The translations under genes and the position numbers were made by a program. The notes beneath the pieces were generated by a model that was not told where the DNA came from, ran no database searches, and saw only the letters and a program-made list of their open reading frames with translations. From NCBI GenBank assembly GCA_945903605.1, contig CAMDOH010000001.1, positions 46,301 through 110,300 of the forward strand: a stretch of 64,000 bases of DNA. Direction: 5' to 3'. Positions 1 through 64,000 of this stretch are shown here, piece by piece; position 1 is the first letter of the stretch, and each line of letters starts with the position of its first letter. This DNA is from Akkermansia muciniphila (GTDB lineage Bacteria; Verrucomicrobiota; Verrucomicrobiia; Limisphaerales; UBA1100).

Positions 1-160
1 TGCCACCCCACACGCGCAATGTCGCAGGGCCGATGGGCGCGTTCAAACTATAGTGAGTCGCCGTATCAGGCCCCACAGTGTAGCTCTTTTCATGCGCCAG
101 AAGGATCTCCCGCAACCTTGAAAACACGCCGGGAAATCTCGTTGGGGCTGATTGGCTCAT
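1..160 (-). CDS. hypothetical protein, N-terminal fragment (gene runs off the left edge)
   Basis: ATG at 160 with AAGGA 6 nt upstream. 53 codons stay open to position 1 (MSQSAPTRFPGVFSRLREILLAHEKSYTV...). Absent from the ORF track because it is truncated. No family recognised. Confidence 0.3.
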   Translation of the reverse strand, partial: MSQSAPTRFPGVFSRLREILLAHEKSYTVGPDTATHYSLNAPIGPATLRVWGG

Positions 161-188
161 CTCAATTCCTTTCGCACAACAAGTTTGT

Positions 189-683
189 TCATTGTCCAGC
201 GGACTTCGTTTCCTCGATCATTTCCGCCCAATCACGAACACCCTGCACGACAAATTTCTCAGTGCCATTTCGCGTCTCCACAGTCAGCCCGTTGAGAATG
301 ATGCTGAACATCCCCGACGTCTTGACGCTGACGATTTGCTCCAGCGCAATTACAAGTTCGTGATTTTGGATATTGTGTTTGTGAGACCGGAAATAGAGAC
401 GCGAAGTAGTGAAATAGAGCCAGCCACCGACTCCTTCCGCGCCGACAATGTGATTTGCCGGCCCCTCTTTCAAGAGTCTCTCGCCCTGTTCGAGCGGGCA
501 CAGGCCTCTGAACTTGCGCGCTTGATAATGAGCAAATGCGGTCATGATGCTAGCAAACAAAAGGCCGGAGACAAGGCCGATGGGAACGCCGAATCTTGGG
601 CCGGCTTTCCACATGAATAAGATTCCCATCACTCCGCCGAATGCGAGCCACAGTAGCAGGAATATTTTGAGGGACTGCTTCAT
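189..683 (-). CDS. small membrane protein with C-terminal GRAM / bacterial PH-like domain
   Basis: 164-aa ORF. Two N-terminal hydrophobic helices are followed by GWLYFTTSRLYFRSHK...LVIALEQIVSV...FVVQGVRDWAEMI, a pattern typical of GRAM/YokE-like PH domains. Its ATG overlaps the polX stop (ATGA). Confidence 0.6.
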   Translation of the reverse strand: MKQSLKIFLLLWLAFGGVMGILFMWKAGPRFGVPIGLVSGLLFASIMTAFAHYQARKFRGLCPLEQGERLLKEGPANHIVGAEGVGGWLYFTTSRLYFRSHKHNIQNHELVIALEQIVSVKTSGMFSIILNGLTVETRNGTEKFVVQGVRDWAEMIEETKSAGQ

Positions 684-2440
684 CGGTTTGATGAGGTGCG
701 TTTCCTGGCCAGTTCTTTTTGCAGCTTTTCCAATGGTAGCGTGTTGATCACGTCAGCTTTTGTGAGCCAGCCTTTGCGAGCCACGCCGGCGCCCAATCGA
801 AGAAAGCCCGCGTGCTCCAGCCGGTGTGCATCGCAGTTGATGACGCAACGCACGCCCTTGTCTTTTGCGTATTGCCAGAGCCGCCAGTCCATGTCGAAGC
901 GGTACGGATTGGAATTCAGCTCAATCCAGGTGCCCGTCGCTGCGCAGGCGTCAATCACCGCGTGCTGGTTCACGGGATACGGTTTGCGCTCGAGCAGTAA
1001 TCGGCCGGTGAGATGGCCGAGCATGTGAACGAAAGGGTTCTCCGCCGCGCGAATCAGCCGCTTGGTGTTGTCTGACTCGTCGCTGCCGGCGACATGCAGA
1101 CTGGCCACGACCACATCGAGTTCGCCCAAAAGATCATCATCAAAATCAAGCCGTTCCTTGAGGACGTCCACCTCACTGCCCGTGAGCAGACGCAAGTCAT
1201 GGCCCTCGTCAGCCAGCTTTTGGTTGACGGCAGAAACAGCTTTGAGCTGCTGGCGCAGGCGATCGGGGGCAAGGCCATTGGCCTGAAAGCTCGCCCGCGA
1301 ATGATCGGTGATGGCCCAGTAGGCGCAGCCCAACTCCTCCACGTGCGCGGCGATTTCATCGAGCGTGCTGTTGCCATCCGACCAGTTGGAATGATTGTGC
1401 AACGAGCCTTTGAGGTCGGTCCATTCCACGAGGCGTTCGGGCAGCGCATTCATTTCTGCCGCCACAAATTCGCCGTGATCCTCGCGCAGCTCAGGCTGGA
1501 TGTAGGGCAGTTCCAGCGCCTCAAAAATCTGTTCTTCCGTCTGACATCGGACGAGCAATGCCGGATCACGTGTCTCCTCCTTGGATTTGAACAAGCCGTA
1601 TTCGTTTAAGCGCAGACCGCGTGCGATGGCCCGCTGGCGCATCACGATGTTGTGCTCCTTGCTGCCGGTGAAGTAGGCCAGCGCATACGGAAACTCCGTG
1701 TCCGCCACCACACGCAGATCTGCCTGCAAACCGCCGGCGAGTATGACGCTCGCCTTGGTTTCGCCCCTGGCACTGATGGAAAGAATGCCCGGCTGCGTGA
1801 CAAAATATTCGATGATGGCCGCCGGATGCTTTGATGAGACGAGGAAATCCACATCGCCGATGGTCTCCTTCCAGCGACGCAAACTTCCCGCTGTGCTGCA
1901 ACGGATGACATCCGGATGCTGGCGCAGCGCATCGAGGATGGGCTCGGCGGCGACCAGCGCCGTGGAAAGATGATGCTTGCTCGCATAAGTGCGTTTGAAG
2001 GTGATGCCCTCAATAATCTTTGCCTGAGTCTTTTCGCCAAAGCCATCGAGCACCGCGATTTTCCCTGCCACGCACGCCGCCTCGAGTGCTTCGATGGACT
2101 CAATGCCCAGCTCATCATGGAGCCTTTTGACCTTCTTTGGTCCGAGGCCGGGAATCTGCAACATCTCAAGCAAGCCCGGCGGAGTCGCCGCTTTTAATTC
2201 TTCGTAGTAGGGCAGCCGGCCCGTGGTGATAAGCGTGGTGATTTTTTCTTGCAACGCCTCGCCAATGCCTTTGATTTCGCCCAGCCGTTCCTCGGCAATC
2301 ATTTTATCCAGCGGCTCGGTGAGACCTTCGAGCGTGCGCGCGGCGTTGGCATAAGCGCGGGTCTTAAACGGGTTCTCACCCTTCAACTCCAGGAGCACTC
2401 CAATCTCAGAAAGGATGTCGGCGACTTGGCTCTTGTCCAT
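680..2440 (-). CDS. polX: family X DNA polymerase with C-terminal PHP phosphoesterase domain
   Basis: N-terminal helix-hairpin-helix and pol-beta-like palm (GSLRRWKETIGDVDFLV) plus a PHP motif (LHNHSNWSDG...ITDHS). Start moved to the ATG at 2440 (MDKSQVADILSEIG); the upstream 29 codons of the track ORF look spurious. Confidence 0.9.
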   Translation of the reverse strand: MDKSQVADILSEIGVLLELKGENPFKTRAYANAARTLEGLTEPLDKMIAEERLGEIKGIGEALQEKITTLITTGRLPYYEELKAATPPGLLEMLQIPGLGPKKVKRLHDELGIESIEALEAACVAGKIAVLDGFGEKTQAKIIEGITFKRTYASKHHLSTALVAAEPILDALRQHPDVIRCSTAGSLRRWKETIGDVDFLVSSKHPAAIIEYFVTQPGILSISARGETKASVILAGGLQADLRVVADTEFPYALAYFTGSKEHNIVMRQRAIARGLRLNEYGLFKSKEETRDPALLVRCQTEEQIFEALELPYIQPELREDHGEFVAAEMNALPERLVEWTDLKGSLHNHSNWSDGNSTLDEIAAHVEELGCAYWAITDHSRASFQANGLAPDRLRQQLKAVSAVNQKLADEGHDLRLLTGSEVDVLKERLDFDDDLLGELDVVVASLHVAGSDESDNTKRLIRAAENPFVHMLGHLTGRLLLERKPYPVNQHAVIDACAATGTWIELNSNPYRFDMDWRLWQYAKDKGVRCVINCDAHRLEHAGFLRLGAGVARKGWLTKADVINTLPLEKLQKELARKRTSSNR

Positions 2441-2466
2441 CCAGCGAATATGAAGTGGTGCTATTG

Positions 2467-2486
2467 AAAGTTCAAAGTTCAAAGTT
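2467..2486. repeat. tandem heptamer (AAAGTTC) x ~2.9 in the polX/thiD divergent intergenic region
   Basis: Read directly: ttgAAAGTTCAAAGTTCAAAGTTgcg. Confidence 0.6.
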
Positions 2487-2512
2487 GCGCGGCATTTGCG
2501 TACAGTCGCGCC

Positions 2513-3334
2513 GTGTCCAAGCGGCAAAAGTTTTCTGTAGCGCTGACGATCGCCGGTTCCGACTCAGGCGGCGGCGCTGGCCTGCAAGCGGATTTGAAAA
2601 CATTCGCCGCCCTCGGCGTGCATGGCACAACAGCGGTGACTTGTGTGACAGTGCAGAACCCGCTCAAAGTTTTTGCGATCCAACCGTGCCGTCCGGAAAT
2701 TGTGCGCGGCCAGATCGAGGCCTTGTTCGCCGAATTGCCGCCACGTGCGGTGAAGACCGGATTGCTCCACTCCGCTGGCATCATCCGTTTGGTGGCCGAT
2801 TTCTTTGATCGGGCCAAATGCCCTCCACTCATTGTAGATCCGGTGATGGTGTCCACGAGCGGCGCTCGATTGCTCAAGTCTGATGCCGTGCGGTTGTATC
2901 AGGAAAGTTTATTGCCGCTGGCGGCATTGGTGACGCCGAATCTTGATGAGGCAGAAATTCTCACTGGGCGCAGTCTTCGTTCGGTGGAGGATTTGAAATG
3001 GGCGGCACGAGAAATACGGTCTCGTTACGGCTGCGCTGCGCTGGTGAAGGGCGGTCATCTGAAATCACTGCCAGCGGCAGTCGATGTTTTTTGGGATGGG
3101 AAAACGGAATTGATTTTGAGCGCGCCGTTTGTGCGCGGTGTTGCGACGCACGGCACAGGCTGCACTTATTCGGCGGCAATCACGGCGTATTTGGCGCGCG
3201 GGTTGGCTCTGTCACGCGCTGTGTCGCTCGCAAAACTTCACATCACCGGATGTGTCAGTCGTAGCGTGCGTGTCGGTGGCCACGATGTGCTGGGGTTCGG
3301 TCCTCGAATCGGTGCGGTGAAATCCCGCAATTGA
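2513..3334 (+). CDS. thiD: hydroxymethylpyrimidine/phosphomethylpyrimidine kinase
   Basis: GTG start. N-terminus VALTIAGSDSGGGAGLQADLKTF and C-terminal THGTGCTYSAAI match ThiD/PdxK-family signatures. Confidence 0.9.
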   Translation: MSKRQKFSVALTIAGSDSGGGAGLQADLKTFAALGVHGTTAVTCVTVQNPLKVFAIQPCRPEIVRGQIEALFAELPPRAVKTGLLHSAGIIRLVADFFDRAKCPPLIVDPVMVSTSGARLLKSDAVRLYQESLLPLAALVTPNLDEAEILTGRSLRSVEDLKWAAREIRSRYGCAALVKGGHLKSLPAAVDVFWDGKTELILSAPFVRGVATHGTGCTYSAAITAYLARGLALSRAVSLAKLHITGCVSRSVRVGGHDVLGFGPRIGAVKSRN

Positions 3335-3338
3335 AGCT

Positions 3339-4226
3339 GTGCGTTGTTGCGTCATTTTTAATCCAGCCGCGAAGGGTGATAAGGCGCGGCATTTTCTGGA
3401 CCGATTGAAGTCGGCGCGAGACGGAGTTGAATTTGTCCCAACCAAGGGACCGGGGGACGCCACAAAGCTGGCGGCCGAAATGGTGGCCAAAGGGCACGAG
3501 ACGATTGTAGCGGCGGGCGGCGACGGCACGGTGAACGAGGTTGCCAATGGATTGTTGCGAGCAGGAAACAGCCGTGTGCGATTGGGTGTATTGCCGCTGG
3601 GAACGGTGAATGTGTTTGCAAAGGAATTGGGGATCCCAACGAGCATCGATGGAGCGTGGACTGTGTTGGAGCGTGGCCGGGAGCGGCGACTGGACGCGGG
3701 TTGGGTGGAGCACGCGGTTGAGGGAGTTTTGCAGCGGCGATATTTTGTGCAGTTGGCTGGGGCGGGCTTGGATGCTCGCGCGGTGGAGTTGGTGACGTGG
3801 GAAAATAAAAAGCGCTATGGAGCGCTGGCGTATGTGATGGCGGGCTGGCGCGCATTGGGAGAGGAGTTGGCGCAGATTCGGGTGGAGTCCGATGGACAGC
3901 AAGTGGAGGGCGCAGAATTGGTGCTCGTGGGAAACGGAAAATTTTATGGCGGGCGCTGGCGAGTTTTTCCCGATGCGGCGATGGATGATGGGCTGCTGGA
4001 AGTGACGGTGTTTCGTCGGTTGAGTCGGTTTTGGCTGCCGCTTTACGGATTGGCAGCGCTGACGGGTGGCTGGGGAATTGCGCCGGGCGTGAGGCGATTT
4101 CGCGCGAGAGAGCTGAGTTTGTCGAATGTGGGAAATGCGGCATTCGAATTGGAAGGCGATTGGGCTGGCACATTACCAATCCGGATTGGGATTGAACCGA
4201 AAGCCATACGAGTTGTGGTTCCGTAG
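3339..4226 (+). CDS. diacylglycerol-kinase-family lipid kinase (YegS/BmrU-like)
   Basis: GTG start. IFNPAAKGDKA...VAAGGDGTVNEVANGL...LGVLPLGTVNVFAKELG is the DAGK catalytic-domain signature. Confidence 0.85.
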   Translation: MRCCVIFNPAAKGDKARHFLDRLKSARDGVEFVPTKGPGDATKLAAEMVAKGHETIVAAGGDGTVNEVANGLLRAGNSRVRLGVLPLGTVNVFAKELGIPTSIDGAWTVLERGRERRLDAGWVEHAVEGVLQRRYFVQLAGAGLDARAVELVTWENKKRYGALAYVMAGWRALGEELAQIRVESDGQQVEGAELVLVGNGKFYGGRWRVFPDAAMDDGLLEVTVFRRLSRFWLPLYGLAALTGGWGIAPGVRRFRARELSLSNVGNAAFELEGDWAGTLPIRIGIEPKAIRVVVP

Positions 4227-4255
4227 TCGATTGTCCCAATTGCTGAAAACAGTGC

Positions 4256-4284
4256 TTGCAAGGGTGGAGTGTGCTGACTAGATT
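4256..4284 (+). promoter_or_regulatory. sigma70-like promoter candidate for the rpsP operon
   Basis: TTGCAA, a 17-nt spacer, then TAGATT, about 65 nt upstream of the rpsP ATG. Pattern match only. Confidence 0.3.
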
Positions 4285-4349
4285 CGCGCTCCTTTTTGGA
4301 CGGAAAGGCTATTTGCCATGCAAGTGGTTGCCCGTTCGAGGAACTTTTT

Positions 4350-4613
4350 ATGGCGGTAACTATCAGGCTAAAACGGATTGGGAAAAAAAATTCTCCCGCA
4401 TATCGTGTGGTTGTGGCTGACGCGCGCAGTCCTCGCGACGGACGCTTCCTCGAAGAGGTCGGCAGCTATTCGCCAATGAAGGCGGGCGAGAATTTCACAT
4501 TGAATCTGGACCGTGTGAATCATTGGATGCACTGCGGTGCCAAGCCGAGCGACACGGTGGCCAGTTTTATTCGCAAGGCAAAGCGTGCCGCAAAAGCCGC
4601 TGCGGCGAAGTAA
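4350..4613 (+). CDS. rpsP: 30S ribosomal protein S16
   Basis: MAVTIRLKRIGKKNSPAYRVVVADARSPRDGRFLEEVGSYSP. GAGGAA Shine-Dalgarno lies 7 nt upstream of the ATG at 4350. The track ORF starts 18 codons too early. Confidence 0.95.
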   Translation: MAVTIRLKRIGKKNSPAYRVVVADARSPRDGRFLEEVGSYSPMKAGENFTLNLDRVNHWMHCGAKPSDTVASFIRKAKRAAKAAAAK

Positions 4614-4625
4614 GTCGATTCGGCC

Positions 4626-4874
4626 ATGCAGACGTTTCTCGAATATGTCGTAAAAGGTCTGGTGAGCAAACCAGAATTGGTGGACATCCGTCCGGTGGAT
4701 CAGAACGGCGCGACAATTTATGAATTACGGATGGATCCGGATGATGTGGGCCGAGTGATTGGTCGCCGGGGTGTGACGATTTCAGCCATCCGTTCACTTT
4801 TGGAATCGGGATCGGCCAAGCAGGGCAAACGGAGTCGTGTGGAGATCGTCGAGGAAGACGGCTCCGCGAATTGA
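4626..4874 (+). CDS. KH-domain RNA-binding protein (YlqC/UPF0109 family)
   Basis: 82 aa with [19 protein letters not shown] (GXXG KH motif). It sits in the conserved position between rpsP and trmD. Confidence 0.85.
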
Positions 4875-4900
4875 TTTTTGGCCATGAGGCCGAGGCGAGC

Positions 4901-5593
4901 ATGAAAGTAGATGTGCTCACCTTGTTCCCCGAAATGTTTTCGGGGCCGCTGGATGAAAGCATCATCGGGCGGGCACGTGAAACAGGGCGGTTGGAACTGA
5001 AAATCCATCCGTTACGGGATTGGACGCACGACCGGCACAGGACAGTGGATGACAAGCCGTTTGGCGGCGGGCCGGGAATGGTGCTGAAGCCCGAACCGAT
5101 TTTTGAGGCAGTGGAAAGTTTGGCGACTGAGCAAACCCATGTGGTGTTGTTCACGCCTGCGGGAAGGCGGTTCGACCAATCGGTGGCTGTCGAACTGGCA
5201 CAGAAGGGGCACTTGGTGCTGATTTGTGCAAGTTACGAGGGTGTGGACGAACGGGTGCGCGAAACGTTGGTGGACGATGAAATTTCCATCGGCGACTTTG
5301 TGCTGACGAACGGAAACCTGCCGGCGATATTGGTGATTGATTCGGTGACACGGTTGTTGCCCGGTGTGCTGGGCGATGATGCCAGCTCGGCGGATGAATC
5401 CTTCAGCCACGGGCTGCTGGAATATCCGCACTACACGCGGCCAGCGGAATTTCGAGGGCAAAAGGTGCCTGAGGTGCTGTTGTCCGGCAATCACGGTGAG
5501 ATTGAACAGTGGCGTCGGGAACAGGCGCAAGAACGGACGCGGGAAAGACGTCCGGATTTGTGGGAACAATTTAACAAAAAGAAAAAGATATGA
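4901..5593 (+). CDS. trmD: tRNA (guanine37-N1)-methyltransferase
   Basis: [17 protein letters not shown]...[17 protein letters not shown]...YEGVDERV is typical TrmD. ATG at 4901. Confidence 0.95.
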
Positions 5594-5940
5594 ATCAGGC
5601 ATTGATCAAGAAGATTGAAGCAGAGCAGTTCCGCAAGAAGGCGGCCGACTTCAATGTGGGCGACACTGTGAAAGTCCATACCCGCGTTGTGGAAGGCGAG
5701 AAGGAACGCACGCAGGTGTTTACTGGAATTGTCATCGGTCGGCGCGGCATCGGACTTAGCGAAATGTTCACCGTCCGCCGCATCAGTTACGGCGAAGGCG
5801 TGGAACGTATTTTCCCCATCCATTCGCCGATGGTTGAAAAGGTGGAAGTGGAACGGCATGGCAAAGTGCGTCGCGCCAAACTGACTTACCTGCGCGGCCG
5901 CGTCGGTCGCGAAGCGATGACGGTGCGCGAACGCGAGTAA
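5590..5940 (+). CDS. rplS: 50S ribosomal protein L19
   Basis: [37 protein letters not shown] overlap with the trmD stop. Confidence 0.95.
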
Positions 5941-5972
5941 GTCGCGGCCATTCTACAATTAGTTTTTTCGCA

Positions 5973-6004
5973 CAGGCGGGGTTTCTCCCCGCCTGATTGC
6001 TTTT
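5973..6004 (+). terminator. intrinsic terminator candidate after rplS
   Basis: CAGGCGGGG-tttct-CCCCGCCTG hairpin followed by attgcTTTT (interrupted U-tract). Confidence 0.45.
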
Positions 6005-6056
6005 GCAGATTGCATTTTTCAACGACTGGCTTCAAAGACCCGCCGTGGCTCGAGTT

Positions 6057-6704
6057 GTGGAAACAGTGGACAAATTTTCATTTGAACGCGCACTCGTGAT
6101 GCAATGTCAGTGGCCGATTGCGGGTGTGGATGAGGCTGGGCGCGGACCTTTGGCGGGGCCGGTCGTTGCCGCCGCAGTGATTTTCCCGAAGATGTGGATT
6201 GAATCGGGATTGCCAGCGCAACTGGCCGGGCTGAACGATTCAAAACAGCTCACGCCCAAAGCGCGCGCGCATTTCTTTGAGATGATCACGTCCAGTGCAG
6301 ATGTGATTTACGAGATTGCCGTCGTCGATTCGCAAGTCATCGATTCCATCAACATTCTGCAGGCGACACATCGAGCGATGAATGTAGCGCTGGCGGGCTT
6401 GTCCGTTTTTCCAATGCATGTTCTCGTGGATGGGACGCGTGTCAATTCCATGCGATTCCCGCAGACGCCACTGGTGAAAGGAGACTCGCGCAGTTACTCG
6501 ATCGCCGCAGCGAGTGTGCTGGCGAAGGTCACACGCGATCGGATGATGGAGCGATACGATGCTGAGTTTCCCGGATATGGATTTGCCGTGCACAAGGGAT
6601 ACGGAACGCCGGTGCATTTGGAGGCGATCGCAAGATTGGGGCCGAGTGCGATTCACCGGTTGAGTTTCGCGCCACTCAAAAGTGAGCAAGCTGGGCTGTT
6701 CTAA
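6057..6704 (+). CDS. rnhB: ribonuclease HII
   Basis: IAGVDEAGRGPLAGPVVAAAV...DSKQLTPKAR...VDGT motifs. The track start (TTG 5997) lies inside the rplS terminator, so GTG 6057 is preferred. GTG 6066 or ATG 6099 are also possible. Confidence 0.85.
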   Translation: METVDKFSFERALVMQCQWPIAGVDEAGRGPLAGPVVAAAVIFPKMWIESGLPAQLAGLNDSKQLTPKARAHFFEMITSSADVIYEIAVVDSQVIDSINILQATHRAMNVALAGLSVFPMHVLVDGTRVNSMRFPQTPLVKGDSRSYSIAAASVLAKVTRDRMMERYDAEFPGYGFAVHKGYGTPVHLEAIARLGPSAIHRLSFAPLKSEQAGLF

Positions 6705-6709
6705 CGAAC

Positions 6710-7138
6710 ATGGAATTCTGGCAGCGACTGAAATCATTCGTGACGGGAAAATCAAGACCGGAACATTTGCGTCGAGGTGAATTGGGTGAACGCGCGGCGA
6801 AACGTCATTTGAAGTCGATGGGGCTGAAATTTCTGACGGCCAATTTCAAAACAAAGAGAGGTGAATTGGATTTGGTGTTTCGCGATGGAGATTGTCTTGT
6901 GTTTGTCGAGGTGAAGACGCGTTCGAGTGAACGCTGGTCGCGGCCGGCGGCGGCTGTTAATTTGGGAAAGCGTCGCAAAATCAGCAGGGTGGCATTGGAT
7001 TATCTGCGATTGTTGAGAGGGTCGTTGGTGAAGTTCCGATTCGACATTGTGGAGGTTTTGGTCGATTCGGACGCGGTGCGCGAAGTTCGGCATCTACCGG
7101 GGGCATTTCAACTCGTCAAACGAAATAGCGGAAGATGA
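6710..7138 (+). CDS. yraN: YraN-family (UPF0102) predicted endonuclease
   Basis: GELGERAAKRHLKSMGLKFLTANFKTKRGELDLVFRDGDCLVFVEVKTRS is the classic YraN core. Confidence 0.85.
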   Translation: MEFWQRLKSFVTGKSRPEHLRRGELGERAAKRHLKSMGLKFLTANFKTKRGELDLVFRDGDCLVFVEVKTRSSERWSRPAAAVNLGKRRKISRVALDYLRLLRGSLVKFRFDIVEVLVDSDAVREVRHLPGAFQLVKRNSGR

Positions 7139-7151
7139 TTTGGCAAATTGT

Positions 7152-7180
7152 TTGACGCGTCCGTGTTGTATTTGTAGCGT
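7152..7180 (+). promoter_or_regulatory. sigma70-like promoter candidate for tRNA-Asn
   Basis: TTGACG, a 17-nt spacer, then TAGCGT, ending 16 nt before the tRNA 5' end. Pattern match only. Confidence 0.3.
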
Positions 7181-7196
7181 CTGCGGCCTTGGTTCA

Positions 7197-7271
7197 TCCA
7201 GAGTAGCTCAATGGTAGAGCACGCGGCTGTTAACCGTGTGGTTGCAGGTTCGAGCCCTGCCTCTGGAGCCA
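7197..7271 (+). tRNA. tRNA-Asn (anticodon GTT), CCA encoded
   Basis: Hand-folded cloverleaf. Acceptor TCCAGAG/CTCTGGA, D arm GCTC-AATGGTA-GAGC, anticodon arm CGCGG-CTGTTAA-CCGTG, T arm GCAGG-TTCGAGC-CCTGC, discriminator G plus CCA. Confidence 0.95.
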
Positions 7272-7290
7272 AGTTTTCTGAAGCGCACTA

Positions 7291-8247
7291 TCAGCGCTGC
7301 TCACGTTGCCGGGCGACTTCGTCGTAAATTTTCACGGGCACGGGCTTGAGGTCCCAAATAATCCCCACCCAACTCATGGCCTTGAGCACGTAGAAGGTGA
7401 TGTCGATCTCCCACCAATAGAATCCTTGGCGCGCGGAATGCATGTAGTGGTGATGATTATTGTGCCAGCCTTCTCCCAGTGTGATGAGCGCAAGAAAAAT
7501 GTTGTTCCGGCTTTTGTCGGAAGTCGTGAAGCGACGTTTGCCGATGAGGTGGGCGAGTGAGTTGATGCTCGCTGTGCAGTGGAATAGGACAATGGTACTG
7601 ACAAAAAATCCCCAAATGAGCATCTGCGGGCCATTGGTACCCGAGTCGGGCCACCAGTGGCCGAGCGCGGCGCCGAATGCAAATGTGATTGCCGCGAGTA
7701 CAACGGGAACCACCATGTCGAATCGATTCAGGAAAACCAATTCGGGATATTGCGTGAAGTCTTTGACGACTTTGTAATCGGTCGGAAAATTGCGTGAGCT
7801 GGTGATCCAGCCGATGTGCGACCAAATGAAGCCGTGCTTGATGGGCGAGTGAACGTCTGGCTCTTCATCGGAATGTTGATGGTGGTTGCGATGATGGAAT
7901 GCCCACCATAGCGGGCCGCGTTGGATGGCCGAGGAACCCAAAAGGCCGAAGATGAATTGCGCCGCACGCGAAGTTTTGAATGTTCGGTGTGAGAAATAAC
8001 GGTGATAAAAACCAGTGATGGCGAACATGCGTATGAAGTAAAGCACCGCCGCCGTGATGGCCGCGACCCAGCTAAACCCCACCCAAATCACCCCCAGACA
8101 GGCTACGTGGAGCAGGGCAAACGGGATGGTTCGAATGAAATCTGGCTGATCCGGCAACGCCTCCGGATTCTTGGTTCCGATATCGGTATCAAACCACTGA
8201 ACAAATTTGGCGATCATCGCCCTGATTCCAACTGCAATAGTACGCAC
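7291..8247 (-). CDS. acyl-CoA (delta-9-type) fatty-acid desaturase
   Basis: Three histidine boxes (HRYFSHR, HHRNHHQHSD, HNNHHHY) in a four-TM membrane protein. Start is either GTG 8247 or ATG 8217. Confidence 0.9.
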   Translation of the reverse strand: MRTIAVGIRAMIAKFVQWFDTDIGTKNPEALPDQPDFIRTIPFALLHVACLGVIWVGFSWVAAITAAVLYFIRMFAITGFYHRYFSHRTFKTSRAAQFIFGLLGSSAIQRGPLWWAFHHRNHHQHSDEEPDVHSPIKHGFIWSHIGWITSSRNFPTDYKVVKDFTQYPELVFLNRFDMVVPVVLAAITFAFGAALGHWWPDSGTNGPQMLIWGFFVSTIVLFHCTASINSLAHLIGKRRFTTSDKSRNNIFLALITLGEGWHNNHHHYMHSARQGFYWWEIDITFYVLKAMSWVGIIWDLKPVPVKIYDEVARQREQR

Positions 8248-8413
8248 CCGTTGAGCCTGCCGATTTCACCTGTTCGCGTCAAAATTAAAATTGTGAAACT
8301 TGTTGGCTCAGTGATGATGAACCGTGCATTGCAATTGCTCAACGCCGCTTTTGCCAGTCAGTTATGATGCGCGATTAGTTCAGCGCGAGCGACCGGCGAA
8401 TAGTTCGCCCAAA

Positions 8414-9106
8414 ATGTTTCATCGCTGGGAGAATCTCCTGTTTCTTCATTGGAAATGGTCAGCAGAGGAGATTCAGTCGCTTCTACCTCGCGGTCTGTGG
8501 GTGGATAGTTTCGCGGGTTCGGCTTATCTCGGAGTCGTTCCGTTTTTCATGCGCAATATCCGGTTTCGTGGCTTTCCATCCGTTCCGTGGATCTCGGATT
8601 TTCTTGAAACTAACTTGCGGACGTATGTGCGCGACAAGCACGGAACTCCCGGCGTTTGGTTTTTCACCCTCGACGCCAATCAACCCTTGGTCGTCTGGTG
8701 GGCGCGCCGTTTTTTTCACCTCAATTACATCCACTCACGAATGTCAGCTCGCTTGAACGGAGTAGAAATTTTGGATTATTCACTGGCGCGCGCTGATTCA
8801 GAGTCATCAGGCACATCGCGATTCAGTTATCAGCCGACGGGAAACGATCGGCTCGCCGCGCCGGGATCATTGGAGTTTTTTCTCATTGAGCGCTACGTGT
8901 TGTTTGCATGGAATGCCCAAACAAATCTGCTTCAGTCTGGGAGAGTTCATCATCAACCCTACTTGTTGCAGGATGTGAGTCTCACCGCTTGGGACGACCA
9001 GATTTTGCGCTGGAACTCTTTCGATGCGAAATCCAGACCTCCCGATCACGCCGTGATGTCGCCGGGTGTGGACGTCGAAGTGTTCGGTTTGGAACCGGTG
9101 CCCTAA
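8414..9106 (+). CDS. DUF2071 (YqjF-like) domain protein
   Basis: MFHRWENLLFLHWKW...YLGVVPFFMRNIRF... resembles DUF2071 N-termini. ATG 8414 is preferred over the track GTG at 8324. Confidence 0.65.
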   Translation: MFHRWENLLFLHWKWSAEEIQSLLPRGLWVDSFAGSAYLGVVPFFMRNIRFRGFPSVPWISDFLETNLRTYVRDKHGTPGVWFFTLDANQPLVVWWARRFFHLNYIHSRMSARLNGVEILDYSLARADSESSGTSRFSYQPTGNDRLAAPGSLEFFLIERYVLFAWNAQTNLLQSGRVHHQPYLLQDVSLTAWDDQILRWNSFDAKSRPPDHAVMSPGVDVEVFGLEPVP

Positions 9107-9903
9107 CTCCACTTTGTGTGGTCGTGGCTGATGGCTCGATCGAGGTGCATGTAGCCGCCATCCACAACGATGATCTGGCCGGTGGTGTGCGAAGACCGAG
9201 GCGAGGAGAGGAAGACAACCATGTCTGCGATTTCCTGCGGCGTGGTCATGCGTCCGCCCAAAGGGATCAACCGTTCGATTCCCGCTTGAGCGGCACGCGC
9301 GTCGGGTTGTGAATCAAACCATTTCTGATACTGGTCCGTGTGGCACTCCGCTGGGAGCAAACAATTCACGCGGACACCCGACGGTGCCAATGCCGCTGCC
9401 CACTCGCGCGTGAGCGCATTCACGCCACCTTTGGCAGCCGCGTAACCGGATGTCCGGCCTTGTCCGGTGACGGATACTTTCGAACCGAGATTCACAATCG
9501 AGCCACGAGCCGCCTTGATCATGTCCTGACAATAATGCGTGAGCGCATACACATGCAGCAGGTTTGCCTTCACGGATTCCATGAATCGTTCCGGAGATTG
9601 ATCCAGTCCCACCGCGTCGTTGAACCCCGCGTTGTTCACGAGAATATCCAGTCGGTTAAAACAACTCATCGCCGCTTCCGCCGCCATTTTGCAGGCAGCA
9701 TCCGTTGAGAGATCTGCTTCGATGAATCGGCATGATTTACCTTCACTGACGAGACTGGCTGCGAGTTGACTGCCTGCAGCCGCTCCGCGATTGACGATGA
9801 TCACGTGCGCGCCTTCGTCGCAAAACGATTTTGAAATGGCCGCGCCGATTCCCTTTGCGCCGCCAGTCACCAGCACGACTTTCCCCTTCAAGCCCAAATC
9901 CAT
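9103..9903 (-). CDS. SDR-family oxidoreductase
   Basis: VVLVTGGAKGIGAAI Rossmann motif, NNAG, and YAAAK catalytic motif. Confidence 0.85.
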   Translation of the reverse strand: MDLGLKGKVVLVTGGAKGIGAAISKSFCDEGAHVIIVNRGAAAGSQLAASLVSEGKSCRFIEADLSTDAACKMAAEAAMSCFNRLDILVNNAGFNDAVGLDQSPERFMESVKANLLHVYALTHYCQDMIKAARGSIVNLGSKVSVTGQGRTSGYAAAKGGVNALTREWAAALAPSGVRVNCLLPAECHTDQYQKWFDSQPDARAAQAGIERLIPLGGRMTTPQEIADMVVFLSSPRSSHTTGQIIVVDGGYMHLDRAISHDHTKWS

Positions 9904-10001
9904 TTCGCGAATTTAGAGCATTCCCTGCGAGTTGGCAATTCGCCTCAGTCAGACAAAACCTTGGTTTGAAAACGGTCGCCCCTTCAAGCACCATTGCGTC
10001 G

Positions 10002-10526
10002 ATGACAATGCCAGTGGTCACAATGCTCCTTTCGGTGGGCTGCCTGTTGGGCTGCCAAAAATCCACCGCCTCAAAACCCGTGAGGCTGCCCGTTGCTCCC
10101 GCTGCGCCCCAAATCCACACCGAAGCGCAGCCCCGATTGCCCATCATCCGCCTGTTCATCGGCGCGGCTGAGATTGAAACCGAACAAGCCATCCGTCCCG
10201 AACACCGCGAGCGCGGCATGATGTTCCGCAAAACGATGGGCGAAAACGAAGCGATGATCTTTGTGTTCCAGCAGCCGCAGCGCCTCGGATTCTGGATGAA
10301 AAACACGACCGTGCCGCTCTCCGCTGCGTACATCGATTCCGCCGGAAAGGTGCTTGAAATACACGACCTCAAACCGCTCGACGAAAATCCAGCACAATCC
10401 ATTTCCGATCGCATCCAATACGTCCTCGAAGTTCCGCAAGGATGGTTTGAACGACGCCAGATCAAACCCGGCGCCTTGATTCGTACTGAACGTGGCACAC
10501 TTCAGGAGACCTACTTCGGCAACTGA
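10002..10526 (+). CDS. DUF192-domain lipoprotein
   Basis: The ATG at 10002 gives MTMPVVTMLLSVGCLLGC (lipobox). The core RERGMMFRKTMGENEAMIFVF...FWMKNTTVPLSAAYID is DUF192. The track ORF start at 9831 overlaps the SDR gene. Confidence 0.8.
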   Translation: MTMPVVTMLLSVGCLLGCQKSTASKPVRLPVAPAAPQIHTEAQPRLPIIRLFIGAAEIETEQAIRPEHRERGMMFRKTMGENEAMIFVFQQPQRLGFWMKNTTVPLSAAYIDSAGKVLEIHDLKPLDENPAQSISDRIQYVLEVPQGWFERRQIKPGALIRTERGTLQETYFGN

Positions 10527-12163
10527 TGAGGATTGCCCTCGCACAACTCAACACCACCGTCGGGGATTTTGCCGGCAATGAGGCGAAGATTCTCAACGCT
10601 TATCAACGCGCGGTGCAAGCTGGTGCGGAACTGGTCGTCTGCCCCGAGCTTGCCATCACGGGCTATCCGCCGCGCGATCTGCTTTTGAAGAACGGATTCA
10701 TCGCCGGCAATCTGGCGGTGCTCGATCGGCTGGCTGCCGCCACGGGCAGGGCGGGATTGGTCGTCGGCTATGTGGACGAGAATAAAAAACGGCCCGGCCG
10801 AGCGGCGACCAACTCTGTCGCACTGCTTGCCGATGGCGCGAGAGTGGCCACGCGCGCAAAGTCGCTCCTGCCCACTTACGATGTCTTTGATGAGGACCGT
10901 TATTTTGAGCCTGCGGAAACCAACGCGCCTGTCGTCTTTGGCGGTCGCCAACTCGGATTGACCGTCTGCGAGGATTGTTGGAACGACGAAGGATTCTGGC
11001 GCGACCGCCGTTATCGCCGCAATCCGGCGGCCGATCTCGTGCAGGCTGGCGCGGAATTACTCATCAATGTCTCCGCATCGCCGTGGCACATCGGCAAGCA
11101 CGCGACGCGCGAGGCGATGCTGGCAAGTCTGGCGGCGAAATTGCAGCGCCCGCTCTTTTACTGCAATGCGGTGGGGGGCAATGATGAACTCATCTTCGAT
11201 GGCGCGAGCTTGGTGTTTGACGCTGCGGGCCGCGTGGCTGCTCGCGGCAGGAAGTTTGAGGAAGACCTCCTGCTCGTGGATTCAGATGCGCTTGCACTCT
11301 CGCCCGCCGATGCGGCCACCGATGAGGAGCATCTGCACAATGCGCTTGTACTGGGCCTGCGTGATTACCTGCACAAGTGCGGCTTCCAATCCGCTGTGCT
11401 GGGACTGAGTGGCGGGATTGATTCGGCAGTCGTGGCGTGTCTGGCCGTCGCCGCATTGGGCGCCCAGAATGTGCGGGGCGTTTCGATGCCCTCAAAATTT
11501 TCATCGCAGGGCAGTCTGGATGATGCCCGCGTGCTGGCGGAAACACTCGGCATTCGTTACGATGTGGTGCCGATTCAAAATGCACATCAGACTTTGGAAG
11601 GCGAGTTGCGGGGCGTTTTTGCCGGATGCAGTGAGGACACGACGGAGGAGAATTTGCAGGCGCGTTTGCGTGGCGTCATCCTGATGGCCCTCTCAAACAA
11701 ATTCGGTTCCCTCGTCCTGACCACCGGCAACAAGAGCGAGCTTGCCGTGGGTTATTGCACACTCTACGGCGACATGTGCGGCGGGCTGGCCGTCATCAGT
11801 GACGTGCCTAAAACGATGGTGTACCGGCTCGCTGCATGGATTAATCGCGAGCGCGAAATCATCCCGCGCGCGTCCATCACGAAGCCCCCTTCGGCCGAGT
11901 TACGGCCCAACCAGACCGATCAGGATTCACTGCCGCCTTATGATGTGCTCGACGCGATTCTCGAGGAGTACGTGGTGAAAGGCGCTGCGGCAGCCGACAT
12001 CATCGCCAGCGGTTTTGATGCGGAGACCGTCAGGCGCGTCCTGCGTCTCATTGATTTGAACGAGTACAAACGCCGGCAAGCTGCGCCCGGTTTGAAGGTG
12101 ACGACGAAGGCCTTTGGCATCGGCCGTCGCATCCCGGTGGCGCAGCGTTACCGCGAAGTCTGA
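10526..12163 (+). CDS. nadE: glutamine-dependent NAD+ synthetase
   Basis: N-terminal CN-hydrolase domain ([17 protein letters not shown]) plus a C-terminal NAD-synthetase SGGIDS PP-loop. Confidence 0.95.
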
Positions 12164-12176
12164 TTTGATTTTTAAC

Positions 12177-13463
12177 ATGGTCACGCGAATCCAATCCGAA
12201 ACTCTTTTTGCCGAGGCGCTCCTTCATATCCCCGGTGGCGTCAACTCGCCCGTGCGCGCTTTTCGTGGAGTGGGCGGCCAGCCTTTCTTCGTGAATTCGG
12301 CGAAGGGCGCGCGTGTCACCACGGTCGATGGCGACGAGTTGATCGACTACGTCGGCACTTGGGGGCCGGCCATCCACGGTCACGCGCATCCAGCAATCAT
12401 AGCGGCAGTGAAGGCAGCGGCAGATTTTGGCACGAGCTTTGGAATCCCCAATCCGTTGGAAGTGCGGATGGCCAAGCTCATCAAGGCCGCCGTGCCGAGC
12501 GTGGGAAAAGTGCGGATGACCAACTCCGGCACCGAGGCGTGCATGAGCGCCATCCGCCTCGCACGCGGATTCACCCAGCGCGACAAGATCATCAAATTCG
12601 ACGGCTGCTATCACGGCCACGCGGACTCGCTCCTCGTGAAGGCCGGCTCCGGTGCGCTCACTTTCGGGCATCCCGACAGCGCGGGTGTGCCCGCCTCTTT
12701 TACACAGCACACGATTGTTCTGCCGTTCAATGATGTGGACGCCGTGCGCGCGGCTTTCGCGGCGAACCCCGGACAGATTGCCGGCATCATTCTGGAACCC
12801 GTGCCGGGCAATGCCGGACTTTATCTGCCGCAACTCGGCTACCTCGAAGCCCTGCGCGAGATGACGCAAAACGACGGCGCGCTTCTCATCTTTGATGAAG
12901 TGATGACCGGCTTTCGACTGGCTCGCGGCGGCGCGCAGGAACGCTTTGGGATTCGCCCCGACCTGTCCTGCTTTGGAAAAATCATCGGCGGCGGATTGCC
13001 CGTGGGCGCATTCGGCGGTCGCGCGGAAATCATGGATTGCCTCGCGCCACTGGGGCCTGTCTATCAAGCCGGCACGTTGAGCGGCAACCCGCTGGCAATG
13101 GCTGCGGGCATCGCGGCATTGGAAGAATTGGAGAAGGGCGATGCCTATTCCAAATTGGAGGAACGCGCCGCGCAGTTGAGGGCGGGAATGCGCGAGGCGG
13201 CTTTGCTTGCGGGCGTCGCCGTGCAGTTTAATTCCTGCGGCTCGATGTTCTGCGGCTATTTTACCGACAAACCCGTGCACAGTCTGGCTGATGCGATGCA
13301 CAGCGACCGCGCGCGATTCGCCAAATATTTCCACGGCATGTTGGCGGCGGGGATTTATCTCGCGCCATCGCAGTTTGAAGCTGGATTTATTTCCACCGCC
13401 CACACCGAGGCCGACATCGACGCGACCGTGCGTGCGGCGGCGAAAGTCATGAAAACACTTTAA
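12177..13463 (+). CDS. hemL: glutamate-1-semialdehyde 2,1-aminomutase
   Basis: [25 protein letters not shown]...YHGHAD...[12 protein letters not shown] at 12177. Confidence 0.95.
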
Positions 13464-13466
13464 GTC

Positions 13467-13877
13467 ATGCGCATTCTTGCATTGGATCATGGAACGGTTC
13501 GGATAGGCGTCGCCTTGAGCGACGAATTAAAGATGCTCGCGCAGCCGCTGGAATTTATCCCGGCCGAGCCCTTCGCCGATTTTCTTTTGCGACTGCGGCA
13601 ACTCCTGAAGGAAAAAGAAGTGGAGTTGGTGCTCGTCGGCATGCCGCGCAACATGGACGGCAGCTACGGGCCGGCGGCGCTCAAGGTGCGGGAGTTTGTC
13701 GCGGTGTTGAAAGAGAGCATCGCCGTTCCGGTGCGGACGTGGGATGAGCGGCTCACCTCCGTGCAAGCTCATCGGATGCTCGCCGAGGCGGGAGTGAAAG
13801 CCAAAGACCGCAAGACAAAGGTGGATCGCAGCGCGGCGGCCATACTCCTGCAGAGTTACCTCGATGGCCTTTCGTGA
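13467..13877 (+). CDS. ruvX: Holliday-junction resolvase-like nuclease RuvX (YqgF)
   Basis: MRILALDHGTVRIGVALSD...GMPRNMDGS...DERLTSV. Confidence 0.9.
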   Translation: MRILALDHGTVRIGVALSDELKMLAQPLEFIPAEPFADFLLRLRQLLKEKEVELVLVGMPRNMDGSYGPAALKVREFVAVLKESIAVPVRTWDERLTSVQAHRMLAEAGVKAKDRKTKVDRSAAAILLQSYLDGLS

Positions 13878-14659
13878 GCGCGATCAAATTCAAGCTGACC
13901 ATCGCCTACGACGGCACCGGTTACGTCGGCTGGCAGGTGCAAAAGAGCGGGAAGGGCGTTCAAGAAATTGTGGAGGCGGCGCTCGCTCGTTTATTTCCCA
14001 GCCGCCCGCAACTGCTCAGTTCCAGCCGCACCGACACGGGCGTGCATGCGATGGGCATGGTGGCGCACTTCGAGGTATTGCGCGCGGAATACAAGATGCC
14101 CGCGAACAGGCTTCTTCTTCTGGCGCTCAACGCGTGGTTGCCCCATGACATCCGCGTGATGCACGTCGCGCGGTCGAAGCCGGACTTTCACGCGCGTTAC
14201 GACGCCAGTGGCAAACAGTATCGTTATCTCGTTTGGAATCATCCTTCGGCCAATCCCATCCTGCGCACGCAATCCTGGCACGTGCCTCGCGCGCTGGATG
14301 TCGCGGCGATGCGCAAAGCAGCGCAGCTTTTTGTGGGCAAGCACGACTTCCGTTCACTCGCGGCCAATCGTGGTGATGTGCTGAAGGACGCCGTGCGCAC
14401 ATTGACGCGTTGCGACGTTCGCCGCAGTGGATCGCAGATCACCTTCATCATCGAGGGCGATGGCTTCCTTTACAAAATGTGTCGGGGCATCGTGGGGACG
14501 GTTGTGCAAGTGGGGCAGGGCAAGATTGCTGCGGCCGACATCAAGCGCATTCTCGCCCATCGCGACCGGCGCGTGGCGGGCATGACCGCGCCTGCGCACG
14601 GGTTGGTGCTGTGGAAAGTTTATTACCCGAAGCCATCGCGCAGGAAAGAAAAGCGATGA
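13874..14659 (+). CDS. truA: tRNA pseudouridine(38-40) synthase
   Basis: GTG start overlapping the ruvX stop. KLTIAYDGTGYVGWQ...SSSRTDTGVHAMG (catalytic Asp motif). Confidence 0.95.
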   Translation: MSAIKFKLTIAYDGTGYVGWQVQKSGKGVQEIVEAALARLFPSRPQLLSSSRTDTGVHAMGMVAHFEVLRAEYKMPANRLLLLALNAWLPHDIRVMHVARSKPDFHARYDASGKQYRYLVWNHPSANPILRTQSWHVPRALDVAAMRKAAQLFVGKHDFRSLAANRGDVLKDAVRTLTRCDVRRSGSQITFIIEGDGFLYKMCRGIVGTVVQVGQGKIAAADIKRILAHRDRRVAGMTAPAHGLVLWKVYYPKPSRRKEKR

Positions 14660-15123
14660 ACGTGGTGCTCGTCGAACCGGAAATCCCGCCAAACACCGGC
14701 AACGTGGCGCGGCTTTGCGCAGCGACACGCACGACGCTGCATCTGGTGGAGCCATTGGGATTCAAGCTGGATGACGCGCAATTGAAACGTGCCGGCATGG
14801 ATTACTGGCAGCATGTGCAGTGGCAACGCTGGGCAAACTGGGCGGCGTTTCAATCAGCGTTGCCGGTGGATGGGCGACTTTGGTTTGTCGAACAGGGCGG
14901 CACACGGCGTTATGACGAGGCGAAGTTTGCGAAGAACGACTATCTCGTCTTCGGTCGCGAGAGCGCTGGCTTGCCGCGCGCATTATGGGAAGCCAATCCC
15001 GAGCGTCACCTGCGCATCCCCATGTTGAATACCGAGGCCCGCTCGCTCAATCTTTCCAACTGCGTGGCACTGGTGCTGTACGAGGCTCTGCGCCAACAGG
15101 GATTTGCCGGCGAGATTTCGTAG
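14656..15123 (+). CDS. trmL: tRNA (cytidine/uridine-2'-O)-methyltransferase TrmL (SpoU family)
   Basis: MNVVLVEPEIPPNTGNVARLCAAT...LVFGRESAGLP...SLNLSN. ATGA overlap with the truA stop. The upstream part of the track ORF (14410-14655) is out-of-frame overlap with truA. Confidence 0.9.
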   Translation: MNVVLVEPEIPPNTGNVARLCAATRTTLHLVEPLGFKLDDAQLKRAGMDYWQHVQWQRWANWAAFQSALPVDGRLWFVEQGGTRRYDEAKFAKNDYLVFGRESAGLPRALWEANPERHLRIPMLNTEARSLNLSNCVALVLYEALRQQGFAGEIS

Positions 15124-15127
15124 CGTC

Positions 15128-15610
15128 TTAGTTGGCCGACTCGGCTGTGCGAAAGATGTTGATGATTTCGTCGGGTTTCGTTGCGGAGAGTAATTTTTGG
15201 CGCAGGGCTGTGTCGCGCAAAAGGCGGCTGATGCGTGCGAGGACGGTGAGATGTTGAGAGAGGTCGGGAGCGGCGATGAGGAAGATGAGTTTCACCGCTC
15301 GACCATCGATCGAGTTGAATGCCAATCCGGAATTGTGCCGGCCAAAAATGACGATGGGAGTTTTGAGAATTCCGGGAAGAACATTTCTGGCATGGGGCAG
15401 TGCAACTCCATCGCCGACGCCGGTGGTATGAAGACGTTCGCGATCGAGCACGGCTGAAATGAGGAGATCTCGCTCGCTGGGCTTGTCGGCGAGTTCGGGG
15501 ATGAGATGGGCGAGTTCGCCAATGGCATCATCGCGTGTGGCAGATTGGAGGCTGAGCTGGATGCAAGCGGGTCTTAGAATTTCGGAGAGGCGGACATTTT
15601 CGGCTTTCAT
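15128..15610 (-). CDS. ptsN: PTS EIIA(Ntr)-like regulatory protein
   Basis: LSEILRPACIQLSLQSATRDDAIGEL...HTTGVGDGVALPHAR (EIIA type-2 active-site His). ATG 15610 is preferred over GTG 15670. Confidence 0.8.
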   Translation of the reverse strand: MKAENVRLSEILRPACIQLSLQSATRDDAIGELAHLIPELADKPSERDLLISAVLDRERLHTTGVGDGVALPHARNVLPGILKTPIVIFGRHNSGLAFNSIDGRAVKLIFLIAAPDLSQHLTVLARISRLLRDTALRQKLLSATKPDEIINIFRTAESAN

Positions 15611-15727
15611 GAATTGAACTGTGATGACGGAGCCCATGTCGTTGAGCAACGATAAAATGTGCGTTGACACTGCTGGGGCGCAGCTTCATCGTCCGGCGTC
15701 CAATTCGACGGGGGTTGATTTGGGCAA

Positions 15728-15838
15728 CTCATTGCGAGTGGCTGAGGGACTGGCCCTGTGAAGCCACGGCAACCGATCGGGGATGCGTTCCCGGTGACAG
15801 GTGCTAATTCCAGCTGGACGAGAGTCCGGGAAGATGAG
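15728..15838 (+). promoter_or_regulatory. SAM-I (S-box) riboswitch aptamer
   Basis: P1 CTCAT...ATGAG. Conserved blocks appear in canonical order: GAGGGACTGGCCC, GTGAAGCC, CGGCAACC, AGGTGCTAATTCCAGC. Confidence 0.85.
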
Positions 15839-15857
15839 GTGGTGCGCTGACTGTTTG

Positions 15858-15886
15858 GCCCCGCTCAACTTCAAGCGGGGTTTTTT
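15858..15886 (+). terminator. riboswitch expression-platform intrinsic terminator
   Basis: CCCCGCT-caacttca-AGCGGGG followed by TTTTTT, 20 nt after the aptamer and 27 nt before the ATG at 15913. Confidence 0.8.
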
Positions 15887-15912
15887 ATTACCCCGACAAG
15901 CGCGCGAACGGG

Positions 15913-17181
15913 ATGATTGATATGGAAAAACAAGATGGATTCATGAGGGCGTTGAAGTGTCGCGAATGCGGGCGGGAATATCCGCTGGCAGCGACGCATG
16001 TCTGTGAGTTTGATTTCGGTCCGCTGGAAGTGGCATACGATTATGACCGCGCAAAGAAGTCGATGACCCGGGCAGCGATCGAATCACGACCGCGCACGAT
16101 GTGGCGCTACGCGGAATTGTTGCCGATTGCTGGCGCGCCGACGGTGGGCTTTCAAGTGGGGTTCACGCCGCTGGTCAAAGCGGATCGACTGGCGAAGCGG
16201 CTGGGTATCCGCGAGCTTTGGATCAAAAACGACACGGTGAATTATCCGACACTCTCTTTCAAAGATCGCGTGGTGAGTGTGGCGTTGAGCCGTGCGAAGG
16301 AGCTGGGGTTCAAGGTGGTCGCTTGCGCGTCGACGGGCAATCTCGCCAACTCTGTGGCGGCGAATGCGGCGGCGGCTGGGCTGAAGGCATTTGTTTTCAT
16401 CCCGCATGATCTGGAGCAGGGGAAGGTTTTGAACTCGCTGATTTACGGCGCAAACGTGATTTCCATCAAGGGTCATTACGACGAGGTGAACCGTCTTTGT
16501 GCGGAGATCGCAGGGAAATCCGGTTGGGCATTTGTGAATGTGAACATGCGCCCGTATTACGCGGAGGGATCGAAGTCGATGGGCTTTGAAATTGTGGAGC
16601 AACTCGGCTGGCGGATTCCTCGCCACACGGTTGTCTGCATGGCATCAGGTTCGTTGCTGACAAAGATTCACAAAAGTTATCAGGAACTGGTCAAGTTGGA
16701 TCTGGTGACGGAGACGCCATTCAAAGTGCATGGCGCGCAGGCCACGGGCTGCAATCCCATCACGGCGGCGCAGAAATCCGGGATGGATTTTTTCAAGCCG
16801 GTGAAGCCCGACACGATTGCCAAATCGCTGGCGATCGGCACGCCCGCCGATGGCTTTTATGCGCTGCGTTCGATGAAAGAAACGGGAAGTGCGAGCGATG
16901 ATGTGACGGATGATGAAATCCGCGAAGGGATCAAGTTGCTTGCGGAGACGGAGGGGATTTTTGCGGAGACTGCGGGGGGAGTGACCGTGGGCGTGGCGAA
17001 GAAACTCATTGCCTCGGGCAAGATTCCGGCGGACGATTCGGCGGTGTTGTGCATCACCGGCAACGGGCTCAAGACGCTCGATGCTGTGGCTGGGCACGCT
17101 GGACAAACTCGCGAGATCCGGCCGAGCTTGCGCGAATTTGATAAATTGATGGAAGCCGAACCGCAATTAGCCAACGCATAA
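15913..17181 (+). CDS. threonine-synthase-like PLP enzyme (candidate O-phosphohomoserine sulfhydrylase)
   Basis: 422 aa. PLP-lysine motif YPTLSFKDR, GNLANS, and an N-terminal Cys ribbon KCRECG...HVC. The family call is confident; the substrate and product are inferred from context. Confidence 0.85.
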   Translation: MIDMEKQDGFMRALKCRECGREYPLAATHVCEFDFGPLEVAYDYDRAKKSMTRAAIESRPRTMWRYAELLPIAGAPTVGFQVGFTPLVKADRLAKRLGIRELWIKNDTVNYPTLSFKDRVVSVALSRAKELGFKVVACASTGNLANSVAANAAAAGLKAFVFIPHDLEQGKVLNSLIYGANVISIKGHYDEVNRLCAEIAGKSGWAFVNVNMRPYYAEGSKSMGFEIVEQLGWRIPRHTVVCMASGSLLTKIHKSYQELVKLDLVTETPFKVHGAQATGCNPITAAQKSGMDFFKPVKPDTIAKSLAIGTPADGFYALRSMKETGSASDDVTDDEIREGIKLLAETEGIFAETAGGVTVGVAKKLIASGKIPADDSAVLCITGNGLKTLDAVAGHAGQTREIRPSLREFDKLMEAEPQLANA

Positions 17182-17184
17182 TTT

Positions 17185-17460
17185 ATGGCAGCGAAAGTAC
17201 GTATCCCAACCCCGTTGAGAAAACTGACAAACGATCAGGACACGGTGGAGGTTCCCGCAGGCACCATTGGACAGGCGATCGATGGATTGCAGGCGCAATT
17301 TCCCGGCATCCGCGATCGTTTGCTGGATGAAAAGGGGGACGTTCGCCGATTTGTGAATGTGTACGTGAATGAAGAGGACATCCGTTTTCTGCAGAACAAA
17401 GAGACAGTGGTGAAGGACGGGGACGAGATCAGCATCATCCCCGCGATTGCTGGAGGTTGA
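17185..17460 (+). CDS. CysO/MoaD/ThiS-type ubiquitin-like sulfur carrier ending in Gly-Gly
   Basis: 91 aa. RFVNVYVNEEDIRFL...DGDEISIIPAIAGG, followed immediately by the stop codon. Confidence 0.85.
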   Translation: MAAKVRIPTPLRKLTNDQDTVEVPAGTIGQAIDGLQAQFPGIRDRLLDEKGDVRRFVNVYVNEEDIRFLQNKETVVKDGDEISIIPAIAGG

Positions 17461-17462
17461 AG

Positions 17463-17738
17463 ATGGCAAAAAAGACAACCCAGGCAAAGTTGGCGCCGGT
17501 TTGCCGCCGCGTGTGGCTCATGTATCCACCCAAATTCATTCAGCAACCCATTGTTTGGGAGCTGACGCACAAATTCAATCTGATCACCAACATCCGTCAG
17601 GCGAGTGTCACCGATGAGATCGGAATTGTTTGTCTGGAGTTGAAGGGAGCTGCGAACACGATCCAGAAAGCGATCAAGTGGCTCGAAAGTCGGCGGATCA
17701 AAGTAGAACCGGTTGAAATCAACGTGATCGATTCGTGA
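17463..17738 (+). CDS. stand-alone NIL-domain protein
   Basis: GGAGG lies 6 nt upstream of ATG 17463. VWLMYPPKFIQQPIVWELTHKFNLITNIRQASVTDEIGIVCLELKG...AIKWLESRRIKVEPV resembles the NIL domain found at the C-terminus of MetN. Confidence 0.7.
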   Translation: MAKKTTQAKLAPVCRRVWLMYPPKFIQQPIVWELTHKFNLITNIRQASVTDEIGIVCLELKGAANTIQKAIKWLESRRIKVEPVEINVIDS

Positions 17739-17764
17739 TTCTGATCATGCCCGATCACTGATAG

Positions 17765-18976
17765 ATGAAAATTCTCATCCATCGTGGTGGTCAGCAATTC
17801 GGTCCGTATTCCCTCGATGAGGTTCGCAGTTATCTCGCAGCAGGACAGCTTCAGCCTGCTGATTCTGCATGGCACGAAGGTTTGCCAGACTGGATTCCGC
17901 TGGATCAAATCGCAGGTGTCGCTGGCGCGCCACCGCCGCCTCCACCACCACCGGCCAATTTGTCGCTCCCGCCCGATTCACAGAGCGAATCGAAATACGC
18001 CACCAAGAAATGTCCGCGTTGCCAGCAGATTGTAGATGCCGACGCCATCTTGTGCACCCATTGCGGCACGCACATGGCAAAGGCACAGCAAGATCGAATT
18101 GTTGCCCAACGCAACCTCGAGCCAATCGATGAAGAGACCGCCAAAGACCAGTTCATGATGAGCCTCGGCGCGCTGCTGCTCTTCGGTTGTCTGGTGCCGA
18201 TTTACAATGGGATCAATTGGGATTGGTATCCCAATTTTCATTTTAAAGGAGCGAAGTGGCAATCTGTGTTCATGGGAGTTTGGCCCGGATTAGTCGGTAT
18301 TTTTCTCCTCAGCTCTTGCCAATCGATTCGAGCGCCTGTTCGCAGCGGAATTTTACTTGGAGTCGGTGCACTGTGGTTCATCGTGAATCTGACAGGGAAT
18401 ACCGATGCTGCCGTTGCGGGATTATCGCCGTTGTCGATTATGGCCGGTTCCAATTTGTCCGGCTTTTGCATGGGAGTGGGATGGGTGTGTCTGATTTTCG
18501 GTGCGGGGACGCGCTACTTTCTGCCCGCGAGCAAGCCCGCTTGTATTCTGGCGATGGTCGGTGGTGGGCTCATTGTCTTGGCGTGGGTGTTGCCGCAAAA
18601 TGGAAAGGTTCCGCTGGGCGAAGTTTTCAGTTCGTTCAAAGTGTTAAAAAACGTGGGTGATAATTGGCGGGTATTGTTCATCCCACTCATAGCGGTGACG
18701 AGTGTTGGAATGCAAATCGGTGCGGCGACCTTGTGTTTTGTTAACACACCCAGTCGCGCGCTGGGAATCATCACAGGCCACTCCGCGTTGGCGGTGAAGC
18801 TGCTCATCGGCAACGTGGCAGTTCTGCTTGTGCTGTCTGGATTTGCAGGAGCTGATTTATCCGCAAAGTCCATTTACGGATTGTTGATTTTGGCGAAAGG
18901 AGCAGCGCTGTCTGGACTGACTTTATTATTGCCTTTGGGTGCGATTGACTTGATGGTTGGCAACGCGAGGAGGTAG
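17765..18976 (+). CDS. GYF_2 (DUF4339) domain / zinc-ribbon / polytopic membrane protein
   Basis: N-terminal MKILIHRGGQQFGPYSLDEVRSYLAAGQLQPADSAWHEGLPDWIPLDQI, then a P8 linker, CPRCQ...CTHCG, and about 8 predicted TM helices. Confidence 0.8.
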   Translation: MKILIHRGGQQFGPYSLDEVRSYLAAGQLQPADSAWHEGLPDWIPLDQIAGVAGAPPPPPPPPANLSLPPDSQSESKYATKKCPRCQQIVDADAILCTHCGTHMAKAQQDRIVAQRNLEPIDEETAKDQFMMSLGALLLFGCLVPIYNGINWDWYPNFHFKGAKWQSVFMGVWPGLVGIFLLSSCQSIRAPVRSGILLGVGALWFIVNLTGNTDAAVAGLSPLSIMAGSNLSGFCMGVGWVCLIFGAGTRYFLPASKPACILAMVGGGLIVLAWVLPQNGKVPLGEVFSSFKVLKNVGDNWRVLFIPLIAVTSVGMQIGAATLCFVNTPSRALGIITGHSALAVKLLIGNVAVLLVLSGFAGADLSAKSIYGLLILAKGAALSGLTLLLPLGAIDLMVGNARR

Positions 18977-19000
18977 TTTTTAGTCAACTTCAATCCACCT

Positions 19001-20014
19001 ATGCAAATTCACATCAACAGGGCTGGACAAGCATACGGCCCCTACGAATTCGACTCGGTAAAGGACTACTTCGCCAAGGGGCAATTGTTACCGGATGACA
19101 TGGCTTGGCATGAAGGCTTGGCCGAGTGGATTCCATTGAAGAATTTAATTGATGGCGCGCAAGCGGCACCGGAGCCAGTGGCCGCGCCAGTCGGTAACTC
19201 CTGTCCAAAATGTCAGGCAGCCATCGAGCCGGATCAAGTCGTCTGCATGGGCTGTGGCAATATCTTATCTGGTGCGGCTCCAGCCAAAACTGGTTATTCG
19301 CCCGCGTCACCCGGTGGCAAGTTGCCAATCGTTGGTTGCATCAAACGGGGTTGGCAAGTGCTTCGTGGATCCATGGGCAGCATGATTTTGTTTACAGTTA
19401 TAGGTTACTTGATCGTGGCAATCGGTTGCGTAATCCCGTTGGTGAATTTACTCGCATCGGGTCCTCTAATGGCGGGATTCATTTACTTCTTCATCCTGAA
19501 AGTACGAGGCGAAGAAGCAGAGATAGGCGTGATCTTTTCAGGGTTCAAAAGAAATTTTGTCCAATTGATGCTGGCAGGAATTGTTCCGGGACTTTTGATC
19601 GGAGCGATTGCCATTCCCGGTATGGCCGTTTTATTTGGGACACTCATTGGAGGAATCGGGATTCCTGCAATCGAAGCTTTAGCTCAAGGCACAATACCCA
19701 GCATCAGTTGGCTGTCCATCGTCGGCGTAGTTGTGGGTTTTCTGCTCATCATCGTTCCCTGCTATTATTTTGGCCTATGCTGGATGTTCACGTTGCCGCT
19801 CACCATCGATCGGCAGATGGGTTTTTGGGATGCGATGAAAGCGAGCCGCGCTGCCGTTCGCGGCAACTGGTGGCGACTGTTGTTCTTCATGATCGTAATC
19901 GGAATTTTGGGTGAACTTGGTGTCATCGGGTTATGTATCGGTCTCTTCATCACCATCCCGTGGATGCTCACCTCAATGGCCTGCGCCTACGAACACCTCG
20001 CTGGCAACGGCTAA
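19001..20014 (+). CDS. GYF_2 (DUF4339) domain / zinc-ribbon / DUF975-like membrane protein
   Basis: N-terminal MQIHINRAGQAYGPYEFDSVKDYFAKGQLLPDDMAWHEGLAEWIPLKNLI, then CPKCQ...CMGCG, and a membrane domain with GPLMAGFIYFFILKVRGEEAEIGVIFSGFKRNF. Confidence 0.8.
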   Translation: MQIHINRAGQAYGPYEFDSVKDYFAKGQLLPDDMAWHEGLAEWIPLKNLIDGAQAAPEPVAAPVGNSCPKCQAAIEPDQVVCMGCGNILSGAAPAKTGYSPASPGGKLPIVGCIKRGWQVLRGSMGSMILFTVIGYLIVAIGCVIPLVNLLASGPLMAGFIYFFILKVRGEEAEIGVIFSGFKRNFVQLMLAGIVPGLLIGAIAIPGMAVLFGTLIGGIGIPAIEALAQGTIPSISWLSIVGVVVGFLLIIVPCYYFGLCWMFTLPLTIDRQMGFWDAMKASRAAVRGNWWRLLFFMIVIGILGELGVIGLCIGLFITIPWMLTSMACAYEHLAGNG

Positions 20015-20048
20015 TCACGCGACTTCAGCAGATTCAGAATCGACAAGC

Positions 20049-20717
20049 GTGTCCAATACTCCAGCAGCCTTTGTGCAAAAACTCAAACTTCTGGAATCAC
20101 TCTACTCAGCCGTCATTGCCGACGTGCTCGATCAGTTGGGTTATCGCTGGCAGACCATCGGCAGCGAAGTTCATCCGCTCAACTCAACTCAGAAAGTGTG
20201 CGGCCGCATCTTCACCGCACGAGCGCAAATCGTCGACCACGTACCAGCCGAGCCCTACAAACTTGAACTCGAAGCGATAGACACGATGCTCGCCGGCGAC
20301 GTGTTTTTGGTGGATGCCGCCGCCGATCGTTCCTGCGCATTTTGGGGAGAACTGCTCACCACCGCCTGCATGGCCAAAGGAGTTCGCGGCGTAGTGATGA
20401 CCGCCTGCACACGCGATCATTGGAACCTGTGCAATCTCGATTTTCCCGTGTTCGGGCTGGGCTATCATCCTGCCGATAGCAAAGGCCGCCTCGATGTCGT
20501 CTCCATCGGTGAGCCAATCCAATTTGCCGGAGTCACCGCGCATTCTGGCGATTATTTGATCGGCGATGTCGATGGCATCGTGATCATTCCCGCCGCCGTT
20601 TTGGACGAGGTGTTGCGCCTCGCAAACGAAAAAGTCACCGGCGAAAATACCGTGCGCGAGGAATTGGCGCGTGGCATTCCTGCCCGCGAAGTGTTCGCCA
20701 AACACGGCATCCTATGA
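20049..20717 (+). CDS. RraA-family protein (RraA-like aldolase/decarboxylase fold)
   Basis: LYSAVIADVLDQLGY...KVCGRIFTARAQ...FWGELLTTACMAKGVRGVVMTACTRD. No in-frame ATG is available, so GTG 20049 is proposed. The track start at 19911 overlaps the preceding gene by 104 nt. Confidence 0.75.
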   Translation: MSNTPAAFVQKLKLLESLYSAVIADVLDQLGYRWQTIGSEVHPLNSTQKVCGRIFTARAQIVDHVPAEPYKLELEAIDTMLAGDVFLVDAAADRSCAFWGELLTTACMAKGVRGVVMTACTRDHWNLCNLDFPVFGLGYHPADSKGRLDVVSIGEPIQFAGVTAHSGDYLIGDVDGIVIIPAAVLDEVLRLANEKVTGENTVREELARGIPAREVFAKHGIL

Positions 20718-22195
20718 AACACCGCGTCCTGTTCGCCGGTCTGTTTCACGAGACGCACACTTTCGTGGAGGGCCGGACGAAGCTGGACGATTTTCAGATT
20801 CGACGTGGCAGCCAGATGTTGACTTGCATCGGCGATGCCTCGCCGCTCGGCAGCGCCCTGAAACTGGCTGCAGAACTCGGTTGGGAAGTCCTTCCCACGG
20901 TCGATTACCGCGCTGTTCCCAGCGCCACTGTGGACGCAGCAGTCTACGAACAATTCCTCGCCGATTTTTCAATGGCCGCATTGCCCGAACTCGCGCGCGG
21001 TGTGGACGCCATCTTCCTGATTCTGCACGGCGCGATGGTCACCGACCGCGATTGCGATGTGGAGGGAAGCTTCCTCTCGTGGTTACGCAAGCTGCCCGGC
21101 GCAGCCGAATTGCCCATCTTTGGCGTGTACGATTTGCACGCGAACTTCTCAGCGCGAATGGCAGCAGGTGCGGACTGCCTCATCGCCTATCGCGAAAATC
21201 CGCATAGCGACGCCGCCCAGTCCGCCTGTCGTTCAGCGCGACTGCTCGATCGCTGCCTGCTCTCGGGCGTTCGACCTCAAATGGCTTTTCGTTCCGTGCC
21301 GTTGCTGCTGGCCCCGACAGCGACGGGAACCGTTGATGAACCCATGCGCAGTCTTGAGGGACTGGCTCGGCAACTGGAGCAGCAAGCTGATTTCTGGGCG
21401 GTGAATGTTGCTGCCGGATTTGCATTTGCCGACGCGCCCGATACGCGAATGAGTTTCCAAGTCGTCACAACGGGGACGAATGAAAATGCTGAGGCTGCCT
21501 TGGATCAACTCGTTGCGCACGCATGGGAATTACGCGATCACGCCGGACACGCCGAAGAATCCGTTGAGGCCGTGCTTGAACGGATTCAAGGGTTGAGTGG
21601 ACTTTCGGTGATTGTCGAGCCGTCGGACAACATTGGCGGTGGCGCGCCCGGCGATGGCACTGCGCTATTGCGCGCTTTCATCACCCATTCGATTCCCGAT
21701 TGCGCAGTGGCCATCAACGATCCCGAAGCCGTCGCTCATCTGCAGGGGATTTCCATCGGCGACAGCATCGAGTTGGATGTGGGCGGCAAGGGGAGCCGTA
21801 TGGATGCTGGCCCAGTGCATTTGCGGGCGACATTGATTTCGCGTAGTGATGGCCGGTTCCTTTTGGAGGATCGGCAGAGTCATTTGGCATCCATGTGCGG
21901 AGACGCATTTGAGATGGGGCCGAGTGCTGTGGTGCGCAGCGGTGGCGTGACGCTGTTGCTCACCAGTAAAAAAACGGCACCGATGGATCTCGGGCAATGG
22001 CGAAGTCAGGGGATTGATCCGGAGAATCTTTCGGTGATTGGCGTGAAGGCGGCAGTGGCGCATCGACGCGCTTACGATCCAATCGCCGCACGAATGTTGT
22101 GGGTGAACACGCCCGGGCCGTGCAGCAGCGACTTGAAATCGTTTCCTTATCGCAAACTCAGCAGGCCGATTTATCCGCTGGATCGGATGCCGTAA
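20714..22195 (+). CDS. M81-family metallopeptidase (MlrC/microcystinase-C-like)
   Basis: MKHRVLFAGLFHETHTFV N-terminus (MlrC_N/DUF1485) and a length of about 490 aa. ATGA overlap with the RraA-like gene. Confidence 0.8.
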   Translation: MKHRVLFAGLFHETHTFVEGRTKLDDFQIRRGSQMLTCIGDASPLGSALKLAAELGWEVLPTVDYRAVPSATVDAAVYEQFLADFSMAALPELARGVDAIFLILHGAMVTDRDCDVEGSFLSWLRKLPGAAELPIFGVYDLHANFSARMAAGADCLIAYRENPHSDAAQSACRSARLLDRCLLSGVRPQMAFRSVPLLLAPTATGTVDEPMRSLEGLARQLEQQADFWAVNVAAGFAFADAPDTRMSFQVVTTGTNENAEAALDQLVAHAWELRDHAGHAEESVEAVLERIQGLSGLSVIVEPSDNIGGGAPGDGTALLRAFITHSIPDCAVAINDPEAVAHLQGISIGDSIELDVGGKGSRMDAGPVHLRATLISRSDGRFLLEDRQSHLASMCGDAFEMGPSAVVRSGGVTLLLTSKKTAPMDLGQWRSQGIDPENLSVIGVKAAVAHRRAYDPIAARMLWVNTPGPCSSDLKSFPYRKLSRPIYPLDRMP

Positions 22196-22197
22196 AT

Positions 22198-23985
<1,788 letters not shown>

Positions 23986-24094
23986 TTTCGACACGGCCAA
24001 TGTTAACAGAAAACAAAAGATGACAACAGCGATTTGGAGTTTCTTGCATCGCGGGCTTGCATTTTCTTCGCATTGCAAATCAATTACTCAGTCT

Positions 24095-24370
24095 ATGGAA
24101 GATCCGTTGCTCAAGGCGCTGGCTGAACAAAACAATGATCTGGTGGCAGCGCTGAAGTCTGTCGCCAACAACAAAGCTCGCGTTGTCATCGACAAGCAGA
24201 ATCGCGTCATCGGCCTGAACCTCGTCGCTTGTGGAATTGGAGATGGATCAGTGCCGCATTTGGCCACGCTCAAGAATCTTCGCTGGGTGGGACTGGCAAA
24301 AAACAGCATCACTCCGGGAGCCATCTCACAGCTCAAACTCGACTTGCCTGCGTGTACCGTTTTGGAGTGA
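24095..24370 (+). CDS. small leucine-rich-repeat-like protein (hypothetical)
   Basis: 92 aa from ATG 24095. IGLNLVACGIGDGSVPHLATLKNLRWVGLAKNSITPGAISQLKLDLPACTV resembles LRR caps. Weak call. Confidence 0.4.
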   Translation: MEDPLLKALAEQNNDLVAALKSVANNKARVVIDKQNRVIGLNLVACGIGDGSVPHLATLKNLRWVGLAKNSITPGAISQLKLDLPACTVLE

Positions 24371-24377
24371 GTCGCAA

Positions 24378-25754
24378 CTAACCAAACAGTTCCTTCATCA
24401 CGATGCCTCGCGGAACCAGCGGATGCGGGCGCCCGAGTGTGTCATGAATATCCATCTGCGGATCGACACCGAGCAAGTGATAGAGCGTGGCGATGATGTC
24501 ACCGGGTGCGACGGGCTGATCGGCAGGAACCGATCCCGTGCGATCGCTCGAACCATAAATCAGACCGCCTCGGATTCCGCCACCGGCAAGCATGATCGAG
24601 TAGCACGAGTTCCAGTGATCACGTCCAGCACCGGCATTGATGCGCGGTGTGCGCCCGAAATCTCCCAGCACAGCCACGAGGGTTCGATCGAGCATCCCAC
24701 GTTCAGCCAGTTCACTGATGAGGCTGGAGGCAGCGGAATCGAATTGCGGGAGCAACGTGTTTTTGAGTTTATTGAAATTGTCGCCGTGAGTGTCCCAAGT
24801 CGCATTCGCGTCCGGCGCCCAAGACATCGTGACGACCCGTGTGCCTGCCTCGATCAGTCGACGTGCCAGCAGCACGCTCTGCCCGTAGATGTTTCGCCCG
24901 TAGGCATCGCGCACTTTCACAGGCTCCAATTCGATTTGAAAAGCGCGTTGAGCGGCATCCGAAGTGAGCATGTCCGTGGCTCGCCGCTGAAAGTCGTTCA
25001 TCACATCATACGCGGTGCAGCTCCGACCTTGTTGCATGAAAAATGATTTGTCCAAATTGGCCAGCAGCCCGTTGCGGCTGGCCATTCGTGAAGCCGAAAC
25101 GTCCTCGGGCAAGGATAGATTCCGTATGCGGAAACCCGGCGCGTTCGCATCCTCCACCACCCAGAATGGATCGTGATTGGCGCCGATGATCCCACCGAGG
25201 AACCCCGGTTGTAATGGGCCGCCTGCGCCTTCCTTCGTCATGTACGGCAGTGCGACGTAGGGAAATGCAGTGCGAACTCCCGGTCTTAATTTTGCCAGCA
25301 CCGCGCCGATGTTCGGATGATCCTCGGGCTTCGCTCCTCCGCCGAGTTCGCCACGGTCGTGTCCCGTCAACGCCGCATAAACGGCTGCCGCGTGCGAATT
25401 GTTGACGCTGTGGTGCATCGATCGAACGAGCGTGCACCGGTGCATTTGCTTGGCTAGTCGAGGGAGGTGCTCGCTCAAGTGCAAGCCCGGCACCGTGGTG
25501 GAAATGGAAGCGAATGGGCTACGGATCTCCGACGGCGCATCGGGTTTCATATCCCACATGTCCAAATGGCTCGGGCCACCGTTGAGAAAAATGACGATGC
25601 ACGAGTCCGCGCGCGATGCGATGCCAGTTGCCTTCGCAGCCAAAAGATTCTGAAGAGTCAGGCCAAGTCCACCGAGCGCGCCGACGCGCAGGAATTCGCG
25701 CCTGCCAAACTGATGAGGCACTGGCTGGAGGGATTTCTGGGTTGCTGCCGCCAT
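24378..25754 (-). CDS. DUF1501-domain (sulfatase-fold) protein with Tat signal
   Basis: RREFLRVGALGGLGL twin-arginine signal, ...GGPSHLDMWDMKP..., and a C-terminal GRDHW motif. ATG 25754 is preferred. Confidence 0.9.
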   Translation of the reverse strand: MAAATQKSLQPVPHQFGRREFLRVGALGGLGLTLQNLLAAKATGIASRADSCIVIFLNGGPSHLDMWDMKPDAPSEIRSPFASISTTVPGLHLSEHLPRLAKQMHRCTLVRSMHHSVNNSHAAAVYAALTGHDRGELGGGAKPEDHPNIGAVLAKLRPGVRTAFPYVALPYMTKEGAGGPLQPGFLGGIIGANHDPFWVVEDANAPGFRIRNLSLPEDVSASRMASRNGLLANLDKSFFMQQGRSCTAYDVMNDFQRRATDMLTSDAAQRAFQIELEPVKVRDAYGRNIYGQSVLLARRLIEAGTRVVTMSWAPDANATWDTHGDNFNKLKNTLLPQFDSAASSLISELAERGMLDRTLVAVLGDFGRTPRINAGAGRDHWNSCYSIMLAGGGIRGGLIYGSSDRTGSVPADQPVAPGDIIATLYHLLGVDPQMDIHDTLGRPHPLVPRGIVMKELFG

Positions 25755-25890
25755 TGTGATTGTTGGACTTTTTACGGCCACCCGATATTCGGTCTGACCT
25801 CACGCAGGGTCAACGATAGAATCCCGAATCACTTTTCAATCCAGTGGACTTTGATTGATTCTGCGTCAGACGTCCGTCACATTGCCCGCG

Positions 25891-26658
25891 ATGTTCAGCC
25901 TCAAAGATAAAATCACACTCGTCACAGGTGCAGGTTCAGGGATCGGCGCAGCGGTGGCAGAAGTCTTTTCCAAGGCGGGCGGATTCGTGTTCCTGACCGA
26001 CCGCGATGAGAAAACCGGCCGTGAGACAACCGCGCAGATCACAGGGCAGGGTGGGAAAGCCGAATTTCTTTCACTCGATGTGACGAACGAGGCGGATTGC
26101 GAACGCATTGCCAAAACGGTTCTCGACCGGTTTTCGCGGCTCGATGTGCTGGTGAATAATGCCGGCATCGGCCATGTGGGCACGATGTTGACGACGACCG
26201 GCGCCGACCTCGATCGGCTTTATTCGGTGAACGTGCGCGGGATGTTTAACATGTCCAAACTGTTTCTTCCCGGGATGGTCGCGCGTAAAATCGGTTCAAT
26301 CGTCAACATGGCTTCCATCGGTGGAGTGGTCGCGGTGAAAGATCGGCTGGCTTATTGCACTTCGAAATTCGCGGTGGTTGGGATGACCAAGGCACTTGCG
26401 CTGGATCATGCCCGCGATGGCGTGCGCGTGAATTGCATTTGTCCAGGGCGGGTTGAAACTCCATTCGTCACAAATTGGATCAAGCAATATTCCGATCCGG
26501 AAGCGGCTTACCGCATGGCTTGTGACACGCAGGCGGTCGGGCGAATGGCTCGACCCGATGAAATTGCCTACGCCGCATTGTATCTCGCTTCAGACGAATC
26601 GTCGTTCATGACGGGCAGCGAATTCAAAATCGACGGCGGCTTTAGCGTCGGCAAATGA
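25891..26658 (+). CDS. SDR-family oxidoreductase
   Basis: KITLVTGAGSGIGAAV, NNAGI, YCTSK motifs. ATG at 25891. Confidence 0.9.
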   Translation: MFSLKDKITLVTGAGSGIGAAVAEVFSKAGGFVFLTDRDEKTGRETTAQITGQGGKAEFLSLDVTNEADCERIAKTVLDRFSRLDVLVNNAGIGHVGTMLTTTGADLDRLYSVNVRGMFNMSKLFLPGMVARKIGSIVNMASIGGVVAVKDRLAYCTSKFAVVGMTKALALDHARDGVRVNCICPGRVETPFVTNWIKQYSDPEAAYRMACDTQAVGRMARPDEIAYAALYLASDESSFMTGSEFKIDGGFSVGK

Positions 26659-26682
26659 TCCGTGCGGCTCGGACGCGCACGC

Positions 26683-28032
26683 TCAGGGGTTCACGTCTTT
26701 GTGCTCGGGCAGGACGAGCGCGACGAAGATGGCCGGGACAAACAGGCAGGCGGCAAAGAGCAGTGTTTTCTTAAAATCCCCGCCGGAGGCAAGCGAGCCT
26801 GAAACCACCACGCCGACTGCCGAGGCGATCCGCCCGATGTTGTAACAGAACCCCGCACCCGTCGTGCGCAGGAGTGTGGGAAAGAGTGGCGGCAGGTACA
26901 TTGTGAACAGTCCGAAGACGCCGGAGAAGAAACCCACCGCCGGGAACCACACATACACGAGCGATTCCCAACCGCGCGGTTGGATGAAGGTCGCGCCCAT
27001 CGTGATGAAAAAGCCGAGGTAACAAATGGCGATGGACCGCCGGTAACCGAGATGTCGTGCGAGGAAGGCCGCAGCAAAATTGCCGACGATGCTCGCGCAG
27101 ATGATGATGAAGAAGGCGAGGCTCACGATTTTCTGCTTGTAGCCCATCTCCCACTTGGCCGAATCCAGCGTCGTGACCACTTTTGCGAACTCAGCTTTTG
27201 CGGTGGCGGCGAGTTCGGGCATGTTCCGCAGATGCTGCGCGTGCCAGAACATGAAGGCCCACCACGCCGTCAGTCCGCAGGCACAGACGATGATGGTGAG
27301 CAGTGTCGTGCGCCGCACCTCGCCGCGAAAGAGGTCGAGGATGCCCGGCTGATGGCCTTTGGATTTCTCCTTGGCGGCGTGCCATTCCTCCGGCTCCGGC
27401 ACATTGCGGCGAATCCAAAAGACCATCAGCGCTGGCAGAATGCCGACGAGGAAAACCCACTTCGGCGGCAGATCGGCCATGAGGAAAGTGGTGAGGCAGG
27501 CGAGCAGCACGCCGAGATTCACGCCCGTTTGCAACACGGCGGCAATCCACGGACGCCATTTCTTCGGCCAGGTTTCCGATAGCAGCGAGGAACCGACGGC
27601 CCATTCGCCGCCGATGCCCAGCGCGGCGAGAAAGCGGAAGATGAGCAACTGCCACCACGTCTCGGCGAAAAAGGAAAGCCCGGTGAAAGTCGCATAAGTG
27701 AGGATGGTGAGCGCGAGCGAACGGCTGCGGCCGAGGATGTCGCCGAGCCGGCCAAAGAACGCGCCGCCCAGCGCCCAGCCCACGAGGAACGCGGCCTGAA
27801 TGTAGCCGGATTTTTCTTTGACGAGTTCGTGCGCAGGCGTGGCGTCGGCAGGAATCAGCGCTTGGTTGATGAGCAGCGAAGCGACAAACGTGGAGGCGAC
27901 CAGCCCATAAAGATGCATGTCCAGCCCGTCGAAGAGCCATCCCAGCCACGCAGCGATGCCGCTTTTCCATTGGCGTGGGGAGAGTTCCCGCAGTGAATTG
28001 GCTTCGGGCGCGGCCGTTGATTTAGGCTCCAT
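26683..28032 (-). CDS. MFS transporter
   Basis: About 12 hydrophobic segments. GRLGDILGRSRS loop motif between TM2 and TM3. ATG 28032 is preferred over TTG 28080. Confidence 0.85.
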   Translation of the reverse strand: MEPKSTAAPEANSLRELSPRQWKSGIAAWLGWLFDGLDMHLYGLVASTFVASLLINQALIPADATPAHELVKEKSGYIQAAFLVGWALGGAFFGRLGDILGRSRSLALTILTYATFTGLSFFAETWWQLLIFRFLAALGIGGEWAVGSSLLSETWPKKWRPWIAAVLQTGVNLGVLLACLTTFLMADLPPKWVFLVGILPALMVFWIRRNVPEPEEWHAAKEKSKGHQPGILDLFRGEVRRTTLLTIIVCACGLTAWWAFMFWHAQHLRNMPELAATAKAEFAKVVTTLDSAKWEMGYKQKIVSLAFFIIICASIVGNFAAAFLARHLGYRRSIAICYLGFFITMGATFIQPRGWESLVYVWFPAVGFFSGVFGLFTMYLPPLFPTLLRTTGAGFCYNIGRIASAVGVVVSGSLASGGDFKKTLLFAACLFVPAIFVALVLPEHKDVNP

Positions 28033-28148
28033 GCGGTGAGAAATTTCGCGGAGCCTAGTGGGTAAGACAATGGAGTGCAACAGGGATTGAAGGCGCGAAA
28101 GATTTTGCCAAGGCGCGGGTGCTGCTCCATTCTCAGCCTGAAATCGCC

Positions 28149-28961
28149 ATGAATTTGCCGACTGTAAAATTAGACAACGGACTCCACGTGATGCACCTGT
28201 TCTACCGCGTCGACCGCGCGCGATGGAGCCAGCAGCCTGCCGGGGAATCCGAACGGACGCGTGTGCGCGTTGAATCGTTGATGGCCGCCAATGCAGCCGT
28301 TTCGCACCCGCTCATTCGCAGCTACGCCAATGTTGGGGGCAAGGCGGACTTCGCTTTTTTTCTGATCGCTGCTGAATTGGGTCAGCTCGGACAGATGCAC
28401 CGCGATCTTGAAAACTGTTTTCCGCCGGGAACGCTTGTGCCGGTGTATTCCTATTTGAGCGTCACTGAACTTTCCGAGTATATGTCGACCGACGCAGACA
28501 ATCTCAAAACGCTCGAAGATGAAAAGCTGCAGGCTGGGACGGAGGTTTATGAGAAGCGGCTGGCCGAGTTGAAGAAGCGCAAGGCCGACTACGAGCATTA
28601 CCGGCTTTATCCCGAATTGCAGGATTGGGAAGTGATGGGTTTTTATCCGATGAACAAAAAGCGCGATGGCGGCGACAACTGGTATACGCTGGACATGGCG
28701 ACGCGCAAAAAGTTGATGGGCGGCCACGCCCGGGTGGGTCGCAAGTACGGCGGCCGAATCTCGCAGCTCATCTCCGGTTCCACGGGCCTTGACGATTGGG
28801 AATGGGGCGTGACTTTGATGGCGCATCAAGTGGACGCGCTCAAAGAGATCGTTTACGAAATGCGCTTCGACGATGTGAGTGCGCGTTACGGCGAGTTCGG
28901 CGTGTTTTACATCAATCTCCGCCTGTCACCCGTGCAACTTTGGGAGCACTTGCGGCTCTGA
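28149..28961 (+). CDS. chlorite-dismutase-family protein (putative coproheme decarboxylase ChdC/HemQ-like)
   Basis: YPMNKKRDGGDNWYTLDMATRKKLMGGHARVGRKYGGRISQLISGSTGLDDWEWGVTL is typical of the Cld/HemQ family. Confidence 0.75.
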   Translation: MNLPTVKLDNGLHVMHLFYRVDRARWSQQPAGESERTRVRVESLMAANAAVSHPLIRSYANVGGKADFAFFLIAAELGQLGQMHRDLENCFPPGTLVPVYSYLSVTELSEYMSTDADNLKTLEDEKLQAGTEVYEKRLAELKKRKADYEHYRLYPELQDWEVMGFYPMNKKRDGGDNWYTLDMATRKKLMGGHARVGRKYGGRISQLISGSTGLDDWEWGVTLMAHQVDALKEIVYEMRFDDVSARYGEFGVFYINLRLSPVQLWEHLRL

Positions 28962-28966
28962 TCAGA

Positions 28967-30703
28967 TCACTTCTTCTCGTAGACAAGTCGGCCGCCCACG
29001 TAAGTCCGTAACACTTGCGTGCCGACAATTTCGGATTCGGGGCAAGTGAGCAGATTGCGATCGATCACGATCAGATCGGCGAGTTTGCCGGCAACGATGG
29101 ATCCCAACTCCGTTTCGCGGAATAGGAGGTGAGCATTGTTGATCGTGTAAAAGCGAATTGATTGCTCGCGCGATATCGCTTCTTCGGGATGAAGTTGTCC
29201 ATCGAACCATTTCGCCCTTCGACTGATCGCCGTGGCCATTCCAAGGAACGGATTGTACGGATTATTGGCGCGGAACGACCCAATCTTCTGCATGTGATCG
29301 GAGCCGCCACCGACGATGACCCCGGCGCTGAAACAACTTTTGAGCGGTTGAAAATAGCGCAGTCGCGCGTCGCCAAATTGTTTCATCAATGTGCGGGTGT
29401 CTTGAAACAGCCATGCGGGCTGGATGTCCGCAACCGCGCCCAGCTTGGCCATTCTCGCGATCGCCTCCGCGCTCATGAAATTGCAGTGAGTGATGCACGG
29501 GCGAGTGGCGCCGATGGGAAGTTCCTTCGCCACGGTTTCATAGGCGTCGAGCAGTGCGTGCACGGCTCCATCACCCACGGTGTGCGCGGTGAATTGCAAT
29601 CCGCTTTCCACTGCAGTGCGAACCATGGGCAGCAATCGATCGGGTGGGATGAAAAGGACGCCGCGATAGTTGGGATCGGAGATGCCGTACATTTCGCTCT
29701 TTCCCCACGGCTCACGCATGTAAGCGCTGCCGGTCAACATTCCGCCGTCGAGATAGGTTTTGATGCCGACGATGCGCAGCCACGGATCTTTCTCCTTGAA
29801 CAAGGGGTCGTTTGCCACGGCACGGATCGAGTCCTGAATCTTCGCCATCGGGCCGAGGTTGCTGATGCCTTGCGAGAACGCCACGCGCACAGTGAGTTGG
29901 TTTGTGGCACGCAACTTCTTGAACAATTCGATGCCGCTGTTGCTGGCGTCGCGATCTGCGATGGTCGTCAGGCCGACGGAATTATAGTCATGCAACAAGT
30001 CGCGCAGGCTGTCTTGCCGCTGTTGTGCGCTGGCGTTGCGACTGGGAGAACTGGATTTCACAAACCGCGAACAGTTTCGCAGCACGCCCGTCGGTTCACC
30101 GGTTTTCGGATCCTTCTCGATGAATCCTGTGCCGCCATCGGTCACTTTGAAATCTCGATCAATGCCGCTGAGCTTCAGCGCGAGGCTGCTGAGTGCGGCA
30201 TCGGGTCCTGTGCGGAACATCACCGGATGTTTGGGTGCGGCGGCATCCATCTCCGCGCGCGTGGGATACCGCTGTTCGCGCAGTCGAGTGATGAAGACTT
30301 GCGAGAGGAGTATCCATTGGCCTTCGGGCAAGGTGCGGGCGCGAGCGCGGATGTAGTCCAGTACATCGGCGATGGATTCCATCGTCGGTATCGGGTGATC
30401 GAACTCGTGCAACGCCGCACCGGTCGGGTGCGTGTGCGAATCCATCAATCCAGGCAAAAGCATTTTGCCGGAGAGATCGACCACGATCGTGCGTTCGCCA
30501 CGGAGCTTGAGTACTTGGGCATCTGTGCCGACGGCCACAATGCGGTCGCCGGTGATGGCGACGGCTTCACGAATGGAGAATTGCTTGTCCACCGTCACCA
30601 CTTTCCCGTGGTGCAGAATGATGTCCGCATGAGGTTGGGCGCTGGCAACGGCCAATGCAAATAGGATGCTGACAATCACTCCACGATGGGCTTTAAGGAT
30701 CAT
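28967..30703 (-). CDS. secreted amidohydrolase-family metallohydrolase (YtcJ-like, Amidohydro_3)
   Basis: Signal peptide MILKAHRGVIVSILFALAVASAQP. PGLMDSHTHP metal-binding motif and GSDH near the C-terminus. Confidence 0.85.
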   Translation of the reverse strand: MILKAHRGVIVSILFALAVASAQPHADIILHHGKVVTVDKQFSIREAVAITGDRIVAVGTDAQVLKLRGERTIVVDLSGKMLLPGLMDSHTHPTGAALHEFDHPIPTMESIADVLDYIRARARTLPEGQWILLSQVFITRLREQRYPTRAEMDAAAPKHPVMFRTGPDAALSSLALKLSGIDRDFKVTDGGTGFIEKDPKTGEPTGVLRNCSRFVKSSSPSRNASAQQRQDSLRDLLHDYNSVGLTTIADRDASNSGIELFKKLRATNQLTVRVAFSQGISNLGPMAKIQDSIRAVANDPLFKEKDPWLRIVGIKTYLDGGMLTGSAYMREPWGKSEMYGISDPNYRGVLFIPPDRLLPMVRTAVESGLQFTAHTVGDGAVHALLDAYETVAKELPIGATRPCITHCNFMSAEAIARMAKLGAVADIQPAWLFQDTRTLMKQFGDARLRYFQPLKSCFSAGVIVGGGSDHMQKIGSFRANNPYNPFLGMATAISRRAKWFDGQLHPEEAISREQSIRFYTINNAHLLFRETELGSIVAGKLADLIVIDRNLLTCPESEIVGTQVLRTYVGGRLVYEKK

Positions 30704-30847
30704 GATTGGATTATTGCACGATGCAGGGTGAATTCCATCAGAAACCTGCAATGCCATTGATGAACTGTGTATCAATAAAATACACAAAACTTTGCTTGAC
30801 TTTAGGCGCTTATTTTTTGATTGTGCTGACAACCAAACCTGTTTTTT

Positions 30848-31189
30848 ATGAGCATAACAAAGCGAGAAATCGTTTTAGACATCGCCAATCAACTCACTTC
30901 GGCGTCCAAAATTAATCCCGAAGTTTCCAAGTTGACCCAAGCGGAGATTATGTCAGTCGTCCAAGCGACGTTGGACGCGATTACTGAGGCATTGGCTCGG
31001 GGCGAAACGGTGGAGTTGCGAGAGTTTGGTGTTTTCAAAGTGGTCACCCGAAAGGCTCGCGTGGGACGAAATCCCAAGCAGCCGGCAATCGATGTCGTGA
31101 TCCCCGATCGATCAGGCGTCAAATTCAAGTCTGGCAAGGTCATGCGCGCCAAAGTCTTGAAATTGCCTCCCAAAATCGGAGCCGAGTAA
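30848..31189 (+). CDS. HU/IHF-family DNA-binding protein
   Basis: GETVELREFGVFKVVTRKARVGRNPKQP...VKFKSGK (beta-arm motif). Confidence 0.9.
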   Translation: MSITKREIVLDIANQLTSASKINPEVSKLTQAEIMSVVQATLDAITEALARGETVELREFGVFKVVTRKARVGRNPKQPAIDVVIPDRSGVKFKSGKVMRAKVLKLPPKIGAE

Positions 31190-31235
31190 AAAGCTCGCTT
31201 CCACGCGACGCTGTCTTCTATTAGTTTCCACATCG

Positions 31236-32495
31236 ATGGAACGATTACCTGGGTTTCGGGATTTTTTTCCTGAGCCACTTCCCAATGCCGAAAGTTGGAG
31301 TGCCGACCTTCGCAACCACATTTTCGATGCGTGGCGCAGCGCGGCACACCGTTACGGATTCCGGGAGTACGATGGCCCTCCGCTGGAGCCGCTGGATCTT
31401 TTCACGCTGAAAAGCGGGGATGAGATCGTCGGCCAGCTTTTTAATTTCACGGATAAAGGCGAGCGCGCCGTGGCCATGCGGCCAGAGATGACCCCGACGC
31501 TTGCCCGGATGATTGCCGCCAGCGAACGTACTTACAAAAAACCGATCAAGTGGTTCTCCATCCCCCAGCTTTTTCGTTACGAGAAGCAGCAGAAAGGGCG
31601 CCTGCGCGAGCATTTCCAGCTCAACGCCGACATTATTGGCGAGGCTGATATCGCCGCCGAAGCCGAGTTGATATCCCTGCTCATTGATTCGCTTCGCGCC
31701 CTCGGTCTCACGAGTGAGGATTTTGTCATTCGACTTTCCAGCCGGAATGCGTGGCACAGTTTTTTCACCGACCGCTGCAAAGATGAATCCAAAGCGCCAG
31801 ATTTCTATCAAGCCGTGGACAAGCTGGAACGCGAGCAACCCGATGTCACCGCACAAAAGCTCGCGCTGCTCGGGATCGCGATTGAAGATGTGAACCAATT
31901 TATCGCCGCTGGCGCGCCCACGGCCGAGCTGCAGTCCGTTCTCGATAATTTGGCAGCGCGCGGGTTGAGCGATTTTGTGCGCGTGGATTATGGAGTCATC
32001 CGTGGTCTTGCATATTACACGGGAATTGTGTTCGAGGCATTCGACAAGAAAGGCGAATTCCGCGCCATCGCTGGCGGTGGCCGTTACAACAACCTCGTCA
32101 AACTCATTTCCGGCGGCAAGGTGGATCTGCCTGCGCTTGGATTCGGCATGGGAGACGTGGTGCTGGCCGAGTTGCTCAAGGCGCGCGGATTAGTGCCAAA
32201 GTTTCATGCCAATCTTCATGCTTATGTTCTGATCGAAGATGAATCGTTCCGGAGCGATTCGTTGCGCCTCGTGCAACAGCTTCGTGATGCCGGTCGCGCT
32301 ATTGAGTTTTCCATCACCGCAACGAAATCGGACCGGCAATTCAAGCGTGCGATCGAGTTGAGCGCGAAATTTGTCGTCCAGTTACAGAAGGGAGCCGATG
32401 GCACCCTTGCGGCCAAGCTCAAGAATTTGAAGTCTCGCGAAGAAAAAATCGTCGCGCTGGCCGAAGTTTCATCACATCTGGAATCAACAATCTGA
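31236..32495 (+). CDS. hisS: histidine--tRNA ligase
   Basis: LPGFRDFFPE, MRPEMTPTLARM, and FRYEKQQKGRLREHFQLNADIIG (class II motif 2), plus a C-terminal anticodon-binding domain. Confidence 0.9.
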   Translation: MERLPGFRDFFPEPLPNAESWSADLRNHIFDAWRSAAHRYGFREYDGPPLEPLDLFTLKSGDEIVGQLFNFTDKGERAVAMRPEMTPTLARMIAASERTYKKPIKWFSIPQLFRYEKQQKGRLREHFQLNADIIGEADIAAEAELISLLIDSLRALGLTSEDFVIRLSSRNAWHSFFTDRCKDESKAPDFYQAVDKLEREQPDVTAQKLALLGIAIEDVNQFIAAGAPTAELQSVLDNLAARGLSDFVRVDYGVIRGLAYYTGIVFEAFDKKGEFRAIAGGGRYNNLVKLISGGKVDLPALGFGMGDVVLAELLKARGLVPKFHANLHAYVLIEDESFRSDSLRLVQQLRDAGRAIEFSITATKSDRQFKRAIELSAKFVVQLQKGADGTLAAKLKNLKSREEKIVALAEVSSHLESTI

Positions 32496-32496
32496 C

Positions 32497-34026
32497 ATGC
32501 GCACTCTTCTCATCGGCATTGATAGTGGCACGCAATCGACCAAGGCACTCGTGATCGATGCGAAGACCGGCAGAGTACTTGGCAGTGGACAGGTCGCCTA
32601 CTCGCTAATTCCAAACCTGCCCTCCGGCGCAAAGGAGCAGCACCCGCATACATGGCGCGAGGCCACAACCAAGGCCATTCAGTCTGCACTGAAACAAGCG
32701 AAGGCCAAGGCGGGAGAAATCGTTGCAATGGGTGTGAGCGGTCAGCAGCACGGCTTTGTGCCATTGGATAAACACGGCGAGGTCATACGGCCAGCCAAGC
32801 TTTGGTGCGATACATCGACGGCGAAAGAGTGCGATGAAATCACAGCCCAGCTCGGCGGCGCAAAAGCGACAATCAAAGCGATTGGAAATGCAGTGCTGCC
32901 TGGATTCACTGCCTCAAAAATTCTCTGGCTGAAAAAGCACGAGCCAAAGAATTACGCGCGCCTTGCCACTGTGCTGTTGCCTCACGACTACCTGAACTTT
33001 TGGCTCACCGGCGAAAAGGTGATGGAATTCGGCGACGCGTCAGGCACCGCGCTGCTCGATATCCGCAGGCGCAAGTGGGCCAAGGCCGCGATCCATGCGA
33101 TCGATGCCAATCTTGAAGACAAGCTGCCACCGCTGATTTCCAGCGATCAACCTGTGGGAACATTGCAGGTCGCCACGGCCAATGAACTGGGGTTGAACCC
33201 AAATGTATTGGTCAGTGCGGGGGGTGGCGACAATATGATGGGCGCCATCGGAACTGGAAACACGAGGCAAGGAATTGTGACGGCCAGTTTTGGTACGAGT
33301 GGCACGATTTACGCCTGCAGCCAATCGCCGGTGGTGGATCGGCAGGGCGAGATCGCCGCCTTTTGTGACTCGACCAATCGCTGGCTCCCGCTTCTCTGCA
33401 CAATGAATGTGACTGTGGCCACCGAGATGGTTCGGCAAGATTTTGGCTGGTCGCACGAGAAGTTTGCTGCTGAAGCCGCCAAAGTAAAACCGGGTTCCGG
33501 CGGTTTATTGTTCCTGCCTTATCTCGATGGCGAGCGGACACCCAATATTCCCGATGGCACAGGCGTTTATTTTGGGGTCAACGCGCGCACTTTCGATGCG
33601 GGTCACTTCGCTCGCGCAACCCTCGAGGGAGTGACTCTAGGGATGAATTTCGGGTTGCGACGATTGGCGGAGCTGGGATTGAAGGCAAAACAGATTCGCG
33701 CCACCGGCGGCGGAGCCAAAAGTAAGGTCTGGCGGCAGGTGATGGCCGATGTTTTTGATGCAGAGGTCGTAACGTTGAAAGTCGCCGAAGGCGCAGCTTA
33801 TGGCGCGGCGTTGCAGGCTTTGTGGTGTTGGAAGCGTCATCGTGGCCAGAAAGTTGGCATTGAAGAGATTACAGACCAGTTTGTGACGCTCAACACCTCA
33901 GAAACAGCCGTGCCAAATGCGAAGGCATCTGCAATTTACCGTGAAGTTCAGGAGTTGCAGGATGGTGTTTCGATGTCGTTACGGAAGGTGTTTTCGACTC
34001 ATCGAACCCTCACCGCAGCGCTGTGA
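32497..34026 (+). CDS. xylB: FGGY-family sugar kinase, xylulokinase-like
   Basis: LIGIDSGTQSTKALV, GVSGQQHGFV, GGGAKSKVWRQVMADVF. Confidence 0.85.
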   Translation: MRTLLIGIDSGTQSTKALVIDAKTGRVLGSGQVAYSLIPNLPSGAKEQHPHTWREATTKAIQSALKQAKAKAGEIVAMGVSGQQHGFVPLDKHGEVIRPAKLWCDTSTAKECDEITAQLGGAKATIKAIGNAVLPGFTASKILWLKKHEPKNYARLATVLLPHDYLNFWLTGEKVMEFGDASGTALLDIRRRKWAKAAIHAIDANLEDKLPPLISSDQPVGTLQVATANELGLNPNVLVSAGGGDNMMGAIGTGNTRQGIVTASFGTSGTIYACSQSPVVDRQGEIAAFCDSTNRWLPLLCTMNVTVATEMVRQDFGWSHEKFAAEAAKVKPGSGGLLFLPYLDGERTPNIPDGTGVYFGVNARTFDAGHFARATLEGVTLGMNFGLRRLAELGLKAKQIRATGGGAKSKVWRQVMADVFDAEVVTLKVAEGAAYGAALQALWCWKRHRGQKVGIEEITDQFVTLNTSETAVPNAKASAIYREVQELQDGVSMSLRKVFSTHRTLTAAL

Positions 34027-34090
34027 ACAACTTTCTGTTCAATACAAAAAATAATCCAAGCACGCATTCCAAACAGTGTTAGATTTCCCA

Positions 34091-34441
34091 ATGCGACTTG
34101 TGCTCTCAACCCATCAGGTCACCCTCACCGACGCCATCCTCGAACATCTGCGAAGCCGTATTGAAAAGATCGAGCATTTCAATTCTCGTGTCCTTTCCGC
34201 AAGTGTCACGCTCGAGCGAGATCATCAACGATTTCCCGAAAAGAAATTTTCATGTGCGTTACGCCTGTCGCTACCCGGCCGGCATCTTTTCGCTCGAGAT
34301 CGCGAACGAGATCTTTATACCGCCATCGACATGGTGACAAAAAAGATTGAGCAGCAGATTCGAGAGCGTCACAGCCGCTTCAAGGCACGCAAACACAAGA
34401 TCGCCACCCGGCTGAAAATGGCTTTACGCGCAATTGGCTGA
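34091..34441 (+). CDS. hpf: ribosome hibernation-promoting factor (HPF/RaiA family)
   Basis: ALTDAILEHLRSRIEKIEHF...SVTLE...DLYTAIDMVTKKIEQQIRE. Confidence 0.85.
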   Translation: MRLVLSTHQVTLTDAILEHLRSRIEKIEHFNSRVLSASVTLERDHQRFPEKKFSCALRLSLPGRHLFARDRERDLYTAIDMVTKKIEQQIRERHSRFKARKHKIATRLKMALRAIG

Positions 34442-34504
34442 ACGCACTGTTGCTTTCCGTCCTCTGATTTCATCCAATCAGCCAGCCCAATCGAATTGGG
34501 TTGA

Positions 34505-35767
34505 ATGATTCTCCGCGCCCGAATTGTCGTTCCCGTTTCAACGCCGTTGATTGAAAACGGCGCTCTTGTGATTGATGGCGGCCGCATCATCGCAGTCGCT
34601 CCTTGGGCAGAAATCGCCGGTCGTTTCAAAGGCACCATCTGCGACTTGGGCGAAGTCATCCTGTTACCCGGTCTCGTAAACGCCCATTGTCACCTCGACT
34701 ACACAAATCTTGCCGGAGAGATCGGCACAACCTCTTCCTTCATCGATTGGATCAAGAGCATCACCACGCTCAAGATGGGAATGGATCGCGCTGATTATAT
34801 GGCGTCATGGTCGCGAGGCGCGCAAATGCTCCTCCGCACGGGCACAACCACCGTGGCCGACATCGAGGCTGTGCCGGAGTTGTTGCCCGAAGCTTGGCAG
34901 TCCACACCGCTCCGCATCTATTCCTTTCTTGAAATGACTGGCATCAAAAGTCGGCGTGAACCGGAGCGAATTCTTGACGAAGCCTGCTCCAAGATTGAGT
35001 CACTCCGTCCTTCACGCAATCAAATGGGTCTGTCACCTCACGCATCTTATTCGACCCAGTTCGAGTTGCTCCTGCTCAGTGGCGTTCGTGCGCGTCAACA
35101 ATCACTTCGACTTGCCACACACGTTGCCGAGTCGGCTGAAGAATTCGAAATGTTTTTTCACAAGCGCGGATCGATGTTCGATTTTCTACTGGCGAACAAC
35201 CGTGTGATGGACGATTGCGGAGGCATCACGCCGGTGGGACATCTTGAACGAGCTGGAATTCTCGGGAAAAACCTCATCGCTGTTCACGCGAATTATCTTC
35301 ACGAGAAGGATGCGGAGCGGCTCGCGCAATCGGGGTCACACATCGTTCATTGCCCACGCAGCCATACTTTCTTTCGGCATCGGCCGTTTCCATTTCTCGA
35401 ATTGAAAACTGCTGGAACCAATATCTGCCTCGGCACCGACAGCCTCGCCTCAGTGGACAAGCTGCGCGGTCAGGATATCCAGTTGAACATGTTCGAGGAG
35501 ATGAGCGCGTTTGCGAAGTCGAACCCCAGTGTTTCGCCGGACACAATTTTGAAGTTGGCGACCATGAACGGTGCGCTCGCGCTTGGAATGAAAGGAGCAG
35601 TGGGAGAACTCACGATTGGAGCCTGTGCCGACATCATTGCCATCCCCTATTCCGGAGGTATCGCCGATTCCCACGAAGCCATCATTTCCCACAGCGGCGA
35701 TGTGGCCGCCTCGATGATTGACGGTCAATGGGCACTCCGGCCAGAGTCGCTCTCCGCAAACGAATGA
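34505..35767 (+). CDS. amidohydrolase-superfamily protein (ATZ/TRZ chlorohydrolase/deaminase-like)
   Basis: LLPGLVNAHCHLDYT, HVAES, VHCPRS, GTDS metal-ligand pattern. Confidence 0.8.
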   Translation: MILRARIVVPVSTPLIENGALVIDGGRIIAVAPWAEIAGRFKGTICDLGEVILLPGLVNAHCHLDYTNLAGEIGTTSSFIDWIKSITTLKMGMDRADYMASWSRGAQMLLRTGTTTVADIEAVPELLPEAWQSTPLRIYSFLEMTGIKSRREPERILDEACSKIESLRPSRNQMGLSPHASYSTQFELLLLSGVRARQQSLRLATHVAESAEEFEMFFHKRGSMFDFLLANNRVMDDCGGITPVGHLERAGILGKNLIAVHANYLHEKDAERLAQSGSHIVHCPRSHTFFRHRPFPFLELKTAGTNICLGTDSLASVDKLRGQDIQLNMFEEMSAFAKSNPSVSPDTILKLATMNGALALGMKGAVGELTIGACADIIAIPYSGGIADSHEAIISHSGDVAASMIDGQWALRPESLSANE

Positions 35768-36963
35768 GCCGAATCGACGAAGAGTTGCATGACGAATTGG
35801 AATCCCTTCGTACGAAGGGTTTGTTTCGACAACTGCGCCGCGTCGATTCTCCACAGTCGCCCCGACTTGAGATCGCTGGCCACGCCTTCCTGAATTTCTC
35901 ATCGAACGATTATCTCGGGCTGGCCAATCATTCGGTGCTGAAACAAGCCGCCATCAAAGCCATCGAAAAGTTTGGCACGGGCGCAGGCGCATCGCGGCTC
36001 GTTTGCGGTTCACTCGCGCCACATCACGAATTGGAGGAAGTGCTGGCCGAATTCAAAGGCGTCGAAGCTGCACTCTGTTTCTCGACTGGTTACGCCGCAG
36101 CAATCGGCGCCATCACTGCACTGACAGGCAAAGGCGACATTCTCATTCTCGATAAACTCGTCCATGCAAGTATCGTTGATGCTGCTCATCTCAGTGGCGC
36201 GACGCTGAGAATCTTCGCTCACAACAATCTCGAGAGTCTTGAGAAGAAACTTCAATGGGCCGTCGCGCACACGAAGGAATCCGCAAACCGCAAAGCACGC
36301 GTGTTGATTGTCACCGAGAGCCTTTTCTCGATGGATGGAGATCTCGCGCCCCTTCGCAATCTTGTCGACTTGAAAGACAAATATGGCGCGTGGTTGATGG
36401 TCGATGAAGCTCATGCCACCGGCCTGTACGGCGAAATGCGCCGTGGATTGGCTGAGGAACTTGGCGTTACCAATCGCATCGAAATCCAGATGGGCACGCT
36501 GGGCAAAGCGCTGGGTTCTGCGGGCGGTTACATCGCCGGCTCTCGCCAGTTGATCGATCTATTGATCAATCGCGCGCGTAGTTTTATTTTTTCAACCGCG
36601 CCGGTTCCAGCGGCAGCCGCAGCGGCGACTGCCGCCATCGCTGTTGTGCGATCCGTCGAAGGAGAAAAGTTGCGACAACGATTATGGACAGTGGTGGAGC
36701 AGATCAAACGCGAGGTGGTTGGCGCAGGCTACGTGCTGCCGTCCGTGCGGAGCGCAATCATCCCACTCATTCTGGGCAACGAGGAAAAGGCATCGGCCGG
36801 CGCTGAATTATTGCGCGAGCGAGGTCTCTATGTTCCGGCCATCCGATTTCCAACCGTGCCGCGCGGCAAGGCCCGGTTGCGATTGACAGCTTCGGCAACA
36901 CACAGCGCAGCGGATATCGTTGAACTCGGCGCTGCACTGGCAGAATTGAAGCGGCGGAATTGA
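35764..36963 (+). CDS. bioF: 8-amino-7-oxononanoate synthase
   Basis: FSSNDYLGLA, SMDGD, and TLGKALGSAGG (PLP lysine). ATGA overlap with the upstream amidohydrolase. Confidence 0.9.
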   Translation: MSRIDEELHDELESLRTKGLFRQLRRVDSPQSPRLEIAGHAFLNFSSNDYLGLANHSVLKQAAIKAIEKFGTGAGASRLVCGSLAPHHELEEVLAEFKGVEAALCFSTGYAAAIGAITALTGKGDILILDKLVHASIVDAAHLSGATLRIFAHNNLESLEKKLQWAVAHTKESANRKARVLIVTESLFSMDGDLAPLRNLVDLKDKYGAWLMVDEAHATGLYGEMRRGLAEELGVTNRIEIQMGTLGKALGSAGGYIAGSRQLIDLLINRARSFIFSTAPVPAAAAAATAAIAVVRSVEGEKLRQRLWTVVEQIKREVVGAGYVLPSVRSAIIPLILGNEEKASAGAELLRERGLYVPAIRFPTVPRGKARLRLTASATHSAADIVELGAALAELKRRN

Positions 36964-36967
36964 TTCA

Positions 36968-38374
36968 ATGCACCCGCTCGCAAAACTAGATCATCGCCAC
37001 CTCTGGCATCCTTTCACGCAGATGCGCGACTGGCTCAAACACGAGCCGATCGTCATCAAATCAGGACAGGGCGCGGTGCTGCGCGATGTGAAGGGCAGGG
37101 AATATCTCGATGCCAATGCCTCGATCTGGACAAATCTACACGGCCACAATCATCCCAAAATCAACGCCGCGATTCGGCGACAATTGACTCTGATCGCGCA
37201 CAGTTCCGCACTCGGTTTCGCCAATGAGCCAGCCTCGCTCCTTGCCGCGCGATTGGTGAAAAAGGCCAGCCCACCGTCTCGACTCCAGCCGAAGTTGAAC
37301 AAAGTGTTTTTTTCAGACAATGGCTCCACCGCAATGGAAGTGGCGCTCAAGCTAGCCTACGAACATGCGCAAAGATCCGGGCGCAGCAATCGGCCCCGCT
37401 TTCTCACAATTGACGGTTCGTATCACGGCGACACGATGGGAGCCGCCAGTCTCGGGCAAATCGGTCTGTTCCAAAATAGTTTTGCCGGATTGCGGTTCAA
37501 GACGGACAAGGTGATGGCACCGTATTGTTATCGTTGTCCATTCAATCGCGCCAAGCCTGAACGTGCCGATGCGCGTGAGTATCGCAAGTGCAATTGGGAA
37601 TGTACGGACAAGGTCGAGCACGCATTCGCTGCGCAGAAAAACCGAGGCAATCCCTACGCAGCGATGGTCGTCGAGCCGTTGATTCAAGGTGCCGCTGGAA
37701 TGATCCCCCAACCGAAGGGCTGGTTGCGGCGCGTGTCTGCAATCGCTCGGAATCACGGCGCGCAGATTATTGCCGATGAAGTGATGACGGGCTTTGGCCG
37801 AACGGGAACGTTTTTTGCATCTCACTCCGAAGGTGTGCAGCCGGATTTTCTCTGCCTGGCAAAAGGGATCACCGGTGGTTATCTCCCCATGGCTGCAACG
37901 CTGACGACGCAGGCGGTGTTCGATTCATTTCTCGGCGAGTACGCTGAGTTCAAAACTTTTTTCCACGGTCACAGCTTCACAGGCAACCAACTCGGCGCAG
38001 CGGCTGCACTGGCGAGTCTGGACGTGCTGGAATCCTCGGCTTCAATCAAAGCGCGCCGCTCGCTTGAGCAATCGTTGCGCACGGAATTGGAATCACTTTG
38101 GCCATTGCAACACGTCGGCGATATCCGGCAAGTGGGATTGATTGCCGGCATCGAACTCGTCCGCAACTGGCGTAAACGCGAGCCATTTGATTTGCGCGAG
38201 CGTGTAGGGATCCGCGTTTGTGAAGCCATGGCTCGGCGCGGAGTGTTGACTCGTCCCATTGGAAACGTCGTCGTGCTCATGCCGCCATATTGCGCTTCGG
38301 CAACGCAAGTGCGCCGGATGGTCAGCGCCCTTCGCGAAGCCGTGTCGGAAGTGTTGTCCAATCCAGCGGCGTGA
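36968..38374 (+). CDS. bioA: adenosylmethionine-8-amino-7-oxononanoate aminotransferase
   Basis: LWHPFTQM, GSYHGDT, ADEVMTGFGRTG, and LCLAKGITGGYLP (PLP lysine). Confidence 0.9.
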   Translation: MHPLAKLDHRHLWHPFTQMRDWLKHEPIVIKSGQGAVLRDVKGREYLDANASIWTNLHGHNHPKINAAIRRQLTLIAHSSALGFANEPASLLAARLVKKASPPSRLQPKLNKVFFSDNGSTAMEVALKLAYEHAQRSGRSNRPRFLTIDGSYHGDTMGAASLGQIGLFQNSFAGLRFKTDKVMAPYCYRCPFNRAKPERADAREYRKCNWECTDKVEHAFAAQKNRGNPYAAMVVEPLIQGAAGMIPQPKGWLRRVSAIARNHGAQIIADEVMTGFGRTGTFFASHSEGVQPDFLCLAKGITGGYLPMAATLTTQAVFDSFLGEYAEFKTFFHGHSFTGNQLGAAAALASLDVLESSASIKARRSLEQSLRTELESLWPLQHVGDIRQVGLIAGIELVRNWRKREPFDLRERVGIRVCEAMARRGVLTRPIGNVVVLMPPYCASATQVRRMVSALREAVSEVLSNPAA

Positions 38375-38386
38375 TCGCGCGGCCAC

Positions 38387-40165
38387 TTAGTGGCTTTGCT
38401 GGTGTTCCTGGATGTATTCCTGTTTGAGGCCGAGTTTCTCGGGGGCATGCAGGACGAGCATCTTCATTCGGATGTCGGCGGGAATATCTTTGGCGGTGAG
38501 CTTGCTGATGATGATCATGAGCAGCATGGCCAGCGGCAGTCCCCAAATGGCGGGCTGTTCGGCGAGGATGCGCAGGAGGGGATGCGTGGCGTAAAAAGTT
38601 TTCAGGTCGCCGGCCCATTTTGCCTGGTCGGCAAACATGGTGCTGGCGATGGCGAGTAAACTCAGTGTGCCGCCCACGAGCATGCCGGTGGCTGCGCCTT
38701 TCATCGTGATGCCGCGCCACCAAGTGGCGAGGAAGAGGAGGGGAAAATAACTGGTGGCGGCGATGGCAAAGGCCCAGCCGACCATTTTGTTGATTTCAAA
38801 TGCTTCCACGAGAAATCCCAGCACGATGGCACCCGCGCCGCAAATGACGGCGCAAAGTTTGAACATGCGCATGCGCTCGTCGGGAGTGGAGCTGGGGCGC
38901 AGGATGCGGCCGTACACGTCGTGGGCGAGCGCGCCTGTCATGGAAACGAGCAGGCCGGAGAACGTGCTCATGAATGCGGCGAAGGCTCCCGCGCAGGTGA
39001 TGCCGCTCAAGACGGAACCGAGCAGGCCGTAGCGTTCCGAGAGAAGGGTGGGCAGGCGCAGCACGACGCCGTCGGTGCCTTTCACGCCGGCGAGGCCGTT
39101 GTAAAGGTCGGGCATGAGATTGCGGCCGAGCACGCCGAACACCGGCGGGAAGACGTAAAAAACGCCGATTAAAATCATCACCCACATGGTGGTGCGCTTG
39201 GCGGCGACGCCGTCGGGGTTGGTGTAAAATCTGACGAGGATGTGCGGCAGGCCGGCCGTGCCGCAGACCAGTGCGATGATGAGCGAGTAGGTGTAGAGAA
39301 GCGAGTAGGGGCGGCGCTGGGATTGGAGTTCCGATTTGCGGGCGGCGTCCGGGGCGGCCTTGATCGCCGTATCCACGGCCTTGGTGGTGAGTGGGCCGAA
39401 GGGATTCAGCCAGATGGAATCGGCGGGGGATTTTTCGGGCAACGGTTTGCGGTTGAGTTTGTCTGCCATCTCCAGGCTGCTAGTAGTGTCGCCCGAAGAA
39501 ATGATGCTCGAGGATTCCTTCACGAGGTTGGCTTGCAGATGATTTCCATAATGGCCGTACACCGAGAGGAGCACGAAGACGGGCAGGGAGATGGCGAACA
39601 TCTTCATCCAGTACTGGCAGGCTTGCACGAGCGTGATGCCTTTCATACCGCCGAGCGCGACGTTGAGCGTGATGACAACCCCCACCAGCACCACGCCCAC
39701 CCAATATGGCAGGCCGGGGAAAATATAGGCGAGTGTCGTACCCGCGCCCTTCATCTGCGGCATGGTGTAAAAGAAGCCGATGAAGAGCACGAAGCAGACG
39801 GCGATTTTGCGGAAGAGCGGCGAGTCGAAACGACCTTCGGCAAAGTCGGGAATTGTGTACGCACCGAACCGTCGCAGAGGGCCGGCGATGAAGAGCAAAA
39901 GGAAAAGATAACCACAGGCATAACAGACCGGATACCACAGCGCGTCGTAGCCGCTGGACATCACCATGCCGGCCACGCCCATGAAAGAAGCGGCCGAGAG
40001 GTATTCGCCAGAAATGGCGCTGGCATTCCAGCCCACGGAGACCGAGCGGCCAGCGACAAAAAAGTCACTGGCAGTCTTGGATTTTTTAGCCGACCAAATC
40101 CCCATTGCAATGGTGACGGCCACCGTGACGGCGCTGAACGCAAAAATCCACGGGTCGATATTCAT
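38387..40165 (-). CDS. sodium:solute symporter family protein (ActP-like cation/acetate symporter)
   Basis: 592 aa with about 13-14 TM helices. FFVAGRSVS...SGEYLSAASFMG is an SSF signature. Paired with an upstream DUF485 gene. Confidence 0.9.
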   Translation of the reverse strand: MNIDPWIFAFSAVTVAVTIAMGIWSAKKSKTASDFFVAGRSVSVGWNASAISGEYLSAASFMGVAGMVMSSGYDALWYPVCYACGYLFLLLFIAGPLRRFGAYTIPDFAEGRFDSPLFRKIAVCFVLFIGFFYTMPQMKGAGTTLAYIFPGLPYWVGVVLVGVVITLNVALGGMKGITLVQACQYWMKMFAISLPVFVLLSVYGHYGNHLQANLVKESSSIISSGDTTSSLEMADKLNRKPLPEKSPADSIWLNPFGPLTTKAVDTAIKAAPDAARKSELQSQRRPYSLLYTYSLIIALVCGTAGLPHILVRFYTNPDGVAAKRTTMWVMILIGVFYVFPPVFGVLGRNLMPDLYNGLAGVKGTDGVVLRLPTLLSERYGLLGSVLSGITCAGAFAAFMSTFSGLLVSMTGALAHDVYGRILRPSSTPDERMRMFKLCAVICGAGAIVLGFLVEAFEINKMVGWAFAIAATSYFPLLFLATWWRGITMKGAATGMLVGGTLSLLAIASTMFADQAKWAGDLKTFYATHPLLRILAEQPAIWGLPLAMLLMIIISKLTAKDIPADIRMKMLVLHAPEKLGLKQEYIQEHQQSH

Positions 40166-40488
40166 GGCCGGCGCTCCCCATCCTTCGCCGGTTGCGGTGC
40201 CTGCACGGAACGGACTTCATCTTCTTCCAGCGCGATGGAGCGTTTGATGAAACTAAATGAAATAATCCAGACGAACGGAAAAAAGAGAACGCCGAGAATG
40301 AGCCAGCTCAGAGTGAATCCGAAAACCCGCTGGGCCATGAAATCGGGCGCGTAGTAATTGGCCAGCGGCATGCCGATGAGCGCGATGAGAAATGCCGCCG
40401 CGCAGGCGATGGAGAGGCGGAGTTGGCGGCGCATCAGCATGCGCAGGAATTCCTCGCTGTGGATGTCCTGCTTCTCGGATGATTGCAT
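40162..40488 (-). CDS. DUF485 (YjcH-like) membrane protein
   Basis: Two-TM small protein with FLRMLMRRQLRLSIACAAAFL. ATGA overlap with the symporter start. ATG at 40488. Confidence 0.8.
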   Translation of the reverse strand: MQSSEKQDIHSEEFLRMLMRRQLRLSIACAAAFLIALIGMPLANYYAPDFMAQRVFGFTLSWLILGVLFFPFVWIISFSFIKRSIALEEDEVRSVQAPQPAKDGERRP

Positions 40489-40593
40489 CGCGCGTGTGTG
40501 TAGCAAAGCTACGCGGCGCATTCAATCGCCACGTTTCAAAATCTTCCGACTTTCAAAGCGGGATTGGCTGCCGTAATTTCGCCCACTTCGGAA

Positions 40594-41940
40594 ATGCCCA
40601 GCGTCTACATCAAGACTTACGGATGCCAAATGAACGAGCGCGATAGCGAGGCCGTCGCTGCGCAGCTCGTGGCCAAAGGGTATTCCATCTCACGGACCGA
40701 GAAGTCGGCTGACGTGATTTTACTCAACACTTGCAGTGTACGAGATCTCGCCGAGCAGAAGGCGATTGCCAAGATGCAGAATATAGCTGCGGAGGTTCGG
40801 CGCGGTCACCGGAAGGTGGTGCTCGGTTTTTTGGGTTGTATGGCGCAGAGTCGTGGTCAGGAGCTTCTCGACAAGTTGCCCAATGTGAGTCTTGTGCTCG
40901 GCACGCAAAAGTTTCATCGGACTGCCGAATACGTGGATGATTTGATTTCTAGCCGACGTACGAAAGTAGTGGATGTTTCTGAGGAAGCGGGGAGTGAGGC
41001 GACGATTCGCGAGCATGTGACCAATGGAAATCCCGTCGTCACTGCATTTGTCAGTATCATGCAAGGATGCAACCAGCATTGCACTTTTTGCATCGTGCCT
41101 TTCACTCGTGGGACTGAGCGGAGTCGGACGATCGAGGATATTGCCGATGAGTGTCGCGAACTGGTCGCCAATGGCACCAAGGAAATCACGCTGCTCGGTC
41201 AGATTGTGACCAGCTTTGGTAAACGCGATTATCCCGTGCTCGATGGCAAGTCGCCCTTTGTTCAGCTGATCGAAGCTGTTCATGCCATCGATGGACTCGA
41301 ACGCATCCGATTCACATCGCCGCATCCGAAAGGTTATGGCGATGATTTGGTCGATGCCTACAGCCGGTTGCCGAAATTGGTTGAGAGCGCACACATTCCC
41401 GTGCAGAGCGGCAGTGACAGCGTGCTGAAGTTGATGCACCGAGGTTACTCGCGCGCACGTTTTCTGGAAGTCATCAACAAACTACGCGCTGTTCGTCCGG
41501 AGATGGGAATCACCACCGATCTCATCGTCGGATTTCCCGGCGAGAGTGAAAATGATTTTGAGCAGACGCTTTCGCTTTGTCGTGAGGTTGAGTTCGACAA
41601 TGCCTTCGTTTTCAAGTACAGCCCACGAAAGGGCACGCCTGCGGCAGCGATGCCAGACCTCGTACCACAGCCAATCATCGAGGAACGACATGCGCGACTG
41701 TTGAAAATGATCGACGAAATAGCGACGCGCAAATGTCAGGCCTTTCTCGGAAAGGAAGTGGATATTTTGGTGGAGGGGCCGAGTCGAAAGAATCGTGCGC
41801 GACTCGAGGGCCGGACGCGTTGTAATCGGATAGTGGTTTTCGATGGCTCGCCAAGACAAGTGGGTCATCAGTTGCGAGTGCGTGTGGAACGGACGGGATT
41901 ATTTACTTTGTACGGCGATGCCGCTTTGAATCTGGATTAA
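40594..41940 (+). CDS. miaB: tRNA-2-methylthio-N6-dimethylallyladenosine synthase
   Basis: YIKTYGCQMNERDSE, radical-SAM motif CNQHCTFCIVP, and a TRAM domain. Confidence 0.95.
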   Translation: MPSVYIKTYGCQMNERDSEAVAAQLVAKGYSISRTEKSADVILLNTCSVRDLAEQKAIAKMQNIAAEVRRGHRKVVLGFLGCMAQSRGQELLDKLPNVSLVLGTQKFHRTAEYVDDLISSRRTKVVDVSEEAGSEATIREHVTNGNPVVTAFVSIMQGCNQHCTFCIVPFTRGTERSRTIEDIADECRELVANGTKEITLLGQIVTSFGKRDYPVLDGKSPFVQLIEAVHAIDGLERIRFTSPHPKGYGDDLVDAYSRLPKLVESAHIPVQSGSDSVLKLMHRGYSRARFLEVINKLRAVRPEMGITTDLIVGFPGESENDFEQTLSLCREVEFDNAFVFKYSPRKGTPAAAMPDLVPQPIIEERHARLLKMIDEIATRKCQAFLGKEVDILVEGPSRKNRARLEGRTRCNRIVVFDGSPRQVGHQLRVRVERTGLFTLYGDAALNLD

Positions 41941-41946
41941 ACAACG

Positions 41947-42504
41947 ATGCAACTTTACACGTTATCAATATTGTTGGGCGTGGCCACAATGGCGAAGGCG
42001 GTTTGGGCGCTTGCCTATCCGGACAAGTTTCGCGCCTCGGCAAAGCGAATCCCGCGTTCCACAACGCTGGGCTACGTGACAGTCGCAATCGGCACGGCTT
42101 GGTTTCTGTACATCTTCGAAAACGAGTCGCTGGCCGATTTCGCAGCCTACAAAACCCTTTTGCGCGGCGGGTTTATCCTGCTGGCAGTGCTCGTTTGTAT
42201 GTTCGTGAAGGACTATCTGGCCGTGCGTGGGATGGCGATCATCCTGCTGTTGCTGGCAAAATCGACCGTGGAAATGGCCCGAATCGTGGAGACGGATTGG
42301 CGGCTGTTGCTGGTGGCAATCGCCTACGTGTGGGTGGTGGTGGGAATGTGGTTCACGGTTTCACCTTGGCGCGCCCGCGATCTGTTGGAATGGGCGACCG
42401 CGAACGATGGACGCATCAAAACGATGGCCATCGCTCGCGTTGGTCTGGCCGCACTTCTACTGGTGCTTGGCCTGACCGTGTTTCGAACTAGCGCTTCTCC
42501 TTGA
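41947..42504 (+). CDS. hypothetical integral membrane protein
   Basis: 185 aa with about 6 hydrophobic segments. No family recognised. Confidence 0.55.
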   Translation: MQLYTLSILLGVATMAKAVWALAYPDKFRASAKRIPRSTTLGYVTVAIGTAWFLYIFENESLADFAAYKTLLRGGFILLAVLVCMFVKDYLAVRGMAIILLLLAKSTVEMARIVETDWRLLLVAIAYVWVVVGMWFTVSPWRARDLLEWATANDGRIKTMAIARVGLAALLLVLGLTVFRTSASP

Positions 42505-43105
42505 GGTGGGCTCGGATTTCTTGGAGAGCTGCTTTCAATTCCTGAACTTCACGGCGAAGTGATTCCGTATCGTTTGATTCACCTTTGGGCTTTTGGGTCG
42601 GCTTTTGATCAGGGTGAGGATTCTTGATCTTGGGTTCAGCGTGCTCGACGTTTTTTCCCTCGGCATGTTTGAATTCTTCGCCGAGCTTTTGAGCAAGCTC
42701 GTTGTGGCCGGCCGCGCGAAGGTGCTCGATGGCGAGCTTGAGGTGATGCATCCGTTCTTTCGGGTCTGACTTCACCTGTTCCTTGTTGCCGCCTTCTTTT
42801 TTGACACCTTCCTTTACGGCACCCTCTTTCTTAACGCCTTCTTTATTGCCACTTTCTTTTTTGACACCTTCTTTGATGCCCTCTTTTTTGTTGGATTCGG
42901 CTGCGTGAATGAGAGCCTTCAATTCTTGTTCAACGCGTTCCGCAGCGTCGATTTTCCCTTGTTCGCGAAGTTCCTTGGCCTGATGATGCAATTTCTTGGC
43001 CTGTTCACGGATTTCGTTTGAAGGTTGTTTGTCCTCAGCAATTGCTGCGAGGCTGATGGCAGCGCTTATGGCTGCGATGGCACAGACGATATAGATGTTT
43101 TTCAT
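42488..43105 (-). CDS. secreted Lys/Glu/His-rich helical repeat protein (hypothetical)
   Basis: Signal peptide MKNIYIVCAIAAISAAISLAAIA. Internal KEGVKKEG repeats with His-rich helices on both sides. Confidence 0.65.
   Translation of the reverse strand: MKNIYIVCAIAAISAAISLAAIAEDKQPSNEIREQAKKLHHQAKELREQGKIDAAERVEQELKALIHAAESNKKEGIKEGVKKESGNKEGVKKEGAVKEGVKKEGGNKEQVKSDPKERMHHLKLAIEHLRAAGHNELAQKLGEEFKHAEGKNVEHAEPKIKNPHPDQKPTQKPKGESNDTESLRREVQELKAALQEIRAHLKEKR
42770..42889 (-). repeat. in-frame tandem coding repeat (KEGVKKEGxx units)
   Basis: aa 73-112: KKEGIKEGVKKESGNKEGVKKEGAVKEGVKKEGGNKEQVK. The matching DNA periodicity (ccttctttttt/gacacc) is visible. Confidence 0.7.
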
Positions 43106-43150
43106 AATGATGTTGGGATACGTGTTGCTTGATCAAACTAGTTTTTAGAA

Positions 43151-44086
43151 GTGCAGATGTCTATGATAAAACGGGCTGTCGTGATTCGAACTGGGGCGAT
43201 AGGTGATTGCATCCTTGTTGCGCCCGTGCTCGCAGCCATCCGCAAGCGGTGGCCGAAATGTTGGATCGACCTCTTCGAGCCGCAAAGAATGGCTACGCTC
43301 ATGTTGAGTTCAGGTTTGGTTGATGGATTTCATGATGTCCAGTCGCGTTCGCTTGCCGGATTTTACATCGAAGATGGGCAGTTGGATTCGCGTTGTGTGG
43401 ATTTATTTTCCAGATCGGAACTCGTATTGGCTTATGCAGACGATGCCGACAAGGTATTTGAATCCCATCTGAAGTTCTGCACGCGTGGCAAGGTGATCGT
43501 CGCGCCACCTCGCCCGAGTGAAGATGGTAATATCCATTGTGTGGACTTGTTGCTGTCGCCTTTGAAGGAATTCGGGATCCCTGATGCGGATCGCGTGCCG
43601 CAATTCAGGTTGTCGAGTTCGGTCGGGTTGCCTTTGACAAAGATGAGAACTCTCGCCGCGCACTTGGGCAGCGGCAGCAAAAAGAAAAACTGGCCATCGG
43701 AGAGTTGGTGCCAGTTGCTCAACTGGTTTCTCGAACATTCAGACTGGAAAATCCTGTTGGTGGGAGGGGAATCAGAAGATGCCGCGCTTCGGGAAATCAG
43801 TGTCCAGTTGCCCACAAACCGAATTGAGATTGCTCAGGAGTTGCCATTGGATGAACTGGCTCGGCAAATGTCGGTTTGTGATGCGTTCATTGGACACGAT
43901 TCAGGCATCACGCATTTGGCCGCCGCGTTGGGGTTGCCGGTGCTCGCGATTTGGGGGGCGACGAATGAATCCATCTGGCAGCCGTTGGGAAAAAGCATTC
44001 GACTTGTTCGTGGTGGGGCAAACTTGGATAAGTTGTCAGTCGAGTCAGTTCAGGCTGAGCTAGTCGAGTGGATGAAAACTATTTGA
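43151..44086 (+). CDS. glycosyltransferase family 9 (heptosyltransferase-like)
   Basis: RTGAIGDCILVAPVLAAIRKRWP and HDSGITHLAAALGLPVLAIWGATN. The start (GTG 43151 or ATG 43157/43163) is uncertain. Confidence 0.8.
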   Translation: MQMSMIKRAVVIRTGAIGDCILVAPVLAAIRKRWPKCWIDLFEPQRMATLMLSSGLVDGFHDVQSRSLAGFYIEDGQLDSRCVDLFSRSELVLAYADDADKVFESHLKFCTRGKVIVAPPRPSEDGNIHCVDLLLSPLKEFGIPDADRVPQFRLSSSVGLPLTKMRTLAAHLGSGSKKKNWPSESWCQLLNWFLEHSDWKILLVGGESEDAALREISVQLPTNRIEIAQELPLDELARQMSVCDAFIGHDSGITHLAAALGLPVLAIWGATNESIWQPLGKSIRLVRGGANLDKLSVESVQAELVEWMKTI

Positions 44087-44119
44087 GCGATCGCTTTTGG
44101 ATAGCTGTGGAGGATGAAA

Positions 44120-44196
44120 TGGTCGGGACGGTGAGATTTGAACTCACGACCTCTTCCACCCCAAGGAAGCGCGCTACCAAGCTACGCTACGTCCCG
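44120..44196 (-). tRNA. tRNA-Pro (anticodon GGG), CCA encoded
   Basis: Hand-folded on the reverse complement. Acceptor CGGGACG/CGTCCCG, anticodon arm CTTCC-TTGGGGT-GGAAG, T arm GTGAG-TTCAAAT-CTCAC, then A plus CCA. Confidence 0.95.
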
Positions 44197-44262
44197 AACA
44201 CTTCGCACGAAGAGCGGGCAGAATAGGCGGCTGCCGCACTCTGGCAACCCTTTTCCCGCAAA

Positions 44263-45408
44263 TTACAAAACCTTCAGAACGACGGCCGTGTAATCATCTT
44301 GCTGCCCTCCATCGCCTGCATGCGATTCAACAGCCTCATGAATTCGCGCAAGGATTTCTCTCGCCGATGCCCGATGGTTAGCAGAGAGGCACTCGATCAA
44401 CCGTTCTCTGCCGAACATTTCCTGATGCGGCGACATCGCCTCCTCAAAGCCGTCACTCACGAGTACCACGATTTCTCCGGAAATCAATTCGACCGGCGAT
44501 GCAGGAGTGTATGAAACATCCGGGCAAAGTCCCAGTGGCATTCCGGTGCGACGAAGTTCGAGTCGCAATGCTCCGTTTCGATCGATGACAAATCCGGGCG
44601 GGTGACCTGCGTTGGCGTAATACAATCGGCGCGCAGCGGGATCCAGTTTCGCCAGCAACAACGTCACGAAGCGTTCGTCTCCCAAATCCTCAGTCAAAAC
44701 CGTGTTCGCGCGTGCGAGAATGTCGCCCACTTCATCGCCGTACCGCGCAAGAATTCGTAGATACGCTCTCGCCTCCGACATCAGCAGGGCCGGGCCGATG
44801 CCATGTCCCGTCACATCGCCCACCACCAACCCCCACGTGCCCGTCGACATCGGGATGAAATCGAAATAATCACCGCCCGTCTCCGCCGCAGGAAATGAAA
44901 CACCCGCGATGTCGTACCCATCAATCAACGGCGGAGCCTTCGGAAACAGCCGCTGCTGGATTTCCCGCGCCACACGAAATTGTTCATCCGCCGCGCGCAG
45001 TCCGGCTTCCGCCGTTCGTCGGGCTTGTCGATCGCGTGCTTCGCGCACTTCGCGTTCCACCACCGGCACCAGCCGTGCCAAGGCCCCTTTCATCAGATAA
45101 TCATGCGCACCTGCCTTCATGATTTGCACGGCCAGGTCCTCGCCAATTCCGCCGGAAATAACGATGAAGGGGATGTCCTTGCCAGTTTCCTGCACCACTC
45201 GCAGTGCCTCCGGTCCTTTCAGCATCGGTAGATTGTAATCAGCGAGAATCAAATCCCAGTGACCATTATTAATTGCAGATCGAAGGTCGCCGCCAGTTTC
45301 CACGCGGATGGAATGAACTTCGAAACCGCCGGCTTGGATGAGCTGAAGCAGGATTTTCGAGTCCAGCTCAGAATCTTCGATCACTAAAACATCGAGCTTC
45401 GGTTTCAT
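44263..45408 (-). CDS. response-regulator receiver fused to PP2C/SpoIIE-type serine phosphatase (RsbU-like)
   Basis: N-terminal VLVIEDSELD...ILADYNLP...K (REC domain). C-terminal GGDYFDF...VVGDVTGHG...LVSDGF...DDYTAVVLKV (PP2C motifs). Confidence 0.9.
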   Translation of the reverse strand: MKPKLDVLVIEDSELDSKILLQLIQAGGFEVHSIRVETGGDLRSAINNGHWDLILADYNLPMLKGPEALRVVQETGKDIPFIVISGGIGEDLAVQIMKAGAHDYLMKGALARLVPVVEREVREARDRQARRTAEAGLRAADEQFRVAREIQQRLFPKAPPLIDGYDIAGVSFPAAETGGDYFDFIPMSTGTWGLVVGDVTGHGIGPALLMSEARAYLRILARYGDEVGDILARANTVLTEDLGDERFVTLLLAKLDPAARRLYYANAGHPPGFVIDRNGALRLELRRTGMPLGLCPDVSYTPASPVELISGEIVVLVSDGFEEAMSPHQEMFGRERLIECLSANHRASAREILARIHEAVESHAGDGGQQDDYTAVVLKVL

Positions 45409-46196
45409 GCCCTTCCCAATAAACTAAAAATCTTCGCATCAATTTCCGGCGCTCGCATCAACGATTCACCCACCAAAATCGCTTTCGCGCCGCAAGCTGA
45501 AAGTCGCTCCACATCGCGCCGATGATGTATCCCGCTTTCGGCCACCAGCATTTGTTGCGACAGATCCATCCTCGCTGCCAATCGTTCGCACACCGCCAGA
45601 TCCACTTTGAACGTCGCCAAGTCCCGATTATTGACTCCGACCAATTTTGCGCCAATTTTCAAGACAACATCGAGTTCCTGTTCGTTATGAACTTCAACGA
45701 GCACGGTCAATCCAGCGCTCGTCGCCAGATCATGCAGTGAGTTCAGTCGGTCACCGTCAAGAATCGCCGCGATGAGCAGGATGGCATCCGCTCCCCATTC
45801 AATCGCCTCGAGAATCTGCCGTTCATCGATGATGAAATCCTTCCGCAATAACGGCAGTCTCACTGCCGCACGGATTCGTTTTAGATAATCGAGCGAGCCT
45901 TGAAAATATTTTTCGTCAGTGAGCACCGACAAACACGTCGCCCCAGCCGCCTCGTATTGCAGGGCGATCTGGACCGGATCAAAATCAGGTCGGATGATGC
46001 CGGCAGACGGCGAAGCTTTTTTTACCTCGGCAATCAAAGCCATTCCGCCATGTGCTTCGCGAAGTGCTTTCAGGAAATCGCGCCGAGGACCGCCAATGGC
46101 AATCGCTGCGCGTAATTTATCGAGACTCGGTTGCGTCTCCGGCAGTCGTGATATTTCCGTGCGTTTGTGCGCGACAATCTCCGCCAGAATGCTCAT
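45405..46196 (-). CDS. trpC: indole-3-glycerol-phosphate synthase
   Basis: [15 protein letters not shown]...[10 protein letters not shown]...LRKDFI...[11 protein letters not shown] at 46196. Its stop overlaps the RR-PP2C start (ATGA). Confidence 0.95.
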
Positions 46197-47333
46197 TCGG
46201 GATCCTCGACATTGGCTTGCCGTTTCGATGGACAACCGGCGCGCAGCCAGGCTTCGACGAATGGGTTGAGTCCGCCATCGAGCACCGCTTGCACATCGCT
46301 TGTCTGAACTCCCGTGCGCAAATCTTTCACCATCCTGTAAGGTTGCAATACATAGCTGCGAATCTGGCTGCCCCACGAAATGCTGCCTTTCTCGCCGTAG
46401 AATCGTTCCATCTCCGCCTTTTGTGCGTCGAGTCGGTGCGCGAGTAATTTGGAATAGACCATGCGCAACGCAATGCTTCGGTTTTGATGTTGCGACCGTT
46501 CGTTCTGACTGGCTGCCACAATGCCCGTGGGAATGTGTGTGATCCGCACCGCTGTTTCCACCTTGTTGACGTTCTGTCCGCCCTTGCCACCCGCGCGGTA
46601 AGTGTCCACGCGCAATTCAACTTCCGGAATATCAATCTCCGTGTCTTCCTCGATTTCAGCCACGGCATCCACGCTGGAGAAACTCGTGTGGCGCCGCTTG
46701 TTTGAATCGAACGGAGAGATGCGAACGAGGCGATGCACGCCGCGTTCGGCCTTTGCAAAGCCGTAGGCATTTTCACCGCGGATGAACAGCGTGCAACTCT
46801 TGAATCCCGCCACTTCTCCCGCCAGCACATCGGCCATCTCGCATTCCCAATCGCGCAATTCGCACCAGCGTTGATACATGCGCACCAACATGCTGGCCCA
46901 GTCGCACGATTCCGTTCCGCCTGCGCCCGCATTGATGCTCAAGATGCAATTATTCTTGTCGTACTTGCCGTTGAGAAGAACTCGAAGCTCGATGCTCGTC
47001 AGCTCATTCGTAAATCGGTTCGATTCAGCTTCGATCTCGGCGAACACTTGGGCTTGAGTTGCCTCAGGCTCAGATTCTCCCAGCGCGACCAGTTCCGTGA
47101 GATTTACGATTTGTTTCTCGATGACAAGGAAGGGATCAATCCGTTTGCGAATGATCGAGGATTCATCGACCAATTTCTGTGCCTGCTCACGGTGATTCCA
47201 GAAATTGTCGGCGGCCATCAAACTCTCGATCTCAACAAGCCGCTTTTGCGCGTTGGCGACGTCAAAGAAACCTCCGTAGATTCGAGACTTTGTCCGCCTG
47301 TTGCCCCAGCAAAACTTTGATCGTATCAAACAT
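46193..47333 (-). CDS. prfB: peptide chain release factor 2, with programmed +1 frameshift: complement(join(46193..47263,47265..47333))
   Basis: ORF0 is ATG(47333) [23 protein letters not shown], ending at CTT TGA C with GGAGG 3 nt upstream. The downstream frame carries the SPF and GGQ motifs. Confidence 0.9.
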
Positions 47334-47344
47334 ACGCTCCCAAC

Positions 47345-48997
47345 TTACGGCGTGGCACTCGGCGATGCCCAGCCTTTTCTGGCGGAATCCCGATGGAGGA
47401 TGGTCGACAGTGAAAAAGCCACCAGCGTCGCCGCCGAACACAGCCACGCAAACCAGTCGCCGTATTTCAGATAAAAAGTCTGTTCGCGCACGCCGATCGG
47501 GACATTCACGATCTTGAATCCAGCGCTGTGAATGTCGCTCACTCCATCAAACCCTGCATCGTGAACACGCCCGCGCGAGTCCACCCAGCAGGTCAACCCG
47601 TTGTTTGTGCAACGCACCAGTGGGCGTCCCGTTTCCACCGCGCGAAAAACTGCGTTCGCCGCGTGCTGCCATTGCTGTGCGCTTTCGCCAAACCAACCGC
47701 CATTGGTGAGGTTGATCAAAACATCCACATCGCCAGCTGCACTCTCTCTGGCTAGTTGCGGAAGCAAGTCTTCAAAACAAATCAGTGGCGAGAATGTTGT
47801 GCTGCGCTCGGGGTGCGATATCACAAATCGCGCCGGACCGGTGCCCGGCGTGAACCCAGAGCCCACCGGCGTGAACCATTTCAGGAATGGCAACCATTTC
47901 GTCAGCGGCACGTATTCGCCGAACATGACGAGGTGTCGCTTGTCGTACTTCGCCGCCAATCGGCCATCTGGCGCGACGAGAAATGCGCTGTTGAAGTAGT
48001 CTGCCTTCGCGGGGTCATCCTGTCGCGGTTCCGCATCGTCCGCACCCAACAGCATCCAGACTTTGTTCGTCTGCGCCAACTCGGTCACGACCATGCGCAA
48101 TTCGACATCATGGCGCAACAAGCCGGGCACGACTGCTTCAGGCCAGACCAACAGGTCGGGTTTGGCCGCTAGCGCCAGCTCGGATAATTCTAAAACAGTC
48201 CGGAATGCTTTCGCATTTTCTTCCGGATTGAATTTTATTTTCTGTGGCACGCTCGGTTGCACCAAAGCCAATCGCAGATGGTGCACATCCGATTCTGTTC
48301 GTGATGAGCGGACAAATCCCCAGCCAACCACAACCATCAATATCGTGAGCGACAGGGACAATTCACGCAGCCACGCCCAGCGTTTCATTGGCTGGTGGAT
48401 GATGCTGACGGTGGTGCTGAGTAGTGCGGCAGAAAACCACACCAACAGGAATGACAGAGCGAGCACGCCGGCCACCGAAGAGATTTGCACCAATGGCAGT
48501 GTTTGAAAATGTGACACGCCGAGGTAATTCCACGGAAACCCGGTGAGCAACCAGCCGCGCAGAAATTCCAGCGCCACCCACGCCGCCGCGCATTGTATCA
48601 GCCAGAGTTGGCGTCGCCACCAAGCCGAGACATCTATCATTGCTTCGGCGTCAGAAACGAGATTAGCAGACGGTGACAGTTTCCAGCAAAGCCAAGTCCA
48701 CACCGCAAAATACAGCGCGCAATAAGTGCCCAATGCCAACCAGCCGAGCCACGCCGTTTGCGGGAACGGGATGTGTAACAGCCAGTAGAGTGAGGAAAGA
48801 AAATGGGTGAGTCCTGCGACAAATCCAGTCGAGAAGCGGACACGGGGCGTAGCACCAGCCGTTGCAAAAAGCATCAGCCCGGGCGCGATCCAAGCTGTCG
48901 CAGAAATGTTGAACGGAGGAAATGCGAGCGTGAGCAGCAGGCCGGCAATGCCGCCACAGATCCATCGAGCACGGCCTGTTTTCGGTTGCCATTTCAA
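47345..48997 (-). CDS. lnt: apolipoprotein N-acyltransferase
   Basis: N-terminal polytopic domain plus a C-terminal CN-hydrolase domain (VWPEAV, YDKRHLVMFGEYVP, LICFEDL). TTG start. Confidence 0.9.
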   Translation of the reverse strand: MKWQPKTGRARWICGGIAGLLLTLAFPPFNISATAWIAPGLMLFATAGATPRVRFSTGFVAGLTHFLSSLYWLLHIPFPQTAWLGWLALGTYCALYFAVWTWLCWKLSPSANLVSDAEAMIDVSAWWRRQLWLIQCAAAWVALEFLRGWLLTGFPWNYLGVSHFQTLPLVQISSVAGVLALSFLLVWFSAALLSTTVSIIHQPMKRWAWLRELSLSLTILMVVVGWGFVRSSRTESDVHHLRLALVQPSVPQKIKFNPEENAKAFRTVLELSELALAAKPDLLVWPEAVVPGLLRHDVELRMVVTELAQTNKVWMLLGADDAEPRQDDPAKADYFNSAFLVAPDGRLAAKYDKRHLVMFGEYVPLTKWLPFLKWFTPVGSGFTPGTGPARFVISHPERSTTFSPLICFEDLLPQLARESAAGDVDVLINLTNGGWFGESAQQWQHAANAVFRAVETGRPLVRCTNNGLTCWVDSRGRVHDAGFDGVSDIHSAGFKIVNVPIGVREQTFYLKYGDWFAWLCSAATLVAFSLSTILHRDSARKGWASPSATP

Positions 48998-49086
48998 GCA
49001 GCGGGAGATTGCCGGACTTTATTTCAAACGCAACGGTCACGTTTTCGCATTGCGCGAATGACTCCGGACAGTAGCTTGCCGCTGCC

Positions 49087-50133
49087 ATGTCCGAAACGCC
49101 CGCGCAACTTGGTTATCGTATGCCCGCCGAATGGGAGAGGCATGAGGCCACGTGGTTCACCTGGCCGCGCCCGGAGGGGATCAGCTTTCCCGACAAGTAC
49201 GACACGGTGCCGCCGGTGTACGCCACGTTGATCAAACATCTCGTGCAGGGCGAAGACGTGCACATCAACGTCTGGCATGCGGAGATGGAGGCGTGGGTGC
49301 GCGGGTTGTTGGAGAAGGAGCGGACACCGATGGCGCGCGTTTGCTTCCATCACTTTCCCTCTTATGAGCCGTGGTGCCGCGATCACGGCCCGATCTTTCT
49401 TGTGCGTGAGCAGCACGGCAAACGCGAGCGTGCGATTGTGGATTGGGGTTACAACGCGTGGGGCAATAAGTATCCGCCCTTTGATCTGGACGACGCCGTG
49501 CCGCAACATGTGGCGAAGCTGCGCGGCCTGCCGCTTTTCTCGCCCGGCATCGTGATGGAAGGCGGCGCGATTGATGTCAACGGCTGTGGCACGCTCCTCA
49601 CCACGGAGAGTTGCCTGCTCAATCCCAATCGCAATCCGCATCTCAACCAGGCGCAGATTGAGCAGTATCTCAAAGATTATCTGGGCGTGACAAACATCCT
49701 GTGGCTGGGCGATGGCATCGCGGGCGACGACACCGATGGGCACGTGGATGATCTCACGCGCTTTGTCGGCCCGAACACCGTCGTCACCGTGGTGGAAGAA
49801 AATCCTGCGGACGAAAACCACCGGCCGCTGAAGGATAACTTAAAACGCCTGCGCGCGATGAAGGATGAGACGGGCCGCCCGTTGCGCATCGTGGAGTTGC
49901 CGATGCCCGCCTTGCGGGAGATTGATGGCCAGCGCATGCCCGCGAGCTACGCCAATTTCTATATCGCCAACGGCATCGTGCTGGTGCCCACTTATGGCGA
50001 CGCGAACGACACCCGTGCGCTGGAAATTTTGCAGCGCGAATTCCCCGATCGCCGCGTCATCGGCGTGGACTCGACAGAACTTATCTGGGGCCTCGGCTCA
50101 TTCCACTGCATCAGCCAGCAGGAACCGGCTTGA
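49087..50133 (+). CDS. aguA: agmatine deiminase
   Basis: MPAEWERHEATWFTWP, GGAIDVNGCGTLLTTE, DGHVDD, and GSFHCISQQ (catalytic Cys). Confidence 0.9.
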   Translation: MSETPAQLGYRMPAEWERHEATWFTWPRPEGISFPDKYDTVPPVYATLIKHLVQGEDVHINVWHAEMEAWVRGLLEKERTPMARVCFHHFPSYEPWCRDHGPIFLVREQHGKRERAIVDWGYNAWGNKYPPFDLDDAVPQHVAKLRGLPLFSPGIVMEGGAIDVNGCGTLLTTESCLLNPNRNPHLNQAQIEQYLKDYLGVTNILWLGDGIAGDDTDGHVDDLTRFVGPNTVVTVVEENPADENHRPLKDNLKRLRAMKDETGRPLRIVELPMPALREIDGQRMPASYANFYIANGIVLVPTYGDANDTRALEILQREFPDRRVIGVDSTELIWGLGSFHCISQQEPA

Positions 50134-50212
50134 ATTGCTGCACGGCAACCCCCTCGATGCCTATCAATTTGATTGCAATTGATGGGCTGCTGGCTTCATT
50201 TCAACCTTCTCC

Positions 50213-50974
50213 ATGAGCATCAGCATTGATCTTGCAGACAAGACCGCCCTTATCACCGGAGCATCGCAAGGAATCGGGGCGGAGATAGCGCGGACATTTC
50301 ATCGCGCTGGCGCCAATGTGGTGATCAATCATCCTGCGATGGGAAGCACGGGAGATGACGCCGCTAATCTGGCTGGCCTGCTCAACGCAGAGCGCGCGAA
50401 CAGTGCCACTGTCATCGCAGCCGATGTGTCCGATGCCGATGCCGTGCGCAGGATGATGGAGGAAGTGAAAGAGCGTTCTGGCGGGCTGGATTTTCTGATC
50501 AACAACGCCGCGATCATCCGCGATCGGACACTTTCAAAGATGTCGCCCGACGAATGGCAGTCGGTGATCAACGTGAACCTCAACGGCGTTTTTTATTGCT
50601 GCAAATATGGTCTCGAGAATATGCGCGATGGGGGTGCCATCGTCAGCTTGGGCAGCATCGCGGGCCTCGTCGGTTTTTTTGGCCAGACAAATTACGCTTC
50701 AGCCAAAGCGGGCGTGATGGCGATGATGCGCGTGATCAGTCGCGAAGTGGCTCGGCGCGGTATTCGCGTCAACTCCATCGTGCCGGGCGTGGTGGACACG
50801 GCAATGGCAGCGACCATTCCAGATCCCGTGCGCACGGAAATGCTCAAGAATATCCCGCTCGGTCGATTCGGTGCCCCAGAAGAAATCGCGACAACGGCAC
50901 TTTTCCTCTGTTCGCCACTCGCGTCCTACATCACTGGTCAATCCATCGAAGTGAATGGAGGCTGGCGCGGATGA
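50213..50974 (+). CDS. SDR-family 3-oxoacyl/3-hydroxyacyl reductase-dehydrogenase (FabG-like)
   Basis: ALITGASQGIGAEIA, NNAAI, and YASAKAG. Confidence 0.85.
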   Translation: MSISIDLADKTALITGASQGIGAEIARTFHRAGANVVINHPAMGSTGDDAANLAGLLNAERANSATVIAADVSDADAVRRMMEEVKERSGGLDFLINNAAIIRDRTLSKMSPDEWQSVINVNLNGVFYCCKYGLENMRDGGAIVSLGSIAGLVGFFGQTNYASAKAGVMAMMRVISREVARRGIRVNSIVPGVVDTAMAATIPDPVRTEMLKNIPLGRFGAPEEIATTALFLCSPLASYITGQSIEVNGGWRG

Positions 50975-52500
50975 GGGGGGCGGCGCGCATTGTCTCTGCC
51001 GCAGAAGCTGTCGCTGCCATCCCCGATGGTGTCACAATCGCCGTGGGCGGATTTATTGGAGCGGGTCATCCCGAGGCAATCACAGCTGCGTTGGAACAAC
51101 GATTTCTCCAGTCGCAAACGCCAGTTGGGTTGACGTTGCTTTATGCCGCCGGTCAAGGCGACCGAGGCAATCTTGGTCTGAACCATTTCGCTCATCGCGG
51201 GCTAATTCGGCGAGTGGTGGGCGGCCATTGGAATCTCGCGCCCAAACTCGGTCGGCTGGCTTTGGACAACGAGATCGAGGCTTACAATTTGCCTCAAGGC
51301 GTTATCTGCGCTCTGCTGCGCGAAATCGCCGCCAAACGTCCCGGCGTGTTCACCAAAGTAGGCATGAACACATTCATCGATCCCGTCAACGGCGGCGGCA
51401 GATTGAACGCGCGCACGACCGAGCCGCTAGTCGAACTCCTCCTGCTCGATGGTCAGCCTTGGCTGCGATACCGCACATTTCCAATTCACGTCGGCATCAT
51501 TCGCGCCACGTCTGCTGATCGGCTCGGCAACCTGACTTTGGAACGCGAAGGGATCATCGGCGAAGTATTGCCCATCGCGCAGGCCGCTCGCAATCACGGA
51601 GGCATTGTCATTGCGCAAGTGGAGCGAATCGTTGACCGCGTGGCAGACCCCAAATCTGTCCGCGTTCCCGGCGCACTGGTGGATTTTATTGTCGTCGCGC
51701 AACCCTCCGAACATCCGCAGACTTTTGCCGAAACCTTCAACGAAAATTACGTGACCACAGCCGGTGGCCGCATCGAGTTCCCCGCCATGCCGTTTTCGGA
51801 ACGGAAAATTATTGGGCGCCGCGCGCTCATGGAAATCCGTCGTGGCGACATGGTGAATCTTGGCATCGGCCTGCCTGAGGCGGTCGCGACTGTTGCTGCG
51901 GAGACAGGCCGACTGGAGGAATTCACACTCACATTGGAGAGTGGCCCCATCGGCGGCGTCCCGGCTTCCGGGCTGAGTTTTGGTTGCAGTCATTTTCCCG
52001 AAGCCGTCGTTGATCAACCTGCTCAGTTTGATTTCTACGATGGGGGCGGACTCGACATTGCAGTACTTGGCGCAGCGGAGGTGGATGCCGAGGGCAACGT
52101 GAATGTGAGCACATTTGCAGGACGGTTCGCCGGCGTGGGCGGTTTTGTGAACATCGCGCAAAGTGCGCGCCGCGTTGTTTTCTGCAGCACCTTGCGCGTG
52201 GGAGAATTGGAGGTTGCGGTGAGCGACGGCCGTTTGCGAATCATCCGTGAAGGGCAACACGCGAAGTTCGTGCAGCGCGTGCAGCAGAATTGTTTTCACG
52301 GAGCAACTGCGCTGGCCAACGGACAGCAGGTTCTCTTTGTCACCGAGCGTGCGGTATTCGAACTCACTCCGCGCGGACTGGCGTTGCGCGAACTGGCCGC
52401 GGGTGCGGATCTGCAACGTGATGTTCTTGCGCAGATGGAATTGACTCCGATCATCGGCGAATATAGTCCGATGCCCCAAACTTGTTTTCTGAATTCCTGA
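50971..52500 (+). CDS. fused-subunit acyl-CoA:acetate/3-ketoacid CoA-transferase (YdiF-like)
   Basis: The ATG at 50971 (ATGA overlap with the SDR stop) gives MRGAARIVSAAEAVAAIPDGVTIAVGGF, with a ...ESGPIGG region in the C-terminal half. The track ORF 5' extension (50554-50970) overlaps the SDR gene in another frame. Confidence 0.85.
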   Translation: MRGAARIVSAAEAVAAIPDGVTIAVGGFIGAGHPEAITAALEQRFLQSQTPVGLTLLYAAGQGDRGNLGLNHFAHRGLIRRVVGGHWNLAPKLGRLALDNEIEAYNLPQGVICALLREIAAKRPGVFTKVGMNTFIDPVNGGGRLNARTTEPLVELLLLDGQPWLRYRTFPIHVGIIRATSADRLGNLTLEREGIIGEVLPIAQAARNHGGIVIAQVERIVDRVADPKSVRVPGALVDFIVVAQPSEHPQTFAETFNENYVTTAGGRIEFPAMPFSERKIIGRRALMEIRRGDMVNLGIGLPEAVATVAAETGRLEEFTLTLESGPIGGVPASGLSFGCSHFPEAVVDQPAQFDFYDGGGLDIAVLGAAEVDAEGNVNVSTFAGRFAGVGGFVNIAQSARRVVFCSTLRVGELEVAVSDGRLRIIREGQHAKFVQRVQQNCFHGATALANGQQVLFVTERAVFELTPRGLALRELAAGADLQRDVLAQMELTPIIGEYSPMPQTCFLNS

Positions 52501-52501
52501 C

Positions 52502-53665
52502 ATGATTTACAAGCAACCCATCCACATCGTCTCTGCGAAACGTTCGGCGATCGGTCGATTTGGCGGCGGATTCAAATCGATTTCTGTTGCCGAGTTGGCG
52601 ACGCAGGTTGCCGAGTCGGTCGTCTCCAACGAACTCAAACCTCATATTGGGCAGGTCATTCTTGGACAAGTTTTGCAGGCTGGTTCCGGGATGAACGTGG
52701 CAAGACAACTCGGATTGCGACTAGGTTTGCCACAGGCATCACCCGCCTTCACGGTGAACATGGCCTGCGCTTCGGGTCTCAAGTCGGTCGCACTTGCTGC
52801 ATCGGCCATTGCAGAGGGCGAGGCGTCACTGGCATTGGCTGGCGGAGTTGATGTGATGAGCCGTGCGCCGCACTACAGCTTGGATTTGCGGTTCGGAAAG
52901 AAGATTGGCGATGCTGCATTGGTGGATTCGATATTTGCCGATGGGCTTTCCGATCCGGTGCTGCACATTGGCATGGGCGAAACTGCCGAACGGATTGCGG
53001 ACAGTTTTAAGATTTCAAGAAATGCGCAGGACGATTGGGCTTTTCACAGTCAGAACAAAGCGGCTGCCAATCGCACTCTGCTGCGTCGGGAAATAGTCGC
53101 GGTGAATTCCACCGATGGAGTCGTTGATGAGGATGAGCATCCGCGCTCGGACACGACGCTGGAAAAGCTGGCGTTGCTCAAGCCGGCATTTCGCAAGAAT
53201 GGCACAGTCACCGCAGGCAATTCATCGGGCATCAATGATGGTGCAGCCCTGATTCTTGTGGCCAACAGCGCAGCATTGGCGGAACACCCATTGCAATCGA
53301 GGGCGAGGATTGTCGGCGTCACGGTCGTTGGCTGCGATCCGGCGATGATGGGATTGGGTCCTATCGGGGCGATTCGTCAATTGTGCGAAGAGACAGGCTG
53401 GCCACTTTCATCCGTGGACGCAGTTGAATTGAATGAGGCATTTGCGGTGCAAACGATCGCTTGCGTTCAGGAACTTCATTTGGATATTCAGAAAGTCAAT
53501 CAGCGTGGCGGTGCGATCGCACTCGGTCACCCTGTTGGTTGCAGTGGCGCGCGAGTGCTCGTCACTCTCTTGCATCTCATGGAGGATGCGGATTTCAAGC
53601 GCGGCATCGCCTCGCTTTGTGTGGGTGGCGGAATGGGCATTGCCATGGCCATCGAGCGCGATTGA
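52502..53665 (+). CDS. acetyl-CoA C-acetyltransferase (thiolase II)
   Basis: VNMACASGLKSV (active-site Cys), NEAFA, and GGAIALGHPVGCSGAR...LCVGGGMG. Confidence 0.9.
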   Translation: MIYKQPIHIVSAKRSAIGRFGGGFKSISVAELATQVAESVVSNELKPHIGQVILGQVLQAGSGMNVARQLGLRLGLPQASPAFTVNMACASGLKSVALAASAIAEGEASLALAGGVDVMSRAPHYSLDLRFGKKIGDAALVDSIFADGLSDPVLHIGMGETAERIADSFKISRNAQDDWAFHSQNKAAANRTLLRREIVAVNSTDGVVDEDEHPRSDTTLEKLALLKPAFRKNGTVTAGNSSGINDGAALILVANSAALAEHPLQSRARIVGVTVVGCDPAMMGLGPIGAIRQLCEETGWPLSSVDAVELNEAFAVQTIACVQELHLDIQKVNQRGGAIALGHPVGCSGARVLVTLLHLMEDADFKRGIASLCVGGGMGIAMAIERD

Positions 53666-53689
53666 TGTGCCCGTATCAACGCAGGCAAA

Positions 53690-54937
53690 TTAACTGAGAT
53701 CGTTGCCGCGCGTTTCTTTAGCCAGCCACACGGCCAAGAGTGTCACCAACGCTGTGCCCACGAGGTAGAGCGAGATCGGCCAAGGTTTGTTTCCAGACCA
53801 GTTCAACAGAGCGGCGGCGATGAGCGGTGCCAATCCTCCTGCCAGTGGCGAGGCGAGTTGGTAGCCAAGCGACGCGCCGCTGTAACGGACGCGCGTGCTG
53901 AATAGCTCGGAGAAAAATGCCGCCTGCGGACCGTACATCGCCGAGTGACCGATCATGCCGATGACAATGGCCAATTGGATGGCACTTCCGGATTTTGTAT
54001 CCACGAGCCAGAAAAACGGAAATGCGAAAAACGCCAGGAACAGTGCGCCGCCAAGATAAACGGGGCGGCGTCCGACTCGATCGGACAACGCACCGAAAAA
54101 AGGAATCATTCCGATCTGCACAAGCGAACCCATGAGGACTCCGTTGAGCACGATGGTTTTTTCCAGTTGGAGTTGTTGCGTGGAGTAGGTCAGCACGAAG
54201 ACGGTGAAAATGTAGAAGTAGGCGTTCTCGGCAAAGCGAGCGCCCATCGCCAGCAGTACGTTGCGGGGATGTTCGCGCAACGTCTCGATGATGGGCAATT
54301 TTGCCACGGGCCGCGCTGATTTCATGCGGTCGAATGCGGGGCTTTCCAGCACATGCAGCCGGATGAACAATCCCACACCCGTGAGTAGAATTCCCAGCAG
54401 GAATGGCACTCGCCAACCCCACGCGAGGAAACTTTGCTCGGGCAATGAAGCGAAGAGGGTGAATGTGCCAGTAGCCAGCAGCAGGCCGACCGGCACACCG
54501 GCTTGCACCCAACTGCCACGCAGACCGCGTTGTTTTCCATCGCCGTGCTCCACGGCCATCAGGACTGCTCCACCCCATTCGCCGCCGACGCCGATGCCTT
54601 GCACGAATCGTAAGGCGACAAGCAGGACAGGCGCGAGCAATCCCGCTTTCTCGTAAGTGGGCAGCACACCGATGAGCGCTGTCGCCACTCCCATCATCAT
54701 AAGCGTGGTCACGAGCATGGATTTGCGGCCGATGCGGTCTCCGAAATGACCGAAGATTACGCCGCCGATGGGGCGCGCGAAAAAACCGACTGCGTAGGTG
54801 GCGAAGGCGGCCATGGTGCCGGCAGCAGGTTCAATAGTGGGGAAGAATAGTTTATTGAACACGAGGGCCGCTGCTGTGCCGTAGAGGAAAAAATCATACC
54901 ACTCGATCGCTGTGCCGATGAAACTGGCTAGGACCAC
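53690..54937 (-). CDS. MFS transporter, metabolite:H+ symporter (MHS) family
   Basis: GTAIEWYDFFLYG, GHFGDRIGRK, and 12 TM helices. The GTG start leaves an unusually short N-terminus (see findings). Confidence 0.85.
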   Translation of the reverse strand: MVLASFIGTAIEWYDFFLYGTAAALVFNKLFFPTIEPAAGTMAAFATYAVGFFARPIGGVIFGHFGDRIGRKSMLVTTLMMMGVATALIGVLPTYEKAGLLAPVLLVALRFVQGIGVGGEWGGAVLMAVEHGDGKQRGLRGSWVQAGVPVGLLLATGTFTLFASLPEQSFLAWGWRVPFLLGILLTGVGLFIRLHVLESPAFDRMKSARPVAKLPIIETLREHPRNVLLAMGARFAENAYFYIFTVFVLTYSTQQLQLEKTIVLNGVLMGSLVQIGMIPFFGALSDRVGRRPVYLGGALFLAFFAFPFFWLVDTKSGSAIQLAIVIGMIGHSAMYGPQAAFFSELFSTRVRYSGASLGYQLASPLAGGLAPLIAAALLNWSGNKPWPISLYLVGTALVTLLAVWLAKETRGNDLS

Positions 54938-55108
54938 CTTTTTGATGGAGGCTTTTGGCGATGTTGAATGTTCGATGGCTCATTGTGAATCGTCGTGAGC
55001 GGTGATGCAAAACCATTGTGAGGATGCTCACCGAAACAATCCTTGCCCAACCGAGTCGCCTTAGCGGAGCCTCATGCGATGAACCTCTGGAATTTCTGCG
55101 ATAGGAGA

Positions 55109-56512
55109 ATGATGATGCGATTGAATGGTGTGGTTTGTCTGCTGGCATTGGGGCAGCAGTTGGTCGGCGGACAAGCCAGACCCGTGGCTCGGGTGAATGA
55201 GAACGGTTGGACGGAGCAATCGGCACGTGAAGAAATTCGCCCCAAATTTTCTATCGATGCAAAAGGCGCGACAGATGGAGTGGGCATCTTGATCATCACG
55301 ACCGATGATTCCATCGGGCAGCAGGGTTGGTTTCAGAAAGCTGTTTCAGTGAAAGGTGGTTTTCATTATCAGTTTCACGCGCTTCGAAAAGTGACGAATG
55401 TCGCGGTGCCTCGGCGCAGTGTTGTGGCGCGGATTTGTTGGCAGGACGATAATGGGAAAATGGTGCAGGCCGATGCGCCGCCAGGACAGGAATTGGGAAG
55501 GTTGCCGATGGCGGAACCGGAGCATCCGATGGATGGCGTCGTGGACAAGTTGGGTTGGACGGTAGTATCGGGCAATTATCGCGCGCCGCTAAAGGCGACT
55601 CGTGCGGTGGTGGAATTGCATTTGCAGTGGGCACCGCGAAGTCAGGTGATGTGGAGCGATGTGAAGTTTGCGGCGACATCGCCACCGGCTCCTCGCAAGG
55701 TGAAGCTCGCCACGATTCATCACATCCCATCGGGAAAATCGATGCGGGCGAATTGCGAGGAATTCGCACCACTCATCGCCAAGGCTGCTGATAAAAAAGC
55801 GGACCTGGTGGTGCTGGGCGAGACGGTGCCGTATGTGCGCACCGGCAAGAAACCACACGAGACTGCGGAGGTGATTCCGGGGCCGACATCGGAGTATTTC
55901 GGTGCGCTCGCGCGAAAACACCGCCTGCACATCGTGGTGAGCTTGTATGAGCGAGCCGGTCGCGAAGTTTTCAATACAGCGGTATTGCTTGGGTCCGATG
56001 GTCGCCTCATCGGCAAATATCGAAAAGTCTGTTTACCGCACAGTGAGGTCGAAGCTGGAGTTACACCGGGTGATGATTATCCGGTTTTCGACACAAAGAT
56101 CGGCAAGATCGGAATGATGATTTGCTACGACGGTTTCTTTCCAGAGGTCGCCCGTGAATTGAGCAATCGAGGCGCGGAGATCATCGCATGGCCGGTTTGG
56201 GGTTGTAACCCGCTTCTCGCTCAGGCCCGCGCTTGCGAAAATCATGTGTACGTCGTGAGCAGCACTTACACCGATGCGAAGAGTGATTGGACGCTCTCGG
56301 CGGTTTATGACCACGCAGGGAAGGCGATTGCCAAGGCGCAGGAATGGGGAGATGTGGCGATCGCTGAAGTGGATTTGAGCGAGCGCTATTTTTGGCGCAA
56401 CAACCTGGGAGATTTCAAGTCGATGATCCAGCGGCATCGCCCACCTTCACTGCCCGAGATTGAATCGTCTTCAACCAAAACGCTGCTGCCGAAAAGGGAA
56501 GGCTCAAAATAA
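55109..56512 (+). CDS. secreted carbon-nitrogen hydrolase family protein with an N-terminal extension of about 190 aa
   Basis: AGGAG precedes a triple ATG (55109-55117). Signal peptide [23 protein letters not shown]. Candidate E-K-C triad context: [26 protein letters not shown]. Confidence 0.8.
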
Positions 56513-56559
56513 TCTGTCGGTCTGGATGGTTGCAATAACGCTGCAAGTTCAATCGAGGC

Positions 56560-56588
56560 TTGACCCAATATTTGGGCCGACTTAATCT
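56560..56588 (+). promoter_or_regulatory. sigma70-like promoter candidate for the ilvB leader
   Basis: TTGACC, a 17-nt spacer, then TAATCT. The -10 box ends 8 nt before the leader ATG. Pattern match only. Confidence 0.3.
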
Positions 56589-56596
56589 CCCCGACG

Positions 56597-56677
56597 ATGA
56601 AGTTAACTCTGCGACTCGTAGTAGTGCTGCGGGCGATCGTCGGCGTCGGCGATGCCGCGGGGACTTGTCGCCTGTAA
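56597..56677 (+). CDS. putative Leu/Val/Ile-rich leader peptide of the ilvB attenuator
   Basis: 26 codons, [26 protein letters not shown], of which 11 are Leu/Val/Ile, with a run LRLVVVL. It ends 18 nt before a strong terminator. Confidence 0.45.
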
Positions 56678-56694
56678 CACGGAATTTGACAGGA

Positions 56695-56728
56695 ACCCAC
56701 GGCTGAAAACGGCCGTGGGTTTTTGTTT
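56695..56728 (+). terminator. intrinsic terminator (attenuator) upstream of ilvB
   Basis: ACCCACGGC-tgaaaacg-GCCGTGGGT followed by TTTTGTTT, located 35 nt before the ilvB ATG. Confidence 0.7.
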
Positions 56729-56762
56729 GCCTGCGGCTCCAGAAAAATACCGCGAGCATAAA

Positions 56763-58628
56763 ATGAGCAAAATCAAGACAATCAAAAAGCGAAAGACGGT
56801 TTCGGCCAAAGCCGGACTTGGCCGCCCCATGTTGGGTAGTGAGATCCTTGTTGAAGCGCTCGAGCGCGAAGGGGTGGAGGTCATCTTCGCCTATCCCGGC
56901 GGGGCGAGTATGGAATTGCACCAAGCGCTTACGAAGTCGAAACAGATCCGTGTGATCTTGCCTCGTCACGAACAAGGCGGATCCTTCGCAGCCGAAGGTT
57001 ATGCGCGTGCGACAGGCAAAGCTGGAGTTTGTATGGCCACAAGCGGACCGGGTGCGACGAATCTGGTCACTGCCATCGCTGATGCTTACATGGATTCGGT
57101 CCCGCTGATCGCTGTCACGGGTCAAGTTCCGCAGGCGATGATTGGCAAGGGCGGTTTTCAGGAGACGGATTTTTTCGGGATGACGCTTCCCGTCGTGAAG
57201 CACAGCTATTTGATCACCGACACGAATGATATTCCGCGCATTGTGAAGGAGGCGTTTTTCGTGGCGCAATCCGGGCGGCCGGGACCGGTGGTGATTGATT
57301 TCCCAAAAAATCTACAACAGCAGCGAGTGCAGCCGGTCTGGACGAATGAAATCAAACTGCGCGGTTATGAATCATCGCCCAAGGCGGATGATGTGGCGCT
57401 CAATGAGATTATCGGTTTGATCGAGAAAGCCGAACGCCCAGTGTTGTATGTGGGCGGCGGAATTATCACTGCCAATGCCTCGGATGAATTGCGCCGCTTT
57501 GCCAAGGCAACGCAAATTCCGGTGACGACCACGCTGATGGGCATTGGCTCGTTTCCCGAGACGCATCCGCTCTCGTTGCGCTGGCTGGGGATGCACGGCA
57601 CGGCCTACGCGAATTGGGCGGTGAGCGGCGAGTACAAGCACCGTGCCAATACGAATGACCCGATTGAGAAAGTGGCCGATGGCGCGGATCTCTTGCTGGC
57701 TTTCGGCGTTCGATTTGATGACCGAGTCACTGGCAAGGTCGAAAAGTTTTGCGAGACAGGCACGATTGTTCACATCGACATCGATCCTTCGGAGCACAAC
57801 AAGAACCGATTCGTTCAGCTTCCGATCATCAGCGACATCAAGTACGCGTTGAACCGACTGAACGGAATGATTGCCAAGCGGCCGATTGCGAAAAAGTTTT
57901 CCACTTGGCACGCGCAAATCGCCAAGTGGAAAGCGAAAGCTCCGCTTCGATATTCAGTGAGTGAAGAGGCGAGTCGATCACAACACATCACAGAACACAT
58001 GGTCGGGAAAGAGAACGAGGTGATCCTGCCACAGATGGTCATCGAGATGCTCTACGAATTGACCCAGGGCGAGGCCATCATCACCACGGGCGTCGGCCAG
58101 CATCAGATGTGGGCTGGTCAATGGTACAAATTTAGTCACCCGCGCCAATTCATCACGAGTGCGGGACTCGGCGCGATGGGCTTCGGTTATCCTTCCGCAC
58201 TGGGAATCAAAGTCGCGCATCCTGATAAAGAGGTGATCGACATTGACGGCGACGGTTCATTCCTGATGAACGTGCAGGAATTGGCGACGGCGCACATCGA
58301 GAAGATTGCCGCCAAGGCCATCATCTTAAACAACCAGCACCTCGGCATGGTTGTGCAGTGGGAAGACCGTTTCTATGCGGGCAACCGTGGTCACACCTAC
58401 CTTGGTGATCCGGAAAATATGAAACAGATTTATCCGGACTACGTTGCCATGTCGAAATCGTTCGGAGTGAAAAGTGAGCGCGTTTTCTTCCGGAAGGATC
58501 TTCGCGCCGCGCTCCAACGGATGCTTGATACGAACGAGCCGTACGTGCTCGATGTCGTTACACCCTACACCGAGCATGTGCTGCCGTTCATTCCAGCAGG
58601 GCGAACTGTGGCGGACATCATTTATTGA
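56763..58628 (+). CDS. ilvB: acetolactate synthase (acetohydroxyacid synthase) large subunit
   Basis: [48 protein letters not shown], and the ThDP motif [17 protein letters not shown] 56829 is an alternative start. Confidence 0.95.
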
Positions 58629-58644
58629 TGCGGTCTGAAATCAC

Positions 58645-59703
58645 ATGGCAATGACCTTCAAAAGAAAGGTGAGTTGGCCGTGGGTTCTTTTCAGTGTCAT
58701 TGCGTGCTTCAATTCAATCGCCAGTGATCCTCTGTCATTCCACGAATTTCCAGTTGGCGATGTATCGAAAAGTTTTCGCAGCACTGTGAGCGGCTCCGGA
58801 AAACCCGGCTCATGGAAGATCGCTGAGACGGAAGTGCCGCCGATCAAAGGCGAGGGGCTTGCCTCGAAAAAGCGCGTACTGGTTCACGAAGGAGCCGATC
58901 CGACGGAAGATCATTACGCGATGTTGTTGCTGGATGGAGATCGATTCCGTAGTTGCACATTTGCGGCGAGATTCAGGGTGGTGGATGGAAAATCCGTACA
59001 GGCTGCCGGGATTATTTTCCGAGCTGTCAATGACAAGAACTATTATTTGTTCGCGTTGAAGCCGAAGGAAAAGAGTCTCTACTTTTCAATTTTCCTCGAT
59101 GGAAAGTTTGGTTTTAGTGAGCGGATTCCCATCGAGTTGAAGCCCGACGGCTGGGTTCATCTGTCGGTTCGTTGTGAGAAAGACCGGTTCTATCCGAGCA
59201 TCAATGGACGCGACGCCCATCCCATTTTTCGCACCGGTGAAACCGCAGAGAAATATGCGCGCGGCCAGATTGGTTTTTGGGCCAGATCCGATTCAACCAC
59301 TCAGTTCACAGATGTGTCGGTGACGCCCATTCTGGCACCTGTTCAAGAGGCAGTCGTAAGTCAGATGGAAACGGACAAACGTCTTTCCTCACTTCGTGTC
59401 GCTTCGGTGCGCGACGGCAAGCCGATTTACGTCGCCAGTCATTTGCCGCAGGAGATCGGGACGGCTGCACCGGCGGATCTTTTGGAGTCCATCCGCGAAG
59501 GGAAAACTTATTTCAGCAAGGGCAAGGAGGACGTGACAGTGACCACTCCGTTGAAAGATAAAGACGGCGAGATCATCGGTGCGGCCGCTGTGACATTCAA
59601 ATCGAGCGTCGCGCTGACTCGTGAAATCGCTGTGGGTCGGAGTACGGGTGTGGTGAAAAAAATCGAAGCACGCACACGTCAGCGCGAGGATTTGTTCGAC
59701 TAA
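58645..59703 (+). CDS. secreted hypothetical protein with a LamG/DUF1080-like jelly-roll domain and an uncharacterised C-terminal domain
   Basis: Signal peptide. FRVVDGKSVQAAGIIFRAVNDKNYYLFAL...WVHLSVRCE...GQIGFWARSDSTTQFTDVSV resembles concanavalin-like/DUF1080 domains. Confidence 0.6.
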   Translation: MAMTFKRKVSWPWVLFSVIACFNSIASDPLSFHEFPVGDVSKSFRSTVSGSGKPGSWKIAETEVPPIKGEGLASKKRVLVHEGADPTEDHYAMLLLDGDRFRSCTFAARFRVVDGKSVQAAGIIFRAVNDKNYYLFALKPKEKSLYFSIFLDGKFGFSERIPIELKPDGWVHLSVRCEKDRFYPSINGRDAHPIFRTGETAEKYARGQIGFWARSDSTTQFTDVSVTPILAPVQEAVVSQMETDKRLSSLRVASVRDGKPIYVASHLPQEIGTAAPADLLESIREGKTYFSKGKEDVTVTTPLKDKDGEIIGAAAVTFKSSVALTREIAVGRSTGVVKKIEARTRQREDLFD

Positions 59704-59704
59704 T

Positions 59705-60577
59705 TCAGCGGTCGCTCCGGCGTGGCAGCGGGAGTGGGGCGCGGGGCGGCAGAGCAGGGAAATCATCCGGCGTAGGTTTTCTCACGCCGTTTTTCACAAT
59801 CGTGCGGCCATTTTCGTCAAGCCCGAGAGTAGGCTTCTTCTGCGTGTATTCGTAAATGTGTCGCTGGATCATCTGGCCGTCCGGTGAGGCCAGACAATAG
59901 GTGAAGTAACGTGAGCCGGTTTGGAACAGCGCATGGAAACGCCCGTGCTGATCGGCCTGATACTCGGGCTTGCTCAGAGAAATAAGCACACCCAGCGGAA
60001 GGACATTGTAGATCTTTAACCCGTCATCAGAAATCACGCGCAGATAGAGTCGTGCCTCGCGCGTATCGCGGACTTTTTGCAGGATGTATTTTCTGCCTTC
60101 AGGAATTCCTGATGGCTGCCTGCTCGCCACGCCAAATGGAATTTCGGCCATGTTGACGCCGCGCACGATGTCGAACCGTTTGACTGTGCCTGTAAAAGTC
60201 TCACCCCATTGTTTGACTCGCACAGCAGTCGAGACCGTAAAAGTGCCCGGAGTTCCCAAATCAAAATGGGGTGACAGGTCAAACCAGCGCGTGATTTGAG
60301 ATGCATTGGCGAGGACAAAGATTTCGCCCGGAGCTGGGTCGCCGGTTTTGCCGAGCGGCAACTTGTCCGATCCCATGATCGAGAATTGCGCCCAGGCCCC
60401 ATCATCGCCAAAAATCACAGGTTGCCCAGAGCGGTTTGAAATCTTCACGCCCACTCGCAACGCTTCATTGGGTAAATAAATGTCTTGGTTGGTTATCAGC
60501 TCTACTGAGATTTGCTGGGCAAAGAGAACTCCAGCTGTTGCCAGCCAGACTGCCAAGAAATACACCGTGCCTCCCAT
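59705..60577 (-). CDS. secreted hypothetical protein
   Basis: 290-aa ORF with an N-terminal hydrophobic signal (VYFLAVWLATAGVLFAQQ) and a Pro/Arg-rich C-terminal tail. No family recognised. Confidence 0.55.
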   Translation of the reverse strand: MGGTVYFLAVWLATAGVLFAQQISVELITNQDIYLPNEALRVGVKISNRSGQPVIFGDDGAWAQFSIMGSDKLPLGKTGDPAPGEIFVLANASQITRWFDLSPHFDLGTPGTFTVSTAVRVKQWGETFTGTVKRFDIVRGVNMAEIPFGVASRQPSGIPEGRKYILQKVRDTREARLYLRVISDDGLKIYNVLPLGVLISLSKPEYQADQHGRFHALFQTGSRYFTYCLASPDGQMIQRHIYEYTQKKPTLGLDENGRTIVKNGVRKPTPDDFPALPPRAPLPLPRRSDR

Positions 60578-60633
60578 GTCGCGAGAGTAGCGCGGAGCAA
60601 CTTCATCGCAACGTCAACTTATCGCCAGCCTGT

Positions 60634-61677
60634 TTATACTGCGGCCATGCGTCGCCAGACCGTTTCGGCGACTTGCTCCGGCGTGATGAGGCGCAGGCAT
60701 TCCAGCTGCCGCACATTCTTGCAAACTCGCTTCATGCACGGCGAACATGGCAACGCGACTTTGACCACTTGGGAAGATTGTCCATACGGCCCGGTTTTAT
60801 TTGGGTTGGTTGCGCCAAAGAGCGCCACCACCGGTTTTTTCAATGCGGCGGCGATGTGCATCGTGCCCGTGTCATTGGTCAAAAGGATTTCGCTGTGCCG
60901 GATCCACTCCACCAATTCGGGCAGGCTGGTTCTCTGAGTCAAATCCAAACATCGCTGGGGATTGACGGATGCGAGCGCGGCTCCAATGGGCGCATCAGAT
61001 TTGTCGCCAAAAATTGCGACACTGAGATGGGCGTCCTTTTTCAGTAGCAGTTCGATTGCTCGCTTAAAATAATCTGGTGGCCAACGCTTCGTATCCCAAC
61101 GCGCTCCTGGCGCAATCGCCACCCATTTGCCACCATTCGCAGGCCACTTCAATTTGAATTGGCTCGCCCAATCCGGTCGCGCTGGCAACCAGTCAAATTC
61201 ACACGCCTGCGGAATCTTCAATGTTCGGAGAGCGCCCAGATACCAATCCACAGCGTGTTCATCCGGCGCACGATCCACCAACAGGTCGCACACGGCACTT
61301 GCGCCTTCGCGTCGAGTGTTCATCCCGACGGTCAATTTGCCTCGTGCCAGCCAGGCCATGATCGCGCTTCGAGCCAATCCTTGAAGATCCAGTACCCAAT
61401 CGAATTGTTCATTTCGCAATCGTCGGGCAGTTTGAAAGAGGTGGATCCAACCTCGGATGGAGTTGAATTCATTTCGTTTGAACAAGTGCAACATGGCGAT
61501 GTCTCGATCGCCCTCCAACAGCGGAGCGAAGCTTTGTGAAATCCACCAGTGGATCTGCGATTCGGGAAACTGCTTCTTGAGCAAGCGCAAGACGGGCAGC
61601 GCATGAAGCACATCGCCGAGCGAGCTGGGTTTTAGGATGAGGATTTTCCCCGGCTTGGACGTGCAAGGGCCGTCCAT
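60634..61677 (-). CDS. glycosyltransferase family 9 (ADP-heptose:LPS heptosyltransferase-like)
   Basis: ILILKPSSLGDVLHALPVLRLLKKQFP and NDTGTMHIAAALKKPVVALFGATNP. Confidence 0.85.
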   Translation of the reverse strand: MDGPCTSKPGKILILKPSSLGDVLHALPVLRLLKKQFPESQIHWWISQSFAPLLEGDRDIAMLHLFKRNEFNSIRGWIHLFQTARRLRNEQFDWVLDLQGLARSAIMAWLARGKLTVGMNTRREGASAVCDLLVDRAPDEHAVDWYLGALRTLKIPQACEFDWLPARPDWASQFKLKWPANGGKWVAIAPGARWDTKRWPPDYFKRAIELLLKKDAHLSVAIFGDKSDAPIGAALASVNPQRCLDLTQRTSLPELVEWIRHSEILLTNDTGTMHIAAALKKPVVALFGATNPNKTGPYGQSSQVVKVALPCSPCMKRVCKNVRQLECLRLITPEQVAETVWRRMAAV

Positions 61678-61680
61678 TTT

Positions 61681-62406
61681 TCAGCGCCCGAGAGCGAGTC
61701 GTTCGGCAAGTCGATCGGGCAATCCAGCAGCGCGAATCTTCGCTTGCGCACTCTCGATGTCGTATTCAACTCGCTGCAGGTCGATTCGTTTTTCTGTGTC
61801 GTCGTAAATCACGTAGGCCGCACGTGGGTCGCTATCGCGTGGCTGTCCCACGCTGCCGACATTGATGAAATACTTTTTTCCTTGTTCCACTTGAACACAG
61901 TTGTAGGTGCCGCCGTGCACTTTGCCACCTTCGGACATGAAGGCCAGCGGCACATGCGTGTGCCCATGAAAACAAATCGGTGTGGACTGATAAGTGAAGC
62001 TGGCCGCCGCCGCCATTTTGTCCTGCACATAACCCCATTGGCGCGGGCCGTCCATCGTGGCGTGAACGATGGTGAAACTATCCACCAATCGCACATAACG
62101 AAGGGCAGCCAACCATTGCCGATCCTCGGGTGTTAATTGCTGGCGAGTCCATTCCACAGCCTCGGCTGCTACTGGATTGAATGAAGAAAGATCGATGTCT
62201 TTTGCGCTGTACTCGTCGTGGTTGCCGAGGATGCACGGCATTTCCATCTCGCGAATCTTGGCGACACATTCCGCTGGGTTTGCGTTGTAGCCCACGACAT
62301 CTCCCAGACAAACAAATTGCTCACAGCCTTCAGTTCGCGCGTGGGCGAGCACCGATTCGAGTGCGTCAATATTGGCGTGGATGTCTGAAAGGATGGCGTA
62401 CTTCAT
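61681..62406 (-). CDS. metallophosphoesterase-family protein (YfcE/MJ0936-like)
   Basis: ILSDIHAN, LGDVVGY, GNHD, and GHTH motifs. Confidence 0.85.
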   Translation of the reverse strand: MKYAILSDIHANIDALESVLAHARTEGCEQFVCLGDVVGYNANPAECVAKIREMEMPCILGNHDEYSAKDIDLSSFNPVAAEAVEWTRQQLTPEDRQWLAALRYVRLVDSFTIVHATMDGPRQWGYVQDKMAAAASFTYQSTPICFHGHTHVPLAFMSEGGKVHGGTYNCVQVEQGKKYFINVGSVGQPRDSDPRAAYVIYDDTEKRIDLQRVEYDIESAQAKIRAAGLPDRLAERLALGR

Positions 62407-62415
62407 CTCTAGGCG

Positions 62416-62703
62416 TCAGTGAATGATGGCAAACCCGCGAAACTCGCCGCTGGCTGTTTCCCAATTTGCCTTTTCCTGTTTGATCAAGCGGCGCAATCCT
62501 GCCTCGGGAATCGCCGCTTGAAAAGCCTCTAATTCTTCGCGTACACCTTCAGCTAGCAGCTCGACTCGCCCATCCTCCAGATTGCGCACCCAGCCCGTCA
62601 CATCATAGCCGGTGGCAACGGTCTTCACTGCGTGTCGAAAGCCAACCCCCTGCACGCGGCCAGCGTACTCGATGCGAATCCTCACTCGCGCTGGTTCAGG
62701 CAT
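62416..62703 (-). CDS. acyP: acylphosphatase
   Basis: GRVQGVGFRHAV...GWVRNLEDGRVE. ATG at 62703. Confidence 0.85.
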   Translation of the reverse strand: MPEPARVRIRIEYAGRVQGVGFRHAVKTVATGYDVTGWVRNLEDGRVELLAEGVREELEAFQAAIPEAGLRRLIKQEKANWETASGEFRGFAIIH

Positions 62704-62953
62704 TTTTCTTCGGGGCGTGCACTTCGTATTCGCCCTTGCTGACACGCTTCAAAACCGTGAAACCCGTGTCATTCGCCTTGGAGATGGAGATGCCGATTTG
62801 GGGCGAGCTGAAAGTCGAAAACAATTTCCGGACAGGTTTCTGGCACGAGGGACACGCTGCGAGTGCCGGTGCCGATGCCGATCGTTGGATGGCAAACTTC
62901 CCGCCGCACTTGCTGCAATCTCCCGAGCACAATTCGTATTCGTAAATTGGCAT
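62696..62953 (-). CDS. FmdB-family zinc-ribbon protein (CxxC_CxxC_SSSS)
   Basis: MPIYEYELCSGDCSKCGGKF...CPSCQKPVRKL. Confidence 0.8.
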   Translation of the reverse strand: MPIYEYELCSGDCSKCGGKFAIQRSASAPALAACPSCQKPVRKLFSTFSSPQIGISISKANDTGFTVLKRVSKGEYEVHAPKKNA

Positions 62954-63053
62954 ATCAACCCTTGCATTGAATCTGTCGGTAAAGGGAACAGCCCGTCAAG
63001 CCTCACCGCCATTTCAAATTCCATTGTCTCGCGTCCTGTTGTAATCTGCACCC

Positions 63054-63524
63054 ATGTCGATTGTCCGGATTCTGGTCGATGGCTACAGCCTGCTCCATGC
63101 GTGGCCGGAGCTTGCCGAGGGACAAGCCCGCCATTCCGCCGTCGCTCGTGAGGCGCTTGTCCGCTACTTGCAGCAATACCAAGATTCCTCATCCACCCCC
63201 GTCACCGTCTTTTTTGATGGTGCCAGCAATCCCGTCAAAACCACAGCAACCTCTGCTGCGAACAATGTCGAGATCATCTATTCCAAAACAGGACAGACAG
63301 CGGATGACCTCATCGAACGCACCACACACAGGATTCTGCCATTTGGCGAGCCATTGGTCGTCACCGATGATTTTGCAGAGCGCGACACCGTCATCAACCT
63401 TGGCGGTTCCGTGATGCGCTGCTCCGAATTCATCAAGGAACTTGGCCATAGCCAGGAAGATCTCCAGCGCAACATTGAAGATCACAACCGACGCGAACGC
63501 GCCCGATACAAAAAACCGCGTTGA
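63054..63524 (+). CDS. NYN-domain (YacP/Rae1-like) predicted ribonuclease
   Basis: ILVDGYSLLHAW...VTVFFDG...IIYSKTGQTADDLIE...VVTDD. Confidence 0.8.
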   Translation: MSIVRILVDGYSLLHAWPELAEGQARHSAVAREALVRYLQQYQDSSSTPVTVFFDGASNPVKTTATSAANNVEIIYSKTGQTADDLIERTTHRILPFGEPLVVTDDFAERDTVINLGGSVMRCSEFIKELGHSQEDLQRNIEDHNRRERARYKKPR

Positions 63525-63539
63525 TCATTTCATGGCCGG

Positions 63540-64000
63540 TCAACCCACCCGCAGCCAAAGCGTTTTCAAATGCGCTGGTTCTTCCCTGCTGATGGGGAAA
63601 TCCGGCGGTTGTGGCACATAAAGTTGCTGGATCACTTTTCGCCCGGCACGGTTGATGGCATCGGTCACCATCTCAACAAATGATTCCGGTCGCAAAGTCG
63701 CCGCATTTGTCGAGGCCAACAGCACGCCGCCTTTCCGCAGCAACGGCAATGAGGTCGTCACAAGTCTGCCAAAATCTTTTTCAGCTCGGAACACTCCACT
63801 CTCCTTCGATTGCGAAAAAGTCGGCGGATCCAACACGACAACGTCGAATTCGCGCTGCTTCTTTGCCAGTCGCCGCAGCCAGTCAAATGTGTCGCCGTAA
63901 ATGAAATCATGCGTGGCGAGATCCAAATTGTTCAGACCAAAATTCCGTCGGCCCCAATCCAAATATTTCTTGGAAAGGTCGAGGCTGGTCGTGCTCGCCC
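63540..64000 (-). CDS. class I SAM-dependent rRNA methyltransferase (RlmI/YwbD-like), C-terminal part; gene continues past the right edge
   Basis: FDVVVLDPPTFSQSK...LRKGGVLLASTN. The frame stays open upstream of the track TTG (63962) through ...ASTTSLDLSKKYL to position 64000. Confidence 0.75.
   Translation of the reverse strand, partial: ASTTSLDLSKKYLDWGRRNFGLNNLDLATHDFIYGDTFDWLRRLAKKQREFDVVVLDPPTFSQSKESGVFRAEKDFGRLVTTSLPLLRKGGVLLASTNAATLRPESFVEMVTDAINRAGRKVIQQLYVPQPPDFPISREEPAHLKTLWLRVG

Follow-up and report, generated by a model that had tools for sequence, protein, structure and literature searches.

A probable methionine-biosynthesis operon of the MetM/MetO type with a third, NIL-domain cistron in a Verrucomicrobiota bacterium

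We identified, in a Verrucomicrobiota bacterium (Limisphaerales/Pedosphaera-like), a locus that we read with good confidence as a predicted three-gene methionine-biosynthesis operon of the MetM/MetO type. The MetM/MetO core is already known; what is new is a conserved gene, the third of the operon, for a small NIL-domain protein. The assignment draws, from this analysis, on gene families, gene order, a riboswitch with a terminator, conserved synteny and phylogenetic separation from threonine synthase (ThrC) and, from the literature, on the MetM/MetO activity of Streptomyces albulus as it is described in citing papers. The window, by which we mean the whole 64-kb stretch of DNA that was analysed, carries the features of the operon in the following order.

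15726..15840, + strand: SAM-I riboswitch aptamer (S-box), Rfam RF00162
15857..15890, + strand: intrinsic terminator (hairpin and T-run), the putative expression platform of the riboswitch (SAM-off attenuator)
15913..17181, + strand: metM-like gene for a ThrC-family PLP enzyme of 422 aa with an N-terminal zinc ribbon (PALP)
17185..17460, + strand: metO-like gene for a CysO-type ThiS/MoaD beta-grasp sulfur carrier of 91 aa with a C-terminal Gly-Gly (PF02597)
17451..17455, + strand: GGAGG within the Gly-Gly codons of the carrier, putative ribosome-binding site of the NIL gene (from the sequence)
17463..17738, + strand: gene for a stand-alone NIL-domain protein of 91 aa, third cistron (PF09383)

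The original prediction had described two genes; the features that it gave for enzyme and carrier were all present, but it overlooked the third cistron at 17463-17738. The gap between enzyme and carrier is 3 nt (TAA ttt ATG), a trivial difference from the 4 nt first given. At the next junction the sequence reads gct GGA GGT TGA ag ATG, and the GGAGG situated 7 nt 5' of the ATG is likely a ribosome-binding site that would couple translation of the NIL gene to that of the carrier; an alternative in-frame start for the NIL gene, a TTG, lies at 17457. The carrier and NIL genes of the window occupy different frames, which led us to reject a read-through of the stop codon that would join their products.

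The proposal that the pair is under SAM control was borne out by an RF00162 aptamer and a terminator upstream of the genes, the aptamer lying outside the interval on which that proposal had been made. The aptamer matches the Rfam model over its full length (1-108) at 79.6 bits (gathering score, 44.4; E=4.3e-17). The stem of the terminator hairpin (GGCCCCGCT...AGCGGGGTT) is 9 bp long, 6 of the pairs being GC, and TTTTATT comes next; the terminator is located 17 nt past the aptamer and about 23 nt ahead of the start codon; judged by the usual architecture of SAM-I elements, it would work as a SAM off switch. SAM-I control of the operon indicates methionine metabolism, not threonine metabolism. 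We assembled a synteny set that draws on about ten phyla (80 related loci), and nhmmer located homologues of the riboswitch directly 5' of the orthologous enzyme gene in 30 of them; the element was confirmed by Rfam as SAM-I in Micromonospora (69.2 bits) and Nonomuraea (68.7 bits). Ten related loci that gave no nhmmer match were also negative with Rfam, for SAM riboswitches and for any other class, which indicates that control by riboswitch is lineage-specific. An Rrf2 regulator gene is present within the cluster in four related loci.

The natural substrate of threonine synthase is O-phosphohomoserine, and the enzyme encoded at 15913-17181 belongs to the ThrC family. As originally reported, it carries the threonine-synthase lysine motif NYPTLSFKDRVV and the N-terminal cysteine ribbon KCRECG...HVC; it matches Pfam PALP (E=8.5e-68) and is of fold-type II, its Schiff-base lysine K117, in SFKDR, aligning with that of solved ThrC structures, which cover only residues 59-398 or thereabouts. 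With canonical ThrC (B. subtilis 6CGQ, Aquifex 2ZSJ, T. thermophilus 1UIM) it has in common the fold, SFKDR, the ASTGN loop and, probably, the substrate O-phosphohomoserine, whereas the additional zinc-ribbon domain of about 60 residues, an 8-residue insertion, SAM control of the gene and linkage to a carrier gene set it apart. The ligand positions of the ribbon are C16, C19, C31 and D34; the fourth cysteine has become aspartate in the lineage of the window enzyme, whereas actinomycete MetM-type enzymes have cysteine at this position.

It could be argued that the enzyme is an ordinary threonine synthase, that the carrier serves molybdopterin synthesis, thiamine synthesis or tRNA thiolation and that their adjacency is incidental, a reading that we consider very unlikely. 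In its favour, the enzyme scores 274.8 bits with the NCBIfam threonine synthase model TIGR00260 (cut-off, 167.1) and comes close to the cut-off of PRK08197, also named threonine synthase (283 bits versus 303), databases name all public relatives of the enzyme threonine synthase, and no second thrC is found in about 84 kb (the window plus flanks). However, TIGR00260 does not tell the MetM-like clade from the canonical ThrC clade, and the gene is preceded by a SAM riboswitch, not by threonine-responsive control. In a neighbour-joining tree the enzyme clustered with 21 riboswitch- or carrier-linked relatives with 68% bootstrap support, rising to 88% once further zinc-ribbon relatives joined the MetM-like clade, and fell outside the canonical ThrC clade (B. 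subtilis, Aquifex and ThrC genes from the same loci), which was separate with 100% support. Identity to the riboswitch- or carrier-linked clade is 55-84%, compared with 35-37% to canonical ThrC. Thirty-five positions, conserved within each clade, discriminate MetM-like proteins from ThrC, and the window enzyme is MetM-like at every one; the clade signatures include SFKDRVV versus SFKDRGM, RPYYAEGSK versus NPYRxEGQK and AKSLAIG versus ATAIRIG, together with the 8-residue insertion. At each of the ThrC-specific elements SFKDRGM, NPYRxEGQK, ATAIRIGNPASW, CEPASAAS and GLKD the window enzyme has an alternative residue, and its position outside the ThrC clade together with the absence of these residues led us to reject canonical ThrC identity. 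A further 72 positions are conserved and identical across both clades, and the residues common to enzymes that use O-phosphohomoserine are kept. Canonical ThrC moreover coexists with the MetM-like family, in the same locus in four members of the synteny set (L032, L039, L052 and L073) and on the chromosome of Nonomuraea. Cysteate synthase was also considered as an identity and discarded (TIGR03844, 66.7 bits; cut-off, 324.9). The function that we predict for the enzyme is that of a homocysteine synthase that depends on MetO thiocarboxylate and takes O-phosphohomoserine as its substrate.

The carrier, too, speaks against incidental adjacency. It is a protein of 91 aa ending in IIPAIAGG, with GCT GGA GGT TGA as its last codons, and the earlier observation of a ready-made Gly-Gly is correct; it matches PF02597 (62.4 bits, E=6.2e-17). 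The likeness to CysO that had been noted was upheld by comparison with solved structures, M. tuberculosis CysO (3DWG_C, E=1.1e-20) being the best relative and the carrier chain 4N6E_B (E=5e-20) the second, with both of which the carrier aligns end to end, terminal Gly-Gly included. By contrast with what would be expected of a molybdopterin or thiamine carrier, it falls below the cut-offs for MoaD proper (TIGR01682, 24.5 versus 66.15) and ThiS proper (TIGR01683, 19.9 versus 37.45), and neither moaE nor thiG is present in the window; both identities were rejected.

Carriers of this type feed sulfur into amino acids in other bacteria. M. tuberculosis CysM joins thiocarboxylated CysO to O-phosphoserine, and in Wolinella succinogenes, which employs HcyS, HcyF, HcyD and MetY, the thiocarboxylate of a ThiS-like carrier is the sulfur donor for homocysteine; the W. 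succinogenes reaction is carried out by a MetY-type enzyme of fold-type I with O-acetylhomoserine as substrate, and the carrier has to be trimmed by proteolysis. The window system resembles the M. tuberculosis CysM/CysO/Mec system (3DWG) in its CysO-like, Gly-Gly-ended carrier and in the predicted combination of a PLP enzyme, a phosphorylated hydroxy-amino acid and a protein thiocarboxylate; it differs in that the enzyme is of ThrC type with a zinc ribbon, only 21-22% identical to the CysM-like proteins encoded in related clusters, and in its SAM riboswitch control and its expected substrate and product, O-phosphohomoserine and homocysteine. With the W. succinogenes system it would share a ThiS-like carrier thiocarboxylate as sulfur donor, but its enzyme is of ThrC type and its carrier has a ready-made Gly-Gly end. 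A paper on the DUF39 homocysteine pathway, which includes the NIL-ferredoxins MA1822 and DvMF_0262, mentions "the protein thiocarboxylate pathway" (PMC5764234).

The closest precedent is the one in Streptomyces to which the original prediction had pointed, and it exists. According to papers that cite Hasebe et al. (2024, Appl Environ Microbiol 90:e01247-24; bioRxiv 10.1101/2024.10.14.618325, PMC12172450 and bioRxiv 10.64898/2026.09.15.751699), S. albulus possesses MetM, a ThrC homologue, and MetO, a sulfur carrier, with a SAM riboswitch 5' of metM, and O-phosphohomoserine is the proposed substrate of their route to homocysteine. The GapMind summary of that work describes MetO as a required step and MetM as dependent on MetO thiocarboxylate, and the GapMind 2026 pathway steps include a MoeZ-type E1 and a Mec-type JAMM hydrolase (bioRxiv 10.1101/2024.10.14.618325); B. 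subtilis ThrC is given as only 33% identical to MetM (bioRxiv 10.64898/2026.09.15.751699). Compared by these published descriptions, S. albulus and the window have in common a ThrC-homologous enzyme, a ThiS/MoaD-type carrier and a 5' SAM riboswitch, and the match places the pair within the known MetM/MetO kind. The window operon differs in belonging to Verrucomicrobiota, and genes for a MoeZ-type E1 and a Mec-type hydrolase are not linked to it within about 84 kb; a third, NIL cistron is present, in contrast to the actinomycete loci examined.

Nonomuraea gerenzanensis served as our actinomycete proxy for S. albulus MetM/MetO. Its layout is a SAM-I riboswitch, a MetM-like gene and then a gene for a 91-aa carrier ending in Gly-Gly; the window enzyme is 55% identical to the Nonomuraea MetM-like protein, and the carriers are 48% identical over all 91 residues. 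Cultured actinomycetes show the riboswitch and the MetM-like gene, with the Gly-Gly-ending carrier adjoining in Nonomuraea, in agreement with what has been published on metM/metO of S. albulus. A tblastn search of a plasmid collection returned only Nonomuraea, a chromosome filed as a plasmid, and distant haloarchaeal thrC genes, and a search with a Micromonosporaceae homologue gave only Micromonosporaceae or metagenomic proteins, with no Streptomyces MetM among the matches listed. The original pathway reading gains support at the level of sequence from the grouping of the enzyme with riboswitch- and carrier-linked actinomycete relatives, apart from ThrC, and from the coexistence of the paralogs elsewhere.

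A second alternative, to which we give very little credence, is that the ThrC-like enzyme has some other or moonlighting activity, such as threonine deaminase with weak threonine synthase, and that there is no dedicated homocysteine synthase. A Microcystis orthologue that is 51.6% identical to MetM and adjoins a MetO-like gene is reported to turn threonine to 2-oxobutyrate in vitro, to act as both threonine synthase and deaminase in vitro and not to have raised methionine in vivo (PMC12172450), and the window enzyme shares 58-59% identity with its cyanobacterial orthologues. The Microcystis assays, however, used sulfide, not a thiocarboxylated carrier (PMC12172450), and the cyanobacterial genes are without the SAM riboswitch that precedes the window gene. 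The gene neighbourhoods of other phyla also weigh against this alternative: a ThiF-type E1 is found near the enzyme gene in 18/80 loci, a JAMM hydrolase in 11/80 and a CysM-like enzyme in 20/80, with all three types included in related clusters of Nitrospirota and Thermodesulfobacteriota, and this linkage indicates sulfur-carrier chemistry.

It is equally improbable that the enzyme is an O-phosphohomoserine sulfhydrylase working on free sulfide, with carrier and NIL protein accessory or unrelated. Such an activity would fit the lack of an adjacent carrier gene in L012, L036, L041, L047, L086 and Micromonospora, and the lack of an E1 near the enzyme gene in any of the Verrucomicrobiota loci of the set. 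Against this, the carrier gene lies immediately downstream of the enzyme gene in 74 of the 80 loci, an order that recurs across many phyla and is therefore not due to chance; short contigs account for several of the carrier-less exceptions, and MetO is a required step in the GapMind summary of the S. albulus work (bioRxiv 10.1101/2024.10.14.618325). The original statement that no E1 is encoded in the window holds for the Pfam-annotated gene lists of the 64 kb and of about 10 kb past each end. In the same 84 kb or so we found no JAMM hydrolase, homoserine kinase, metX or metY, and no Cys_Met_Meta_PP enzyme occurs in the window.

The least probable alternative, that the pair makes cysteine or another thiol instead of homocysteine, as M. 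tuberculosis CysM/CysO does from O-phosphoserine, can appeal to CysO as the closest solved relative of the carrier and to the CysM-like genes of a quarter of the related clusters, but these genes occur in addition to the MetM-like enzyme and not instead of it, the enzyme itself is ThrC-type with the low identity to CysM-like neighbours and the O-phosphohomoserine-user residues described above, and SAM control indicates the methionine branch. In organisms with such CysM-like genes the carrier may also serve cysteine synthesis.

Within the MetM/MetO-type operon that we favour, the third cistron encodes a NIL domain alone (PF09383, 44.4 bits; cut-off, 24). A NIL gene is present in 37/80 related loci, spanning at least eight phylum-level lineages, and in 36/80 it follows the carrier gene in the same orientation; in seven loci carrier and NIL protein are fused, the join falling directly past the Gly-Gly, and an analogous fusion of carrier and E1 occurs in L074. 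Among solved structures the C2 domain of E. coli MetN, which binds methionine, is weakly similar to the NIL protein (3DHX, E=5e-4); the TNIR motif of the NIL protein aligns with NNII of MetN, and the asparagine matching N295, which is changed in the 6CVL variant, is conserved. Public names on its relatives ("methionine transport ATPase subunit," "aspartate semialdehyde sulfurtransferase ferredoxin" and "ferredoxin") are borrowed. Several identities were rejected: a MetN ABC importer, given that the 91-aa protein is the NIL domain alone (TIGR02314, 20 bits against a cut-off of 499.7); a NIL-ferredoxin of the MA1822 type, as there is neither a ferredoxin domain nor a conserved cysteine in the protein and no DUF39 gene in the window; and a persulfide relay, because a conserved cysteine is lacking. 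The protein probably acts in ligand binding or regulation. It resembles the NIL domain of MetN and the NIL-ferredoxin of the DUF39 pathway in its methionine or homocysteine context, but unlike these it comprises about 90 residues with no ABC ATPase or ferredoxin, and its linkage is to a ThiS-type carrier, with which it forms one fused protein in some phyla. We found no literature tie between the NIL domain and the MetM/MetO pathway, the MetM/MetO work being represented by the papers that cite it. Tentatively, and with more doubt than conviction, we suggest that across many phyla the stand-alone NIL protein could be an undescribed component of MetM/MetO systems, the third and a functionally integral one, that senses methionine or homocysteine and gates carrier maturation or the MetM reaction. 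Under this reading the carriers fused to NIL, like the carrier-E1 fusion of L074, would be ubiquitin-like precursors that need a JAMM protease to cut them.

We envisage the following mechanism, in which every chemical step in this organism, like the role of the NIL protein, is our inference from the evidence above. When SAM is plentiful it would bind the SAM-I aptamer, the terminator would form and transcription would halt ahead of the genes, and when SAM is scarce the operon would be transcribed. The Gly-Gly-ended 91-aa carrier would be adenylated by a ThiF/MoeZ-type E1 encoded elsewhere and converted to a C-terminal thiocarboxylate. The ThrC-like enzyme would take O-phospho-L-homoserine on PLP at Lys117 and eliminate phosphate, and the carrier thiocarboxylate would be accepted at C-gamma in place of the addition of water at C-beta by threonine synthase. 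The acyl adduct would then be resolved, probably through an S-to-N acyl shift and a JAMM/Mec-type hydrolase encoded elsewhere, to give L-homocysteine and regenerated carrier. The NIL protein would most likely bind a small ligand, methionine or homocysteine, associate with the carrier and regulate or assist the reaction.

In summary, the enzyme and thousands of its close relatives are publicly annotated as threonine synthase, and their reading as MetM-type homocysteine synthases would change where methionine prototrophy is predicted, in Verrucomicrobiota, Nitrospirota, Planctomycetota and Cyanobacteria among others. It would also widen a pathway so far demonstrated, by the account of the citing papers, only in Streptomyces to abundant uncultured lineages of soil and freshwater, and the 35 discriminating positions together with the zinc ribbon could serve to distinguish MetM and ThrC. 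That the NIL partner is conserved, and in some loci fused to the carrier, suggests an uncharacterised step of regulation or maturation and, beyond it, a unifying role for the NIL domain across three unrelated methionine/homocysteine systems.

The operon comprises a control region followed by three closely spaced genes in the window, the products of which are referred to here as the enzyme, the carrier, and the NIL protein.

15726-15840, forward strand: SAM-I riboswitch aptamer (Rfam RF00162, 79.6 bits against a gathering score of 44.4; E=4.3e-17)
15857-15890, forward strand: GC-rich hairpin and T-run, 17 nt after the aptamer
15913-17181, forward strand: enzyme ORF, 422 aa
17185-17460, forward strand: carrier ORF, 91 aa, with last codons GCT GGA GGT TGA
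17463-17738, forward strand: NIL ORF, 91 aa

The hairpin is the usual transcription-terminating expression platform. Gaps of 3 nt and 2 nt separate enzyme from carrier and carrier from NIL, respectively, and the Gly-Gly codons of the carrier (GGA GGT) spell GGAGG 7 nt 5' of the NIL ATG (17451-17463), an arrangement that suggests translational coupling of carrier and NIL. The original prediction invoked a SAM-regulated ThrC-like enzyme and a Gly-Gly carrier that together make homocysteine; the two genes and the motifs YPTLSFKDR, KCRECG...HVC, and ...IIPAIAGG are all present in the window, but the third ORF had gone unmentioned.

The flanking genes are unrelated. A PTS EIIA-2 (PtsN-like) gene (15128-15670, reverse strand) diverges from the riboswitch promoter region with no evident operon link, and directly 3' on the operon strand lie two tandem paralogs (17765-18976 and 19001-20014), each encoding a GYF_2 domain at the N terminus, then a zinc ribbon and a multi-pass membrane region; between the NIL gene and this pair no terminator was detected, and related loci do not keep the pair beside the operon. 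A SulP-family sulfate permease gene with a STAS domain is situated just beyond the left edge of the window, about 0.5 to 2.2 kb before position 1 (10995-12695 of L090, the locus covering the left flank) and some 16 to 18 kb from the operon. Metagenome contigs and the assembly GCA_945872925.1 (contig CAMCBG010000003.1, 128 kb) encode identical proteins, and close relatives, at 84 to 88% identity, are Verrucomicrobiota of the Pedosphaera/Limisphaerales type.

The enzyme has the PALP fold (Pfam, E=8.5e-68) and scores as a member of the ThrC family (TIGR00260, 274.8 bits against a cut-off of 167.1; PRK08197, 283 against 303). Solved threonine synthases (B. subtilis 6CGQ, Aquifex 2ZSJ, T. thermophilus 1UIM, and M. 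tuberculosis 2D1F) cover only residues ~59-398, with E values of about 1e-50; the zinc-ribbon domain made up of the first ~60 residues matches no solved structure. The ribbon (CxxC...CxxC) is found in at least 90% of the enzyme family, and its fourth ligand, at residue 34, is Asp in Verrucomicrobiota (CEFDFGP; the window and related loci L010, L022, and L025) and Cys (CEFCFGP) in Kiritimatiellae and all other phyla examined.

Identity as a canonical threonine synthase was weighed by comparison with 80 loci from species-representative genomes (56 to 83% identity) and more distant representatives, in a neighbor-joining tree with CysM-like outgroups. ThrC of B. subtilis and Aquifex formed a clade (100% bootstrap) with four ThrC genes from the sampled loci, whereas the window enzyme clustered with 21 carrier- or riboswitch-linked proteins, Micromonospora and Micromonosporaceae sequences among them, in a MetM-like clade with a bootstrap of 68%, or 88% when further zinc-ribbon relatives were added. 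Its identity is 55 to 84% within this clade and 35 to 37% to ThrC. The two clades share 72 conserved, identical positions, among them the lysine of SFKDR and the ASTGN loop, yet 35 positions are conserved within each clade and differ between them, and at all 35 the window enzyme has the MetM-like state. Characteristic MetM-like segments and their ThrC equivalents are SFKDRVV versus SFKDRGM, ASTGNLAN versus ASTGNTSA, N-x-N-x-RPYYAEGSK versus N-S-x-NPYRxEGQK, AKSLAIGxPADG versus ATAIRIGNPASW, AETAGGVT versus CEPASAAS, and GLKT versus GLKD, together with an 8-residue insertion at 287-294 in the MetM-like clade. Tyrosine takes the place of the arginine of ThrC NPYR, and a new arginine stands three residues before it (R213 versus Y216 in the window enzyme); the arginine and tryptophan of ATAIRIGNPASW are lost from the MetM-like clade. 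We speculate that the clade-specific replacements, these in particular, may alter how phosphate is handled and make the active site accessible to the carrier tail. The two paralogs also coexist: in three loci (L032, L039, and L052) the next gene after the cluster is a canonical ThrC, in a fourth (L073) one lies ~6 kb downstream, and the chromosome of Nonomuraea gerenzanensis holds both a canonical ThrC (60% identical to that of Aquifex) and a MetM-like gene. This 11.85-Mb chromosome (NZ_LT559118.1; L092), almost unannotated, is filed as a plasmid in a plasmid collection and could thus serve as a whole-genome check; its thrC lies at 2.50 Mb and its metM-like gene at 11.81 Mb.

The carrier belongs to the ThiS/MoaD family (Pfam, E=6.2e-17). 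Among solved structures it best matches M. tuberculosis CysO (3DWG_C, E=1.1e-20) and the 4N6E_B carrier, in alignments that begin at residues 1-3 and extend through the terminal GG. Identity as MoaD or ThiS was rejected, the scores being far under both equivalog cut-offs. As predicted, the carrier needs no trimming because its ORF ends at GG, followed directly by TGA. Some Verrucomicrobiota loci have two tandem carrier genes between the enzyme and NIL genes, both copies ending in GG (L010, 8030-8599; L016, 9281-9898; L018, 4437-5044).

Our description of the MetM/MetO route of Streptomyces albulus is drawn from three papers citing Hasebe et al. (2024, Appl Environ Microbiol 90:e01247-24). As outlined there, the pathway comprises MetO (sulfur carrier), Mec (hydrolase), MoeZ (ligase), and MetM (GapMind 2026); MetM shares 51.6% identity with a Microcystis ThrC adjoining a MetO-like gene (PMC12172450) and 33% with B. 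subtilis ThrC (bioRxiv 10.64898/2026.09.15.751699). Other activities have been reported for the Microcystis orthologue (PMC12172450), a caveat for the homocysteine-synthase reading. Likeness to S. albulus was judged from these papers and from cultured actinomycetes that served as proxies. In Micromonospora coriariae a SAM-I riboswitch (69.2 bits) immediately precedes the enzyme homologue, and N. gerenzanensis has, in order, a SAM-I riboswitch (68.7 bits), an enzyme homologue (55% identity to that of the window over 403 residues), and a 91-aa carrier ending in AVAGG (48% over 91). S. albulus metM, too, has a SAM riboswitch upstream (PMC12172450). On the basis of the proxies and citing papers, the window operon is best read as a verrucomicrobial metM-metO operon.

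The neighborhood is conserved, as judged with Pfam-checked family identities.

Features of the 80 related loci
Carrier gene immediately downstream of enzyme gene: 74/80
Carrier terminating exactly at GG: 53/80
Carrier with short tail or other extension past GG: 14/80
Carrier-NIL fusion: 7/80
SAM-I-like element directly upstream (nhmmer): 30/80
ThiF-type E1 within 6 kb: 18/80
Prok-JAB (JAMM) hydrolase within 6 kb: 11/80
CysM-like enzyme within 6 kb: 20/80

TusA and Rrf2 genes recur in a few loci, and an Rfam scan of ten nhmmer-negative loci found no riboswitch. Gene order varies by group: riboswitch, enzyme, carrier (sometimes two copies), and NIL in Verrucomicrobiota; CysM, E1, enzyme, carrier, NIL, E1, and JAMM, or alternatively enzyme, carrier, NIL, and ThrC, in Nitrospirota; enzyme, carrier-NIL fusion, E1, CysM, and JAMM in Thermodesulfobacteriota and some others; and enzyme and carrier, nothing more, in Cyanobacteria. 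Pfam-annotated gene lists for the whole window and ~10 kb past either end contained no ThiF/MoeB E1, as the original prediction had held for the window, and no JAMM hydrolase, second PALP enzyme, Cys_Met_Meta_PP enzyme, or homoserine acyltransferase. Neither E1 nor JAMM genes ever occur near the operon in the Verrucomicrobiota loci; being the norm for the phylum, their absence is not counted against the pathway.

We suggest that SAM bound to the aptamer would favor the terminator and that low SAM would permit read-through. An unlinked E1 would adenylate the carrier and then load it with sulfur; the enzyme would engage O-phosphohomoserine in a PLP aldimine at K117 and eliminate phosphate, the carrier thiocarboxylate would attack C-gamma, and homocysteine would be released from the adduct, a step in which a JAMM hydrolase probably assists, much as in the CysM/CysO/Mec and HcyS systems.

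The third protein is a stand-alone NIL domain (PF09383, 44.4 bits) that shows weak similarity to the C2 domain of MetN, a methionine importer of E. coli (3DHX, E=5e-4). NIL occurs in 37 of the 80 loci, in 36 of them on the same strand and downstream of the carrier gene, and these span at least 8 phylum-level groups (Verrucomicrobiota, Nitrospirota, Thermodesulfobacteriota, Planctomycetota [Planctomycetia and Phycisphaerae], Methylomirabilota, Chloroflexi, Actinomycetota, and unclassified bacteria). Seven independent loci from other phyla (L029, L030, L031, L033, L037, L038, and L043) have a single carrier-NIL ORF of 171 to 190 aa, collinear with the two window genes: ...IIPAIAGG, a linker that is lysine-rich and 5 to 9 residues long in six loci and longer in L033, and the NIL domain; a JAMM gene is nearby in six. 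An Actinomycetota MAG (L074, 9229-10296) has a carrier fused past Gly-Gly to a ThiF/MoeB-type E1 (355 aa in total), followed by a separate NIL gene and preceded by JAMM and CysM-like genes. Since a ThiS-type carrier requires a free Gly-Gly carboxylate, both kinds of fusion are presumably cut after GG before the carrier is used, much as HcyS and QbsE are trimmed and ubiquitin-fusion precursors are processed. Post-GG tails of 1 to 7 residues (e.g., GGSC, GGAFIM, and GGTSCRM) occur on carriers from Nitrospirota and several other groups (L032, L035, L039, L042, L044, L045, L052, L055, L061, L065, L066, L084, and L085); such carriers would need trimming, and the tails may be remnants of the fusion linker.

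A sulfur relay role for NIL is disfavored, as the family alignment contains no conserved cysteine. In alignment, the family's conserved motif, vvTNiR-A, falls on NNIISA of E. coli MetN, and the asparagine in that motif is the residue changed in the MetN variant 6CVL, which we take to be the N295A mutant that has lost methionine trans-inhibition. Together, these features tentatively favor binding of a ligand (methionine or homocysteine) or regulation over sulfur relay. NIL relatives fall into at least 4,725 clusters; those that a source names are called "methionine transport ATPase subunit," "L-aspartate semialdehyde sulfurtransferase ferredoxin," "ferredoxin," or "hypothetical." The DUF39 homocysteine pathway, which is unrelated, is known to include NIL-ferredoxin proteins (PMC5764234), in which NIL is joined to ferredoxin, whereas the window NIL stands alone; among the papers searched, none ties NIL to MetM/MetO or ThiS-type carriers.

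In summary, the separation from the ThrC clade, the riboswitch, the carrier linkage, and the match to the published MetM/MetO pair support the homocysteine interpretation to the extent that sequence and comparison allow. The enzyme-carrier pair at its core belongs to a pathway type published in 2024 and is therefore useful for re-annotation rather than a surprise; what interest remains is modest and attaches to the carrier fusions and to the conservation of NIL as a partner.
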